Shown: positions 1 through 64,000, counted from the first letter of the stretch. The stretch: 64,000 bases of DNA from an uncultured delta proteobacterium (GCA_963760795.1 CAVXEP010000033.1:1-64000), one strand, 5' to 3'. Notes: generated by a model not told the origin, from the sequence alone. Program-made: numbers and translations.

Positions 1-670
1 ATCTGCGCCAGCGATTTGTTTTCGAGGCAAAGTAAGATCCGTATTGGATGCTCTTAATTTCGTCGGAATAGTTGAGCAGCACGCGTTTACCAGAGTCGAT
101 GGAGCGAAAGTTATAGGGCGGCGCTTCGGCGAGAGAGGCGGCGACTTGGCCGGACGCCACTGCTTGAAACCTCTCCGCGCTGCCGCCGATGGATAGAATC
201 GTGTATGCCGACGGCGGGATGCCCTGGCGCTGCATGACGTCCTTGAAGATTGTCGTAGTGATGCTGGCCACGCCGGCGCCGGCGATTTTCTGGCCTTTTA
301 GATCAGCAAGAGTCTTGAACTGCGGCTGGCCAATGACTTGATAGGCGTAGCCGTAGGTTGAGCCGCCGATGACCTTCAACTCGCCGCCCCGCGTCGCCGC
401 GATCATACCGAAGTGGGTGCCCGATTTCGCCAAGTCGACGGTGCCGGCGAGCAAAGCCTTAATCACCAGGTCGGGCTGCATGTAGGTCGGCTCGAACTCT
501 ATGTTCTCCTTGGCGAAGAAACCTTTCGCTAATGCAACGATCTGATCGAGGTCGAAGGCCGTGATATTGGTCGAACTCATGGTGACTTTGTCGGCGCCGA
601 GAGCGGGCGCCGGCGGGGCGTAAAAGCCGAACATCGCGATTAAGATGAAGTTGGCTATGGATTGTGTCAT
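1..670 (-). CDS. NMT1/TauA-like ABC substrate-binding protein (3' end outside window)
   Basis: Manual translation from ATG at 670: MTQSIANFILIAMFGFYAPPAPALGADKVTMSS...AKGFFAKENIEFEP...ALLAGTVD; signal peptide, GAGGA RBS; open to the window edge. Confidence 0.8.
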   Translation of the reverse strand, partial: MTQSIANFILIAMFGFYAPPAPALGADKVTMSSTNITAFDLDQIVALAKGFFAKENIEFEPTYMQPDLVIKALLAGTVDLAKSGTHFGMIAATRGGELKVIGGSTYGYAYQVIGQPQFKTLADLKGQKIAGAGVASITTTIFKDVMQRQGIPPSAYTILSIGGSAERFQAVASGQVAASLAEAPPYNFRSIDSGKRVLLNYSDEIKSIQYGSYFASKTNRWRR

Positions 671-856
671 TGTTCTGTCCTCGATACGATTTTGGACGTT
701 TCGATTGCGGATTGCTCGGAACTAGGTACGGACCGGACTGCTTGTCGGCGCTTCGTACGGGCGGCATTGGAGCGCGGAAATATCCGTCCGCGGTTAATTG
801 CGTGGTCGAAAAACCCGCGCTCCGTTATCCGCTCCTACCATTGCATGTTGCCTTTA

Positions 857-1905
857 TCATCGGATGACCCGATCGGCCCGCACCAGCACGTTCGGTGGAA
901 TCGTCAGGCCGATCTGCTTGGCCGCTTTCAGATTGACGATGAACTCGAACTTGATCGGCTGCTCGACGGGAAGATCGGCGGGCTTCCTTCCCTTTAGAAT
1001 CTTGTCCACGTATGTAGCGGCGCGGCGATCCAGGTCGGGCACGCTCGGCGCTGTAGGTCATCAGCCCTCGGCCGTCGACACCACTCTGTCGGAATGATTA
1101 TACATCGCGGAGAGGCGGTTCTTTGCCGCGAGCTCGACTAATCTGTGTTTTGATGAGAATCGAGGATGGGGCTGGCTAGCACGAGGACTGCCTCAGCACG
1201 TCCCTTGCTCGCGGCTCGAAATGCGGTCTCAATATCCTTGGCACTTAAGTACGTCTAGGTGTTGAAGCTGCAACTTCAACGCCCCTGCGGCGAGATCGAA
1301 CTCTTTTAACTGTGGTGCTTGGGGAAGGGTCGAAGTTCTAAGCACGGCCACATGGGAGAGGCTGGGAACAATCTCCTTCAGAAGCTCGAGCTGTTTTCCG
1401 CTTATCTCCGGGCCAAGGGTCGACAATCCAGTGATGTTTCCGCCAGGCCGCGCCAGGCTGGCGACGAACCCATTGGCAACAGGGTCATTATCAAATGCCA
1501 TGACAATGGGAATCGTAGAGTTGCTTGCTTGGCGGCACGGGTTGATGACGGAGCAGCCGTAACAATGACGTCTACCTTAAGGCGCACGAATTCAGCCGCA
1601 AACTCATTCAGGCGATCTAGCTTTCCCTCTGCGAATCGCAACTCAATAACTATGTTTTTCCCCTCCACGTATCCCAAGTCGCGCATACCTTGCCGGAATG
1701 CCTCGGTGCGGGCCGACAAACCCGCAGGGGAGGACGCACCTTGGAACCCTATCCGCGGGATTTTCGTTGGCTGCTGAGCCTGCGACCGCAGCCCCACGAT
1801 ACGAAAGTGAGAACGATGGTGACCACCCCACCAATTTTAGATTTTCGATTTGGATTTTAGATTGTCGGAACGAAGCCACCATTGCATCCAACATTTTCTG
1901 TTCAA
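857..1905 (-). pseudogene. ABC_sub_bind (PF04392-like) substrate-binding protein, multiply frameshifted
   Basis: Fragments in different frames: AQQPTKIPRIGF...FRQGMRDLGYVEGKNIVIE (1402-1797), DPVANGFVASLARPGGNITG (1229-1501), [24 protein letters not shown] (857-1042); probable TTG start at 1905. Confidence 0.8.
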
Positions 1906-1943
1906 TGTCTTGTCCCCATCAATGCAAAATCGAACCAAAATGT

Positions 1944-3032
1944 TCACTTCTCCTCAAACTCTTCGAGCGCATCGAAGCGCGGTTCGAGTCCGAGTCCCGG
2001 CGTCTCCGCCAAGGTCACCCAGCCGTTCACCGGCGCCGGCGGCTCTTGGTAGATCTTATCGCCGACGCCCCACATCTCGAAGTGAAACTCGACGCGCCAG
2101 CCGTTGGCCATGGCGGCTTGCAGATGCATGTTATGATGCGGCCAGCCGCCGCCGTTGGCGATCGGCAGGTTGAACGCTTGCGCCAGCGCGGCGACTTTTA
2201 CCGCTTCGGTGTAGCCGCCGACCGAGCAGACATTGGGCTGGGCGATGTCGACTGCGCGGTTGGCGATCAGTTCTCTATGGCGAAAGCGGTGCCCTTCGTT
2301 TTGGCCGGCGGCAATGGGAATCGACGTGTGGCGCCGCAGATCGGCGAGCAGCAGGGCGTCGTTTTGATACACCGGCTCTTCGAACCAAGTGATGTTCAGG
2401 GGCTCGACCATCTTGCACAGCTCCAGAGCGCGATTGTACGAGAATAAATAATTGGCATCGATCATTATCTCGACGTCGTCGCCGACGGCTTTGCACACCG
2501 CTCTGACCCGCTCGGCGTCGACTTTGGGATTCTCCGGATCGACGGCGACGACCATTTTCAAACGCTTCTCGCCTTGGGCGACCAGCTGCTTGGCGACCTC
2601 GACCAACTGCTCTTTCTTGTATTGTTTGAGCCCGAAGGTGACGTAGGCCTGCACCGGGTTTTGCGCGCCGCCGAGCAGGCGCCAGACCGGTTCTTCGTAA
2701 TGCTTGCCCTTGATGTCCCACAGGGCGATGTCGATGGTGCTCACCGCCGAGCTCCACATGCCGGTTTGCACGCGGGCGTTGAATTGTTTCAACAAGTCAT
2801 TCCAGACTCGCTCGGTCTCCAGCGGGTTCTTGCCGCGCAAGAACGGCGCGACTTCGCGGTTGATGAATTCCTTCATGCCGAACCGCTGTCCACCGCGAGT
2901 CAGGCCGTAGCCGGTGACGCCCATGTCGGTTTCGACGCTGGTGAAAACGATCGGCGTGACGATTTTTTCCTTGAGCAGCGGCACCTCCACCGGCACCCGG
3001 TGGATCGATGCTTTTACATTGGTGATTTTCAA
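1944..3032 (-). CDS. Mandelate racemase/muconate lactonizing enzyme (enolase superfamily)
   Basis: IDIALWDIKGK, MIDAN, WFEEP, GQNE metal-ligand motifs, PGLG C-terminus. Confidence 0.9.
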   Translation of the reverse strand: MKITNVKASIHRVPVEVPLLKEKIVTPIVFTSVETDMGVTGYGLTRGGQRFGMKEFINREVAPFLRGKNPLETERVWNDLLKQFNARVQTGMWSSAVSTIDIALWDIKGKHYEEPVWRLLGGAQNPVQAYVTFGLKQYKKEQLVEVAKQLVAQGEKRLKMVVAVDPENPKVDAERVRAVCKAVGDDVEIMIDANYLFSYNRALELCKMVEPLNITWFEEPVYQNDALLLADLRRHTSIPIAAGQNEGHRFRHRELIANRAVDIAQPNVCSVGGYTEAVKVAALAQAFNLPIANGGGWPHHNMHLQAAMANGWRVEFHFEMWGVGDKIYQEPPAPVNGWVTLAETPGLGLEPRFDALEEFEEK

Positions 3033-3248
3033 GAAATACCTCCAGATTCGGCTGACAGTTATCCTGGAACGGGGCGGAACTGCAAGTCAGAAAGGATTGG
3101 AATTAAGGAGTGATGGATCGTCAGTCAGCCAGTGAGGATCTGTCACGCTCAAGCGTAGCGCGATCGAGCATCGAGCCATTGGCAAATTGTGCTTGACGGC
3201 CATGCGTAAGCGCTTTAAGAGAACAGAGCATTGTTGGAGGGAAATCCT

Positions 3249-4197
3249 ATGTGGCGAACACTGGTTACTTCGATGATCATGATCTGCGGCAGTTTCACCG
3301 TGGCTCGCGCCCAGCCGGTGCGCGGGGCGTTTCCCGTCGCCGAGCGTGCAGATCCTGCCGATGATGGTGGCCCAGGAACGCGGCTTTTTTAAGCGCGAGG
3401 GGTTGGATCTAGAGCTGATTTTTGTCCGCGGCGCGTCGACGGCGGTGCAGGCGCTGATCGCCAATCAGATCCATTTTATTTTTTCCATCGGGCCGCAAAT
3501 GCCGGCGGTGTGGGAGGGCAACGATATCATTCTGCTCGCCCAGCAGGTCGGCCGGCCGACGTTTTCGCTGGTGGTGACGCCCGATATTCACAAGATCGCC
3601 GATTTGAAAGGTAAGAAGATCGGCGTGACTTTCGGCGGCTCGACGGCGGCGGGGACCAAGGCGTTGCTCGAACTCAACAAGATCAATCCCGACAAAGATG
3701 TCGAGTATATCGGCTTGCCGGGCAACGAGCCCAAGATCGCGGCGATGAAGCAGGGAATCATCTCGGCGGCGTTGCTGGCGCCGCCGGCGGATTATTTGGC
3801 GATGAAGTCGGGGCTCAAGCGGCTGGTGAGCTTGGCGGATATTTTCAAAGACACGGCGTTCACCGGCCTGGCGGCGCATAGCAAGACTATTAAAGAGAAC
3901 CCGCAGATGGTTAAGCGCATGGTCCGCGCCATCGTCCGCTCGGTGCTGCACACCCGCGACAACCCGGAAGATGCGCTGCAAGTCTTGATCAAGCGCCTCG
4001 GCCTCGAGCGCGACGCGGCGCAGGATGCCTACCAGATGATCAAAGACGCGCTGGTGCCGGTGCCGACGGAAAAGGGCGTGGAGCTGATGGCGCAGTGGCA
4101 AGCGATCGCGTTGAACATCAAACCGAAGCGCAAGCCGGCGGAGTACATGGACCTGCGCTTCGTCAATGAAGCGATGGCCGAACTGGCGCAGAAGTGA
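3249..4197 (+). CDS. NMT1/TauA-like substrate-binding protein (+1 frameshift near 3333)
   Basis: GGAGG RBS and ATG at 3249 with signal peptide; an extra C in TTTCCCG joins it to the 3346 ORF (ERGFFKREGLDLEL, DLKGKKIGV). Confidence 0.85.
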
Positions 4198-4330
4198 ATG
4201 AAGCGCCGTTCAGTCAGAAGTAACATGGTCTCGAGCGATGCATGAGGGTCCTGAGTCGATCGAACAGATGGCCGTTATTCCGACGAGAGGCGGAAATTCG
4301 AGAGCGAGGGTGAGTCGCGCCGCGGCGTCA

Positions 4331-4359
4331 TTGACATTACCTGTCGAGGGACCTAGTTT
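4331..4359 (+). promoter_or_regulatory. sigma-70-type promoter, near-leaderless start of the TPR lipoprotein
   Basis: TTGACA-N17-TAGTTT, 8 nt before ATG 4368, no obvious RBS. Confidence 0.5.
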
Positions 4360-4367
4360 TTGATCGT

Positions 4368-5027
4368 ATGAAGATAGTAAAAAGGCTCGCATGGGTCTGG
4401 GTGAGTGTTCTCCTCGCCGGCTGCGCCGCCTACAACACCGCGGGCCAGGTTCAGTCCGGCCGGCGCGCCCTGCTGGTGAACGATCCCGAGCTCGCGCTGC
4501 CTTACTTTCTCCAAGCGGCGCAGGCTAATCCCAACTACGTCTATCATTCGGTTTATTTCCGCGAAGGTATCTGGACCTACGTCGGCCGTACGCAATACGC
4601 AACCAAGCGCTATGCCGAAGCGCGCCAGTCGCTGGAGCGCGCACTCAGTTTGGATCCGAACGATCACCTGGCACGGCTTTATCTCGGTCTCACGCTGGTG
4701 CGGACCGACGATCGTGCGCGGGGGACCAAGGAGATCCGCAGCGCCATGCGCGGGCTTTATGATTGGCTCGAGTTTATCAATCGCAGCCGGCCCTTCGAGG
4801 CCTATTGGGATCCGCTGCGGGAAATTCGCAAAGCGATCGAGATTCATCTGGACAGCGGCCCGGGCAACGATGCGGTCAATTCCGAGCAGCTCATCCCCGA
4901 CGCCGAGTGGCTCGGTAACAAGATGGAAGACGAGATCGAGCGCGTGCGCCAGGACGAGCGCCGCCAATACGAGCGCAACTTCGACGGGCGCCGGGGCTCC
5001 TCGTTTGGGTTAGGGATCGGGTTCTAA
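4368..5027 (+). CDS. Tetratricopeptide-repeat lipoprotein
   Basis: Lipobox LLAGC; TPR-like YAEARQSLERALSLDPNDHLARLYLG. Confidence 0.8.
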   Translation: MKIVKRLAWVWVSVLLAGCAAYNTAGQVQSGRRALLVNDPELALPYFLQAAQANPNYVYHSVYFREGIWTYVGRTQYATKRYAEARQSLERALSLDPNDHLARLYLGLTLVRTDDRARGTKEIRSAMRGLYDWLEFINRSRPFEAYWDPLREIRKAIEIHLDSGPGNDAVNSEQLIPDAEWLGNKMEDEIERVRQDERRQYERNFDGRRGSSFGLGIGF

Positions 5028-5056
5028 TCGAATCCGTTGGCGTTGACTTTAAAAAT

Positions 5057-5093
5057 CGTTCCAGCCGTTCCCAACGTTCCAGATGTTCCAATC
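5057..5093. repeat. 9-bp tandem repeat array (CGTTC[CA]Ann)n
   Basis: cgttccagc-cgttcccaa-cgttccaga-tgttccaat; related arrays at ~6950-6990, ~35238-35262 and ~52600-52615. Confidence 0.7.
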
Positions 5094-5115
5094 GGTCGCG
5101 AACACATTCGCGCTG

Positions 5116-5877
5116 TTACTTTCCACCCGCGAGTAATTTCCCCCAACCTTGCACTGGCGGGATGATGCCGGGGCGGACTAAATCGTTCCACACCTCCGTG
5201 CTCATGTTGGTGAAAGCCGGTTTGCCGAATTCGTCCTCGATGGCGGGGATGACGTGGAGCGCCATGGCGGCACCGCCGGGGATTGAGATGGCTTGGGCCT
5301 CGGGCCAAGTTCTCGCGGCTTCCCGACCGACTTCGAGCGCCATTGCCAAACCTTCTTCCAGGCTCATGGCGAAGGAATCCGATGCCCACTGATTTCTTTT
5401 GGTTATGCCGAGGACTTCGATGCCGCCTTCTTTCAAGTACTGAATGATCGCGTTGTTGACCTTGTCCGCCCAGCGGCTGCCGACGGCGATGTTCGCGAGT
5501 CCCAGATGCTTGAGCGCCGCGATCAGCGCTTCCAACGGCGCGTCGGCCGTGATGCCGGTCTTTTCTTTGGTTTGCTTGAGTAAATCCAGCACCCGCGTCC
5601 GGGTCAGCACCGCGGAGATGGGCGCGCCGCTGAAAATAATATGATCGACTTTTTCTTTGACCAGGCGGTCGACGCAGGTCCAGTAATTTTTGATCGCTTT
5701 CTCGACCCCTTCTTCGGTGTAGTTCTCCAGACCCAGGCCGGTGGCGATTTCGATGAAGTCGAGCGGCAGCAGTTTATACAGCTGGTAACTGCGCGCGCGC
5801 GAAACCTCCTCATTGGCCCGCGGTTGGATGACGCCGTAGCGGAAGCGGGGTAATAACTTGCTGATGTAGTCGGCCAT
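5116..5877 (-). CDS. Asp/Glu racemase-fold protein (maleate isomerase/arylmalonate decarboxylase-like), catalytic Cys absent
   Basis: GVIQP, ALIAALKHLG, IPAIEDEFGKPAFT, GWGKLL motifs typical of the family. Confidence 0.75.
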   Translation of the reverse strand: MADYISKLLPRFRYGVIQPRANEEVSRARSYQLYKLLPLDFIEIATGLGLENYTEEGVEKAIKNYWTCVDRLVKEKVDHIIFSGAPISAVLTRTRVLDLLKQTKEKTGITADAPLEALIAALKHLGLANIAVGSRWADKVNNAIIQYLKEGGIEVLGITKRNQWASDSFAMSLEEGLAMALEVGREAARTWPEAQAISIPGGAAMALHVIPAIEDEFGKPAFTNMSTEVWNDLVRPGIIPPVQGWGKLLAGGK

Positions 5878-5949
5878 AAATCACCTCCTGAGATTTTGTC
5901 GTCAATTGTTAAGAAGAGCGACCGGCGGCCGCTCCGGCTGTCGGCAAAT

Positions 5950-6933
5950 TTAAATTTTCAGTTTCAAAAGTTGCATCACATTGTCGCCGAGGATTTTTTG
6001 TTTTTCCCTTTGCGCGATCGGCATCTGCTCGATGCTCGGCACGGCGGCGGGCAGATCGCCGATGATCAGCGGAAAATCGCTGCCAAGCACCATGCGGCCG
6101 GCGCCGTAAAATTGATAGGCCATCATCAGAGCCGGCTGGTAAAACGACACGGTGTCGCAGTAGAGATCGCGCAGGTATTCCGAGGTCGGTTTCTTGGTTT
6201 TGATGCCGCAAGTGGGGTCGTGGTAGCCGCGGTCGATTCTGCCGGCGAGAAATGGAATGCCGGCGCCGAGATGGGAGATCACGAAGTTGAGTTCGGGGAA
6301 TTTGTCGAGCACGCCGGCGTAGGCGAGCCGGGTCGCCGACAGGACGATGTCGAACTCAAAGCCGAGAATGATCGCCAGGCGCCACTCCTGCATGACTTGC
6401 GCGCCCAGCGGCGTGGTCGGGTGAATGAAGATCGGCACGCCAAGCTCTTGGGCGCGCGCGTAGACCGGCAGGAGAAACTCCGAGTCGACCATCTTGCCGG
6501 CGACGTTGGTGAGCATGCACATGCCCTTCAAGCCGAGATCGAGGACGGCGCGATCGAGTTCCTTTAGCGCCAATTTGCTGTCGATCAGCGGCAACATGGC
6601 GAGGCCCTGGAACTGCTTGGGATATTTTCTCACGGCTTTGGCGATGCCGTCGTTGATGATCCGGCTCATCTCGGCGCTTTCGTCCGGCGAGAAACGGTCG
6701 ACGCCCGGATGGGGCGAAGACAAGATCTGCATATCGACGCGATGTTCTTTGATGCGCTCGACGCGCACGTCGGTGTCGAAGAAATCGGCATTGATCGGCC
6801 CGGCCCTCGCGCCCATGCTCAAGATCCATTTCTGGCCTTTAGCGTCGGTCTCGATGCGCACGTCGCCGCTGGAGGCTTCGAGTTTTTTTAAATAGTCTTC
6901 CGGGTATATATGGGCGTGGAAGTCGATGTTCAT
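5950..6933 (-). CDS. Amidohydrolase family protein (amidohydro_2; ACMSD/decarboxylase-like)
   Basis: MNIDFHAH, IFIHP, SHLGAG, GSDFP; start at 6933 after a CAGGAG RBS. Confidence 0.9.
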   Translation of the reverse strand: MNIDFHAHIYPEDYLKKLEASSGDVRIETDAKGQKWILSMGARAGPINADFFDTDVRVERIKEHRVDMQILSSPHPGVDRFSPDESAEMSRIINDGIAKAVRKYPKQFQGLAMLPLIDSKLALKELDRAVLDLGLKGMCMLTNVAGKMVDSEFLLPVYARAQELGVPIFIHPTTPLGAQVMQEWRLAIILGFEFDIVLSATRLAYAGVLDKFPELNFVISHLGAGIPFLAGRIDRGYHDPTCGIKTKKPTSEYLRDLYCDTVSFYQPALMMAYQFYGAGRMVLGSDFPLIIGDLPAAVPSIEQMPIAQREKQKILGDNVMQLLKLKI

Positions 6934-6949
6934 GATTCGCTCCTGAATT

Positions 6950-6990
6950 TGTTCAAATTGTTCAAAACGTTCAAGCCGTTCAAATCGTTG
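6950..6990. repeat. 9-bp tandem repeat array (GTTCAAnnn)n
   Basis: tgttcaaat-tgttcaaaa-cgttcaagc-cgttcaaat-cgtt. Confidence 0.7.
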
Positions 6991-7052
6991 GCGCCCGTTT
7001 CGGAATTCCTTCCCCATTCCCGTGGAACGGTCAGGATGGCCGCATGCAACAA

Positions 7053-8504
7053 TCACCTGGCCCGCGCCAGCATCGCTTTGACCCGCGCCACGGCCGCGCT
7101 GCGGTCATAGCCGGTGTAACGGCTCGCCATTAACAAGAACGGGTCGCCGGCGAAGAAGCGCTCGTAGAGGGTTTGCCGGCCGGCGAAGCTGCTGCACGCT
7201 AGGTCCCAGGCGAGGCGAAAAAGTTGCACGCGCTCTTTGCCCATCAGCGTCGCCGACTGATAGTAGCGGTCGATTTCATCGCCGAGTTCGCTCGAGTTAA
7301 TATCGTGGCTTGTCGGCGTCGCCATCAGGCCGCTGGAGCCGATCAGCTGCAAGATTTCGATCAAACGCGGGTAGATTTTCGGAAAATAGTTGCGCGCCGT
7401 CGATAGAATGTTCGGATTCGGATGGACAAAACCGTTTTCGTCGGTGATCGCATCCGCCTCGGCGGCGCGCAAAAAGGCGCGCTCGGTCTCGACGGCGTCG
7501 ACGATCTCGCCGAGCATTTGCTGGTAGGCCGGCAATTCCGTCCGGCCAATCGCTTCGGCGACCAGGCTGGCGACGCCGAGGATAAACTCCGCCTTGGCGA
7601 GATTTTTCACGGTGAACTGATGGATGCCGTGGAGAAACGCCGGCGTCTCGCGGAAGAGCCGGTTGCACAGGCCGATATCGCCTTTCAAAAACACCCGCTG
7701 CCAAGGCACGACGACTTCGTGGAAGACCGCCACCGCATCCATCTCCTCGAAGCGCGCGGTTAGCGGGTAGTCGGCGACGGCGCCGCCGGTGTCGAGGCTC
7801 TCGCGGCAGAGGAATTTCAAACCCGGTGTCGCCACCGGCACGGCGAAGGCGAAGGCAAACTTCGGCGCGTCGCTTTGTTGGGTGCGCGACGGCGACGGGA
7901 AGACATAGAGTTCATCGGCATAGGGCGCCAGGGTGGCGAGCATGCGCGCGCCGCTGACGATCAATCCGTCGCTGTTTTCGCCGACGATATGCAGCGGCAC
8001 GCTGGGATCGCGCTGTTCGGACTGGCTGCGGGCGCGATTGATTTGCGGGTCGACAAAAGTATGCGTCGCGCACAGATCGCTTTCGCGGCAAAGTTCGTAA
8101 TAGGCCGCAATGCGCTCGCCGTAGGCGGCGCCGTTTTGCGCGAAATAGGATTTCGCCGAAGCGCAGCCGGCGAGAATCGCGTTCAAATAATCCGGCGTGC
8201 GGCCAAGCATGCCGCCGCTGAAATCGGCCCAGTGCTTGAACATCTCGCGGCGCCGAATCAAATCGTCGATGCTGCGCGGTTGAATGAAAGACAGGCTCAC
8301 CGGCTTGCCGGTGGATGGCGAGGGATAGGTCAGCTGCGAGCGTAGCGCGGGATCATGCTGCAGGTCGTAAATCTCGGCGAGGGTGCGCGCCATGCGCCCC
8401 AGGAGCGGATGGGCGGTGACGCTGTCGACACGTTTGCCGTCAAACCAGATCTCGCGCGAGTCGGCGAGGCCGGCGAGATACTCTTTACCCGTGCGTGCGG
8501 CCAT
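7053..8504 (-). CDS. hpaB: 4-hydroxyphenylacetate 3-monooxygenase oxygenase component (group D flavin monooxygenase)
   Basis: MAARTGKEYL, GMLGRTPDYLN, THTFVDPQINR, GARMLATL, RFEEMDA, GRQTLYERFFAGDP. Confidence 0.85.
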   Translation of the reverse strand: MAARTGKEYLAGLADSREIWFDGKRVDSVTAHPLLGRMARTLAEIYDLQHDPALRSQLTYPSPSTGKPVSLSFIQPRSIDDLIRRREMFKHWADFSGGMLGRTPDYLNAILAGCASAKSYFAQNGAAYGERIAAYYELCRESDLCATHTFVDPQINRARSQSEQRDPSVPLHIVGENSDGLIVSGARMLATLAPYADELYVFPSPSRTQQSDAPKFAFAFAVPVATPGLKFLCRESLDTGGAVADYPLTARFEEMDAVAVFHEVVVPWQRVFLKGDIGLCNRLFRETPAFLHGIHQFTVKNLAKAEFILGVASLVAEAIGRTELPAYQQMLGEIVDAVETERAFLRAAEADAITDENGFVHPNPNILSTARNYFPKIYPRLIEILQLIGSSGLMATPTSHDINSSELGDEIDRYYQSATLMGKERVQLFRLAWDLACSSFAGRQTLYERFFAGDPFLLMASRYTGYDRSAAVARVKAMLARAR

Positions 8505-8638
8505 TCAATGAGCTTTCTTAGGATGGTCTTGAACGTGGGCGGACAGTAGCCGAGGCGACGGCGCGCTGTCAACAATTGCGGCGTGGTAAGGCCACGGTGG
8601 GAGTTGTCATAACGAAGACGTCCCATCGTGCACGGAAG

Positions 8639-8722
8639 ACCGCAACCGAAAAGAAGCATGGCCGCAAAGAACAAAAGTCGCAAAAAGAATCGGAATCCAG
8701 GGGCCGGGTTTAAACCTGCCCT
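8639..8722. repeat. Composite REP-like element (9-mer CGCAAAGAA arm plus GGGCGGGTTTAAACCCGCCC-type hairpin)
   Basis: Closely similar copy at ~51772-51857. Confidence 0.7.
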
Positions 8723-8798
8723 ATCGGCTTGGGTGCATCGAGAAATTTGCGCAAGCCACCAAACTATCCGGGCCACGGACGTCGCGCCTTAAGACTGC

Positions 8799-9884
8799 TT
8801 ACGCGCCGAACGCTGAAGTGACTTTTTGGTGGCCGCCGTTGTCGGTGAACTCTTCTTCGTAGTAGAGGCCGAGAGCGTTGAGCACGGGGGCGTCTTGGAT
8901 CGAGAACAGCACCGCGTCGGCTTTCGCCGAGCCGTTGATATGTTCGTGCACCGACCAGGGCGGCAGGGCGATGATGTCGCCTTTGCGCCAGGCGAAGCTC
9001 TGGCCGTCGATGATCGTCTGCCCCTGGCCCTGGACGACATGGTACACCGCGCTGCCGGTGTGGCGGTGCGCTTGGGTATGTTCATCGGGGCGCAGCAGCT
9101 GGATGCGGCAAGCCATAGTCGGCAGCACCGGGCCGCCGGTCTGTGGGTGGCGATAGTTCAGCGAGATGCCGTCGAATGGGCTGCCGGTCTGACCGCGCAA
9201 GGCGTCCAGCGCTTGCCAGGTTTGTTCCCAGGAGTAGAGCAGCAGCGGCGAGGCATTGGACGTTTCTTGGACCCAGGTCGGATTGAGCTGGCCGGTGCCG
9301 TACATGGCTTGGGAAGTGTGCGCCGGCCGCGACGCCGGCACTTGAGTCTGCCTGTAAAACTGAAAAAACATCGCCTCCAGCGACGCCACCAACGGGATGT
9401 CGAGGCCATCCATCCAGACGATGCGGTCTTTGGTTTCGTTGCCATGGTCGTGCCAGGACCAGCTTGGCGTCAGAATCAAATCGCCCGGCTCCATGTAGAC
9501 GCGCTCGCCGTCGACGGCGGTGTAGGCACCGCTGCCTTCGATGATGAAGCGAATCGCTGTCGGCGTGTGGCGATGGGCGCGCGCCACTTCGCCGGGGAGC
9601 AGCACCTGCACCGCGGCGATCAAATTGTTCGTGGTCGCCCAGCGGCCGTTGAGTCCAGGATTGAATAGCTGCAAGGCGCGCCGCTCGTCGCCCACCGGCA
9701 CCACTTGAGTCGATTCGCTGACGATCCGCTCCAAGGTCGACCAAGGCCACATATGGGCGACCATTTTGGGCTGCGGCTGGGGCGTCATTTGACTGGCGAG
9801 CTCCCACAGACCGTACATGTTGTTGGCGTGCATGCGCTGGTGGAAGGCTTCGCGCGCGGCATCGGATGGCTGTTCTGCTTTCAT
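8799..9884 (-). CDS. Gentisate 1,2-dioxygenase-type bicupin
   Basis: ERRALQLFNPGL, AHRHTPTAIRF, WHDHGN, WMDGLDIP, second cupin HRHTGS; start MKAEQP at 9884. Confidence 0.9.
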   Translation of the reverse strand: MKAEQPSDAAREAFHQRMHANNMYGLWELASQMTPQPQPKMVAHMWPWSTLERIVSESTQVVPVGDERRALQLFNPGLNGRWATTNNLIAAVQVLLPGEVARAHRHTPTAIRFIIEGSGAYTAVDGERVYMEPGDLILTPSWSWHDHGNETKDRIVWMDGLDIPLVASLEAMFFQFYRQTQVPASRPAHTSQAMYGTGQLNPTWVQETSNASPLLLYSWEQTWQALDALRGQTGSPFDGISLNYRHPQTGGPVLPTMACRIQLLRPDEHTQAHRHTGSAVYHVVQGQGQTIIDGQSFAWRKGDIIALPPWSVHEHINGSAKADAVLFSIQDAPVLNALGLYYEEEFTDNGGHQKVTSAFGA

Positions 9885-9955
9885 GATTCGTCCCTTCGTT
9901 GAAATGTTCCGGCTCGGAATCGACTCTCGTTTCGCGCGCGTCATCGTACGATCAT

Positions 9956-10022
9956 GGTAAACGCTTTACCGAGCATAGGGTAAACGTTAATAAACGCTAG
10001 TACGGTTACCGACTTCGGTCAA
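9956..10022 (-). promoter_or_regulatory. sigma-70 promoter of the cupin gene with LacI-like operator(s)
   Basis: Minus strand TTGACC-N17-TAGCGT (10022-9994); palindrome GGTAAA-CGC-TTTACC at 9956-9970 and a GGTAAACGTT repeat near 9979. Confidence 0.55.
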
Positions 10023-10302
10023 GTGACGGAGTTTTTCGACGAAACAGTTCTTTCTTGGCGTTTTTCGAAGCGCGCCGGTTCAATTTTGTCAATCGACTGC
10101 TATTCCCTGCTTTCTTTGTGAAGCTATTCGCAGACAGTTATCGCTTAATCGTCGTTTTAGATGTTGATTTCTTGACAGAGGGGTTTCGTTAGCCGTAATT
10201 TTTTGCCAGATGCGACGATTTCCGAAGGTTTTTGACCGAGGCCTACGTCAACGAGTGCTCCATGGCAATTTTACTAGAAATTCTAGGCGTTTATTGGGTC
10301 TC

Positions 10303-10318
10303 TGGCACTTCGCTTGCT
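10303..10318 (+). promoter_or_regulatory. sigma-54 (-24/-12) promoter upstream of the bactofilin
   Basis: TGGCAC-TTCGC-TTGCT matches the TGGCAC-N5-TTGCW consensus. Confidence 0.75.
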
Positions 10319-10389
10319 CCAATAACTATCCGTTTGTCGATAATACCCGCGTTTCCATCCGAAAATTGTTTCCTTGATCAGGAGGTCCC

Positions 10390-10923
10390 ATGGCATTGTG
10401 GAATCAAGCTACGCCCGAGGTGAGTGCGGAAAAACCGCAGCAGGTGCCGCCACCTTTGACACCCACTCCGACCGCGACCGCGAACGCGCCGACACCGACA
10501 CCGGTGGCGCCGGCACCTAAGGAAAGCGCACCATCGGGCCGCCGCGAGTCGGTATTTGGCCCGGGTGTTACCATCGAAGGCAAGATCGAAGGCGACGCCG
10601 ACATTCGCATCGGCGGTAAGTTTAAGGGCGATATCCAAATCAAAGGCGATCTCAATATCGACAAAGGCGCCAAGGTTTCAGCCAAGGTGCAGGCCGCCAA
10701 TGTTACCATCGGCGGCGAACTGGAAGGCAACGTGGTCGCCGCCGCCCAAGTGAAATTACTGGAGACCGGCCAACTCATCGGCGACCTCAAAGCAGCCTCG
10801 CTAACGGTGGTGGCGGGGTCGCGCATGCGCGGTAATGTCGAGTTTGGCTGGAGCGCCAGCGAAGTCGCCAAGTTCGCCAACGGCCATGCGCATGATCAAG
10901 AAAAAGTCGGAGCCGCCGGATGA
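10390..10923 (+). CDS. Bactofilin (polymer-forming cytoskeletal protein) with Pro-rich N-terminus
   Basis: SVFGPGVTIEGKIEGDADIRIGGKFKGDI...GDLKAASLTVVAGSRMRG beta-helix repeats; AGGAGG RBS. Confidence 0.9.
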   Translation: MALWNQATPEVSAEKPQQVPPPLTPTPTATANAPTPTPVAPAPKESAPSGRRESVFGPGVTIEGKIEGDADIRIGGKFKGDIQIKGDLNIDKGAKVSAKVQAANVTIGGELEGNVVAAAQVKLLETGQLIGDLKAASLTVVAGSRMRGNVEFGWSASEVAKFANGHAHDQEKVGAAG

Positions 10924-11255
10924 AAGTGGGGCAGGCGACGGCCGGCGAATCGCGCAGCTGTCCCCACTGCCGAGCGACGATCCTTAAAAGCGCGGCGACC
11001 TGCCCGATGTGTCGCCATAACTTGCGCTTCGTCTCAATCGGAGCCGAGCCACGGACCAAGCCAACCAGCTGTCCGCTGTGGGTCGAAGGGACTCTGCAAA
11101 ATCCCAGCGAAAGCGAAACGCTTGAATATTATCTCCTGATGGAAGTGCGCGACGAGGCCGGTAAGGTGATCTCGCGGCAAAGCGTCGGCGTCGGCGCGAT
11201 CCCGCAGGCGGCGAAAAGAATCTTCTCTTTGCGCATCGAGACCACGCCGGCCTAA
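10920..11255 (+). CDS. Zinc-ribbon plus beta-rich hypothetical protein, translationally coupled to the bactofilin
   Basis: CPHC-x10-CPMC; ATGA overlap with the bactofilin stop. Confidence 0.75.
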   Translation: MKVGQATAGESRSCPHCRATILKSAATCPMCRHNLRFVSIGAEPRTKPTSCPLWVEGTLQNPSESETLEYYLLMEVRDEAGKVISRQSVGVGAIPQAAKRIFSLRIETTPA

Positions 11256-11282
11256 GCGCAACTTTTATCCTGACTAGACCAC

Positions 11283-11333
11283 GGGCCCCAGACGTACGCT
11301 GTCAAGCGCGAGCGTCTCGGGCCCATTTTTTTT
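11283..11333 (+). terminator. Intrinsic terminator
   Basis: GGGCCC.AGACG...CGTCT.GGGCCC stem followed by T8, between convergent genes. Confidence 0.75.
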
Positions 11334-11343
11334 AAGCAGCTAA

Positions 11344-12447
11344 CTAGCGCAGATTCGCCAACAACGGTTTTAGCGCTTCGGCTACGCCGTTAGCGATACG
11401 GTGCATGCCGGCGTCATTGGGGTGGACGCGATCGGTGACCAGCAGGAAGAGCGGATCGTTGACCATCGTCAGGCCGTCTGACAAATGCAAGTTCGCATCG
11501 CTGTTCTGCCGCTGGCGTATGACGCGGGTGATGCCTTCACGGTAAAGCTCGGGACGCTCGCCGTTGCGATTGCCGCCTCGATCTAGATCCGCCCGGTTCA
11601 GGATCGGCGTGACGCAGAGTATCGGTTTGGTCGGCGCGGCGCCTCTGATGGTCGATAAAAATGCGTCATACTTGGCCGTGTATTGCGCCGCGGTCTCCGG
11701 TTTGCCGTTGGCGTCCGCGCCGCCGAATGAGTTAGTTCCGAGCATGATCGACAGCACATCCCAATCGTTGCGGCTGGCAATGGTCTGCGCGACGATATTA
11801 TCGGCCCAGGCGGTGCCGCCGAAGCCGAAGTTGATGCCGACGCAGTTCAACTGCTCGGCAACCTGCCAGACATAGGTTTCCCGCGGGCTGGTGACGCCAT
11901 GACCTTGAGTGATGGAGTCGCCGTGAAAAAATATCCGTGGCCGCTGGTCCGGCGCGGCGCGCTCCAAATGCGCGGCGGCGTCGACCCCGATGGCGTGCAA
12001 GATGATCTCGGAGTTGCGGTAATAGAAGGGCAGCAGCACTTGAATCTCCGCCGCGCCGGCGAGTTGCCGATCGTTGAAGATGGTTACTTCCTGACGCTCG
12101 AAATGCGTCAGCCCCGCCATGCTCGCGACATACTTGCCGTCGCGGTAAAGCGCGAAGAAATTTGGCCGCGAGCGCTCCCAGCCCGCAGCCGGTGTCGCCG
12201 GCGGCGTGTCCGGCACGTCGACGAAGGTGACGCGAAAAACTAATTTCTTCGAGTCGGTGCGAAAACGCACGGTCATGCCCGCTGACGACCGGGCACGGCG
12301 GGCGGTCTTCTTCGGCCACTGTTCGCGCCAAGCCTTGGTGACGCGCACCGGCTGCAAGCCGTCATCCTGAGGTTGTTCCCAATCGGCGACGTTGAGCCAA
12401 TCGAAACGTTGATCGCGCGGGTCGAGCCATTGCAGCGCATCGCTCAT
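11344..12447 (-). CDS. SGNH/GDSL hydrolase with N-terminal beta domain
   Basis: FHGDSITQG, NFGFGG, GTN, DRVHPND blocks. Confidence 0.85.
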   Translation of the reverse strand: MSDALQWLDPRDQRFDWLNVADWEQPQDDGLQPVRVTKAWREQWPKKTARRARSSAGMTVRFRTDSKKLVFRVTFVDVPDTPPATPAAGWERSRPNFFALYRDGKYVASMAGLTHFERQEVTIFNDRQLAGAAEIQVLLPFYYRNSEIILHAIGVDAAAHLERAAPDQRPRIFFHGDSITQGHGVTSPRETYVWQVAEQLNCVGINFGFGGTAWADNIVAQTIASRNDWDVLSIMLGTNSFGGADANGKPETAAQYTAKYDAFLSTIRGAAPTKPILCVTPILNRADLDRGGNRNGERPELYREGITRVIRQRQNSDANLHLSDGLTMVNDPLFLLVTDRVHPNDAGMHRIANGVAEALKPLLANLR

Positions 12448-12473
12448 TGCTAATTTCCCCCTCGTACGTGCTG

Positions 12474-13518
12474 CTAAACTCCCAGCGCCGGCATGACCTT
12501 GGTGCCGAACAGTTCAAGCGAATGCATCACCTGTTCATGTTTCAGGCCGCCGAACTGGAACATGCCGACCAGGCTGTCAGGCTTGGCTATGCGCAATCAT
12601 GGCGCGGGCTTTTTTCACGACAGTATCGGGGCTGCCGATCAGCGACGTGCCCCATTCGTCCAAGCGCTTGATCGTCAAACCGCCGGGGTAGTAGGCGTAG
12701 CGTTCGGTGAAGCGGGTCAGATCGGCTTCCGCAACCGTCTCGCCGCGCCAATAGTTATCGGTGGCTAATTGCCAGAAGCGCATGATTTCCGGAACGGCTT
12801 CGCGCCAGGCCTGCTCGTCGGTGTCGGCGACGTAGATATCGCGCACCATGATGGCGTCGCCTTGGCCATTGACATGGCCAAGATTGGCGAGCTCGGCGCG
12901 GTATTTCTCGATGGCTTTGGCGCAGTTCGCCAGCGGCTGGCGCGACAGCGCGAGATTCCAACCGCGCCGGGCTACCATCGCCGGGCTATCGGGCGATGTC
13001 GCGCCATAGTAAATCGGCGGGTGCGGTTTTTGCAGCGGCTGAGGCCGGCAAGAAATTTCTTCGTAACCCCATGCTTTGCCCGTGTAGCTGAATGTCTCGC
13101 CGGTCCAGGCGCGCAGGAGGATCTCGATGCCTTCCTCAAAGCGCGCCTGGGCGGTTTCGCGGTCGAGGCGATGTTTCATGTCGTCCTTGGGCACGCCGCG
13201 GCCGAGGCCGATGTTCAGCCGTCCGCCGGTGAGGATATCCAACATGGCGCACTCCTCGGCCAGCCGCATGGGATCGTAGAGCGGCAACACGTTGACTAAA
13301 TTGCCGAAGCGCAGCCGCTCGGTGCGGCGCGCCAAAGCGGCGATCATCAAATTGGGCGAGGCGAGCATGCCATAGTCTGAATGATGATGCTCGGCGAACC
13401 AGGCGTCATTGAAGTTGAGTTTTTCGGTGAGCTCGATCTGGTCGAGGAGTTCCTCGAAAGCCTGTTTCTCGGATGCCCAAGGCCGGCGCTGATTGTAACT
13501 AAAGGTGCCGAATCGCAT
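12474..13518 (-). CDS. LLM-class flavin-dependent (luciferase-like) monooxygenase (frameshift near 12590)
   Basis: WFAEHHHS, PMRLAEECAMLDILTGGRLNIGLGRG, PLQKPHPP; C-terminus continues in another frame (MFQFGGLKHEQVMHSLELFGTKVMPALGV*). Confidence 0.85.
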
Positions 13519-13601
13519 CTGGTTGCCTCGTTAAAAGTTAGTTTCTGATCGAACCTAGCGGATGACTCGCCGCGCTGTCAATGCGTCCGGCAGCAGCCAA
13601 A

Positions 13602-14576
13602 CTATTTCCCGGCGCCGAGTTCCTTCACCACCCGGTTGAGCGGGCCGAAGTCGGCGACTTGACTGAGCGCAACCTCCGTCTTCACCCCGAGCAGCTCGCG
13701 CTGCTCGTTGATCAGATCCTGGACGACCGCGTCGCCGATGCGGCCGTCGAGGCTCATGGCCTGCAAATAAAAATCCAAGGTGCCGGCCAGCGTGTTACGC
13801 TCCAATCCGGGGAATTCTTTCATGAGAACCGGCAGCGCTTCCTGCTTGTGCTCGCGGGTGTAGATCATGCTGCGGATGCTGGCGCGCAGCATGCGCTGGA
13901 CTTGGTCGGGGCGCTCCTTCAGCTTTCTCACGCTGGTGCTGAGGCCGTTGGACGGCGTGTCGCCGAGGATATCGCCCAACCAGACTAGATTGCGCATGCC
14001 TTTGTGCTCCGCCATCACCGTGTAGGGCGGCGTCAAGATCGCCGCTTCGATGGCGCCGGAGAGCAGTGCCTGAAAGCGCACACTGGTATCGCCCATGGCG
14101 ATCAAGGTGACGTCGCGCAAGGCTTCGAGCCCCGCCGGCTTGAGCGCTTCGCGCGCCGCTTTGTCGGTGGAGCTGGCGAAACCGGAGATCGCGATGCGCT
14201 TGCCCTTCAAGTCTTGCACCCGCTTGATATCCGGTTGCGCGTACAGGAAAAAACTCTGCTTGGTGATCAATGTCGCGATGATCTTGAGTGGCAATCCGGA
14301 CACCGCCGAGCGAATCGTCGAACCGTAGATCGTCGTGTAGTCGAGCTCGCCCGAGAGCAGCGCCGGGATGATAATACCGCTGCGCATGACAATGAACTGG
14401 GGCTCCAATCCTTCGCTCCGGTAGATGCCGCTCTTGATGCCGACGAAGAACGGCGCGAAGTCGACCAGCTTGCCGGGGATGCCGATGCGAATGGTTTCCA
14501 CCGTTGGCTGGGCGGCGTGGCCAGGCAGTGTGGCTGCGACTATGAGTAGAATGAGTAGAACGACGCGTCCGATCAT
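13602..14576 (-). CDS. NMT1/TauA-like substrate-binding protein
   Basis: Signal peptide, ALLSGELDY, DLKGKRIAIS. Confidence 0.85.
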   Translation of the reverse strand: MIGRVVLLILLIVAATLPGHAAQPTVETIRIGIPGKLVDFAPFFVGIKSGIYRSEGLEPQFIVMRSGIIIPALLSGELDYTTIYGSTIRSAVSGLPLKIIATLITKQSFFLYAQPDIKRVQDLKGKRIAISGFASSTDKAAREALKPAGLEALRDVTLIAMGDTSVRFQALLSGAIEAAILTPPYTVMAEHKGMRNLVWLGDILGDTPSNGLSTSVRKLKERPDQVQRMLRASIRSMIYTREHKQEALPVLMKEFPGLERNTLAGTLDFYLQAMSLDGRIGDAVVQDLINEQRELLGVKTEVALSQVADFGPLNRVVKELGAGK

Positions 14577-14686
14577 GGCGGCGATACTATCAACATTTGT
14601 CCGCCGATGCGAAGAATTCCATTTGACGGCGCGGTTTTGTTTCGGCTAGGTTTCAGACTTCAAATTAGTGATTGGAGGAATTCAAT

Positions 14687-15310
14687 ATGACTGCTGTGAA
14701 CAAGATCGATGTGCCGGCCGCGCATTGGGATAAACTGTTTGCGCCGAGCGCGTGCCTGGTGATGATTACCACGGTTGACGACGCCGGCCGGGTCAACGCC
14801 GCGTCGTATGGCACCTGTGTCAGGGTATGCCATGATCCGGTCTACATCGCGTTCACTACCGGCGCGACCAAAGATACTTACAATAATATTTTGGCCAATG
14901 GCGAATTTGTCGTGAACGTCCCGTCTTATGAGCGCGAGATTTTGGAAAAGGTGCGAGTCGTCGGCCTCGAATTTCCGCCCGGAGTCAATGAGCTTGACAA
15001 GGCCGGACTCACGGCGATCCCGGCCAAAGTTGTCAAGCCGCCGCGCATCGCCGATTGCCGCAGTCACTTTGAGTGCAAAGTAGAGTGGACCAAGCCGTGG
15101 CTGCATCGATTGATGGTTGTGGGCAAAGTCGTTGCTGCATCTGTCGACGATGGTTGTGTCGACGACAAGGGCTATATTCTGTGGGACAAACTAAAGCCGG
15201 CGCATTATTGCGGCCATGAGTATAAGAACGGCTTCGTCGCGGCGTACCAGCCGATGTGGGTGGATATGATTTACAAAGAACCGATACCGCCGCGGCCGAC
15301 GGGGAAGTAA
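14687..15310 (+). CDS. Flavin reductase-like (split-barrel FMN-binding) protein
   Basis: MITTVDDAGRVNAASY, KDTYNNILANGEFVVNVP, VKPPRI..C..HFECK; GGAGG RBS. Confidence 0.85.
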   Translation: MTAVNKIDVPAAHWDKLFAPSACLVMITTVDDAGRVNAASYGTCVRVCHDPVYIAFTTGATKDTYNNILANGEFVVNVPSYEREILEKVRVVGLEFPPGVNELDKAGLTAIPAKVVKPPRIADCRSHFECKVEWTKPWLHRLMVVGKVVAASVDDGCVDDKGYILWDKLKPAHYCGHEYKNGFVAAYQPMWVDMIYKEPIPPRPTGK

Positions 15311-15314
15311 GAGT

Positions 15315-15463
15315 TTAACCACAAAGAGCACAAAGGTCACAAATATAGAAGAGACTCGGAGTCGGATTTTTAACCGCGCCCTTCGACAAAGCTCCGGGCG
15401 ATCGGGAATGCAAAGAAGCAAAAAAGATTTGGACCCGTAGGGGCGGGTTTTAAACCCGCCCTA
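15315..15463. repeat. Composite intergenic repeat: CACAAAG 9-mer arm, CCCTTCGACAA-type element and GTAG-family REP hairpin
   Basis: ttaaccacaaagagcacaaaggtcacaaa; gcccttcgacaaagctccgggcgatcggg; gtaggggcgggttttaaacccgcccta. Confidence 0.7.
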
Positions 15464-15478
15464 GTTCGGAGGTGATCT

Positions 15479-16201
15479 ATGTTTGAAAGCTGGCGGGGCG
15501 TGGTCGGCGATATCAAGCCGACACACCGCCCTGGATCGTTGGAAGAGTTTATCAAATTGCTTCCCGAGGGCATCGGCGTGATTCCTCTCACCGTCGGCAT
15601 CAGCTCGGGCACCGAGAAGGAGTTTCACGATGTCCTCGCCGACTACCAGCAGAAGGCCGCGCAGCTGGCGGAGTTGGGCGTGGACTTGATCTCCATCGGC
15701 GGCGCGCCGCCGATGATGGTGCATGGATACAAGGGCGAAGAAAAGATCGTGACAGATCTCGAAGCCAAGCATGGCATCCCGGTCAACACCTCGGGGCGCT
15801 CGACGGCGGCGGCGATGACCGCGCTGGGAATCAAGAACTTCGTCGGCGTAACTTACTTCCCGGAGCGCATGAATCAAATCTTTCGCCGCTATTTCACCGA
15901 GGCGGGATTCGAAGTCGCGGCCATGGAAGGCATCGACGTGCCGTTCAAAGATGTCGGCAAGCTGTCCGGCGAAGAGATTTATAAACACACCAAGAAAGCA
16001 TTCCTCAAACACGCCGGCGCGGATGCGATCTATATGCTGGGTTCGGGCTGGCGACTGCTCAAGATCGTCCGCTTGCTCGAACAGGATCTCCAGGTGCCGG
16101 TGGTTTACGCGCTCGGCGCTAAACTTTGGGAGGTACAGAAGCGGTTTCACGTGCGTGAACCGATCAAAGGCTATGGCCGGCTATTGGAAGAGCTTCCATA
16201 G
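15479..16201 (+). CDS. Asp/Glu racemase-fold protein with no cysteine
   Basis: WRGVVGDIKPT, GVDLISIGGAPP, ADAIYMLGSGW, LEQDLQVPVV, GYGRLL. Confidence 0.8.
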   Translation: MFESWRGVVGDIKPTHRPGSLEEFIKLLPEGIGVIPLTVGISSGTEKEFHDVLADYQQKAAQLAELGVDLISIGGAPPMMVHGYKGEEKIVTDLEAKHGIPVNTSGRSTAAAMTALGIKNFVGVTYFPERMNQIFRRYFTEAGFEVAAMEGIDVPFKDVGKLSGEEIYKHTKKAFLKHAGADAIYMLGSGWRLLKIVRLLEQDLQVPVVYALGAKLWEVQKRFHVREPIKGYGRLLEELP

Positions 16202-16392
16202 CGCGTGCTGCGCTCGGAATTTCGAATCCATTTCCTGTGGTTAACTTTCGTATCCTTATCTCTACCGCTCCAACAAGCATCCTTCGTTTTAAAGTCTACG
16301 AACGGGTACGCCTACCTAATTCCTGTTGCAACACTTTTTGATTATAGCCCCAAACCGTTGCGAGGTGTTGTTGATGACAAGGAGCCGAGGCC

Positions 16393-18741
16393 ATGAGTAA
16401 TACACATACCCCGTCATGTCGATTGCAAACGCTAAGACGCTCAATCGTCACTTTATTGCTTGGTGCTTGCCTTGCGTTGGGGATGCCACCAGAGATCCAC
16501 GCGGCAGCCGCGCCTGCCGTTACTCGCGGGCCTTATTTGCAGATGGGCACGTCAAGCAGCATGGTTGTTCGATGGCGGACAAGCGCGTTAAGTGACAGCA
16601 GGGTGTGTTACGGCTCCGCTCCGGACAATCTGTTTCCGTGTGTCGACGTTGGAAACCAAACTACCGAGCACAGTGTCACCGTCTCGGGGCTCACACCTGA
16701 TACGAGATACTATTATTCCGTCGGTACAACCATAGAGACACTGGCCGGTGGTGATCCCGACCATTTCTTCTTCACCTTACCGGTCCCAGGGACATCCCAG
16801 CAAACGCGTGTCTGGGTCCTCGGTGATTCTGGAACCGCGGACACCAACGCGGAGGCGGTGCGCGACGCCTACCTCGCATTCACGGGCACGCGATACACAG
16901 ACGTTTGGCTGATGCTGGGAGATAACGCGTATCCTATCGGCACCGACGACGATTACCAGGCCGCGGTATTCGAAACGTATCCCACCGTGCTCCGGCAGAC
17001 GGTTCTCTGGCCTTCGTTCGGCAATCATGACGCATACTCGGCCAATGCTCTCACCGAAACCGGTCCTTACTTCGACATCTTTAGCCTTCCCACAAAAGCA
17101 GAAGCCGGAGGGCTCGCGTCCGGGACCGAAGCCTACTATTCATTTGACTACGGCAACATTCATTTTGTCGTGCTCGACTCGTACCAATCGAGTAAATCTC
17201 CCACCGGCCCGATGATGACCTGGCTTAAAAATGACCTAGCGAGTAACAAGCAGCCGTGGACCATCGCCTACTGGCACTACCCTCCCTACTCCAAGCGCGG
17301 CGAGGACTCAGACACGTCGAACCACGACACCGGCATGCGAAAAAACGCGCTGCCTATCCTGGAGGCGGGTGGTGTGGACTTGGTGCTCGCAGGGCACAGT
17401 CATGCGTACGAACGCTCTTTTCTCATGAATGGGCATTACGGCACATCCGACACCTTCACCGAGAGCATGAAGAAGGACGGTGGTGATGGGCGGGTCGATG
17501 GCACCGGGGAGTATCAAAAATCCACGCTCGAACCCAACCCAAACGAGGGAACTGTTTACGTGGTGGCGGGAAGTTCCGGCCAAGTTGGCCACCGTTCTCT
17601 GAACCATCCTGCGATGTTCATCTCGCTCAACGTCTTGGGCTCGATGGTACTGGACGTGAACGGGAGCCGCTTAGACGCTATGTTCCTCGACAGTACCGGA
17701 GTCATAAGGGACTACTTTAGCATCGTGAAGAATGGTGCAGAGGCTTTGCCGACACTGACCATCTCGAGTCCCGATGCGACAGCAACAGAGGCAGGGCCTA
17801 CCACGGGCTCTTTTTTGCTAACGCGTACGGGCAGCACGGCGGCGGCCTTGGCTGTGAATTACACGATCGGCGGCACGGCGACCAAAGGTAGCGACTACCA
17901 GTCACTGCCCCAGAGCGTTACGATTCCATCGGGTTCGAGTACGGTTACCATCATCGTGACACCCATTGATGATTCTATTGGAGAAGGGAATGAAACCGTG
18001 GTGGCAACCCTCGCTGCCGATGCAGCCTACACGATCGGCGCACCCAGTAGTGCTATTGTTACTATTACTGACAACGACCCGACCAACCAGCCACCGAGCG
18101 TAAGTAGTGGTCCCGACCAGACCATCGCATTTCCGGCTGGCACTTCCCTTGACGGGACGGTTAGTGATGACGGCCTTCCAAGTCCGCCGGGCGCGGTGAC
18201 GATCACGTGGAGCAAGATGAGCGGCCCTGGCAGCGTAATGTTTGGCGCCGCGTCCTCCATTGATACCACGGTGAGCTTTACGCAAAGCGGCGCCTATGTC
18301 CTGCGACTGACAGCAAACGACGGGGCGTTTTCCTCCAGCGACGATATAAAAATCACGGTCAATCCCGCGACCAATCCAGACCTGATCATTGCCTCGCTTT
18401 CAATCGCGGCCAAGAAAATAAAGGCGGGCGCAACTACCTCGGTATCAGATACTGTCAAGAACGTTGGGACAGGGTCGGCAGGGACATCGACTATCGGTTT
18501 CTATCTCTCTACTAATAAAGTCTTTGACGCCGCAGATGTTTCTCTGGGCATCAGGGTCGTTCCCTCACTGGCTGCAGCTGAAAAAAACTCAGGTGCTACC
18601 CCGATCTCGATTCCTTCCGGGACAGCGCCAGGAAATTACTATGTGATAGGCGTAGCCGATAGCGGGAGCGATGCCGGAGGCGTCGTGGTAGAAACGAGAG
18701 AAAACAACAACACCGAATTTAAGCCTATAACCGTTAACTAA
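16393..18741 (+). CDS. Secreted purple-acid-phosphatase-like metallophosphoesterase with Calx-beta, PKD/REJ-like and CARDB-like domains
   Basis: Signal peptide; GDSG, GDNAY, GNHD, YWHYPPY, GHSHAYER motifs; C-terminal Ig-like modules. Confidence 0.85.
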   Translation: MSNTHTPSCRLQTLRRSIVTLLLGACLALGMPPEIHAAAAPAVTRGPYLQMGTSSSMVVRWRTSALSDSRVCYGSAPDNLFPCVDVGNQTTEHSVTVSGLTPDTRYYYSVGTTIETLAGGDPDHFFFTLPVPGTSQQTRVWVLGDSGTADTNAEAVRDAYLAFTGTRYTDVWLMLGDNAYPIGTDDDYQAAVFETYPTVLRQTVLWPSFGNHDAYSANALTETGPYFDIFSLPTKAEAGGLASGTEAYYSFDYGNIHFVVLDSYQSSKSPTGPMMTWLKNDLASNKQPWTIAYWHYPPYSKRGEDSDTSNHDTGMRKNALPILEAGGVDLVLAGHSHAYERSFLMNGHYGTSDTFTESMKKDGGDGRVDGTGEYQKSTLEPNPNEGTVYVVAGSSGQVGHRSLNHPAMFISLNVLGSMVLDVNGSRLDAMFLDSTGVIRDYFSIVKNGAEALPTLTISSPDATATEAGPTTGSFLLTRTGSTAAALAVNYTIGGTATKGSDYQSLPQSVTIPSGSSTVTIIVTPIDDSIGEGNETVVATLAADAAYTIGAPSSAIVTITDNDPTNQPPSVSSGPDQTIAFPAGTSLDGTVSDDGLPSPPGAVTITWSKMSGPGSVMFGAASSIDTTVSFTQSGAYVLRLTANDGAFSSSDDIKITVNPATNPDLIIASLSIAAKKIKAGATTSVSDTVKNVGTGSAGTSTIGFYLSTNKVFDAADVSLGIRVVPSLAAAEKNSGATPISIPSGTAPGNYYVIGVADSGSDAGGVVVETRENNNTEFKPITVN

Positions 18742-18844
18742 AATAAGCGACCGGAAACATGCCACTGCGGAACTTTTTGATTTTCTCACGGGTGCATAAG
18801 GACGATTTGGAATTTGCGATCTGTAATTTGTAATTTCCGCTGGG

Positions 18845-19885
18845 TCAGCCGCCGCGCGCGGCGAGGCGGAAGGTTTGCTGGTGCTCGCTGATCCAGGTTT
18901 GAATCCGCTCGCTGACTTTTGGATCCGGCGGCGCCGGGTGCTTGATATTGTCGAGGGTCAATCTCGGGAAGCGCGCTTTGACGCCGGAGTGGGAACTGGT
19001 AAAGCCTTCTTCGGTAAAAAGGCTTTGCCCTTCAACTGAGGCGAGAAAGTTGTAAAACAGCCGCGCCGCCGCCGGGTGGGTCGCTTTTTCGGAAATACCC
19101 ACGGGATGAATGCTGATGACGATCGGATTGGCCTCCGCGGACCAGTCCACCGGCGCTCCTTTTGAGCGCGCGTCTTCGATGCGATGGGCGCGCGTGATGG
19201 CAACCGGAAATTCGCCGGCAACCAGTAGATTCGACGTATTGGTGTAACCTTGCTGGGTTTGCGGGTCCTGGGCGGCCAACGCTTTCATAAAATCGCGCCC
19301 GGCCTTGTCGCCCAAGTAAGTCACCATGCCGCCGTACCACTGAAAAGCCTCGACCGGCAGACCGATCTTTTTTCCTTTCCACCGGGGATCCAAGAGATCC
19401 TTCCAGTCTTTCGGCGCCTCGGCCGGTTTGACCATCCGGGTATTCCAGGCGATCGTCGCAACGGCGCCATATATACTGACCCACGTGCCATTGGGGTCGC
19501 GATGCCTGGGCGAGATCTGCGCGGCGTCCGGTGACGCATAGCGCGCCAGCGCCACATGCTTGGAGAGCTCGGAGAACTGGATATATTCCGACGTCACCAC
19601 GTCCCACAAATATTTTCCCGCCCGCGCCTCGCTCCTGATCCGTTCGACAAATGACGCGCCGCCGAGACGCAGGTATTTAACCTTGACGCCGGGAAATTTG
19701 TTTTCAAAGTTTTTAATGATTTGGCCGACGATCGCTCCGCCGGTGAGGGTGCCGTACCAGACGACCTCGCCTTCCTTTTTCGCTTGATCGATGGTTGGCA
19801 TAGCTTGTTGAGCCCCGGCCTGATGGACCGGATCAAGCGAAACCAACAGCAGCGTCACCGTCATCAGGCTGCGAAAAATCGCCAT
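18845..19885 (-). CDS. Extracellular solute-binding protein (Fe3+/thiamine-type ABC)
   Basis: AKKEGEVVWYG, PKDWKDLLDPRWKG, HPAAARLFYNFL; start MAIFRS at 19885 after AAGGAG. Confidence 0.85.
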   Translation of the reverse strand: MAIFRSLMTVTLLLVSLDPVHQAGAQQAMPTIDQAKKEGEVVWYGTLTGGAIVGQIIKNFENKFPGVKVKYLRLGGASFVERIRSEARAGKYLWDVVTSEYIQFSELSKHVALARYASPDAAQISPRHRDPNGTWVSIYGAVATIAWNTRMVKPAEAPKDWKDLLDPRWKGKKIGLPVEAFQWYGGMVTYLGDKAGRDFMKALAAQDPQTQQGYTNTSNLLVAGEFPVAITRAHRIEDARSKGAPVDWSAEANPIVISIHPVGISEKATHPAAARLFYNFLASVEGQSLFTEEGFTSSHSGVKARFPRLTLDNIKHPAPPDPKVSERIQTWISEHQQTFRLAARGG

Positions 19886-20126
19886 AAGGCACTCCTTTTT
19901 GAATGGACGGGTAGCCTGCTGCATGAGTCTGGTTATCGTCATAGCGCCAATGGGAGCCGCGATGTAAATGGCTATTTTCCAGGTTCAACCGCCGGCCGAA
20001 TAGCCAACCTCGGATTGTCATCCTGAATAATCGAGAATAACCATTGGTCACTGTTTCTTTGCGAGTTGACAGTCATTGCGCCATAGCGCTATGCAAGACG
20101 GGACGGCAAGGGTGGAGGTGATCGTC

Positions 20127-21152
20127 ATGAATCAGCTGGCAGCGCAAGATAACGTCGAGCTCCTCGATCGCGACATGGCGGGTAAGAATCTTTCCGGGTA
20201 TTGGCGGCTCGGCATGGAGGGGTTGCCGGATTATCCGGTGACCGCGGTGAAGCCTTGTCTGTGGAAGTGGCAGGATATCCACGACAGCCTGGTGCGCGCG
20301 GGTGAGGTGATCAGCCTGGAGAACAGCGAACGCCGCGTCGTGCGGCTGGTCAATCCGGGTCTCGATCGCAAGCACGCCTTTGCGACGCACACGATCCAAG
20401 TTTCGTTTCAATATGTTAAACCCGGCGAGAACGCGCGGGCGCACCGCCACACGCCGGCGGCGCTGCGTTTCGTCGTCCAAGGCAGCGGCGCGTATACGAC
20501 GGTCAACGGCCAACAATGCGTCATGGAACCCGGCGATCTGATCCTCACGCCTAAGCTCACCTGGCACGATCATTCCAACGATTCGAAAGTGCCAATGCTT
20601 TGGCTCGACGGTTTGGACTTTCCTCTGGTGACGGCGCTGCATCAAGTCATGCAGGAGCGCTATCCCGAGCGCCGCCAGCCGATCGAGACAAACAGCGAAG
20701 CGGGGATCGGCGGCCTCAGCAGCGCGGTTCAAGGCGGGCCGTTAACGGAATTCTTCCACTACAAATGGCGCGACACAGAGCCCGGGTTGCGCGCCCTGGC
20801 CAAATCGGCGAATGCGCGAGATCGTTTTGACGGCTATCTGCTCGAATATCGCAATCCGCTCACCGGCGGGCCGACGATGACGACAATGCAATGCGCGGTG
20901 CAGCTTCTGTCAGCGCAGGAAGAGACGGACGCGCATCGCCATACGAGCACGGTGATGTATCACGCGTTTCGCGGCAGTGGCACGACAGAGGTCGGCGAGC
21001 AGCGCTTCGACTGGCAGCAGGGCGACACCTTCGTGGTGCCGCTCTGGCACGCGCACCGGCATAGGAACGCCTCATCCGACGAGGCGATTCTTTTCTCCAT
21101 CAGCGATGCCCCGGCGCTCAAAGCGCTCGATCTTTATCGCGAAGAGTTCTGA
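20127..21152 (+). CDS. Gentisate 1,2-dioxygenase-type bicupin (second paralog)
   Basis: ERRVVRLVNPGL, AHRHTPAALRF, WHDHSN, WLDGLDFP; GGAGGT RBS. Confidence 0.9.
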   Translation: MNQLAAQDNVELLDRDMAGKNLSGYWRLGMEGLPDYPVTAVKPCLWKWQDIHDSLVRAGEVISLENSERRVVRLVNPGLDRKHAFATHTIQVSFQYVKPGENARAHRHTPAALRFVVQGSGAYTTVNGQQCVMEPGDLILTPKLTWHDHSNDSKVPMLWLDGLDFPLVTALHQVMQERYPERRQPIETNSEAGIGGLSSAVQGGPLTEFFHYKWRDTEPGLRALAKSANARDRFDGYLLEYRNPLTGGPTMTTMQCAVQLLSAQEETDAHRHTSTVMYHAFRGSGTTEVGEQRFDWQQGDTFVVPLWHAHRHRNASSDEAILFSISDAPALKALDLYREEF

Positions 21153-21169
21153 GCTTAAGAGGATTGATT

Positions 21170-22138
21170 ATGGCTGGCAGCGCACGCGCCTTTCAAGCGC
21201 ATGGTCCCACTGCTATTCTGTCTCCAAGCGATGTGCTTGCTGGCCGCGGCGCAGCCGGCGTTGGCGTTGGAAGAAATTCTGATTTCCTACGCCGGGCCGA
21301 GCATCACGTTTTTGCCCGCCGAGGTGGCGCGCCAGCGAGGCTTCTTTCGCGAGCACAATCTCGACGTCAAGCTGCTGCTCACGCGCACCGAGGTCGATCG
21401 CGCCGCGCTGGCCAGCGGCAACCTATATTACACGCTCAGAGCCGGCTCGACGTTCGTTTCGGCGGCCAGAGGTTTGCCGGTGCGCATCGTGTTTCTCGGC
21501 ACGACCAAACCGTTTTGGGGGTTGGTCGTGCGCCCGGAGATTCAAGTCGGTAAGCGATCTCAAGGGAAAATCGATGGGCGTGCCCTGGGCTGCTCGGTTC
21601 ACAGCAGATTTCGGCCAAGTTTATTCTCAAGCAAGGCGGCCTGGATCCGGATCGCGACATTATTTATCGCGTCGTCGACACCGGCACCCGCATCGGCGGC
21701 ATGCTCTCCGGCTCCATCGACAGCGCGATGATGGATTACGGCGAAGCATTTCGGGCCAAGAAGATGGGCCTCAAGCTTTTGATCAACGCCGCCGATTATC
21801 ACGGCCTGCTCGCCGGCGGGCTCGGCGTCAACAGCGGCAAACTGCGCGATCAACCCGATCAAGTGCGGCGCGTGATCCGAGCGATGCTCCAAGCGCTGCG
21901 CTACCTGCGGGAAAATCCTGAAGGCACGCAGCAGATTATGATGAGTTGGCTGAAGCTCGATCGCGAAATGGCGACCGAGATCTATCAGATGGCGATCAAC
22001 AACTACACGAGAAACGGCATGGTCGAGGATGCAATGCTGAATTCGCTGGTCACAACCATGCTGGCGGAAGCCGGCATCAAAGGCGTTGCGCCGTCGCAGC
22101 TCACCGATTTCACGCTGCTGCAGCAAGCGCTCAAGTAG
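21170..22138 (+). CDS. NMT1/TauA-like substrate-binding protein (several +1 frameshifts)
   Basis: Fragments 21201-21731 (RGFFREHNLDVKL) and 21701-22138 (MLSGSIDSAM...DFTLLQQALK) join if single extra bases are removed. Confidence 0.75.
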
Positions 22139-22141
22139 TTC

Positions 22142-22666
22142 ATGTTGGGAAATTTGACGGCAAAGCTTTCGCGCTCATTGGGTCATTGCTGGGCGTTCTT
22201 CCTGCCATTGTATTTGCTCGCCGCGGCGTCGTTGGACTCCAGCGAAGTGACCAACGGCGAGTATCTAAAGTTCCTCCTGGCGACCCGCCACGCTGCGCCG
22301 GAGTACTGGGTCAATGGCCGCTTTCCTGCCGGCAAAGACAACGAACCGGTCGTGCTCGTCAACTTTCATGATGCGAGTGGCTACTGCCGCTTCGTTGGGC
22401 GTCGATTGCCGACGGTCGATGAATGGAAGTCGACTTGCGAAGCGGGCAAGCTCAAAAAGCGCGGCGATATTTGGGAATGGACTTCAACCGACGTCGATAT
22501 CAGCGGACAAACCTATAAAGCTCTGTGCGGTCCAGCGAACACGTGCGACTGCTCGCATCGTTACTTGCCGCAGTGGAAGAACGAAGTGAAAGGTTTTCGC
22601 TGCGTGCAGGATCAGACGCCGGTGACTTGGTTGCCGGAGTTGTTTCAAGGGGAAGGGGTCTTGTAG
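22142..22666 (+). CDS. Short FGE-sulfatase (SUMF1/C-type lectin-like fold) protein with signal peptide
   Basis: EVTNGEYLKF, PVVLVNFHDASGYC, RLPTVDEW, GDIWEWT, GFRC. Confidence 0.8.
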   Translation: MLGNLTAKLSRSLGHCWAFFLPLYLLAAASLDSSEVTNGEYLKFLLATRHAAPEYWVNGRFPAGKDNEPVVLVNFHDASGYCRFVGRRLPTVDEWKSTCEAGKLKKRGDIWEWTSTDVDISGQTYKALCGPANTCDCSHRYLPQWKNEVKGFRCVQDQTPVTWLPELFQGEGVL

Positions 22667-22723
22667 ATAAGCTCGTTGAGCCGAGCGATCCTCTAGCGTA
22701 TCGGCGGCGAGTTGGTTAAAGCT

Positions 22724-23961
22724 TTACTGCGTGCTGTCGTCGTCGAGGATCGCAGACTTTTCACGCTCGCGATCCAGCGTATAAAGATCCTGGGGCTTGC
22801 CGACGCCGCGCAGGGCGTAGCGGCCGACCGAAACGAGAAGGGTTTTTGGCTCGCCGATGGCCGAAGCGAAAGCGGACGATACCAGCAGGGGTTGATCGAC
22901 GGAGCGGCATAGGCCGGCGATGCGGCTCACTTCATTGACGGCGGGGCCGACGACGGTGAAATCGAGTCGCTCGCGGCTGCCGATGTTGCCGTAGTAGACT
23001 TCGCCAATGTGCAGACCCAGATACATGTCGGTGGTCGGTAGATTGTCGCCGCTGCGCCGTTGATTGACCAAGGCCACCGCGGCCCGGGCGCTCTCGGCGG
23101 CGGCCAATGCGGCGTGGCAAGCGCTGGCGCGGTCGTCCGCGGTAAAAATCGCCAGCGTGCCGTCGCCCATCAGCTTGAGAACATCGCCGCCGCAATCGTG
23201 GATCGCCGATAGGATCGCATCGGCGTATTCATTCAGCAGCGGAATAATCTGCTCAGGCTCGGCTGAGTCGCTGATTCTGGTGTAATTGCGCAGGTCGCTG
23301 AACCACAGAACCGCTTCGATACGATCGGCGACACCACGCCTGATGCTCCCTGCCAATACTTTTCGTCCAGCGTCCCGGCCGAGGTAAGTTTCGACCAAGG
23401 TTCCGGCGATGCGGGCGAGGGAGGCCGACTTCATGGCGAGCGCGAAGGAGGGCATCAGCCGTGCGAGATCGCCAACAATCGTGTCGTCAAAGCCTTGAGG
23501 CCGGTCGGTTGCCCAGGAGGAATAAACGCAATCCATCTCTCCGACCACACCCTCGGCGGCGAATCGGTTGGCCATGGCGATGTAGTCGGTAATCGCTTCG
23601 GTCTTGAGATCAGCGAAGATTGGAAATTCGGATATGGTCGCGGCAGTCAAGCGGCGCCTGAAAAGTTGTTCGCCGGAAAGTTCCAGACGGTAAAATGGGC
23701 TGCGCTCCCAACGATCCTCGTCCATCGTCGCTACGGCCGAACTCCGAGAGCATTGTCTCCATCTTTTCGCGTTTCCAGGTGAAAGCGCGGCCCTGGTAAA
23801 CCGGATGCAAGGTGTCGATGACAACGTTGGCGCGAGCGAGCGGTACGCCGAGAGCCAGCAGGCGCTCGCAAACTCCGGTCAATATTGCCGATTCGCCCAA
23901 TCCTGACAGGCCCGGCTTCGGTGATCCAGGTCACCAACGAGTCCACTTCAGAGTCTTTCAT
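22724..23961 (-). CDS. Class III adenylate/guanylate cyclase (two +1 frameshifts in the 5' part)
   Basis: WFSDLRNYT, KLMGDG, GLHIGEV.YGNIG, DFTVVGPAVNEVSRI; N-terminal fragments 23731-23961 and 23610-23900. Confidence 0.85.
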
Positions 23962-24084
23962 ATGGGGAATGCTATATCACAGGCGGTGCCGGCCTGCCGA
24001 TTACCGTGATCGAGAAAAAACGTTTCCCTTTCCTAGGCAAACTAGGATAAAAATTGAACCGGATTCAAATTGAGGAGCCTATAC

Positions 24085-25806
24085 ATGGAAACCAACAAAA
24101 CCGTGACCGTTCAAGTCGAAACCGTCGGCCAGGCTTACCTGGAAGTTCTGCGCGCGCGCGGGATCAAATATTTCTTCGGCAATAGCGGCACGGACTTTGG
24201 GCCGGTCATCGACGCGTTGGCGCGGTTTGGCGCGGAGAAAAAAATCCATCCCATGCCGATCACCGTGCCGCATGAATTTGTCGCGGTCAGCATGGCCCAG
24301 GGTTATGCGATGATTACCGGCGAGCCGCAGGTGGTGATGGTTCACGTCATCGTCGGCACGGGCAACGCGTCCGCGGCGGTGATGAACGCGTCGCGGCTCA
24401 ATGTGCCGATGATTTTTTCCGCCGGTAGGACGCCGCTTACCGAGGAAGGGTTTGTCGGGAGTCGGAGCAACTTCATCCACTGGGGGCAGGAGTCCTTCGA
24501 TCAGGGCGGCTTGCTGCGCGAGTTCACTCGGTGGGATTACGAACTGCGCAATGGCGACCAAGTCGAAACCGTAGTCGATCGCGCGCTGGAAATGGCGCTC
24601 GGCACGCCGCAGGGTCCGGTCTATTTGACCCTGCCGCGCGAAGTGCTGGCGCAAAAGATGGACTCGATCACGATCCATCCGAACCGCAAGGCCCAGGCCG
24701 AACCGTCGCAGCCGAGCGCGGCATCGATCAAGCGCACGGCGGAAATCTTGCGCGGTGCTGTCAACCCGCTGATTATCACCGGCCGGCTGGGTTCCGATCC
24801 GACGGCGATGAGCGCGCTGGTTTCGTTCGCCGAAGCATTGGTGGCGCCCGTGGTTACGCCGGCGAGTCCGTTCGTGAGTTTTCCCAACACCCATGATTTT
24901 CATTTGGGCGTCAGCTCCGCGCCCTATATCAAAGACGCCGATGTCGTTGTCGTCGTCGAGTCGGACGTGCCGTGGTACCCGTTTCAGGGCAAGCCGCCGG
25001 AAAATGGTAAGGTCATTCAGATCGCGCGCGACCCGAACTACGGCGCTATTCCGATCCGCAACTTTCCCAAAGATATTTCCATCGGCGGCGATCCAAAGCT
25101 CGCGCTGGAATTGCTGGCGCAGGAATTAACCAGCGGGCCGCGCAATGAAAAATTGCTCGCCGAGCGCGCCGAGAAGATTCGCGCCGAGCGCAAACGCTAC
25201 CGCGAACGATTGCAACAAAGAGTCGAGCACGCGAGCCACGAAAGGCCGATCAGCCATACCTGGCTGGCGCACTGCGTCGAACAGGTGCGAGACCAAGACA
25301 CGCTGGTGCTAAGCGATCATGGCATCGGCAACGAAGTGCTCAACTTGAGCGAGCCGGCCAGCTATTTCGGCGGTTCGCCGGCCGGCGGACTCGGCTGGGG
25401 CATCGGCGGCGGCTTGGGCATGAAGCTGGCGCGGCCGGAAAAAACCGTGATCGTCACCGCCGGGGACGGAACTTATATGTTCAACAACCCGACAGCCTGT
25501 CATTTCGTTTCCGAGGCTTATGACTTGCCGCTGCTGACGATCGTTTGCAACAACGCCATCTGGCACTCTACCAAGGCCGCGACCCAACAGGTCATGCCGG
25601 ACGGTTGGGCCGTAAGCACGGGTAACTTTCCGCTGACTGCGTTAGCGCCGTCGCCGCGCTACGAAAAAGTCGTCGAGGCCCATGGCGGCTACGGCGAGAT
25701 GGTCGACGACCCGCAACAAGTGCTGCCGGCGCTCAAGCGCGCCCTTAAAGTCGTCAAAGAGGAGAAGCGCCAGGCGGTGCTCAATGTGATTTGCGGATCT
25801 CATTAG
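24085..25806 (+). CDS. Thiamine-diphosphate-dependent enzyme (acetolactate synthase/benzoylformate decarboxylase-like)
   Basis: FGNSGTDF, PHEFVA, GDG...NN ThDP motif; GAGGAG RBS. Confidence 0.9.
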   Translation: METNKTVTVQVETVGQAYLEVLRARGIKYFFGNSGTDFGPVIDALARFGAEKKIHPMPITVPHEFVAVSMAQGYAMITGEPQVVMVHVIVGTGNASAAVMNASRLNVPMIFSAGRTPLTEEGFVGSRSNFIHWGQESFDQGGLLREFTRWDYELRNGDQVETVVDRALEMALGTPQGPVYLTLPREVLAQKMDSITIHPNRKAQAEPSQPSAASIKRTAEILRGAVNPLIITGRLGSDPTAMSALVSFAEALVAPVVTPASPFVSFPNTHDFHLGVSSAPYIKDADVVVVVESDVPWYPFQGKPPENGKVIQIARDPNYGAIPIRNFPKDISIGGDPKLALELLAQELTSGPRNEKLLAERAEKIRAERKRYRERLQQRVEHASHERPISHTWLAHCVEQVRDQDTLVLSDHGIGNEVLNLSEPASYFGGSPAGGLGWGIGGGLGMKLARPEKTVIVTAGDGTYMFNNPTACHFVSEAYDLPLLTIVCNNAIWHSTKAATQQVMPDGWAVSTGNFPLTALAPSPRYEKVVEAHGGYGEMVDDPQQVLPALKRALKVVKEEKRQAVLNVICGSH

Positions 25807-26079
25807 ACCGGATCATTCAGATTTTTGTTGCTTTTAACTCGTTTGTCTTTACGGCAAGCAGATGGGAATCAGCATTTTCGATTCTTCATCGGAAACGGCC
25901 GCTCGCAGCGCCGTTAAAGCACTCGGTGTCAATCCACAGTATGACGTGATGTTGTCGCAGAGCGGCAATTAGAATCCTTATTGTTGCCAGCAAACGCTTG
26001 AACCGAGTACAATCGCATATCCGACTGCGTCAAGGCGGGGTCGTCTTGAGCTAGCTAACCGGTTTGACCTGCGTAAGCT

Positions 26080-27024
26080 ATGGAAGCAATAAGAAAATAT
26101 TTAGCGGCATTAAAGCATATATTGATCGCGGCGCCGGTTCTTCTAACCCTCCTCGGAGTCCTCCATTTTCCCTATGACGTTGACGCGCCGCTAACGCAGC
26201 AGGAGATCGCGGCCGCGCAAAAATATTATGCCGACGCCTATCGAGCGCCGGTAACCGAAGGGCCAACAACCGAATACGAAACGAAATATCTTCGCCTCGC
26301 GGAGGTGGCGGCAAAAGCGCTTCGAATCGAAGAGCAGGTAGCCGCGTTTGCTCGAGAGTTCAACTTGAGCAGTCGGACGATTTTGGAAATCGGATCGGGA
26401 CGAGGATACTTGCAGGATGTTGTCGAAAACTATACCGGGCTCGACATCTCTACGAGCGTGGCGCGTTTTTACCATAAGAAATTTGTCCTAGGCTCTGCCA
26501 CGGCGTTGCCGTTCCCCGACGACAGCTTTGACGGTGTCTGGTCAATCTGGGTATTCGAGCATGTGCCCAATCCCGAACAGGCATTTCGCGAGGCTCGACG
26601 GGTTACACGAGATAACGGAGTCATTTTTTTACTACCAGCCTGGAATTGTGTGTCTTGGGCGGCCGAGGGTTATGAACCAAGACCCTATGCCGATTTCGAT
26701 CTGGCCGGCAAACTAATCAAGGCGAGTCTTATCATGCGAGCCGACCCGGCGTTTAGGATTGCCAGCCTTTTGCCGATTCGCGCGGTACGCACTCTGACCG
26801 CTCAATTCGGCCCAACACGACTGAGATATCGACGTCTAACGCCGAATTACGAAAAGTATTGGGTGCCCGACAGCGACGCGGTGAATTCGATCGACCGGCA
26901 GGAAGCCAAGTTGTGGTTTCTGAGTCGAGGCGATGAATGTGTTGACTGCGCAGGAGCGCTGTCTGACTTTTCCTCGGCCCTCATCATTCGCGTGCATAAA
27001 AGTCGGCCAGTAAGACAAAGCTGA
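26080..27024 (+). CDS. Class I SAM-dependent methyltransferase with N-terminal hydrophobic anchor (copy 1)
   Basis: LEIGSGRG, GLDIS, LPFPDDSFD, VFEHVPNP. Confidence 0.85.
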   Translation: MEAIRKYLAALKHILIAAPVLLTLLGVLHFPYDVDAPLTQQEIAAAQKYYADAYRAPVTEGPTTEYETKYLRLAEVAAKALRIEEQVAAFAREFNLSSRTILEIGSGRGYLQDVVENYTGLDISTSVARFYHKKFVLGSATALPFPDDSFDGVWSIWVFEHVPNPEQAFREARRVTRDNGVIFLLPAWNCVSWAAEGYEPRPYADFDLAGKLIKASLIMRADPAFRIASLLPIRAVRTLTAQFGPTRLRYRRLTPNYEKYWVPDSDAVNSIDRQEAKLWFLSRGDECVDCAGALSDFSSALIIRVHKSRPVRQS

Positions 27025-27143
27025 TGTTGCAGAGGCCGAGGTACGCCGTCTCCCACACGCCGCATTGCGTAACCGTGGGGCGAATTTGCCGACAGGCAGC
27101 GACATTTCTGCCCGCCGATCTAGCCTTTTTTGCAGGTGAGGTA

Positions 27144-28079
27144 GTGGAAGCAGTCATGAAGTATTTGATCGCATTGAGAAATGTCACGTTCGCCGCACTG
27201 TTTCTGACAATCCTCCTCGGCGTCCTCCATTTTCCCTATGACGTTGACGCGCCGCTGACGCAGCAGGAGATTGCGGCCGCGCAAAAATATTATACCGACG
27301 CCTATCGAGCGCCGGTCAGCGAAAGCCAGACAAAAACCGAGTACGAAACGAAATATCTTCGCGTCGCCGAGGCAGCCGCCAAAGGTTTTCGAATTGAAGA
27401 GCAGGTAACGGCGTTTGTTAAGGAATTCAAACTAGGCGATCGCCCGGTTTTGGAGATCGGCTCTGGAAGAGGGTATTTGCAGGATGTCGCGGAAAACTAT
27501 ACTGGACTCGATATCTCTCCCAGCGTGGCGCGTTTTTACCACAAGAAATTTGTCCTAGGCTCGGCCACGGCAATGCCGTTTCCCGACGATAGTTTTGACG
27601 GAGTGTGGTCCATCTGGGTGTTCGAGCATGTGCCCAATCCCGAACAGGCATTTCGTGAGGCACGACGGGTTACACGGGATAAGGGCGTGATGTTTCTGTT
27701 GCCAGCCTGGAATTGTTCATCTTGGGCTGCCGAGGGTTATGAAGTTAGACCCTATTCCGATTTCGATTTGACCGGGAAGCTCGTCAAAGCGAGCATTCCC
27801 GTGCGCTCTGCGCCGGTCTTTAGGATCGCCAGTCTTTTGCCGATTCGCGGCGTGCGCGCTATGGCCGCTCGATTCGGTCCAACCGGATTGAGATATCGAC
27901 GTCTTACACCGAATTACGAACAATATTGGGTGCCCGACAGCGACGCGGTGAATTCGATCGACCGGCACGAAGCCAAGTTGTGGTTTATGAGTCGGGGCGA
28001 CGAGTGCCTCAACTGTGAAGATGCGCTGCTTGATTCTTCCGGGCCGCTGATTATTCGGGTTCACAAGTCGGCCAGCTAA
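27144..28079 (+). CDS. Class I SAM-dependent methyltransferase with N-terminal hydrophobic anchor (copy 2)
   Basis: Co-linear paralog of 26080; GTG GAA GCA start aligns with ATG GAA GCA of copy 1 (alternative ATG at 27156). Confidence 0.85.
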   Translation: MEAVMKYLIALRNVTFAALFLTILLGVLHFPYDVDAPLTQQEIAAAQKYYTDAYRAPVSESQTKTEYETKYLRVAEAAAKGFRIEEQVTAFVKEFKLGDRPVLEIGSGRGYLQDVAENYTGLDISPSVARFYHKKFVLGSATAMPFPDDSFDGVWSIWVFEHVPNPEQAFREARRVTRDKGVMFLLPAWNCSSWAAEGYEVRPYSDFDLTGKLVKASIPVRSAPVFRIASLLPIRGVRAMAARFGPTGLRYRRLTPNYEQYWVPDSDAVNSIDRHEAKLWFMSRGDECLNCEDALLDSSGPLIIRVHKSAS

Positions 28080-28310
28080 CCTGACCGCTCGTGATGCGCA
28101 GGCGCGGAGCCGGTGGCTCTCGAGAAATTTAGGGTCACGGCAAATCGTTCGCCAGTCATCGAAAGCTTCCGCGCGCTCTGAAGGTTTCAAAGAGGAAACG
28201 GCAAGCTGTTCTGCGGGGGTGATGCAATGATATCAAGGGTTAGGCGTATGGGGTTAGGTCTTCGCCCGGTTTCGATCACCTATGCGAATCTAATTTGGTT
28301 TAGTCGCGTT

Positions 28311-29425
28311 ATGAAAATTGCGCCGCGATTTTTTTTCGTTGTTGCGGTTTTGCTTGCAGCAACCGCCGACTTTGGCTTCCGCCCAGACGAACTGGCAGGC
28401 GGAGTGGGACAAGACTGTTGCGAGCCGCCGAGTCGGAAGGGCAGTTGACCTTGTACGGTTGTTGCTACGACTACGACCGGGTTCTCGAAGGCTTCAAAAA
28501 GAAATATCCCAAACTCAAAGTCTCGACGGTGCTTAGCGGAGGCCAATTAGCGGCGCGGATTCTTGCCGAACGGCGCGGCGAGAAATATCTCGTGGACGTT
28601 GTCAGCTCGGGCGCCAATACCCTGCACGACGCGCTCCACAAGGCGCACGCGCTCGACCCGATCAAGCCGGCGCTGCTGCTTCCTGAGGTTGTCGATCAAT
28701 CGAAATGGTACGACGGCGAGCACCGTTACATCGATACGGAAAGGCGTTACATATTCGCCTTCAACGCCAACTCGCAGTCCGGCCAAATTACTTACAACCT
28801 CAAGCAGGTCAATCCTGGCGAATTCAAATCCTACTGGGATCTGTTGAATTCGAAGTGGAAGGGCAAGCTGCTCTCGCTCGATCCGACGAGCTTCGGTATG
28901 GGTACCACGCTGCAATTTTATTACCATCACCCGGAGCTCGGCCCGCCGTTTCTCAGGAAACTTTATGGCGAAATGCAAATCACGACCGGCCGCGACCCGC
29001 GCCAGATGACCGACTGGCTATCAACGGGAAAGTTTCCGGTGTGCATCCGGTGCAACGCCGGCAGCGAAATCGGCAAAGCGGTGCAGCAGCAATTGCCGAT
29101 CGGTTATTTCGACACAGATGAATGGAAAGAGGGCGGTAGCCTCAGCGCGGCCGGCGGCACGCTCGGCATCCCGACGCGCGCGCCGCATCCCAACGCGGCC
29201 AAGGTTTTTATCAACTGGCTGCTGTCCCGCGAAGGACAGATGGCGTTGCAGAAATTGGGGCGCCCCGACGCGCACAACTCACGGCGTATCGATATCCCCA
29301 AGGACGACGTCGATCCAACCAATCGCTTGGACCCGGGAAAAAAATATTTCGATCTGGCCAAACCCGAGTACCAGGATCTGACGCCGATCTTCAAACTTGT
29401 CAAAGAAGTGCTGCCGCAAAAATAG
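28311..29425 (+). CDS. Extracellular solute-binding protein (frameshifts in the 5' end)
   Basis: WQAEWDKTV (28318 frame), then AAESEGQLTLYG, SYWDLLNSKWKGK, APHPNAAKVFINWLLSREGQ. Confidence 0.8.
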
Positions 29426-29642
29426 CTTCACTTTGCTCCGATATTTGGGGAAGAATCTCCCCGAACCCTTCATTTTCAATCTCTGTGCGTCGATTCCTCG
29501 TAGCTTGCAGCGAGGCAGTTCATTGTTGATCGCGCGATTTCGCCCGCAGCGGATCCAGCGTGCGCCGTGGAACGAAACCCGTTCTCCTTCGTCTAAGGTT
29601 ATCGTAAGCCTTGTGCCGATCGACCTAACGGAGGGGATATCT

Positions 29643-31385
29643 ATGTCCAATTGTCGTGTTATTAGAACGATTCGCTTGCCGATTATGCTGGCGATTCTCG
29701 CCTTGTTCTTGGGCGCCTGTAGCCTAGAGACCGAGATGCAGCCAGCAGAAAAGCTGCAAAACGCTTCGAGCGCGCAAAGCTACGAGTCAAAGGCACCGTT
29801 GCCGCCACCCACGCCGGGCAGACCAAGCGCGAGCAGCGATTCGCTACGACGCATGCCAGAATCCGCTCGCACGGGTGGCGCAATCATGTCACCGTATCCT
29901 TACCCCCAGCCGCCTTATTATCCGCGTCCGCCAGTCATTCCTCCGAATACCGATCGCTTCTCCGATAAAGAACCGACGAGCGTGCTCAGCGCCGCCGAGC
30001 ATCCGGTGTCGACCTTCAGCGTCGATGTCGACACGGCGTCCTATGCTTTCGTTCGCCGCAGTCTCACCGGCGGTCGTATGCCGCCGCGGGAATCTGTTCG
30101 CGTCGAGGAGATGGTCAACTATTTTCCGTATGCGTATTCCTCACCCGAGAATCGCGCCCAGCCGTTTCGCGTGACCACGACCGTAATGCCGAGTCCCTGG
30201 GCAGCGGAGAATCAGCTGCTCCACATTGGTATTCGCGGCTACGATATCGCGCGCAGTGAAAGGCCGCGCGCCAACCTCGTGCTCTTGATCGACACCTCGG
30301 GTTCGATGCAGCCGAGCGATCGTCTGCCGTTGTTGCAGCAGGGCTTTCGCCTGTTTGTCCAGCAATTGCGCGACGATGACCGGGTTGCCATCGTCACCTA
30401 TGCGGGCCAGGCGCAAACTGCCCTCGATCCGACCCTAGGGCGGGATAAGCAAAAGATTCTCGACGCCATCGACAACCTTCGAGCTTCCGGATCGACTGCG
30501 GGCGGCGAGGGCTTGCAGCGCGCTTACGCTCTCGCTGAACGCCACTTCGACAAAGAAGCGGTGAACCGCGTGGTTCTCGGCACCGACGGCGACTTCAACG
30601 TCGGTATTACCAATCCAAAAGATCTCGAACGCTTCATCGCCGCCAAGCGCAAGACCGGGATCTATCTATCGATCCTCGGCGTTGGTGTCGGCAACCTCAA
30701 CGACGCGCTAATGCAGCGGCTGGCGCAGGCCGGCAACGGCAACGCCGCGTATATCGATTCCTTGCTCGAAGCGCGCAAGGCGATGAGCGAAGAACTGTCG
30801 TCGACCCTGTTTCCGATCGCCGATGATGTGAAAATCCAAGTAGAGTTCAACCCAATGCAGGTAGCCGAATACCGGTTGATTGGCTATGAGACACGCATGT
30901 TAAAGCGCGAGGATTTCAACGATGACAAGGTCGACGCCGGCGACATCGGCGCCGGCCACACCGTGACGGCGATCTACGAGATCACTCCCGTGGGCGCGAA
31001 ACAACGCCGGCTCGATGCGCTGCGTTATCAGCAAGAGCGCGAGCGATCGGCGCCGCCTACCACCGCGCGCGCGGATGAGATGGCTTTCGTCAAACTGCGC
31101 TACAAACTTCCCGGTGAAACCAATAGCCGTCTCATCGAGCAGCCGGTGCGTGGGACCGACGCGCTGGCGAAGGTCGAAGCCGCGCCGGCGGAGCAGCGCT
31201 TTGCCACTGCTGTCGCAGCCTTTGGCCAACGACTGCGCGGCGAGAATGCCGTAGACAGTTTTAGCTATGGGAAGATTGCCGAGCTGGCAAATGGCGCCCG
31301 CGGCGCGGACCCGGAAGGCTACCGTGCTGAGTTCGTCCGGCTAGTGCGCATGGCGGAAACTTTGGGTGCAGTGGCGCAACGCTGA
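29643..31385 (+). CDS. VWA-domain lipoprotein, YfbK-like
   Basis: Lipobox FLGAC; PVSTFSVDVDTASY, MIDAS motif DTSGSM, TDGDFNVG, YRLIGYETR. Confidence 0.9.
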   Translation: MSNCRVIRTIRLPIMLAILALFLGACSLETEMQPAEKLQNASSAQSYESKAPLPPPTPGRPSASSDSLRRMPESARTGGAIMSPYPYPQPPYYPRPPVIPPNTDRFSDKEPTSVLSAAEHPVSTFSVDVDTASYAFVRRSLTGGRMPPRESVRVEEMVNYFPYAYSSPENRAQPFRVTTTVMPSPWAAENQLLHIGIRGYDIARSERPRANLVLLIDTSGSMQPSDRLPLLQQGFRLFVQQLRDDDRVAIVTYAGQAQTALDPTLGRDKQKILDAIDNLRASGSTAGGEGLQRAYALAERHFDKEAVNRVVLGTDGDFNVGITNPKDLERFIAAKRKTGIYLSILGVGVGNLNDALMQRLAQAGNGNAAYIDSLLEARKAMSEELSSTLFPIADDVKIQVEFNPMQVAEYRLIGYETRMLKREDFNDDKVDAGDIGAGHTVTAIYEITPVGAKQRRLDALRYQQERERSAPPTTARADEMAFVKLRYKLPGETNSRLIEQPVRGTDALAKVEAAPAEQRFATAVAAFGQRLRGENAVDSFSYGKIAELANGARGADPEGYRAEFVRLVRMAETLGAVAQR

Positions 31386-31662
31386 AGGGTGAACTTGGCG
31401 AGGATCTAGCGGGGTTCGAGGGCCAGATGTTACATCTTGCCCTTCCTGTGCAGCCGAGCGATTTCCGGCGAAGCTCTACGTTCTCGTCGATAGGTTCTGC
31501 GCGTTCTCCGATCAATGTTCCCGCTGAAGGACGAACGGAGGGGATTTTGAAATTATTGAAATAAATCCGTTCATGCTGTGCTTGTCAAAGCATGTTCCGG
31601 CTTTATTGAGCAAGCTGATAGAACTGAACGGCAACGCCGTAAAAATATCCTGGAGGAAGTTT

Positions 31663-32196
31663 ATGGAAGCAGCCGCATTGGCTTTGGATGCCTTAGGCCG
31701 GGTGCGCGAGATGGTGCGCGAGGCGCTGAAGGATTTAACGCCCGAGGAAATGTTAGCACCACCAAAACCGCACATCGCGTGGTTAACCTGGCACATCGCA
31801 CGGGTGCAGGACTCCAATTTTTCCGGCTTGCTCGATCGACCGCAGCTCTGGATCGCCGACGGCTGGCACCAGCGTTTCAATATGCCGCCCGACCCAAGAG
31901 ACTACGGCTCCGGCCATCGTCAGACCCGCGAACAGGTGGATGCCTTCATCGTCACCGACACGCCACTGCTGCTCGCTTACCACGACGCTGTGTATGCGCA
32001 GACCAAAGATTATCTGTCGACGGTGACCAATGCCGACCTGAACCGCGTCCTCAACGAACCGCAGTATTCGCCGCTGCCGACGCTGAGTATCCGGCTCGCC
32101 AGCGTGATCAACTGCAACACGCGCCACGCCGGCCAGATCGAGTATCTGCGCGGGCTGGTGAAATTCAAAGGCTGGTTTCCAGGGGCGGAGAGGTGA
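31663..32196 (+). CDS. DinB family protein
   Basis: IAWLTWHIARVQD, RHAGQIEYLRG; GGAGG RBS before ATG 31663. Confidence 0.85.
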   Translation: MEAAALALDALGRVREMVREALKDLTPEEMLAPPKPHIAWLTWHIARVQDSNFSGLLDRPQLWIADGWHQRFNMPPDPRDYGSGHRQTREQVDAFIVTDTPLLLAYHDAVYAQTKDYLSTVTNADLNRVLNEPQYSPLPTLSIRLASVINCNTRHAGQIEYLRGLVKFKGWFPGAER

Positions 32197-32393
32197 TGCA
32201 GCGTCGCGAAGAACTGATTTCAAACAAACGCGCTGTAGGTCGGGCCAAAGATCTCGGCTGACTTGGAAGCTTCTCGGGCAAAAGTAGACTGGAGTCTGCA
32301 ATTCCAGATTGCCGAGCCGTGGTAAATTCACAATGGTCTCGCGGTTAGTCGCATAACATGTAGTAACTCATAGCGGGACCGCTTCGACCCCCT

Positions 32394-33231
32394 TCATTCA
32401 TGAATCTCGAAATAGAGCAGCGAGTGATCCGAGAACTTGCCGATCCATTCGTCCTTTTTCGCGGCAGTCGGCTCGTTGACCCAGCCACGCACGTCGATCT
32501 CGACTGGCGTTCCATTGATGGAATGGAAAAAGGTTTTGAAGCGGAGATTTTTTGAGGCATAGACATTATCTAGATTGGACGGGGGAATGGACGATGTGCT
32601 GCCGTTGAAAAAGGTCGCATCATGCGACTTCGGCAGCCGTCGCATCAAGATCGTCGGCCGGGCGGCGTAGTTGTCCCACTTCTTCAATTCGACCTCCGCT
32701 AGAATCGAGCGGTCGAATGGGTATTTCATGCCCATCGTGTTGAAGTCGCCGAGGAATAGATAACGCGCCTTACCCGCCGGGACCGCCTTCGGCGTTATCG
32801 AGGGTTCGGCGAAATTCAAAGGCCCGCTCGAGCATGTCGTCGCGCAGCCCCATGCCGCGCGGATCGGTTCCGCTCGACAGGTGCAGGAAAAGCAGCGCGT
32901 AGTTCTTTCCATCCTTCACGATGGTGACGAGCTGGCCCGGACGCATGTGTGTAGTGCCCGAGCGAAACTCGGTCTTCTGGGTGATGAAGGCGGTTAGCGG
33001 CTTCTTAACCCCGACGAGAATCTCCTGGGTTTCTACTCCCTCAGTAATCTGGAACGTGTAGTTTGGCATCTTGCTCACCAGCGCGCTGAATACGGTCGCG
33101 CCCTCGACTTCATACAAGCCGAAGACATCCGGATTCTGCGCCTTGACGAAATCGATGACTCTATCTACACGAGTTGGATCTTCCTTGAAGTGCTCGACGT
33201 TCCACGATGCAATGGAAAAGACTTTTGCCAT
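32394..33231 (-). CDS. Endonuclease/exonuclease/phosphatase (DNase I-like) protein (frameshift near 32775)
   Basis: ASWNVEHF, PDVFGLYEV, LHL, LGDFN, LDNV, SDH motifs across two frames. Confidence 0.85.
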
Positions 33232-33512
33232 GGGAGTCGTTCCTTTCGAGGGCTAGGACAGCTTGTTGTGCAATGTCTAGACTCGCCGCCGGCGGCCATG
33301 GTGTGCGATCTGCCGCCGAACCGCGGTTGCAGTATCTTGAGGCAAATAATTGGGCACGCGATCGCTAGCTTGAAGTTGCGCCGTCGCTCAACCGATCATC
33401 CCGGCCCAGCATAGACGATGTTTATCTCGCGAAGATTGTGAAACCGCATCCATCCTGTCGATTCAACCGTTCGCGTGACTTGGCCGGACTCACGCTAAAG
33501 GTTGCTTGCGTG

Positions 33513-33700
33513 TCACCGGCGAAAGGCGTTTGCTAAGGCTACGGCTGCACAGCTTTTTGGCACCGGCGCCGCCAGCTCTTGCAGATATTTATCCTGTTCC
33601 TTCGGTGTGAACATCGCCAGTGAAGCGTCGGCGTTTTTCGGCATGCCGTAGACGAAGTGGAAGGCGTGGCTGTCCCAGTCGTAGAACTCGTCATAATGAG
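33513..33700 (-). pseudogene. 3' remnant of a paralog of the VOC protein at 34108
   Basis: DEFYDWDSHAFHFVYGMPKNADASLAMFTPKEQD vs DEFYDWDGHAFHFIGGIPKNADGSLAMYTPKEQD. Confidence 0.75.
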
Positions 33701-33705
33701 TCACG

Positions 33706-33906
33706 TTAGATATCGACGGACATTCCCCCAACGCGCTGCAACAACGCCTGATAGCTTGCCCGTTCTGAAAAGAGCTTTAGGTCATACTCTTTCTGCGAAA
33801 CCAAGCCTTTGTCGATTAGGAGCTTCGCCACAACGTCAGCCGTCGCGAGTGCCGTTATCATAAGCTCTTGGAGCGTGAGGATTCCATCTTTGTCCAATTG
33901 ACCCAT
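33706..33906 (-). CDS. Small helical hypothetical protein (66 aa)
   Basis: AGGAAGGA RBS; MGQLDKDGILTLQELMITALATADVVAKLLIDKGLVSQKEY. Confidence 0.65.
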   Translation of the reverse strand: MGQLDKDGILTLQELMITALATADVVAKLLIDKGLVSQKEYDLKLFSERASYQALLQRVGGMSVDI

Positions 33907-34107
33907 TTTAGCGTTCCTTCCTTTCGGCGCAGCTATTTTCGGCGGCACCCCTCAGGTTTGAAGTTCCTATAGAACCGCGAAAACGGGCATCCATCAGCAA
34001 TCAATTTCCCTGGGATTCCGGGCCGCTCCGGCTTTCGCCAGCTCGCCCGGAATGACGATCGAATCATTTAGCCAATTGCCGAGACAGAAGTATTAGCTCC
34101 TCGATCA

Positions 34108-35143
34108 CTACGGCTGCACACCTTTTTTCAGCGACTCGGCCAATTCGCGCAGGTATTCATCCTGTTCCTTCGGTGTGTACATGGCTAGCGAGCCGTCGGC
34201 ATTTTTGGGGATGCCGCCGATGAAATGGAAGGCGTGGCCGTCCCAGTCGTAGAATTCGTCGCCGCGCTGGTAGATCTCTTTCCACTTGTAGCCGACCGGG
34301 CTGCGGTGCAGGCCGGTGCGGGCGGGGAAGTTGTCTTCTTTGTCGCGGGAGTCGTTCAAGTGTTCTTTAGCGCCGGCTTCTTCCGGCAGGCTTTCCCACA
34401 TGCGCCGGTAGTTGGGCAAGTACTCTTCGTCGCGCACGGTGAATGCCGTGTGCATGTCCCACCACGGGCTGTGGCCGGCGATGCGTTCGTCGAGCTGGTC
34501 GACGAGTTTGTAAACCAGCCGGGCGCCGGTGCGCGTGCGCAAAACCATTGTGCCCTCGGCGGTCTTGGCGCTGCGTTCGGATGTCCATGCCGCAATATTT
34601 TTCGAAGAACGCCGCGGTGCGCGCCAGGTCGCGGGAACCGTACACGCAGTGACTGATGCGCCCGACATTTTCCGTGGTGCGCACTTCCATGGCGCCTTGC
34701 GGCATGTTTGCCGGCGCCCAGAATTCATACTGATTGCCGTCGGGATCGGCGAAGCAAATGACCGTCCCATCGTCGCCATTGTCCGCAGTCTTCACCGGAT
34801 CGGTGTGGGGAATCTTATGCTGATCGAGACGGCGCAGGTGTGAATCGATATCTTCCGGCCGGACGTAGAAGCCGCAGCGCGGCATGTCTTTGCCGAGTTC
34901 CTTCGCCTTGGGATAATTTTCCGGCTGGAGGAAGGCGCCGATGCGGCAGGACTCATCGTCCCACCACATGAAGCAAAAGATCGGCGTGTTTTTCTTGCGC
35001 ATGTTGGTGGTCAGTCCATTGATCGGCCGGATCGGCAGACCGGTGGCGTGGAGCGCCCAGTAACTCCAGCCCGGTAAATCGTTGGTGCCGACGACGTAGT
35101 GATCGATCCAGTGAACTGCGCCTTTGGGTTCGACGGTAGACAT
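34108..35143 (-). CDS. VOC/glyoxalase-superfamily protein (frameshift near 34575)
   Basis: WIDHYVVGTNDL, FADPDGNQYEFW, RISHCVYGSRDL...FFEKYCG, FYDWDGHAFHF. Confidence 0.75.
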
Positions 35144-35322
35144 GGGGAATCCTCCAGTAGGAAAAGTGATAATCGCTCGATTGTGCTTGGGGTAGCAGAC
35201 CCGGGTGCGGGCGTCAAGGGCTTAACGTCCCGCTAGCGCGTTCCAATCGTTCAAAACGTTTCTGATTCGACTCGGCCAAGGGTTCAAGCGGGATATTGCG
35301 GCTAGTCGGAGGGGCTAAAATT

Positions 35323-36742
35323 TTACTCCCCTGCAAATGCCGGTTTGAGAGTGTGCCAGTCGGTCGCGCTTTGGTACGCCGCGGCGGCATTCAGAACAGT
35401 CTGATCGGCGAACGATGCACCGATCAGTTGCATGCCGATTGGCAGGCCCTCGACATCGATGCCGCACGGAAGCGAACAGCCGGGGAGGCCAAGCATGCTG
35501 GGAAAGCGCAGTAAATTAGACTGATTGTAGCTGGCGTGGCGCGAGTCGTCGCCGTTGCCCTGGACGCCTTGCGCCAGGGGCGGCGCCACGCGCGCGGTGG
35601 TCGGGGCGGCGATGATATCGACCTGGTCGTAGGCAGCTCTGACCGCTTCGCGGATGCGGTGGCGGGCGCGCTGGGCGGTCAAGTATTCGGACGCGGTGAT
35701 CGCCATGCCGACGGCGATGCCGCGGGCGACATGGGGCACGTAGTCCTGGGCGCGTTCACGAAACCAGCGGCGATTGATGCCGGCGCTCTCGGCCGAGCTG
35801 GTGAGCATGGAAGTCATCGCCGCGTAGCTAATTTCGGGAACATCGAGTTCGACGATTTCACAGCCGGCATCGGCAAAGACTTTGATCGAAGCAGTAAACG
35901 CGTCGCGTACCGGGCCATCGACGCCGTCGAGAAATTTGCGCAGCACGCCGACGCGCAGTCCTTTGACGTTTTCATTCAAGCGCTCGGCGTAGGCCGAAGA
36001 ATCTTGCCGCACGCTGGCCGGATCGCGCGCGTCGTAGCCGGCGACCGGGTCGAGCGCCAAGGCGATATCTTTGACGGTGCGGGCGAACAAACCGACATGA
36101 TCCTGACTCCAGGCGCCGCGAAATGAGCCGTGGCGGCTGATGATGCCGAAGGTCGGTTTAAAGCCGACGATGCCGCAGTAGGACGCCGGACGGCGCACCG
36201 ATGAACCGGTTTCGGTGCCGTAGGACAGCGGGCCGATGCGCGCGGCGACGGCGGCGGCGGAACCGCCGCTTGAGCCGCCGGCGATGCGGTCCAAATTCCA
36301 CGGGTTATGCACCGGGCCGAAGTGCGACAGTGTCGAAGTGCCGCCATGGCCGAACTCGTCTAGATTGGTCTTGCCGAAGATCACCGCGCCGGCGGCGCGC
36401 AAGCTTTTCTACCAGCGTCGAGTCGCGGTCGGGCACCCAGTCTTGCAAGATTTTCGAGCCGCCGGTGGTGAGCACGCCACTCATCTCGAACATGTCTTTG
36501 ATACTTACCGGTACGCCATGGAGCGGGCCGCGGTAGTTGCCGGCGGCGATCTCCTGATCGGCTCTCTTGGCGTCGGCGAGCGCCGGCTCGGCGCAGACGG
36601 TGATAAAGGCGTTGAGTTTGTCGTCAAGAGCTTTGAGTCGCTTGAGCGTCGCCTGAAGTGCTTCCACCGCCGAAACCTTGCGTGCGGCAATGAGCCAAGA
36701 GAGATCGGTCAAGCTCAGGTCTAGTAACTCGGCATCGTCCAT
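35323..36742 (-). CDS. Amidase-signature family amidase (GatA/AtzE-like; +1 frameshift near 36402)
   Basis: PLHGVPVSIKD, GKTNLDEF, GGSSGGSAAAVAA, GTETGSSVRRPASYCG, GLPIGMQLIG. Confidence 0.9.
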
Positions 36743-36744
36743 GA

Positions 36745-36936
36745 TCAAGCTTTCCTGCCTCTAGGTTGCGCCTGGTGTGAAATCCAAGCCGTATCGTTGG
36801 CAAATTCTTCCAGCTCGGCAACGACTCTCTGGTTGTCCTCGATCTCTTTGGCTATGGCTTCGAGATCGGCCGGGGAAAAGCTAACGCCCTCTAGGAGCGA
36901 TAAGCGATGGGCAATTTCATCTTCATTACTATTCAT
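36745..36936 (-). CDS. Small acidic protein (63 aa), putative GatC/AtzG-like amidase partner
   Basis: MNSNEDEIAHRLSLLEGVSFSPADLEAIAKEIEDNQRVVAELEEF; stop 2 nt before the amidase ATG. Confidence 0.6.
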   Translation of the reverse strand: MNSNEDEIAHRLSLLEGVSFSPADLEAIAKEIEDNQRVVAELEEFANDTAWISHQAQPRGRKA

Positions 36937-36994
36937 AGGAGGTTCCCGTTTTCGCAGCGCCGCCAATTGCAGAGCCGTGGAGAATAACTTTCGA

Positions 36995-37990
36995 TCACTT
37001 GATCTTTTTGGACAGTAGATACGCGCCGGCATCGAAAGCGCTTTCCGGCGGGTCTTTCTTTATGCCGCCCTCGGCTTTGACGATCTCATGCATGCGCTTG
37101 AGCGACGTGATGTCTTGGGGCTCGAAAGTCGCCATATAGGCGCCGTCCCACTGGTCGGCGTAAGCGCGCGCGTCGGTGCTGTTCATGTTGGCGGCTTTTT
37201 GCAGGAGCTCGGCGACCCGTGGTTTATTCTTTGACCCATAGTCAACCGCCTTGCGTGTCGCCGCAATGAATTTCGCCACGGCTTGAGGGTTTTTCCCGAG
37301 ATAGTCGCTGTAGACGATGGTTACCGCCAGGATCGGCGCGGCCTTACCCTTGGTGAGTTTTTTCCATTCGTCGACGATGGCGGCTAAGCGGCGCAGTTTG
37401 GCTTCCTCCATTTGCGCGATGGTCACCGAGCGGATCACCGCCGCGTCAATTTCTCCCTGGGTGAGGAACTGCGCCAGCCGCGCCTCATTGCCCGGCGCAA
37501 CGGTGAACTCGTTAGCTTTGATGTTGAAGTTGTGATCGAAAACCGCCGTGGCGAGGGCGTGGGTTGCGCTGCCCGCGGGCGACATACCGATTTTTTTGCC
37601 CTTCAACTCGGCGACGCTTTTGATCGGTGAGTTGTCGAGGACGGTGATTTGCGCTTCGGCGATCTGCGTCGCCAGAACAATTTTTACCGGCACGCCGTCA
37701 GCGGCGATGGCCATGGAGTTGGTCGACGGCGCGGCAAAGGCCAAGTCGATGGAGTTCGAGACGATGGCGCGGGTCGGGCCGTTGACTTCGGCGAACTTGA
37801 CCCATTCAACGTCGAGGCCTTCCTTCTCGGCGAATTTCAGCTGCTCCATCACTGCGCCAAAGCCCAGACTGAAACCACTCGTCCAATAACCGACCTTGAT
37901 TTTTTGCGCGTGAAGCGTTGCCGGTAGCGCACTGGAAAATAACAGAGCCAGTGCGGCGAGCGCGTGTAGCGTCGGTTTTCTAGCGTTCAC
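36995..37990 (-). CDS. NitT/TauT-family ABC substrate-binding protein
   Basis: Signal peptide, EKEGLDVEWVKF, ELKGKKIGM. Confidence 0.9.
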   Translation of the reverse strand: MNARKPTLHALAALALLFSSALPATLHAQKIKVGYWTSGFSLGFGAVMEQLKFAEKEGLDVEWVKFAEVNGPTRAIVSNSIDLAFAAPSTNSMAIAADGVPVKIVLATQIAEAQITVLDNSPIKSVAELKGKKIGMSPAGSATHALATAVFDHNFNIKANEFTVAPGNEARLAQFLTQGEIDAAVIRSVTIAQMEEAKLRRLAAIVDEWKKLTKGKAAPILAVTIVYSDYLGKNPQAVAKFIAATRKAVDYGSKNKPRVAELLQKAANMNSTDARAYADQWDGAYMATFEPQDITSLKRMHEIVKAEGGIKKDPPESAFDAGAYLLSKKIK

Positions 37991-38061
37991 AGTGACCTCC
38001 GGCGGTTCTTTTGCTGCATCGTATCAAAGCGCGTGGTGAGCGCAATCTCAATCTGCGACGA

Positions 38062-38856
38062 TCAGATCAACTCGCGCAGCTGTTGAATGTAGCGCGTGAC
38101 TTCGGCCTGAGTCGGATCGCGCGGCCGGGACAGTTCGATGTCGATGATCTTGCGGATTGTCGCCGGGCGCGGCGACACCACGGCGACACGATCGGCGAGC
38201 ACGACCGCTTCTTCGACGTCGTGGGTGACGAATATGATCGTCATCGGCTTGAAGTGGTGAATGCGCAGAAGCTCGGCGTGCATCTGCGCGCGAGTTTGCG
38301 CATCGAGACGTGAAAACGGTTCGTCCATCAGCAGGATCGCGGGGGTTGTGACCAAGCTGCGCGCCAGCGCAACGCGGCTGCGCATGCCGCCGGAAAGTTG
38401 GTAAGGAAACGCCTTCGCGAAATCGCCGAGATTGACCAGTTGCAAAACATCGCGAGCCCGCTGCCGGCGCTCCGGTTTGGCCATCGCGCCGGCTTCCAAG
38501 GCAAATTCGATGTTGCTCAGGGTGCTACGCCAGGGTAAAAGCCGATCTTCTTGAAACATGTAACTGACGCGCTGCCAGTCGTTAAAATCACTGCTGGCGG
38601 CGCCCTGAAGACAAACCTGACCGCGGTCCGGCTTAATGAGACCGGAGATGATGTTGAGCAGTGTACTCTTGCCGGAGCCCGAGGCGCCGAGCAAAGCGAC
38701 GATGGTGCCTGCCGTGACGGTGAGATTAATGTTGTCGAGGACGGCGAGAGACTCGCCAGCTGTGGGAAAACTCTTGTAAACGGCCGTGAGACGAATCGCT
38801 GGCGGCGATCCCGTTCCATCGTCACAGGCGCTGCTAATATTTTCCGCTTCAGCCAT
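38062..38856 (-). CDS. NitT/TauT-family ABC ATP-binding protein
   Basis: Walker A GASGSGKST, signature LSGGM, Walker B LLMDEPF. Confidence 0.95.
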   Translation of the reverse strand: MAEAENISSACDDGTGSPPAIRLTAVYKSFPTAGESLAVLDNINLTVTAGTIVALLGASGSGKSTLLNIISGLIKPDRGQVCLQGAASSDFNDWQRVSYMFQEDRLLPWRSTLSNIEFALEAGAMAKPERRQRARDVLQLVNLGDFAKAFPYQLSGGMRSRVALARSLVTTPAILLMDEPFSRLDAQTRAQMHAELLRIHHFKPMTIIFVTHDVEEAVVLADRVAVVSPRPATIRKIIDIELSRPRDPTQAEVTRYIQQLRELI

Positions 38857-38890
38857 TTCTATACTTTTACGGTCGCAGTCCCCGTTGGCA

Positions 38891-39685
38891 TCATGGTAGC
38901 GGCGCCTCTTTTTGCCAACGGAAGAGATGACTTTCCAGCGGCTTCAGAAGCCCCATTTCCAGGGTTGCCATGAGCAAGACCAAGGTCAATGTCCAGGCGA
39001 ATACTTGGTCGGTTTGAATCAGATCGGCGGCTTGGCGCAGCCGGTAGCCGACGCCGCTCGACGAACCAATGGTCTCGGCGACCAGCGAGACGCGCCAGCC
39101 AAAGCCAAAGGCCAACCGGGAGCCGGAGAAGAAATGGGGCAGGATTGTCGGCAGATAAATCTTGGTCATCACCTTCCAGTCAGGCATGCGCAAGACCCTG
39201 GCGAGCTCGATGAAATCGGCATTAACCGTGCGCGTACCTTGCCAGACATTGGTGACGATCAACGGCATGGCGGTCATGAAAACCACAAAGATCGTCGTCG
39301 CGTTGGAGATGCCGAACCAGATGATCGCGAAAATAGCCCAGATCGCGGAGGAGACCGTGTTCAACACCGGGATCACCGGTTCAAAAAAATCGCCTACTCT
39401 ATGATTGGCGCCGAGCAAGATGCCGAAGGGCAAGCCGAGGACCGCCGCGACGAGAAAACCGACGGTGACACGCCAGAGCGTGATCGCGACGTTGCTCCAC
39501 AGATCGCCGTTGCCGGCGATACGACTGAGGGCTTCCCAGACCCGTGACGGTCCGGGGAGTATGTAATGAGGCACAGAAAGCGCGGCAAACCACCAAACCG
39601 CGAGGATGACGACAACGAGCGCTAAACGCTGCGCGACCAGATCAAGCCGAAAGTTTGACGCGGCGATTAGACTGTCGCGGGGCAT
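38891..39685 (-). CDS. NitT/TauT-family ABC permease
   Basis: Multiple TM segments; LPTILPHFFSGSRLAFGFGWRVSLVAE..G...GVG. Confidence 0.9.
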   Translation of the reverse strand: MPRDSLIAASNFRLDLVAQRLALVVVILAVWWFAALSVPHYILPGPSRVWEALSRIAGNGDLWSNVAITLWRVTVGFLVAAVLGLPFGILLGANHRVGDFFEPVIPVLNTVSSAIWAIFAIIWFGISNATTIFVVFMTAMPLIVTNVWQGTRTVNADFIELARVLRMPDWKVMTKIYLPTILPHFFSGSRLAFGFGWRVSLVAETIGSSSGVGYRLRQAADLIQTDQVFAWTLTLVLLMATLEMGLLKPLESHLFRWQKEAPLP

Positions 39686-39709
39686 GGTGCGCAGAGCGGA
39701 TAGAACCTG

Positions 39710-39762
39710 TTCACCACGAAGGTTTGGGATAATTGTTGTGGCCTTCGCGTCCTGGGTGGTGA
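39710..39762. repeat. Degenerate CACCACGAAG...GTGGTGA palindromic element
   Basis: Same family as 61879-61960. Confidence 0.55.
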
Positions 39763-39774
39763 GCCGTCATTTCG

Positions 39775-40897
39775 TTACATGGCATAGTAGCGCGCGCAGT
39801 TGTCCCAGAGGATTTTCCGTTTGTCGTCGTCGGAAAACGGCAGGCGGAGAAAGTGATTGATCGCTTCGGGATAGCGCGAGTCGACATGGGGATAGTCGGT
39901 GGAGAAAACCAAATTGCCGTTGCCGACCTGTTGCAGGACGTTGTTGGCGATCACTTCGTCGGGTTCGATGGAGACGACGCAGTGGCGCTTGAAATACACG
40001 CTGGGCTTCTCTTTCACATCGGGTGCCCAGACATCGCCGTCGAGTTCCCAGGCTTCGTCCAAGCGCCACAGGAGCCAGGGCAGCCAGCTGCAATTGGCTT
40101 CGAGAAACGCCACGCGCAGTTTCGGATGGCGCGCGAATACGCCGCCGCCGCAGAAGCAGCCGAGCGCGAGCATCTGCTCGATCGGTTGCGCGAACACCCG
40201 GCGCAGCATGAAGTTGGGCTCCAGGCGCTCGCCGACCTGATTTCCTCCCGGTGCCGGTGGATTCGTGAAAGCCCAGGGACATATTCAAATCTTCTAGCGC
40301 ACTCCACAGCGGGTCGTAATAGGCGCTTTGCCACTGGTGATCGACGAGCGGATTGGCGCGCAAGAAGGCCGCGCGAAAACCCAACTGCTCGGCGCAGCGG
40401 CGCGCTTCGCTGACGGCATCGTCCATGTTGAACGGCGAGATCATGCCGGCGCCGACCAAGCGTTTGGGATCGCGCTGGCAGAAGTCAAACATCCAATCGT
40501 TGTAGGCGCGCGCCATGGCGGCGGCGAACTCGGCGTCCATGCGGTCGTCGACTAGAGCGCGCAGGCCGCGGGTCGGATAGAGCACGGCGATGTCGATGCC
40601 TTCGATATCCATAGCTTCGAGCTGCACTTCCGAGGTCCAGCCGCGGGCGGCATCGTTGCCGAGGATATTTTGCTTCTCTTCGAAATTTTTGCCCTTGGCC
40701 GGATCGTTGGCCGGCGTGGTCTTGCGCGACCATTCCTTGCCGTCGGGGTGCACCAAGCGCAGGTCGCGCACGTTGTGGCTGGTCATGCCGCGCGGCGCCC
40801 GGTCGCGGAATTTTTTGTCGATGTACTTTTCCCACAGCTCCGGCGGCTCCATGATATGCATGTCGCTGTCGATGACCTTAAATCCGTTCTTTGCCAT
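39775..40897 (-). CDS. Amidohydrolase family protein (frameshift near 40245)
   Basis: VIDSDMHIMEP, AMDIEGID, LGFHE, LEANCSW, FSTDYPH. Confidence 0.85.
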
Positions 40898-41020
40898 AAA
40901 TCACCTCACTTGCTTGAGCTGTATATAACCGGCGGGCCAGTGTCAATTCTAGCTTGCCAACTCATCGGCGTTGCCGACGCCGAAGGCTGGCAAAGTACGC
41001 AGAGGGTGTATCGAATGAGT

Positions 41021-42158
41021 TTACTGCGCGCGCGCCTTGCCGGCGAGCGCGTCTTCGACGATTTTCAGGGCCGGTTTAACGTCGATGTATTCCGGTCCTT
41101 CAACGAAGAAATACTTTCTGCCGGCGATGCGGCGCTGCGGCTACGGGGATTTTGTCCTTCGGGATATCGACGCGCATGGAGTCGCGGTCGCCGTGGCTTT
41201 CCTGATAGATGACCTGGCCGCGGCGCGACAGGAACCAATTGATAAACACTTTAGCGGCGTTGGGATTGGGCGCTTTACTGACCAGGGTGATCGCGCTGGC
41301 ACTGCCGCGCAGGCGTGGCATCTCTTTCAAATCGTTGGGAACGACGTACTCCACGGCACGCCTTGTGTTCTTTGCCTTGGTGACGAAGCCGTCACGGCAA
41401 AAGGCGCAAATGGCAAATTTGCCGATGCCCAACCAGTCGAACGCTTGCTGATGCTCGCGGCTCAACTGGAGGTCCATTTCGCCGAACAGGCGGCGAATGA
41501 ACTCCGGTCCCAAATCCGGATGATAGTAAAGTAGCGCAGCTCGCTGGCGCCGAAACCGGGATCGCGGGCGTCGAGGCTAACGATCTTGCCTTTCCACTTG
41601 GGTTGAAAAATATCCCAATAAGACTTGAACTCGCTCACCTTGGCTAACTGGGTATTGATCGACATGGCAAAGCCGGAAACGCTGCCTTCGTTGACGAAAA
41701 TATATTTACGCTCGGCGTCGATGTAGAAATGTTTGCCTTCGAACCACAACGAGGTGTCGAGAATCTCCGGCAGGATCAACAGCGGCGCGAGGGGATCGAA
41801 GAGTTGATTCTTGTAGAACGTGTAGAGCGATGTCGGACCGCCGAGATAAACATCGGCGAGATATTTACTGGCGCGCCGTTCGGCCAGTCAACCGCGGCGA
41901 GATGCGATTGCTGTTGCCGTGGACGAGGGTGACCTTGATCTCCGGAAAGGCGACCTGAAACTGGGCGAAGATGCCTGGGTGATAAGGGCCGATGGCGGCG
42001 TAGATCAAGATCTGCGCTTCTTTTTTGGCCGCTTGGATCGTCGATTCCCAGTCCGCCTGCCAGGAAGGCTTCTCGGCGGCGAAGGCACGCAGCGACGGCA
42101 AAGAGCTGGAGACCGAACAACAGCGCGACCTGGAGGGCATACTTGAGTTGTTCAACAC
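41021..42158 (-). pseudogene. Extracellular solute-binding protein, multiply frameshifted
   Basis: WQADWESTIQAAKKE, SYWDIFQPKWKGKI, APNPNAAKVFINWFLSRRGQ in separate frames; GTG start after AAGGAG, TAA at 41021. Confidence 0.75.
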
Positions 42159-42200
42159 AAGATCTCCTTGTCGTGATGGGTGAGAAACCTGCAGCGCACG

Positions 42201-42300
42201 CCGGCCACAGGACACGAAGCCAAGAGGGCGGGTTTGCAAACCCGCCCCTAACGTTTCGGAATTGCTTCTCTCTGTGCGTTCTCTGCGTTCTATGCGGCCA
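42201..42300. repeat. Composite REP-like element
   Basis: agggcgggtttgcaaacccgccccta plus ctctgtgcgttctctgcgttctatgcggcca 9-mer arm. Confidence 0.7.
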
Positions 42301-42342
42301 ACACCCCGATTCCGAATGATCCTCTCGGATCTCAGCCGAACC

Positions 42343-43480
42343 TTAGTTTGCCAGCCCATACAACGCGGCGGCATTTTCGCGCAGCACTTTCTGTTTTACC
42401 TCCGCCGGCAGATGCGCCGAATCCTTTTCGATCACTTCTTTGGAGAACGGCCAGGTGCTGTCCGGGTGCGGATAGTCCGAGCCCCACATGATATGGCCGT
42501 CGCCGAAGAAGTCGACCAGGTGAAGGCCGACCAAGTCGGTTTGATAGGTGGCCCAGACTTGGCGCTTGAAGATTTCGCTCGGCATGTTCTTGAGCGGTAT
42601 CTCGGCGGCCTTGCGGCGCTCGAACTGGCGTTTGTAGCGGTAGTCCATTTCCTGGACGACGAAGGGTATCCAGCCAATGGCCGATTCGGCGAGGCAGAAT
42701 TTTAGTTTGGGATGGCGTTCCAGGGTGCCGAAGTTGAACATGTTGACGAAGGGATTGAAGAACGACGTGGCGCCGTTGCTCAACCCCATGTCGAAAACGC
42801 CCTGACGCTCGCCGGGTTTGATCGAGTCGATGGTCGCGCGCACCGTGCCGGACTGCGTGCTGCCGCCAACGTGATACGACACGACGATGCCGGCGTCCTC
42901 GGCGGCGGCCCAGAAAATATCCCAGGGCTTTAGATTCATTTCCAGAGTGACGTCGTTGACTAAGAAGTTGGCTTCTTTAAAGCCCAGCTTGGCGACGCGG
43001 ATCACTTCGTCGCGCGCCGCCGCGGCGTCGCAGCTGGACAGCATGGCGACGGGGAAAAAGCGCTTCGGTGCAGTCTTGCCAAACTCCGCTGCCCAATCGT
43101 TGTACGCGCGCACGCAGGCATCGCGTAGTTCCGGCGCGCCCACTTGCATGGCGATGATCGGCGGAAACATTAACGACGCCTCGACGCCGTCGCGGTCCAT
43201 GTCAATAAGCCGCTTGGCGGTGGTGGTCGGGCGGTGCGCTTCGCCGACACCACCGCGGTCGAGCGCGAGTCTGGTGCGATTTTCTCTGGCGAACCAGCGT
43301 TCGCCGCGGTAATCGGCCCAGGTCTCACCATCGCACACCCAGTATTCGCCTTTATCGCCGCGGTCTTCGACATGGGGCGCGCGCTCGCGCAAGGCGGCAG
43401 GGCAAGCGTTCGGTCCATAAATCGCGCGGCAAATATCCTAAATCGATATGATCGTCGGCGGAAATCATCATGTAAGTCAT
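42343..43480 (-). CDS. Amidohydrolase family protein (frameshift near 43400)
   Basis: MTYMMISADDHID start; DMDRDGV, SYHVG, AESAIGW, WGSDYPH. Confidence 0.85.
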
Positions 43481-43883
43481 ATTAATCTCCTCTTGGTTTT
43501 CGCGGGTTCGGTCTTTTTTCGAATCGCGCTGATTCTTACGCCAAGGTTGGCCCGTGTCAAGCTGTACCCGCGCTGATTACGCGGAGCAACGGGGACTCTG
43601 CGTCTCGGTGCGCGCTGGATAGCGCGAAACCCGCAAGCGCCGCAGCGGGCTGCTGTCATCGCGTGAATTCGCAAGCGCGGCTTGCGCTTTTGCTCTGCGG
43701 CATTGACAGCAACGATCATTTGACGCAGCCGGGTGAAGTCTTTCTTCGACCTAAATTGAGCGGCGACGCTGCCGGTTGCGAGGGTGATTTTTTCGTGCGA
43801 GGCCGGCGGGAAATATCGCAGCGCCCAAGGGTCTTAACCCCGACTTCACGATGATAGAGGAATTCACATTTTGGCAGCAAGAG

Positions 43884-43981
43884 TGTCGGTGAATTCCTGA
43901 CAAAAAGGGCGGCGCCCAAAACCCTGAACTGCGAAAACCGTCACTAAATCAAAGACTACAAAACTTGGTATCCCACTTGCA
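43884..43981 (+). promoter_or_regulatory. sigma-54 promoter with upstream palindromic activator site
   Basis: TGGTAT-CCCAC-TTGCA at 43966-43981; TGTC-N11-GACA dyad at 43884-43902. Confidence 0.6.
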
Positions 43982-43996
43982 TTTTAAATCATATAG

Positions 43997-44417
43997 AAGC
44001 CTGGAGGGTCAAATTAGGCATGGAGGAAAATCGCCGTAATAATAAAAGGAGGAAAATTTATGTACATAAAAAGTCTTAGTTTGGTTTTTGGTCTGGCGAT
44101 TTCATTGTTAACGCCAAATGCGTTTGCCCTGGATCGCACCGGGCGCGAGTCGATCGAAACCTTCGATCCGTCGGCTCTGCCTGACCGATCCATCGTCATT
44201 CTTAAAACCGAAGAAAGCGATGCCCCCGGCTACATGCACACAAAATTCGCATTGGTTGATCATCGCTGCGGCGCGGTACTCGTTGACCATTACGGCCCGC
44301 CGGTTAAGGAAAACGACAAGGAGTTGAAGGAAGCAGAGCAGCGGATGTGCACGCAAATCGCGACTAACTCTCGCGATGGCGAATAGCGATAGAGTTCGAA
44401 CCTGGCCCTCCAGGCTT
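43997..44417 (+). repeat. 15-bp inverted repeat pair enclosing the 44060 ORF
   Basis: AAGCCTGGAGGGTCA (43997-44011) and TGGCCCTCCAGGCTT (44403-44417); the one mismatch is a G-U pair in the sense RNA. Confidence 0.8.
44060..44386 (+). CDS. Small secreted hypothetical protein (108 aa)
   Basis: AAGGAGG RBS; Sec signal ending AFA; two cysteines. Confidence 0.8.
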   Translation: MYIKSLSLVFGLAISLLTPNAFALDRTGRESIETFDPSALPDRSIVILKTEESDAPGYMHTKFALVDHRCGAVLVDHYGPPVKENDKELKEAEQRMCTQIATNSRDGE

Positions 44418-44537
44418 GGTTTTTAATCAAATATCGCGGGAAATAATTTCACTCGGAAAAGACGCGGATCTCCGATAATTTTACGGCGTGGGGGCGCGGT
44501 GGCCAGCGCAGATAACTCTGTTGGGTTACCGGTGCGA

Positions 44538-45677
44538 TTATGAACTCACCTCGAAGCCGTACAGCCTTGCCGTGTTTTGACAAAGAATTTTTTCTTGGTC
44601 TGCCGCGCTGACAGCATGAAAATCTGCGGCGATTTTTTCCCGCGACTTGGGCCAGAAGGTCGCACTGTGGGGAAAGTCGGAGGACCAGAGAATGTTTTCC
44701 ACGCCGATTTTTTCGCGCAGGGCGATGCCGAAGGTGTCGTCGATGAAGGTGGCGTAGAGCTGGCGGCGGAAATAATCGCTCGGCTTGAGCGTCAGCTTGG
44801 TGGCGAAGGGCGTGCCGCGGAAACGGATGCCGCGGTGATCGAAGCGCTCGTCGATGCGGTGCAGAAAAAAAGGCAGCCAGCCGCAATTCAACTCCGCCGA
44901 AACTACCTTGAGCGCGGGAAAGCGCTCGAGCACGCCGGATATGATCAACGTCGAAAAGGTTTGCTCAACTTCATGAGAATTGATCGCTTGGGCAATGGTA
45001 CGCTTCTTCGAGTTGGAGTCCCAGTCGACCCACTTGAAGCCGGCGAACTCATGGAGGCTGAGCGGCATCTTGAGTTCCTGCGCCGCTGCCCAAAACGGGT
45101 CGTAGCAGTCCGAGTGAAACGGCAGCTCCTCCGGCGGCGAGGCCCAAATCACCGCGCCGGCGAGCCCTTTTTTTGCACACTCGGCCAAGTCCTTGGCGGC
45201 TTGCTGCGGATCGTAGAGTGAGATCAGCGCCAGCCCTTTCAAGCGTTTGGGCGAGTGGGCGCAAAACTCGGCCAACCAATCGTTGTAGACCTGAAAGCAA
45301 GCGCGCTGAAAGCCCGCGTCCTTGATCCAAAACATGCGAAAACCAAGCGTCGTGTAGAGGACGTCGCCGGTGACGCCGTCCTGGTCCATGTCCTGCAAGC
45401 GCTGCGCCGGGTCCCAGCCGCCGCGATGGGCGCCGGCATAGGAGAAGCCTTCCAGCAGTTTTTGCAGTTCTTCCGTCGACTTGTTGGCGCCGAAACCCAA
45501 GATCACGTTGTGTGGCTGGCGATCTGGTTCGATATGCCACCAGGCGCCGGGCTGGCCCTGATATTTTGTCTCCATGTGCGGCGCGATGGCGCGATACTTT
45601 TGCGGCAGCCGTTCCTGCCATAAATTCAACGGTTCGCTGACATGGGAATCGGCATCGAGCAAAATAGTGTCCGCCAT
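44538..45677 (-). CDS. Amidohydrolase family protein
   Basis: LDADSHVSEP, DMDQDGV, LSLHE, AELNCGW, WSSDFPH. Confidence 0.9.
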   Translation of the reverse strand: MADTILLDADSHVSEPLNLWQERLPQKYRAIAPHMETKYQGQPGAWWHIEPDRQPHNVILGFGANKSTEELQKLLEGFSYAGAHRGGWDPAQRLQDMDQDGVTGDVLYTTLGFRMFWIKDAGFQRACFQVYNDWLAEFCAHSPKRLKGLALISLYDPQQAAKDLAECAKKGLAGAVIWASPPEELPFHSDCYDPFWAAAQELKMPLSLHEFAGFKWVDWDSNSKKRTIAQAINSHEVEQTFSTLIISGVLERFPALKVVSAELNCGWLPFFLHRIDERFDHRGIRFRGTPFATKLTLKPSDYFRRQLYATFIDDTFGIALREKIGVENILWSSDFPHSATFWPKSREKIAADFHAVSAADQEKILCQNTARLYGFEVSS

Positions 45678-46119
45678 GGTCTGCTCCTCTAGATAAGTCT
45701 TTAATCTACCTTCGCGTTAATTGTTATCATCCTGGCAATTGGCTCAGGCGGCGTGCGCCGGAATCTGCCGGCGGCACAAGGCGAAGATCTGTTCCAAGTC
45801 GTGTGCCGCCGCCTGTGTGTCGAATACCTCGCGGTCAGAAACCGTAGCTTTGCGACTGCTTCTTCCCGCACGGTTCCGTTCTTCTGCGAATTGAGCCTGC
45901 ATACCGCGCCGCAGCATTGGCGGCACCAGCATTCGTATACGTCCATTTTGCCGCTGGCGCAAACCAGACGGCCGGGTAAAAATCACGCGCGTTGAGCGCC
46001 TATCTAATGACTAAAATAAGTTTCACCGATTGGTACTGTCAAACCGGATGAAGACTGCGGTGCGGCAGGTCGCTGATATGACGACCGTCGTTTACGCGAC
46101 ATTGGGGCGGGCCTGCAGC

Positions 46120-46227
46120 GCAGACCACCCGCACGCGCAGAAAAGTCCAGACCGATAATTCTAGGATCTGAGCCTGCTCGATGAGATCCGCAAGACGGGA
46201 TTCCTCGAACAATTGCAGAAAAGTTGA
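46120..46227 (+). pseudogene. Decayed 3' remnant of an NMT1-type SBP gene
   Basis: DLSLLDEIRKTGFLEQLQKS* resembles the SBP C-termini here (DSSFLQELEKSGFIEALWKK); in-frame stops upstream. Confidence 0.5.
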
Positions 46228-46255
46228 TTATGCCGGTGTCTAGGTATTTTTCGGA

Positions 46256-47260
46256 TTATTTCTTCCAGAGCGCCTCGATGAAGCCGCTCTTTTCCAGCTC
46301 TTGCAAGAAACTTGAGTCAATGACCGACGTCGGATCGAAGCTGGCTGCGCGCGGGTTGCGCAGGGCTTCGACTTTGAGCAGAAACTCGATGCCTTTGAGC
46401 GGCACGTAGGGAATTTTTTCTTGCAGGCGCGCCGGCGAGTCGAGCACTGCGCTGATCGCTTCGGGATCGTTGGTGCGGGTAAATTCGGCGGCGACTTTGA
46501 AGGCGAATTCACGGTTCTCTTTAAAAAACTTGAGTCCCTCGACAAAGCCTTTGACCAACCGCAGCGCGCTGTCGCGATGGTTGCGCACATAAGATTTGGT
46601 CGTGCCGATGCAGCTCGCCGGATTGTACAGGCCGGCTTTATTGACGTCGAGAATTTCGCTGAAGCTGGCTTTCTCGGCAAAACCGTCATGGGGCGCGCGG
46701 AATATCGCTGCGTCGATGACACCGTTACTAAGGCCGACGAGCCGCTCGGCGCCGCTGCCGGCGGCGATGAAGGTGACATCGCGCTCGGGATTGAGGCCCC
46801 GTTCTCTAAACACGTAGCGCAGAATGCCGTCGTCGATGGTTCCGAGCCTTGTCAGACCGACGCGTTTGCCTTTGAGGCCGGCGATGCTGGCGATTTTTGC
46901 GTTGGCAAAAAGTCGGCCGTAGGCATAGGTGGTGGCGCACGCCAACAAGACCGTATCCGCGCCGGCAACCGCCGCCACCACCATCGGCGCGGCGCCGACC
47001 ATGCTGACCGGCACGTTGCCGGAGATCATCGCGGTGGTTAGCAACGAACTGCCCGAGAGCAAAACCAAGTCGACATCGTGACCGTATTTTTTAAAAGAGC
47101 CGGCGCGGCGCATTACCTCTACGGTGATTCCCGCGCCGGGCGTGGGATAGCCCATGACGAGCTTCTGCGCCTTCTGCGCTTGCACCGCGCCGGGTGAATA
47201 CACCGCGACGTTGAATACGGCAATCAGTGCGACAATGAATAAGCGGCGTAGTCGGTTCAC
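46256..47260 (-). CDS. NMT1/TauA-like substrate-binding protein
   Basis: GTG start overlapping the upstream stop; signal peptide; GLKGKRVGLTRLG. Confidence 0.85.
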   Translation of the reverse strand: MNRLRRLFIVALIAVFNVAVYSPGAVQAQKAQKLVMGYPTPGAGITVEVMRRAGSFKKYGHDVDLVLLSGSSLLTTAMISGNVPVSMVGAAPMVVAAVAGADTVLLACATTYAYGRLFANAKIASIAGLKGKRVGLTRLGTIDDGILRYVFRERGLNPERDVTFIAAGSGAERLVGLSNGVIDAAIFRAPHDGFAEKASFSEILDVNKAGLYNPASCIGTTKSYVRNHRDSALRLVKGFVEGLKFFKENREFAFKVAAEFTRTNDPEAISAVLDSPARLQEKIPYVPLKGIEFLLKVEALRNPRAASFDPTSVIDSSFLQELEKSGFIEALWKK

Positions 47261-48042
47261 TGGCCGTCCTGAAATAGTGCCAGCCGATTGCCGTCCGGAT
47301 CGCGCAGGAGAAATTGTTCTTTGCTGCTGTCTTCCCAATCAGGCGCGCTTGCCACGGTGGCGCCCAGGCGCTCTGCCGATGCTAACATTTTGGCTTGATC
47401 GACCAAGCGAAAGCCGAGACAGTGAAAGCCCTCGGCGCTGGTCGAGTCGCGCGGCAATAAGAGCAACTGGGTGCGGCCGTCGGTGAGGGTAAACTTGCCA
47501 TTCTCTTGGCGCAAAACTTTCATGCCGAATGCGACTTGATAAAATTGCGCCAATGCGGCCGGTAGCGCCGCGCCGATCACCAGCCGATTGATCTCCGAGG
47601 CGACTTCGACTTCGAGGGCTCGGAGTTTCTCGGCGGACACCGGCTTATAGCCGCGCTCGGATAGATCAATGCGGTTGCCTTCGAGATCGTGGGCGCGCCA
47701 TTCAGTGAAAGTTCGGCCGGCCGGACGCTTGGCGATGTCGGCGGTGGCGCCAGCGTGTTTCAGCCTGCCTGCGATATTTTCCAAACTATCGATCTGAAAG
47801 CCGAAGTGATCGAAGCCTTTGGCCTGCGGCTCGCCGACTTCGTCGATGCGTAAGGTTTCCGGGTCGACGCCGCGCCAAGGATTGAGCGCGAGCAAGACAT
47901 GCCCGTCCCAAAGTTGCACGGCGCCGCCGACGTGGACGATCTTCATATTGAACGCGTCGCGGTAGAAGGGCGCGAGGTCGCGCGGGTTTCTCGTAAACAG
48001 CGCGACGTGGACGATGCGCGCCGATGCGGCTTGATTATTCAT
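47257..48042 (-). CDS. Two-domain VOC/glyoxalase protein
   Basis: RIVHVALFT, GFDHFGFQI, DLEGNRIDLS, RDPDGNRL. Confidence 0.8.
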   Translation of the reverse strand: MNNQAASARIVHVALFTRNPRDLAPFYRDAFNMKIVHVGGAVQLWDGHVLLALNPWRGVDPETLRIDEVGEPQAKGFDHFGFQIDSLENIAGRLKHAGATADIAKRPAGRTFTEWRAHDLEGNRIDLSERGYKPVSAEKLRALEVEVASEINRLVIGAALPAALAQFYQVAFGMKVLRQENGKFTLTDGRTQLLLLPRDSTSAEGFHCLGFRLVDQAKMLASAERLGATVASAPDWEDSSKEQFLLRDPDGNRLALFQDGQ

Positions 48043-48072
48043 GCGAGTCTCCTGTGAATGAACTTAGATTTA

Positions 48073-49030
48073 TTAACGTGTCTTCAGTGACGCGGCGGCT
48101 TCACTAACCGGCGACCAATCGACGATCCTGTCGGCCGGAATATTCGCCGGAACGTCGGCCATCGTCAGAGCTGTGGCCAGCCCCTTGTCGGAAGGGATGC
48201 CGTTATCGGGCCAGAGATCTTTGATCACGTCAAAGGTTTTCCTCGTCATGTCGAGGTCCGGCAGGCCGACGAACTGTTTGAGCAAGCGGCAGGACTTCTT
48301 CGCGATGGCTCTTGGTGTAAGCGATGCCTTTGAGCGCGGCGGTCAGAACTCTTTTGACTTCGTCAGGTTTTTCGCGCATGCGTTCGTCGTGGGCGATCAG
48401 ACCGAGCAGGGGAAACTCGGCTACGTCTTTCATGTAAGCGAGCGGCCGAAAGCCGTCTTTCTCCATGAACAAATCGTAGGGCACGCTCAACATCGCCGCG
48501 TCGATGGTGCCGGCTTTGAGCGCGAGAGCACGGCTTGGCATCTCGCCCAGATTGATCATGTTGACGCTTTTGGCGTCGACTCTGTAGTGCTCAAGAATTT
48601 TCAAAAACTGCCGGTGCACGGTGCCGCCCGGCTGGCTGATGGCGACGCCGCGGCCGCGCAGCGCGCCGGGCGTGGCGATGTCGCGTTTTGCGACCAGCAC
48701 ATGATGCGAGCGCACCGCGAAGATCATGATCACTTTGGCCGCCAGACCATTGGCGATCGCAGTCATCGATGAGCCGAGCGGCGTGATGTAGGAGATATGG
48801 CGCGACGCCAGCGCGCCTAGCGAGGCGCGCACCGACATGGTCACGGGCAATAGCTCGATGCCCTGCTCCTGAAAGATGCCTTTCTTCCAAGCGACGTAGA
48901 GGGGAAACCAGGTGACGGTGTTGGTCGGCACGCCGATGTGAATCTGGGTCAATTTTTGCGCCGCCACCGGCGCGGCATAAATGAGCGCGCTGACGAGCAG
49001 TAGCGCGAAGATTGTCTTGCGGCGGGCCAC
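48073..49030 (-). CDS. NMT1/TauA-like substrate-binding protein (+1 frameshift near 48285)
   Basis: KKGIFQEQGIE, ALKAGTIDAAML; C-terminus in the 48073-48285 frame. Confidence 0.85.
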
Positions 49031-49038
49031 GAACGGTG

Positions 49039-49836
49039 TTATGCCTCGGAAAAGTCGAGCACGACGCCGTCGGGATCTGAGGTCGCGTACTGGCCGATCT
49101 TGCAGCCGTCCATGTCGCGCTGGGTGAGATGGCCGAAGATGCCGCCGGCGATGTCTCTTGGCGCTGACGCCGGCGCTGAAACCGCTAGCGCTGCGAGATC
49201 CTTTTTTGTCTGTTCAATGCTCTCGACCTGGTAACCGATGTGATCGAGGCCTTGGCGCATGCTCATGTACGAGTTGTCATTGGTCGGCTGGATCAGCAGA
49301 CGCACCTTGCCGTCGCTCAAACAAACCGTTTCACCCAAGGGCGGTTCTTTGACCTCGAAGAGCTCGAATACTTCTTGGTAGAAATTGGCCACCGCCGCCG
49401 GCTCATGGGCGCGGATGACGACATGGTTGAATTGCCGCGCTTGCTCCCAGCCGGCTTCTTTGTAGCCTTCTCTGACCTTGGGGTCGGTGCGCTCGGAAAT
49501 ATCGAACTGGGCGCCGGCCGGATCATGGCTGCGAAACAGCGCGAAGGGAACTTTCTCCAGCCCTTTGGTAATGATCGCTTGGGGGTAATGCTTTTTTATG
49601 CGCTGGCGGGCGCTGTCGACATCGTCGACTTCGAAGCCGAAATGATCCAGCCCCGCGGGAATCCCGGGTCGCCTGGCTAACACGGCGAGGCCGATCAAAC
49701 CATCGCTGATGTGACCGCGATTGTTTTCGGTCACCGCGCTGGTGATCCGTTTCATGCCGAGGATTTTCTCGTAAAACGCGATCGCGTTCTGGGGATTCTG
49801 GGTGTAAATCGCGGCGTGTTTAATCTGTGCAAACAT
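49039..49836 (-). CDS. Two-domain VOC/glyoxalase protein
   Basis: IKHAAI, GLDHFGFEV, HDPAG, FNHVVI, GLDHIGYQV, DPDGV. Confidence 0.85.
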   Translation of the reverse strand: MFAQIKHAAIYTQNPQNAIAFYEKILGMKRITSAVTENNRGHISDGLIGLAVLARRPGIPAGLDHFGFEVDDVDSARQRIKKHYPQAIITKGLEKVPFALFRSHDPAGAQFDISERTDPKVREGYKEAGWEQARQFNHVVIRAHEPAAVANFYQEVFELFEVKEPPLGETVCLSDGKVRLLIQPTNDNSYMSMRQGLDHIGYQVESIEQTKKDLAALAVSAPASAPRDIAGGIFGHLTQRDMDGCKIGQYATSDPDGVVLDFSEA

Positions 49837-49852
49837 AGCAAACTCCGTTTTC

Positions 49853-50875
49853 TCACCGGCCGTAAAAGCGCCGGGCGTTGTCGCCGAGGATCGCGGTCTT
49901 GTGTTCTTTCTTGAGATCGTCGCGCTCCAGCACTTCGTCGATTTCCTCCATGCAGTTACTCATGGAGATTTCATGGGGGAAGTCCGAGGCGAACATGAAT
50001 GGTTTCGAACCGACTCGATCGATGGCGTAGGCGAGCGCCTTCTCATTGCCTTCGCAGCCGACGAAGATGCGGTCGTCTTTGAAATAATCGATCGGATGGC
50101 GCTTGAGTTTCAAGCCGCCGTATTCGAGCTCGCGCTCGAGCCGGTCGATGACCAGCGGTATCCACGCCGTGCCGCCTTCCATGAAGCCAACACGTAACTT
50201 GGGAAAGCGGTCGAACACGCCGTCGACCATCATGCCGGTCATGGCGATGGCGAGGGGAAAGGGCATGCCGAGCGCGCGGGTCGCGGGAAAAACCGTGTAG
50301 CTATTGAAGCCCAAATTGATGTAGCTGCCGCCATGCACCGCCATGACACAGTTGAGTTTCTCCGCCTCTTGGTAGATCGGCCAGTACTCCTCGTGGCTGA
50401 CATGGCGGGTGAGACCGTTGGATGGAATCATCGCGCCCATGAAGCCCAACTCTTTGACCGAGCGGCGCAGCTCGCTGACGGCGTCGGGAACATTTTGCAT
50501 CGGGATCAGCGAAACGGCTTGAAATTTGTCGCTGCGCTTCAGATAGCGCGCGTGAATGTAATCGTTATACGCCTGGGCATAGGCCAGCGCCCAAGTCGGG
50601 TAAGCGACGTTGCCGTAGGCCAAGCCCGCGGTCGGGTAGAGCACCGTGTATTCGGTGCCGGTCTTCTCTAGGAATTGCAGCCATTGCTCCGGACCGGTGT
50701 TGGGATCGAAAGTGCCCGGCGTGCGCGGCGTGCCGTCGGCCGGCGTGTGAAAGTTGTCCAGGCTCGGTATCCAATTTCTGGTGCCGCGGTTGTTGTAAGG
50801 CGCCTTGACGAAAGTCAGGATGTCTTCGGCATTCTCCATGACATGGCCGTCGGCATCGACGTAGTTATTGGACAT
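49853..50875 (-). CDS. Amidohydrolase family protein
   Basis: VDADGHVME, AVHGG, MEGGTAW, FASDFPHE. Confidence 0.9.
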   Translation of the reverse strand: MSNNYVDADGHVMENAEDILTFVKAPYNNRGTRNWIPSLDNFHTPADGTPRTPGTFDPNTGPEQWLQFLEKTGTEYTVLYPTAGLAYGNVAYPTWALAYAQAYNDYIHARYLKRSDKFQAVSLIPMQNVPDAVSELRRSVKELGFMGAMIPSNGLTRHVSHEEYWPIYQEAEKLNCVMAVHGGSYINLGFNSYTVFPATRALGMPFPLAIAMTGMMVDGVFDRFPKLRVGFMEGGTAWIPLVIDRLERELEYGGLKLKRHPIDYFKDDRIFVGCEGNEKALAYAIDRVGSKPFMFASDFPHEISMSNCMEEIDEVLERDDLKKEHKTAILGDNARRFYGR

Positions 50876-51103
50876 AAATCCTCCTTTTTTTTAGAAGCGA
50901 CTGGAGACAGTGATCTGGGAAACGACCCTCTGCCCTTTAGTCGCTAACTCTGTTTATATGGCGACTGAGATCAGGGCGTCAAGTCGAAGACGCGGCGGCG
51001 CTATCGAAAAGTTCTCAGGGACTGCTAAGATGGCTTGTAGCCGGCGTTTTTCCCGGCAAGGCGGTTCGATCTTCCAGCGTTTCCGATTAAGGAGGGCCAC
51101 AGA

Positions 51104-51730
51104 ATGAAAACCTCGTCACTAAATTGCGCCGCGAGTTTGCTTATCGGGCTTCTGGTTGCCGGCTGTTCAACGACGACGCCGATCGTTATCAGTGAATGGC
51201 GCAATCCGACCTATGCTTCGGCTTCGTTCTCAAGGATCATGATCGGCGGTTTGGGTGGAGATGTCAGCACGCGGCGCAACTTCGAAGATGAATTCATTTT
51301 CCAGCTGCGTGCTGCCGGCGCTGATGGCGTGGCGAGCTACCGCTACCTCCCCGAAGGCAGCGATGCCGATGAGAATAGGCTCAGAGATGCCGCGCGCAAG
51401 GCCGGCGTGGATGCGCTGATATTGACGCGCTTGGTCAGGGTCGAGGAGATGACGCAATACAGTGGCTCCTTTGCCCCGCCGATTTCATTCGGTGTCTACG
51501 GTTCCAATGTCGGCGCCAGTTGGTCCGGCCTCGGCGGGGCGCCGAGCGCTTACCGTGTCAATGAGTACACTGCGGAAACGGCGCTGCACGATATCGCCAA
51601 GAACGAGGTTGTCTGGAGCGTCACGACCAAAACCAGCGAGACCGACGGCGGGCGAACCGCGATCAAAAGCACCGTCGAAGCGGTGGTAAAGTCGCTCGCC
51701 GAGAAAAATCTGTTGCGCAGGCAGCAGTGA
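51104..51730 (+). CDS. Hypothetical lipoprotein (DUF4136-like)
   Basis: Lipobox LVAGC; RRNFEDEF, LHDIAKNEVVWS; GGAGG RBS. Confidence 0.75.
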   Translation: MKTSSLNCAASLLIGLLVAGCSTTTPIVISEWRNPTYASASFSRIMIGGLGGDVSTRRNFEDEFIFQLRAAGADGVASYRYLPEGSDADENRLRDAARKAGVDALILTRLVRVEEMTQYSGSFAPPISFGVYGSNVGASWSGLGGAPSAYRVNEYTAETALHDIAKNEVVWSVTTKTSETDGGRTAIKSTVEAVVKSLAEKNLLRRQQ

Positions 51731-51771
51731 GCGGGAAAGGATTTACCGCAGAGGCCTAACGCGGCAAAAGC

Positions 51772-51857
51772 GTGACCGAAGAGCAGAATGGCCGCAAAGA
51801 ACGCAAAGGGCGCAAAAAAGCATCCGGATTCATAAGGGCGGGTTTGAAACCCGCCCT
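51772..51857. repeat. Composite REP-like element
   Basis: tggccgcaaagaacgcaaagggcgcaaaaaag plus agggcgggtttgaaacccgccct; similar to 8639-8722. Confidence 0.75.
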
Positions 51858-52856
51858 CAAATTTGCTCAAGCCGCATAAACTTCAACGATAGGAGACGTC
51901 AAACGGCCCATGTTGACTAAATAGATAAACTCTTCCAGCGCACTGCTCGAATGGATAATTTCCAGGTCTTTGAGCACCGCTAGTCCAGCTAATAACAACG
52001 TCCCGGAATTCGCGTAATTCGAAATTTGCCAGTCTTATCCCCATCCGCTCTCGTCTGGTTGTTCGAAGTCTTTCAAATCCGCGTCCGCAGGCGCTCAATA
52101 TTTCCCTCCCATAATATTTCGCTTGCTCCGGTTTCATCTACCTGGCTCAGCACATCGATTACGCCTTCGTGATCAGAAAAGACCGATTGAAAAGCGCAAG
52201 CCCGTGGTCGACTCGAGTCAATTGCGGACCTTGGAACTGACTAGCATCAAATCCAAGCTGTTGCCGCGACCGCTTCATCTGCGTGTTCACAATTCCTTCG
52301 GCATCTTTCTCTGTGAGTTGAGGCTTACTCATGTAGAGTATTGCCCGGAAGGCTATGCGCCGGCAACTATTTTGATCAGCAGTCCAAGATCCGACACCGC
52401 ATGAGAAGAACATAGGGGCGCGTTACCGACGATTACCGCCTGTGTGAGAGAAAAAATCAAAGGTAAAGAAGAAAATTCTTTTCACGGGAAACGTCTTCGC
52501 CTACTTGACTTGCCGGCTAATGGGAGACCCAAACCCTCACCCCAACCCTACTGCACGATCACGCTCGGCGCAGGGCGCGCCGGCGCAGCGAATCGATCTA
52601 TTCAAACGTTTTAACAGCCACGTAAGCGGTCTCTGATGTTTGTAATGCATCTTTTATTAAAGAACTCAGAGATTGATGCAGTGTGCGGACGACACGCTCG
52701 TTAACAGTTCACGGGGAACGAAAGATGCGGCAGCGTATCTATTCGTATACAGCCAAAGCCATACCCTGCGCGTCATTCAATACACACTCGTCGTTTTTGC
52801 TCGATTTTCTTTCCATAGTCGCAGGAATTCGGGCGAACGCGTTGACGTGAGGCTCA

Positions 52857-52872
52857 TGGCACGGTGGTTGCT
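52857..52872 (+). promoter_or_regulatory. sigma-54 promoter upstream of the beta-helix lipoprotein
   Basis: TGGCAC-GGTGG-TTGCT matches the consensus. Confidence 0.7.
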
Positions 52873-53027
52873 GTGTTCAAGAAACAAGAAGGATACTTTC
52901 AGCATGGTGACAAGAGGTTACACACACATGGCGAATTGTTCTTGTAACAGGGTGGCGGTTATAGCTCCCGTCAGAGAAGCGGGTGTTTAGATTTCCTATA
53001 CAACATACTTCTTCCTAGGAGGTTACC

Positions 53028-54647
53028 ATGGGTCGCTTCTTGCCGTCGATTCAATCGTGTAGGGACCTCGGACGGCGTACCGCGTCTGCGGTTGTCATTT
53101 TGCCCCTGCTCATGAGCGCCTGCATGACCTATCGAGTGGATAGCCTATTGGATGAGCCGGATGCGAATCCCGGTGATCGCACGTGCGCGCGGGCGGTCCC
53201 ACCTGGTACGGAGGCTGGAGCGCCGGGCGGCCTGTGTACGCTCAGGGCTGCTGTCATGGAATCCAATGCCTCGGTGTGGAAAGACACTATCGAAGTCCCT
53301 AGTGGACTCTATCAGCTCACCCTTCCTGTGGCAGCGGGTGGAGGGCATCTGGCAATCACGGACGGCGTCAAGATTCAGGGTGCCGGTGCCGCCACCACCA
53401 TCATCGATGGCGACCATGCCCATATTGTGTTTTACGTCCAAAGCGATGGCCTCGAACTTAGTCACGTGACTGTACAGGGAGGCAACAGTAGCGGCGGAGG
53501 AGGGATTCGAATCGATGCCGGTACCTCCGAATTCAACAACCTGGTTATTCGACAGAACGAGGCTTTTACGGGTGGAGGCGGTCTTTATGTTGTTGATGGT
53601 GCGACGCTCACAATGCGGAAGAGTGCGATTATCGACAATTCCGCCACCGGCGCGTTTGGCGGAGGCATTTGGAATCAAGGTGAACTGTGGGTGTATGACT
53701 CTACGATTGCTAATAACAATTCAAATCGGGCTGGAGGGATCCGCAATTCAGGACAGATGAATCTTCGTAATGTGACCGTCAGCGGCAACATTGCCAATTC
53801 ACCCGAGGCGGGGACCGGAGGAATCTCCCAGGAGGGATTTGCCGTGCTCTATAACGTGACCATCACGAACAATACCGGTGTCGGAAACAATGCGGCAGCT
53901 AATCGTGGCGGCGGCATCCAAATCGGAAATGGCAAGACCACCGTTGTGAAAAACAGTATCATTGCCGGAAATCACGGCGGGGTCGGCCCCAATGACTGTG
54001 TGGGAGAGTTAAGTGGTGATAGCAAGTATAATCTGATCGGAGACAGCAATGAGTGCACAATTCCTTCCTTCGTGTCGACCTACCTGCTGAATGTCGATCC
54101 TCTGCTCGGACAATTGGCGAACAATGGAGGCCCCGCGCAGACGCATCTTCCGGCGGCGAATAGTCCCGTCCTTGAGGCGGCCTACCAATTCCCACCCCCT
54201 GCCGCAGACGCCTGCGAGGTACGAGATCAGAGAGGGGTACCCAGGCCGCAGGGTGGGGGCCGGTGCGATATGGGTGCGGTCGAGGTGACGAGCACAAATG
54301 CATTCGTGACAGGCTTTACTCTCGTCAATGCGGCATCGAATACCGACATCCATCCGCTGCTCCACGGAGACACACTGGTGCTGTCCGAGCTGCCGGCTGA
54401 GTTGTCCATCCGGGCTGTGGTGACGGGCGGAGTCGGAAGCGTGGTCTTCGGGTACGATGACACGCCATCCATCCAAACGGAGAATATCGCGCCCTACGCT
54501 CTCGCAGGAGATAGTCCTGCGGGTGATTATCTTCCATTCGGCGTCAGTACGGGCAGCCATATACTTACCGCGACACCATTTGCCGCGATGCAGGGCGGCG
54601 GGGCCGCCGGTGGGAGTCAGTCGATTACATTCGCCGTCCAAAACTGA
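53028..54647 (+). CDS. CSLREA/choice-of-anchor-Q beta-helix surface lipoprotein
   Basis: Lipobox LMSAC; CTLRAAVMESN; GGGI repeats; LANNGGP, DQRG..RP, CDMGAVE. Confidence 0.85.
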   Translation: MGRFLPSIQSCRDLGRRTASAVVILPLLMSACMTYRVDSLLDEPDANPGDRTCARAVPPGTEAGAPGGLCTLRAAVMESNASVWKDTIEVPSGLYQLTLPVAAGGGHLAITDGVKIQGAGAATTIIDGDHAHIVFYVQSDGLELSHVTVQGGNSSGGGGIRIDAGTSEFNNLVIRQNEAFTGGGGLYVVDGATLTMRKSAIIDNSATGAFGGGIWNQGELWVYDSTIANNNSNRAGGIRNSGQMNLRNVTVSGNIANSPEAGTGGISQEGFAVLYNVTITNNTGVGNNAAANRGGGIQIGNGKTTVVKNSIIAGNHGGVGPNDCVGELSGDSKYNLIGDSNECTIPSFVSTYLLNVDPLLGQLANNGGPAQTHLPAANSPVLEAAYQFPPPAADACEVRDQRGVPRPQGGGRCDMGAVEVTSTNAFVTGFTLVNAASNTDIHPLLHGDTLVLSELPAELSIRAVVTGGVGSVVFGYDDTPSIQTENIAPYALAGDSPAGDYLPFGVSTGSHILTATPFAAMQGGGAAGGSQSITFAVQN

Positions 54648-54717
54648 CGTCGCGGCGCCTATCCACCGTTCGCCGCTTTGGCCGGTCCCTATCCGCTGGC
54701 GTCTTCTTCGTTATTCA

Positions 54718-55698
54718 TTAACGCTTCTTGTAGGCTTGCTCGATGAATCCTTCGCGCACCAGTTTGTCGACGATGGAATTATCGGCGAAGGATTCGATGG
54801 GCTGACCCTTCTTGCCCATGAAGTCGAGACTGGCGGCGACCGCCTCCGGCTCCACGCGCGGGACGCGGTCGACGTATTTGGCCGCGTCGGTGTAAATTTC
54901 TTCGATCGCTTTGGCTTCCTTGAGCCGGCTATAGAAGGCGATGGCTTTGGTCACGCGCTCTTTTTGGCTCGGATCGCGGAGCGCCGCGACACCTTCGATA
55001 TAGGCCCGCATAATCTTTTCCAGCGTGTCCGGCGCGCGCCGTTGGAACTCCCGCGCGACGACCAGCTGGCCCATGGAATACTGAATACCGGAGTCGGCGA
55101 GCTCGAGCAAAATTCGATGCGGCACATCGGTGCGCAGGGTCGCCAGCACGGCGGCGTCGATCTGGCGGTGGCGAAAGGCCAGGCCGACTTCCAGGGTGCC
55201 GCCCAACTGGCGGATGGTTACGGCGTTTTCCAGGCCGACACGGCGCAGCAAGATCCGCGTCAGATTGTCGGTGGTGGCACCGAAGCGCGACACGCCGAAG
55301 GTTTTGCCGCGCAGCTCTTCGACGCGCTGGTACTCCGTCTGTGCCCACAGCCGCAGGTAAGGCCGGTTGGCCAGGCTGGCGATGGCGACAATCGGCGCGC
55401 CGCCGAGGGCGGCGGCGATCACCGCGTTGGCGCCGGCGATGGCACACTGGACGTCGCCGCCGATCAATGCCGGCACCATCACCGGGCTCGATGAGATGAA
55501 AACAAAATTAGGCTCGACGCCGTATTTGCTGAACGCGCCGATCTCCTTGGCGGTCCACAGGCCAACGGCGGTGGGACCGGTGCTGGAATAGCCGATGGTG
55601 AGTTTGGCTTTTTCCGCCGGTTGGGCCGGCGCGCCTAGGAGCAGAGCGGCCAATCCCGCCGCGCCCGCCGCTTTAAGAAATTTCCATGGTCGTAACAT
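54718..55698 (-). CDS. NMT1/TauA-like substrate-binding protein
   Basis: Signal peptide; ELRGKTFGVSRFG; DNSIVDKLVREGFI. Confidence 0.85.
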   Translation of the reverse strand: MLRPWKFLKAAGAAGLAALLLGAPAQPAEKAKLTIGYSSTGPTAVGLWTAKEIGAFSKYGVEPNFVFISSSPVMVPALIGGDVQCAIAGANAVIAAALGGAPIVAIASLANRPYLRLWAQTEYQRVEELRGKTFGVSRFGATTDNLTRILLRRVGLENAVTIRQLGGTLEVGLAFRHRQIDAAVLATLRTDVPHRILLELADSGIQYSMGQLVVAREFQRRAPDTLEKIMRAYIEGVAALRDPSQKERVTKAIAFYSRLKEAKAIEEIYTDAAKYVDRVPRVEPEAVAASLDFMGKKGQPIESFADNSIVDKLVREGFIEQAYKKR

Positions 55699-55716
55699 TG
55701 CAGGTCCTGGATTGTC

Positions 55717-56718
55717 TCAACGGTAAACGGCGTCGATGAAGCCGTTGGCTTCCAATTGCCGGACGAAACGGTCGTCGAAAAACCGGCCGGGATCTTGGTC
55801 CTTGGCTTTGGGATTGCGCTCGGCAAGCTCATCGATGACCGCCCTCACGGCGTCGACAGTCGGCAGCGGGATTTTCAGCAGATATTTGATAATCTGCACG
55901 TCGTAGGTTTCGGTTAACAGATCGGCATCGTCGGTGCGCAGATATTTGCGAAAAACGTTGAAGCTAAAGGCGCGATTTTTTTTCATGAGCGCGCTCGCCT
56001 CGACGACGGCGGCGAGATAGCGGCGGACCAGATCGGGATCGTTGCGGATGATCTCGCCGCGGGTCGAAACGCCGTTGGCGGCATAGGCGATGTTAAGCGT
56101 GGGCAGATGCAACATCAGGCGATTGCCAAGCTTGAGCGCGCGCGATGTCGCCGGATAACCGAACACGCCGCCGTGAATGCGGCCGCCCTGAATCGCACTG
56201 ACGATCCATTCGCCCGCGCCGATCTCGGCGATGGCGACGTCTTTGCCGGCTTCCATGCCGAAGTGGCGCAGGGCGATGCGCGCACCGGTATGCAGCGAGG
56301 TGCCGTAGCGGCTGATGCCGATGCTTTTGCCGCGCAACTGCTCCGGCTTTTCGATCTCGGGGCGAACCACCAGATTGAGCACCAGAGTACCGACCAGAGT
56401 GGCGATGATTTTTACGTCCAGGCCACCGACGGCAGCGCCGGCAGTGGTGCCGCCGGCGATGTGGACGAAATCGACTTCGCGAGCCGCCAGTGTGTTAATA
56501 CCTTGCAAGCCGCTGGGCATGGCGACGACTTCGACTTGTAGGCCGTGTTTGGCGAATATCCCCGATTCGTGAGCCGCCCACGCCGGCGACATGCTGCCGG
56601 AGATGCTGGTGATGGCGGCGCGGATTTTACGCAGTCCGCTTGGTTCGGCGGCGTAGGTCATGCCGGCGTGGAGAAAAAACCCGGCAATGACTATTCGCAG
56701 TAGCTTGCGCCTTGGCAT
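55717..56718 (-). CDS. NMT1/TauA-like substrate-binding protein
   Basis: GIFAKHGLQVE; QLRGKSIGISRYG; DDRFVRQLEANGFI. Confidence 0.85.
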   Translation of the reverse strand: MPRRKLLRIVIAGFFLHAGMTYAAEPSGLRKIRAAITSISGSMSPAWAAHESGIFAKHGLQVEVVAMPSGLQGINTLAAREVDFVHIAGGTTAGAAVGGLDVKIIATLVGTLVLNLVVRPEIEKPEQLRGKSIGISRYGTSLHTGARIALRHFGMEAGKDVAIAEIGAGEWIVSAIQGGRIHGGVFGYPATSRALKLGNRLMLHLPTLNIAYAANGVSTRGEIIRNDPDLVRRYLAAVVEASALMKKNRAFSFNVFRKYLRTDDADLLTETYDVQIIKYLLKIPLPTVDAVRAVIDELAERNPKAKDQDPGRFFDDRFVRQLEANGFIDAVYR

Positions 56719-56802
56719 CGATCACCTCTCGGAAACGTTCATGTACCGGCAACTCTTTCGCCGCTGCTCGGTGAACTCTCGTATAGCTCAGATTGCCGGG
56801 AT

Positions 56803-57213
56803 TTACAGCGGCATCTTGGCAAATTTCGGCAAGGCTGGATTCATATGATCCCAGGACTGGGCGCTGGAAATGTAAATATCCATCTGAGGCATATATTGGC
56901 TCGGATCGTCGAGGCTCGCGGCCGTGATCATCGCGAGATCGGTCATCGCGCTGGTTTTACCGAATAATCGAGAGCCGCATTCAGGGCAGAAGCCCCGGCT
57001 TAGCGTGTTTCCGCTGTCGGCTTTGCTGTCATGGTACTTGACGTTGCCGGTAATCTTGAGCGCCGCCGCCGGGATGCCGATGGCCGCTTCATAGGCGCCG
57101 CCGCTGGCTTTTTGGCAATCGCGGCAGTGACAATTGCCCATGAAAATCGCGTCAGCGCTGCATACATAACGCACGGCGCCGCACATGCATCCGCCAGTAA
57201 AATTTGTCGCCAT
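56803..57213 (-). CDS. GFA/CENP-V family protein
   Basis: GGCMCGAVRY, CHCRDCQK, FCPECGS. Confidence 0.9.
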   Translation of the reverse strand: MATNFTGGCMCGAVRYVCSADAIFMGNCHCRDCQKASGGAYEAAIGIPAAALKITGNVKYHDSKADSGNTLSRGFCPECGSRLFGKTSAMTDLAMITAASLDDPSQYMPQMDIYISSAQSWDHMNPALPKFAKMPL

Positions 57214-57317
57214 ACTTTGCCCTCCTTTTGGTTATTGAACTCTCATTAAAACTGAATGACTCTCGACTTTAGACCGAGGGGTTCTGAATTCGGTGACTGG
57301 AAGTCGACTCTTCCTTT

Positions 57318-57399
57318 CGTCATTCCGGCGCGGGCCGGTATCCATTTTCTTGTACTCGAGTTGAAATCAAACCTGGATGCCGGCCTACGCCGGCACGAC
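57318..57399. repeat. CGTC-type REP-like inverted pair
   Basis: cgtcattccggcgcgggccggtatcca ... tggatgccggcctacgccggcacgac; related half element at ~34012-34057. Confidence 0.7.
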
Positions 57400-57586
57400 A
57401 AATCTTTTCTCCGCCTACAGGTAAGTCGCATTCGTTCGAAGCGGTTCGCGGACTCACCACATTCTACGGGTTCCGCCATTTTGATTTTCCGTGGGTGTGC
57501 ATAAGCACATGAAACACTTCGTCGTGAAAAACTCTTTCCCATTTGATTGCGCCTGTACATCACAAGAGCCTAAAGAACCTTTAGAT

Positions 57587-58249
57587 TTAAGCTCTCCAGT
57601 GGGGTGGGTAAGTACGCTGATAGTTAGGCAACGCTTCGATGCGTCCGACCCATTTGGCGAGGTTGGGATAATAGGTCGCCAGCGGCAGCCATTGCAGCTT
57701 GAATGGTTGCGCCGCCTCCTTGGCGGCCGCGCGCAGGATGAGTTGAATCAGCGGAAATATCGCGATGTCGGCGGCGCTGATGGCGTTGCCAACCAACCAG
57801 TTGACGCTTGCCAGCCGTTGATCAAGAATCTCTAGCTCGTGCCGAATGGTACCTGCCGCCTGCTGGATTTCATCGACCTGATCCAAGCCTTTGCCGAAGA
57901 ACAGCGGTCGAACGACTTTGTCGCCGGCGCTGGTGAGATAGGACTCGCATTCGGAAATCGCCTGCCAAATCAGCGCGGTTTCCTCGGCGCTAGTGCCGAA
58001 CAGCGGCGGGGCCGGATACTTGCGATCGAGATAACTCATCATCGCCAACGACTCGTAAACCACGAAGCCGCCGTCTTTGAGCGTCGGCACTTTGCCGCGT
58101 GGATTGAGTTGCAGATAAGCCGGCGTTTTGTGCTCGCCCTTGGAAAACTCCAAAAGCTTCGACTCGTAAGCCAAGCCTTTCACTTCCAAGGTCAGCATGA
58201 CGCGCCAGGCGAACGGACTGCCGCTGCCCCAGTAAAGTTCGATGGCCAT
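57587..58249 (-). CDS. Glutathione S-transferase
   Basis: SGSPFAWRV, LNPRGKVPTL, YESLAMMSYL, ISAADI. Confidence 0.9.
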   Translation of the reverse strand: MAIELYWGSGSPFAWRVMLTLEVKGLAYESKLLEFSKGEHKTPAYLQLNPRGKVPTLKDGGFVVYESLAMMSYLDRKYPAPPLFGTSAEETALIWQAISECESYLTSAGDKVVRPLFFGKGLDQVDEIQQAAGTIRHELEILDQRLASVNWLVGNAISAADIAIFPLIQLILRAAAKEAAQPFKLQWLPLATYYPNLAKWVGRIEALPNYQRTYPPHWRA

Positions 58250-58435
58250 ACTAATTAATCCTCCTTTGTCGGACCAGTTAAACTCCCTTAAGAATGCAAT
58301 GACAACTCACCGGAAGGACAATTCCCTGTAATACGAAAACCTTTGACCTCGCGCAAAAAACTTGCCCCATCGACGGCCATTGAGATATAGCCTGGGAATA
58401 CTCAAGAAATCCCACTTTAAGAGTTTGGAGTCCAC

Positions 58436-59896
58436 ATGGCCCCACCTACCAATAAGTTTAACAGCCCGATCGCAATGACCCGGCGCCAGTTTGTCAGGAC
58501 CGCCGCCGGTGGAATTGCGAGTATCGCCGTGGCCGATAGCGCCGTTCACTCGGCACAGCCTGCGAGAAGTCTTCCGGACAAGATGAGACGCATCCTGCTC
58601 AAAGGTGGCGTGGTGCTGACTTTCGATGCGGCCACCGGCGACTTTGAAAAGGCCGATGTCTTGATCGAAGGGAAAAAGATCGTCGCGGTGCAACCGAACA
58701 TCAGCGCGACGGCGACGGTCATCGATGCTTCGAATATGATCGTTTTGCCGGGCTTTATCGACTCGCACCACCATTGTTATCAGGGTGCCTTGCGCAACAT
58801 CCAGACCAACGGCCTGTTGGACGACTACTCGCGCGACATCGTCGGCGAAGCGACGCCCTTTTACCGGCCGGAAGACGCCTATGCCGGCGAGCTGATTAGT
58901 GCCGTCCGCGCCCTCGATGCCGGCATCACGACGGTGATGGATATCTCGCAAGTGTCGAACTCGCCGGAGCATAGCGATGCCTGTATCAAAGGCTTGCAGG
59001 ATGGCGGCATACGCGCGGTATTCGCCTACGCGCGCGGTTTTGGGCCCAAGGCGCAGTATCCGCAGGATATTGAGCGTTTGCAGAAGCGCTATTTTTCTTC
59101 GGCCGATCAGTTGTTGACTCTGGCGATGGGCACACAGTTGACCCAGGAACAGTGGGCCGTGGCGCGCAAAGTCGGCGTGCGGATTTTTACCCATGTGGTC
59201 GGCCGCGCCGCTTGCGATACTATTCTCAAATGGGGCCAAGCCGGTCTCATGCGCGCGGACAACGTTTATATCCACGCGACCAGCGCCAGCGCGGAGTTCA
59301 TGCGCAAGACCGCTGACAGCGGGGGCAGCGTGTCGATCGCGGCGCCCATCGAGATGACCATGCGCCACGGCATGCCGCCGCTGCAGCTAGCGCTCGATAA
59401 TGGCATCCGCCCGAGTCTCAGCAGCGATGTCGAGACCACCATGGCGGCGGATATGTTCACGCAGATGCGCTCGGTGTTCACATTGCAACGGGCCTTCGTC
59501 AACGAGCGGGCGATCGCCGGCGAGAAGAATCTGCCGGCAATGTTAACGGCGCGGGAAGTGATCGGCTTTGCCACCGTGGAAGGAGCCAAGTGCACCGGCC
59601 TCGACCGCAAGGTCGGCACGCTGACGCCGGGCAAAGAAGCGGATGTCGTCATGCTGCGCACAGATTTGCCCAACGTATTGCCTTTCAATAACGCCTACGG
59701 CGCCATCGTCGCCCATATGGACACGAGTAACGTCGATACCGTGCTGGTCGCGGGTAAGGTGATGAAGCGCGCCGGCAAATTAATCGGCGTCGACATGAAA
59801 CATATCGCCCAACTCGCCGACCGCTCGCGCAACTATATCGTCGGCAAAACCGGCTGGCCACGCTCGGTGCTCGATACCAGCAGAGCCGGGCGATGA
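58436..59896 (+). CDS. Tat-exported amidohydrolase (MTA/SAH or cytosine deaminase-like)
   Basis: TRRQFVR twin-arginine signal; PGFIDSHHH, THV, IHA, LSSD, GTLTPGKEAD. Confidence 0.85.
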   Translation: MAPPTNKFNSPIAMTRRQFVRTAAGGIASIAVADSAVHSAQPARSLPDKMRRILLKGGVVLTFDAATGDFEKADVLIEGKKIVAVQPNISATATVIDASNMIVLPGFIDSHHHCYQGALRNIQTNGLLDDYSRDIVGEATPFYRPEDAYAGELISAVRALDAGITTVMDISQVSNSPEHSDACIKGLQDGGIRAVFAYARGFGPKAQYPQDIERLQKRYFSSADQLLTLAMGTQLTQEQWAVARKVGVRIFTHVVGRAACDTILKWGQAGLMRADNVYIHATSASAEFMRKTADSGGSVSIAAPIEMTMRHGMPPLQLALDNGIRPSLSSDVETTMAADMFTQMRSVFTLQRAFVNERAIAGEKNLPAMLTAREVIGFATVEGAKCTGLDRKVGTLTPGKEADVVMLRTDLPNVLPFNNAYGAIVAHMDTSNVDTVLVAGKVMKRAGKLIGVDMKHIAQLADRSRNYIVGKTGWPRSVLDTSRAGR

Positions 59897-59932
59897 GCAT
59901 TGAGTTGTCGGCGTTCGGGCGCTGACCAGCGG

Positions 59933-59988
59933 TGTCATTTCGACCGGAGGGGAGAAATCCAGGATCTCTCATTGCGTTCGAGATGACA
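59933..59988. repeat. TGTC-type palindromic repeat between convergent genes
   Basis: tgtcatttcgaccggaggggagaaatcc...gatctctcattgcgttcgagatgaca. Confidence 0.65.
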
Positions 59989-60009
59989 CTAACCCTGATT
60001 TCCGATGCG

Positions 60010-60729
60010 CTACTCATCCAGCTCCGGATAGTGACGAAAGATCCCATTGGTGTTGAAGGCTAAGCGACGCGGCGATGCCAGATATTTTTTTATCCGCGGC
60101 CGGGCGGCGACTCGGTCGTGCAGGGCGATGGCGCGCGGGATGGTCGGTGCCACTTTTGCCATGGCGCGGGGAAAGGCGTAGCGCAGCCCCTCGACCATTT
60201 GAAATAGCGACAGATCGGCGTAGCAAATCTTTTTTCCGAGCAGGTAGGGAGCGGCTTTGCCGTTTCTCTGCAATATCTTTTCGTAGTAGCCGAAAAACTT
60301 CGGAATGCGCTGGGAAGTGAAAAAGGATGAGCGTTTTTTCGCTTCGTCCTTTTGTTCTTCGTAGTAAAGCGCGTTGGCGATGGGATGATGGGTGTTGCCG
60401 ACCTCGGCCACCCAATCGGTCACCGTCAGCTGCAATTGATGCACCCACAGCCGGCTCGCTTGGTCCTTCGGCACCAGTCCCAAGCGTGGGCCAAGGTACT
60501 GAAGAATATTAGCCGTCTGACCGATCATGAGCTTGCCGGCTTTCAAGAATGGCGGCGCATAGGATGGATACTCGACGCTGGGATCTTCGAGAATCTTCAT
60601 GATGCCGGGACGGCCGAAGGCGGGATCACGCGCGACGTCGACATAGTCGGCACCGGCATCTTCCAGCGCCAAGCGGACGAATTCACCGCGGCCTTGAATG
60701 GACGGTTGGTAGTAGAGCTCGTAGCGCAT
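60010..60729 (-). CDS. Glutathione S-transferase
   Basis: IQGRGEFVRLALE, YAPPFLK, IGQTANILQYL, YADLSLFQ. Confidence 0.9.
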   Translation of the reverse strand: MRYELYYQPSIQGRGEFVRLALEDAGADYVDVARDPAFGRPGIMKILEDPSVEYPSYAPPFLKAGKLMIGQTANILQYLGPRLGLVPKDQASRLWVHQLQLTVTDWVAEVGNTHHPIANALYYEEQKDEAKKRSSFFTSQRIPKFFGYYEKILQRNGKAAPYLLGKKICYADLSLFQMVEGLRYAFPRAMAKVAPTIPRAIALHDRVAARPRIKKYLASPRRLAFNTNGIFRHYPELDE

Positions 60730-60748
60730 ATTCGGTCTCCTTTTCGTC

Positions 60749-60840
60749 GAGGATAGATGATGGAGGATAGATGATGGCGACGGATCAGAGTTCTCAGCCG
60801 GGCTCCATCGATCCTCATCCTCGATCTTCCATCCTCGACC
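60749..60840. repeat. Heptamer-periodic inverted repeat element (GAGGATA/ATCCTC)
   Basis: gaggatagatgatggaggatagatgatggcg ... atcctcatcctcgatcttccatcctcg. Confidence 0.6.
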
Positions 60841-60848
60841 ATTTTCAC

Positions 60849-62003
60849 TTAGCGCGGCGCCAGCTTATCGATCAAACCGCTGGTCTCGAAAGACCTGAGC
60901 AAGCTGTTATCGACAATTCCTTTCGCGTCGACTTTCGGCAGCGGCGGGCCTTGGCTCTGCATGGCGTCAATCGTCGCCCGCGTCGAAGCCTCATCGACAT
61001 AGGGAATGCGCGGCAAGTCCGACGCCATCTCGTCGTAGAACTTATTCAAGATTTCGGCGTCGCGTTGGCGCGTGTATTTGGCGATTACGCGGATGGTCGA
61101 GTCTCTTTGGCTGCGCACATGGGCGAGCCCTTCAACATAACCGCGCAAAAACGCCTCGGCGCCGTCGCGCCGCTCGCGCAGGTATTTTCGCGTCGTGCCG
61201 GTGATCGTAATCAGTTGGCGGATGCCGAGATCACGGATGATCGAAAACTTTCTCAGCCCCTGCTTTTCGGCGGCGTAGGTGTTGGGCGCCGTCAGGATGG
61301 TCGCGGCGGCTTGCTTGCGCAGCACCGCGGCGGTGCGCTCCGGTTGGCCGGCGGTGCCGAACTGGACGAACTGGACATCTTCCTTCTTGAGGCCGACCTG
61401 TTCCAGGACTTTCAAAAAATAACCGTAGGTCGGGCTGGTCGGGTCGAGGGCGATTCTCTTGCCGCGCAGATCTTCCAACTTCACGACGCTCGGATCGGTA
61501 AGCAAGACATAATGGGCCACGGTGTTGTACTGGGTAGCGATGAACACGCCGTCGCCGCCACCGGAAACCAGCCGGATCAATCCCTCGGCGCCGCCCTGGT
61601 AGAATTGAATCTCACCGGCGGTGAGCGCCGATAACATGACGCGGTTGCCCTGGATGTAAGCGAGCTTGCTGTCCAGTCCATGTCTGGCGAACAGGCCAAG
61701 ATCCTGGGCCACCCACAGCGGCGCAAAGCTGCCGCTGATCGCGGAGTAACCGATGGTGACGGCGGCGGGCTTCTTGTCTTGCGCGCTGGCGGCTGTGGTG
61801 AGACAGCAAGCGAGCACAAAAGCCTCGATGGCCAGCCGACGCCGGAAATGGGTCTTGGCGTGGTAATGAAAGACTGATTTCACCACGAAGGACACGAAAA
61901 TCACGAAGTTTTCGGCCATGAGTTTTCCAACCTTCGTGTCCTTCGTGCCTTCGTGGTGAGATTGTATTTTCGTCGTCATGGCATTCTTGTCGTACATGCG
62001 CAT
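60849..62003 (-). CDS. NMT1/TauA-like substrate-binding protein; start uncertain, palindromic repeat in frame at the N-terminus
   Basis: LGLFARHGLD, DLRGKRIA; ORF open through the 61879-61960 element. Confidence 0.8.
   Translation of the reverse strand: MRMYDKNAMTTKIQSHHEGTKDTKVGKLMAENFVIFVSFVVKSVFHYHAKTHFRRRLAIEAFVLACCLTTAASAQDKKPAAVTIGYSAISGSFAPLWVAQDLGLFARHGLDSKLAYIQGNRVMLSALTAGEIQFYQGGAEGLIRLVSGGGDGVFIATQYNTVAHYVLLTDPSVVKLEDLRGKRIALDPTSPTYGYFLKVLEQVGLKKEDVQFVQFGTAGQPERTAAVLRKQAAATILTAPNTYAAEKQGLRKFSIIRDLGIRQLITITGTTRKYLRERRDGAEAFLRGYVEGLAHVRSQRDSTIRVIAKYTRQRDAEILNKFYDEMASDLPRIPYVDEASTRATIDAMQSQGPPLPKVDAKGIVDNSLLRSFETSGLIDKLAPR
61879..61960. repeat. Imperfect palindrome built from CACGAAG 9-mers
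   Basis: ttcaccacgaaggacacgaaaatcacgaag ... cttcgtgtccttcgtgccttcgtggtgag. Confidence 0.8.
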
Positions 62004-62017
62004 TTTCAGAATTCCGA

Positions 62018-63142
62018 CTACTTCAAAATTTTTCGCGCGAACTCGCCAGCCGGCTCGCGCCAGTTGGCGACCACGTCTTCACCGAAGAATCGTACTTTCT
62101 CGAACTCCTCCGGCGTGGAGACGTCTTTGGCCGCCGGGGTGTTGTAGCGCGTCAGCCATTTGGTGTCGACGTCGAAGCGCCGGGTGCCCTGGGTGAGGGC
62201 GCGGCCGTAGAGATCTTGGCCTTCCTTGCCGAGCAGCCAGTTGATGTAGACTTTAGCCGCGTTCGGATGGGGCGCGTTGGCCATGACCGCGACCGTGCCA
62301 AAGCCGTTGCTGCCGCCCATGCCTTCTTTGATCGATGTCAGTGCTTTGATCGGCAAGCCGCCTTTGATGTAGGGGTCGACAAAGCGCTGCGCCACGGCGA
62401 GGGCCACGGCGAGATTCCCTTTGGCCAGATTGACGGCGATCTGCTGGCCGTCGCGATGAATGTAGAGGTTTTGCTCGGCGAGTTTTTGCAGGAACTCTTT
62501 GCCTTTGGCGCGCATTAGATATCCCCACAAACCCTGGCCGGCGCTGGCGACCCGCGGCTCGAACATGCCGATCTTGCCTTTCCACTTGGGCTGCAACAGG
62601 TCGTCGTAGGAAGTGATTTCGTTGGCCTTGACCAAGTCCGAGTTGTAAAACGGCGGCACAGTGTAGTCGGCGGAGAAAGAATAGATAAAGCGGTTGGTTT
62701 TGACGTTGTCCTCCCACATATGTCCGCCCCACCATTGTTTGGCATCGCGAACTTCGGGGAGAACCACATTGTCCATAAACGGCGCGAGCATGTTGTCATT
62801 GCGCAGCGGCTGCAGCGTGCCCGAACCGCCGTGCAGCACGTCGAAATGCTTCACCCCGGCCTTGAATTCGGCGATCGCCCGTTGGGCATTCTGCGGCCCC
62901 GGCGCCGAGAGCAGCTCCAACTCGATGCCGAAGCGGCTTTCAAAAGTTTCTTTGAATTGCTTGCGCAGCACCGCGGTGGGCGGGCCGCCGGCGACGACTT
63001 TGCCTTCTTTCTTCGCCGCTTCGACGATGCGGCGCCATTCGTCTTGGGCATCGGCGGCAAACAGCTCGTGATTGGAATATGGCCAGCAAACCAACAGCAT
63101 TCCCAGGATGGAAATTTGCTTGAGTCTTAACGGCGAGAACAT
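62018..63142 (-). CDS. Extracellular solute-binding protein (Fe3+/thiamine-type ABC)
   Basis: EAAKKEGKVV, SYDDLLQPKWKGKI, APHPNAAKVYINWLLGKEGQ. Confidence 0.9.
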   Translation of the reverse strand: MFSPLRLKQISILGMLLVCWPYSNHELFAADAQDEWRRIVEAAKKEGKVVAGGPPTAVLRKQFKETFESRFGIELELLSAPGPQNAQRAIAEFKAGVKHFDVLHGGSGTLQPLRNDNMLAPFMDNVVLPEVRDAKQWWGGHMWEDNVKTNRFIYSFSADYTVPPFYNSDLVKANEITSYDDLLQPKWKGKIGMFEPRVASAGQGLWGYLMRAKGKEFLQKLAEQNLYIHRDGQQIAVNLAKGNLAVALAVAQRFVDPYIKGGLPIKALTSIKEGMGGSNGFGTVAVMANAPHPNAAKVYINWLLGKEGQDLYGRALTQGTRRFDVDTKWLTRYNTPAAKDVSTPEEFEKVRFFGEDVVANWREPAGEFARKILK

Positions 63143-63340
63143 TTTACGAGTCTCCAGAACTGATAAGCTGCTTTGGCGATTGTCTTATCCCGACAACGCT
63201 TGTGACATCAAGTCGTGCAATTCTTTTTTTGATCCCGCCGAGTTCCTGAGTGACTCTGCCATGAGTGCCGGGGCAGGTTTGAAACAGCCGAGGGCCGCGG
63301 CAGCCGCCAGCGTTTCCCCAGCGCCAGCACAGGGTTGCAG

Positions 63341-63380
63341 TTCGTTTTCGGGGTGATAAATTCGTTAGCGGGGTGATAAA
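63341..63380. repeat. 20-bp tandem direct repeat in a divergent promoter region
   Basis: ttcgttttcggggtgataaa / ttcgttagcggggtgataaa. Confidence 0.65.
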
Positions 63381-63557
63381 TAGGGTTCATCATGCCGTGT
63401 CGAAAAAGGTCTTCGCAACAGCAGTCGAAGAGAGCGTTCAGTCGGATGATCGCTGGCTTCGGCAGGATCAGTTTCGAATGCTTGAGTACATAGCCGTCGC
63501 GATCTCCAGGCCACGAGGCCAGATGTCGTCGCGCCGTTAACGCGGTCAGGGAGCTTT

Positions 63558-64000
63558 ATGTATTGCAATCATTTCGGCTTTGAGGAATTGCCCTTCAGTG
63601 TGACACCGGACCCGCGGTTCATTTACAACAGCGCCAACCACGAGGACGTGCTGGGCAAATTGCGCTACGGGATCGAGGCGAAGAAGGGGTTCATCGTCGT
63701 TTCAGGCGAGGCGGGTACCGGCAAAACGACACTTCTGCGCCGCTTGATGCGGAGTTTTTCAAATCGTATCGCGTACGCCTACATCTTCAATCCGCGTTTG
63801 AAATTCACCTCATTGTTACGTGCGATCCTCAAAGACTTGGGCCTTTCCGCCATGGCGACGGACAAGGAATCGATGCTGGAGCAACTCAACGACTACGTGC
63901 TGCGGCAACATGAGCAAGGGCGCATTGTGACCTGGATATTCGATGAGGCTCAGGGCCTGAGCGACGAAGTGTTGGAGGAACTCAGACTCCTGGGCAATCT
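63558..64000 (+). CDS. exeA: ExeA/GspA-family AAA ATPase (type II secretion associated; partial)
   Basis: Manual translation: MYCNHFGFEELPFSVTPDPRF...GFIVVSGEAGTGKTT...IFDEAQ. Confidence 0.85.
   Translation, partial: MYCNHFGFEELPFSVTPDPRFIYNSANHEDVLGKLRYGIEAKKGFIVVSGEAGTGKTTLLRRLMRSFSNRIAYAYIFNPRLKFTSLLRAILKDLGLSAMATDKESMLEQLNDYVLRQHEQGRIVTWIFDEAQGLSDEVLEELRLLGN

Follow-up and report, generated by a model that had tools for sequence, protein, structure and literature searches.

Pairing between the 5' and 3' ends of an mRNA is known for type I toxin mRNAs of the hok/mok/sok and aapA types. STAB-SD of cryIIIA mRNA is a Shine-Dalgarno (SD)-like stabilizer located near the 5' end, which is not used for initiation. 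In rRNA operons, flanking inverted repeats form processing stalks around the whole RNA product. According to one account, few bacterial mRNAs with pairing between the 5' UTR and the 3' UTR are known, i.e., RNAIII/hld, icaR and hbs (PMC7821165). In hbs mRNA of Bacillus subtilis, a 14-bp pairing of the 5' UTR with the 3' UTR is reported to restrain RNase Y cleavage in the leader and to slow 3' decay (Braun, Durand and Condon, 2017; PMC5737220). In icaR mRNA of Staphylococcus aureus, the 3'-UTR motif UCCCCUG is reported to pair with the SD, which blocks initiation and creates a substrate of RNase III (Ruiz de los Mozos et al., 2013; PMC3868564). Also, a recent preprint describes anti-SD-like sequences as long-range repressive elements and reports their depletion in genes (Gill et al., 2025; PMC12697547). 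A literature search for further intramolecular 5'/3' UTR cases gave nothing relevant, and a search of the literature on Binatia and sigma-54 found no paper on the gene described below.

The window analyzed here is the whole stretch of DNA of 64,000 nucleotides, and it contains a short single-gene locus whose predicted mRNA ends are complementary. The original prediction, made from the window alone, placed in this locus an upstream dyad, a -24/-12 element, two complementary arms, an overlapping upstream ORF (uORF) and a 108-aa ORF, and direct reading of the sequence finds every one of them at the positions given. A sigma-54 dependent start is located 12 nt past the C of the GC element, and this geometry is used for the start listed here. 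The features are as follows.

43884..43902, + strand: candidate enhancer-binding-protein site, a dyad TGTC-N11-GACA (= TGTCGG-N7-CTGACA, TGT-N13-ACA) read from the sequence, as is its distance on the same strand (3' edge 63 nt before the -24 element)
43966..43981, + strand: sigma-54 type -24/-12 promoter TGGTAT-N5-TTGCA, with GG at 43967-8 and GC at 43979-80
about 43992, + strand: predicted transcription start, taken as the C of GC plus 12
43997..44011, + strand: 5' arm AAGCCTGGAGGGTCA of the long-range helix, seen in the sequence, in RNAfold and in relatives
44000-44008, + strand: 5' core CCUGGAGGG, SD-like, inside the 5' arm
44015-44043, + strand: sigma-70-like match TAGGCA-17-AATAAT from a promoter scan, window-specific
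44020..44079, + strand: 19-aa uORF with its ATG at 44020, window-specific and outside the conserved element
44034..44059, + strand: 26-nt lineage-specific insertion with a second copy of GGAGGAAAAT, recognized by a direct 10-mer repeat, by alignment and by comparison with L046 (same genus)
44048-44052, + strand: functional SD GGAGG, inside the 26-nt insertion
44060..44386, + strand: CDS of a 108-aa protein of an orphan family, with a signal-peptide-like N-terminus and conserved C70 and C97
44401..44424, + strand: weak local hairpin CCTGG-CCCT-CCAGG followed by CTTGGTTTTT, terminator-like, in the window only
44403..44417, + strand: 3' arm TGGCCCTCCAGGCTT of the long-range helix, 16 nt past the stop codon (which ends at 44386)
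44406-44414, + strand: 3' core CCCUCCAGG, anti-SD-like, inside the 3' arm

The two arms match at 14/15 positions with one U-G pair in the sense RNA, and the sequence continues after the 3' arm with GG and TTTTT (44420-44424).

The locus shares features with each of the systems above and differs from all of them. Like hok/mok/sok and aapA mRNAs, the mRNA is predicted to pair its 5' end with its 3' end, but this locus lacks a conserved leader ORF and a small hydrophobic toxin (~50 aa), and there is no evidence of an antisense RNA. Like STAB-SD, the 5' core resembles an SD and is close to the 5' end, whereas STAB-SD has no 3' partner. The repeats enclose the whole product as rRNA stalks do, but those stalks are longer and flank non-coding RNA. 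The resemblance to hbs lies in an intramolecular 5' UTR-3' UTR pairing (~14 bp as hbs is described), in a short single-gene mRNA and in a very strong SD; the 15 bp found between the two UTRs in the window fall within the hbs-type range of ~14 bp or more, and RNase J is encoded in the genome of the window (G000). Unlike hbs, with which the locus has no sequence or gene homology, the 5' strand of the helix is SD-like and is located at the extreme predicted 5' end, and the helix is mostly longer (20-40 bp) and is kept across at least six genera, whereas the hbs 3' UTR is described as not conserved among close relatives (PMC7821165). With icaR, as that system is reported, the locus has in common a C-rich anti-SD-like 3'-UTR motif (UCCCCUG; CCCUCC in this locus) that pairs with a GGAGG-containing segment of the 5' UTR; the target in icaR is the functional SD, but here it is an upstream SD-like decoy (14/14 folds). 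In the preprint on anti-SD-like sequences, a pyrimidine-rich element can likewise pair with GGAGG from hundreds of nucleotides away, and the conservation of such an element together with a dedicated partner at this locus is notable because these sequences are reported there to be depleted (PMC12697547).

The mRNA fold-back that had been predicted is recovered by RNAfold. In the MFE structure and in the centroid structure alike, exactly the 15-bp stem closes the segment 43990-44430, with a z-score of -2.95 and none of 100 shuffles as stable. Taken singly, however, the 15-nt inverted repeat is about at chance level. The 64-kb window has two distinct inverted repeats of such quality (at least 14/15 Watson-Crick pairs, spacing 300-500 nt), and 393/4000 random genome segment pairs with the same spacing have an RNAduplex energy of -34.3 kcal/mol or lower, the energy of the window duplex corresponding to the 9.8th percentile of random genome pairs. 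The repeat is significant solely because it is conserved in homologous loci.

Forty loci were taken from genome and metagenome collections and further loci were obtained by whole-genome searches; a second genome-contig scan using distant members of the family found no loci beyond those already collected. Both flanks are available for 30 homologous loci. Among these, the 5' core (CCUGGAGGG; CCTGGAGGG in RNA) is exact in 21, carries one or two changes in eight and is degenerate in one (L035), and the 3' core (CCCUCCAGG; CCCTCCAGG in RNA) is exact in 20, carries one or two changes in nine and is degenerate in one (L025); in both L025 and L035, the degenerate arm is located beside an intact ORF. 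The distance from the 5' core to the start codon is 32-47 nt in relatives and 60 nt in the window, and that from the stop codon to the 3' core is 14-39 nt in loci with an intact reading frame. In RNAduplex, the pairing grows outward and inward to 21-40 pairs at all 30 loci. Examples of the outward extension are GGAAC-AAC with GUUG-GUUCC in L003, GGAGC with GCUCC in L007 and GGGGCAAU with GUUGCCCU in clade D, and the inward extension is exemplified by AUUCGAA with UUGAAU just past the stop codon.

The RNAalifold consensus of a full-length transcript alignment keeps the long-range stem, and at least 7/9 core pairs are present in the MFE structures of 24/30 transcripts, with pair probabilities mostly of at least 0.8. 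Among the six transcripts that fail in MFE, L010 and L035 are artefacts of contig-end indexing, L008 and L013 form 6/9 core pairs, and L009 and L025 form none. The original prediction expected homologues to carry the flanking stem with compensatory changes, and the comparison of the 30 loci agrees with this expectation: the inverted repeat is not lacking from homologous loci, the cores being kept in most of them, and compensated variants occur.

Within an 18-pair helix, 87.0% of cells are paired compared with 83.5% in shuffles (0/500 reach the observed value) and 41-59% with a slid partner, and the covariation score is 0.220 compared with 0.176 in shuffles (0/500), values whose significance is overstated by the shuffle controls because the sequences are related. 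Changes on both sides are seen at seven of the 18 pairs. Compensated variants include GGAGAG/CUCUCC in L012, for which L008 and L013 are G-U intermediates, CGAC/GUCG in place of CAAC/GUUG in clades H and I, AG-CC with GG-CU in the window, L018 and L046, and GGCCGA/UCGGCC in L048. As most of the helix core is sequence-invariant, true covariation is confined to a few positions and lineages. In L050 (genus g9), wholly different arms, GGCGGUGACCCC/GGGGUCCCGCC, occupy the equivalent places; the SD-like core is lost, an 11-bp helix is kept, and the 3' arm is common to L059. Cognate arms pair more stably than foreign-clade arms (-33.6 vs -29.7 kcal/mol; permutation p = 0.016 for 10 clade representatives), the cognate arms of clade G often being no better than foreign ones.

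The U-G wobble in the window was originally taken as a sign that pairing occurs in RNA. A single wobble is weak evidence, but G-U cells exceed A-C cells across the family (54 vs 21), which is better evidence and favors pairing of the sense RNA. The sense duplex is more stable than the antisense duplex in 20/30 loci (mean -2.1 kcal/mol), a weak asymmetry that is reversed in the L003/L011/L014 group. As judged by comparison of sequences, the complementarity of the predicted 5' and 3' mRNA ends is real and is conserved across at least six genera.

Promoters were compared in 38 loci with an identified start, using TGGCAC-N5-TTGCW (GG-N10-GC) as the reference. In 22/38 loci the promoter element is of the sigma-54 type and its GG-N10-GC does not vary, and G000 encodes rpoN and ~26 enhancer-binding proteins (strong Sigma54_activat matches), none of them on the contig of the window; both results support the sigma-54 promoter of the original prediction. 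The dyad that it described is also seen in relatives, as TGT-N13-ACA is located at the equivalent place in 10 of the 22 loci with a sigma-54 type element, and the left half TGTCAGTGAGTT alone is present in nine more. At 18 of these 22 loci, the core is located 19-27 nt past GC (44-46 nt in L036 and L037), and at promoters of this type the distance from the predicted start to the helix is about 1-6 nt; with the start geometry given above, the outer helix is reached about 3-6 nt into the transcript. A sigma-70-like match, TTGACA-N16-18-TAnnnT, is found instead at the loci of clade I and at L049, with the core 11-16 nt past the -10 element, and the helix is again at the predicted 5' end. No such promoter is seen in clade G, where 8/8 loci are without a nearby sigma-54 match; there, the 5' arm is located at the end of an upstream ORF on the same strand, into which the complementarity extends. 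The location of the helix at the predicted 5' end under differing promoters indicates that the repeat tracks the transcript, not the promoter.

These features are, in our estimation, rather probably those of a cis-acting, conserved 5' UTR-3' UTR pairing around a stand-alone gene, with an effect on mRNA fate. In the window, the sigma-54 promoter and the upstream activator dyad would drive transcription of this single-gene unit. The first nucleotides of the 5' UTR (CCUGGAGGG) would pair with the segment of the 3' UTR (CCCUCCAGG) located 14-39 nt past the stop codon, enclosing the SD, the start codon and the whole CDS in a loop of ~400 nt. The helix may act in cis on the stability and translation of the mRNA: burial of the 5' end might limit free-5'-end-dependent attack, as in the hbs 5'/3'-UTR interaction, and the helix might keep the anti-SD-like 3' element off the true SD. 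Neighboring genes differ by clade (Amidohydro_2, LOG-like, NMT1 with Fer2_2/MoCoBD, SLT and amine oxidases), which fits a free-standing unit. From the switch proposed in the original prediction, the promoter, the dyad and the conserved fold-back (MFE in 24/30 transcripts) are retained, whereas the uORF and the hok analogy are not.

The pairing appears to be an unusually conserved, new form of bacterial 5' UTR-3' UTR interaction, with a putative role in mRNA fate. It is kept in at least six genera and under three promoter arrangements despite replacement of arm sequences, and provides comparative evidence that long-term selection in bacteria can act on an RNA helix enclosing a whole CDS. It is a new RNA element absent from Rfam, a search of 43300-44700 at E up to 1 having produced no match. 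The unit is compact (~450 nt) and could be moved to a laboratory host as a test bed for free-5'-end decay, SD accessibility and re-initiation.

Folding of 14 of the 30 loci, with and without the 5' arm, bears on the relation between the 3' element and the SD. In 14/14 full-length folds, the probability that the true SD is paired with the 3' core is 0.00, and the 3' core takes the upstream decoy instead. Removal of the 5' arm in silico lowers the mean SD accessibility from 0.41 to 0.17, and the 3' core then captures the SD in 7/14 loci, the window not being one of them. This modeling suggests, as a speculative and somewhat unlikely extension, a three-part translational toggle or bacterial "closed loop" composed of the 5' SD-like decoy, the true SD and the anti-SD-like 3' element. 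With an intact 5' end, the decoy would hold the 3' element and leave the SD free; the stop and start codons would be brought together, which could favor re-initiation. Processing or occupation of the 5' end would release the 3' element to capture the true SD, and the message would be silenced. Such a toggle, if true, would tie translation to the integrity of the 5' end.

Other explanations would assign the repeat to RNA processing or to DNA. RNase III might cleave the 5'/3' duplex, as it does in rRNA stalks and the icaR duplex, and thereby mature or destroy the mRNA; in clade G, such cleavage would cut the gene out of a longer transcript. The duplexes predicted at 30/30 loci have 21-40 bp, the enzyme is available (G000 encodes RNase III (rnc) in addition to RNase J and RNase E/G), the clade G arrangement described above (8/8 loci without a nearby sigma-54 match, with complementarity entering an upstream ORF that ends at the 5' arm) would suit excision, and in the reported icaR precedent 5'/3' pairing makes an RNase III substrate (PMC3868564). 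However, the helices are broken by bulges and their continuous part is 9-15 bp in many loci, the window included. A continuous duplex of 9-15 bp is short for RNase III, and we regard a processing stem as unlikely. At the level of DNA, the inverted repeat might represent the ends of a mobile cassette or MITE, the sites of a gene-inverting recombinase, or paired operators. The 13-14 bp core is nearly sequence-invariant, as would be expected for a protein recognition site, neighbors differ among clades, the distribution is patchy (12/90 genomes and 6/23 genera of the family) and the strand energy asymmetry is weak. Against this, the motif pair is single in the 6.58-Mb genome, where the two 9-mers have 15 and 12 copies compared with ~46 expected per strand, and promoter, 5' arm, SD and CDS have the same orientation in 38/38 assembled loci. 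In L051, of the same genus, a decayed remnant is located at the syntenic site between two amidohydrolase genes, and the arms do not form the boundaries of its deletions. In addition, the flanks show no target-site duplication or transposition signature, no recombinase is present among 32 neighboring ORFs scanned, G-U cells outnumber A-C cells 54 to 21, the repeat stops at the predicted transcription start, and L050 retains complementarity despite its different sequence. Selection of the repeat as DNA is thus quite unlikely. The MITE-like element that the original prediction had named as its alternative was rejected: the repeat is not a MITE because the motif pair is unique in its genome, and no target-site duplication was seen in its flanks. 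An invertible DNA switch was rejected on the basis of the single orientation in 38/38 assembled loci and the lack of a recombinase in the 32 neighboring ORFs.

The two arms could also have been selected separately, the 5' arm as a STAB-SD-like standby site or stabilizer and the 3' arm as a CCUCC hairpin terminator or protective stem, their complementarity being a coincidence. The invariant cores are exactly SD-like and anti-SD-like, and each arm can form a local hairpin (CCTGG-CCCT-CCAGG in the 3' arm of the window). Such a coincidence is very unlikely in our view, since the pairing passes beyond GGAGG/CCUCC into clade-variable flanks that are still paired, L050 has an 11-bp helix without an SD-like core, and the U-tract after the 3' arm is not conserved. 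Finally, the locus might be a hok/mok-like or aapA-like module in which the fold-back and an overlapping leader ORF gate a toxic product; the 5'-3' fold-back is present, and in the window the uORF overlaps the main start. The uORF, however, arises from the lineage-specific 26-nt second SD copy, which is absent from every other locus, same-genus genomes included, and its start at 44020 is located where relatives have AUUCGAAAGGAGG. Only 1/36 leaders, that of the window, has an ATG in the interval from the 5' core to the SD, and inspection by eye of five more leaders (L049, L050 and L056-L058) shows none there. The overlapping uORF therefore cannot be kept as part of a conserved switch, and its confinement to the window deprives the hok/mok and aapA analogy of its leader ORF. 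The relatives thus already contradict this reading, and what the gene encodes is no small membrane toxin, its 108 aa comprising a signal-peptide-like N-terminus and a conserved domain with a helix and three strands; no evidence of an antisense promoter was found. We consider a toxin module of this kind highly improbable. A promoter scan lists two minus-strand sigma-70-like matches between the 5' arm and the terminator region.

The conserved pairing around a stand-alone gene can be compared with RNA data. The best RNA matches to the window are in four small rhizosphere metatranscriptomes of one study, with contigs that are 99% alike. The first position that the contigs cover is 44051-44053, within the SD, and the last is 44438-44439, or 44477 in one run; in one contig, adapter sequence directly follows 44438. 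The CDS and the 3' arm are thus covered in four runs, all of this one study, whereas 43700-44050, which includes the 5' arm, is covered by no contig of these runs, contigs being unable to define transcript ends. This gap could be due to processing that leaves the 5' end at the SD with its bound ribosome. It could also stem from a start at the window-specific sigma-70-like match at 44015-44043, or from an assembly break at a strain polymorphism. As the contigs span the 3' arm and the T-run, RNA libraries contain the 3' arm and show read-through of the T-run.

The GGTTTTT tail, which the original prediction had included in the element, is window-specific and is passed by the RNA-library contigs. 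The 5-bp stem and T5 at this place, being unconserved and read through in these contigs, do not amount to an intrinsic terminator, and a terminator scan downstream of the 3' arm in L039, L026 and L003 found no terminator-like site. By eye, L039 and L040 contain CACCGCC...GGCGGTG with a long loop and a T-run.

The 108-aa protein has 12 database homologues, eleven with a length of 108-109 aa plus a fragment of 69 aa, and two Cys residues and several motifs are conserved among them. The protein has no match in Pfam or NCBIfam, none below E 0.67 among PDB sequences and nothing significant in the ESM Atlas, and Foldseek finds no significant fold match in PDB (best E-value 0.08). By these sequence searches, it belongs to an orphan small-protein family, found in one family of Binatia-like soil bacteria, which agrees with the original description of the product as an unknown protein that is not Hok-like. 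The locus thereby flags an orphan family of uncultured soil bacteria with representation in RNA libraries of the rhizosphere. The N-terminus appears signal-peptide-like when the sequence is read by eye, this assignment not being the output of a tool. In the AlphaFold model, a confident core (pLDDT ~85) consists of three strands and a helix, and the mean pLDDT is 68.6 owing to the N-terminal 32 residues, which are below 50. The gene is present in 8/401 genomes sampled across the class, all eight belonging to one family, and within that family in 12/90 genomes and 6/23 genera, G000 counted.

In the window, the small gene (44060-44386, plus strand, 108 amino acids) is flanked by two Amidohydro_2 family genes of opposite direction, and the homologous gene of locus L009 has the same opposed neighbours on both sides.

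42343-43392, minus strand: Amidohydro_2 family gene
44538-45677, minus strand: Amidohydro_2 family gene

At L051, a locus of the window's genus at the same place as L006, two Amidohydro_2 genes enclose a decayed remnant of the gene in the syntenic position; deletions have taken away its promoter and both its 5' and its 3' arm. Three independent assemblies (L005, L032 and L047) share a deletion that removes the Shine-Dalgarno (SD) sequence together with the start codon and signal peptide; the sigma-54 promoter and both arms are retained.

Comparison of protein sequences shows that both ends of P0005, an NCBI/ENA homologue encoded on a 67-kb contig, align to the window protein, and that its residues about 30-65 align instead to an other-frame ORF of the window. 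Such a mosaic could be explained by a pair of compensating frameshifts or of assembly indels in a close relative.

44118-44327: other-frame ORF, matched by P0005 residues about 30-65

The window-specific leader includes a sigma-70-like match, from which transcription would be predicted to start near 44050; RNA-library contigs of four runs, which cannot define RNA ends, also begin there. In RNAalifold analysis of A2, the full-length transcript alignment of 30 homologous loci, 22-25 of the loci also show AGGA of the true SD paired with UCCU early in the coding sequence, and this pairing may form a local SD-masking hairpin.

44015-44043: sigma-70-like match, TAGGCA-17-AATAAT
about 44047-44050 with signal-peptide codons (A2 columns 77-80 with 127-130): AGGA/UCCU pairing

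The window also contains a second inverted repeat, whose 15-nt arms lie about 480 nt apart and are Watson-Crick complementary at 14 positions.

16807-16821 and 17302-17316: arms of the second inverted repeat
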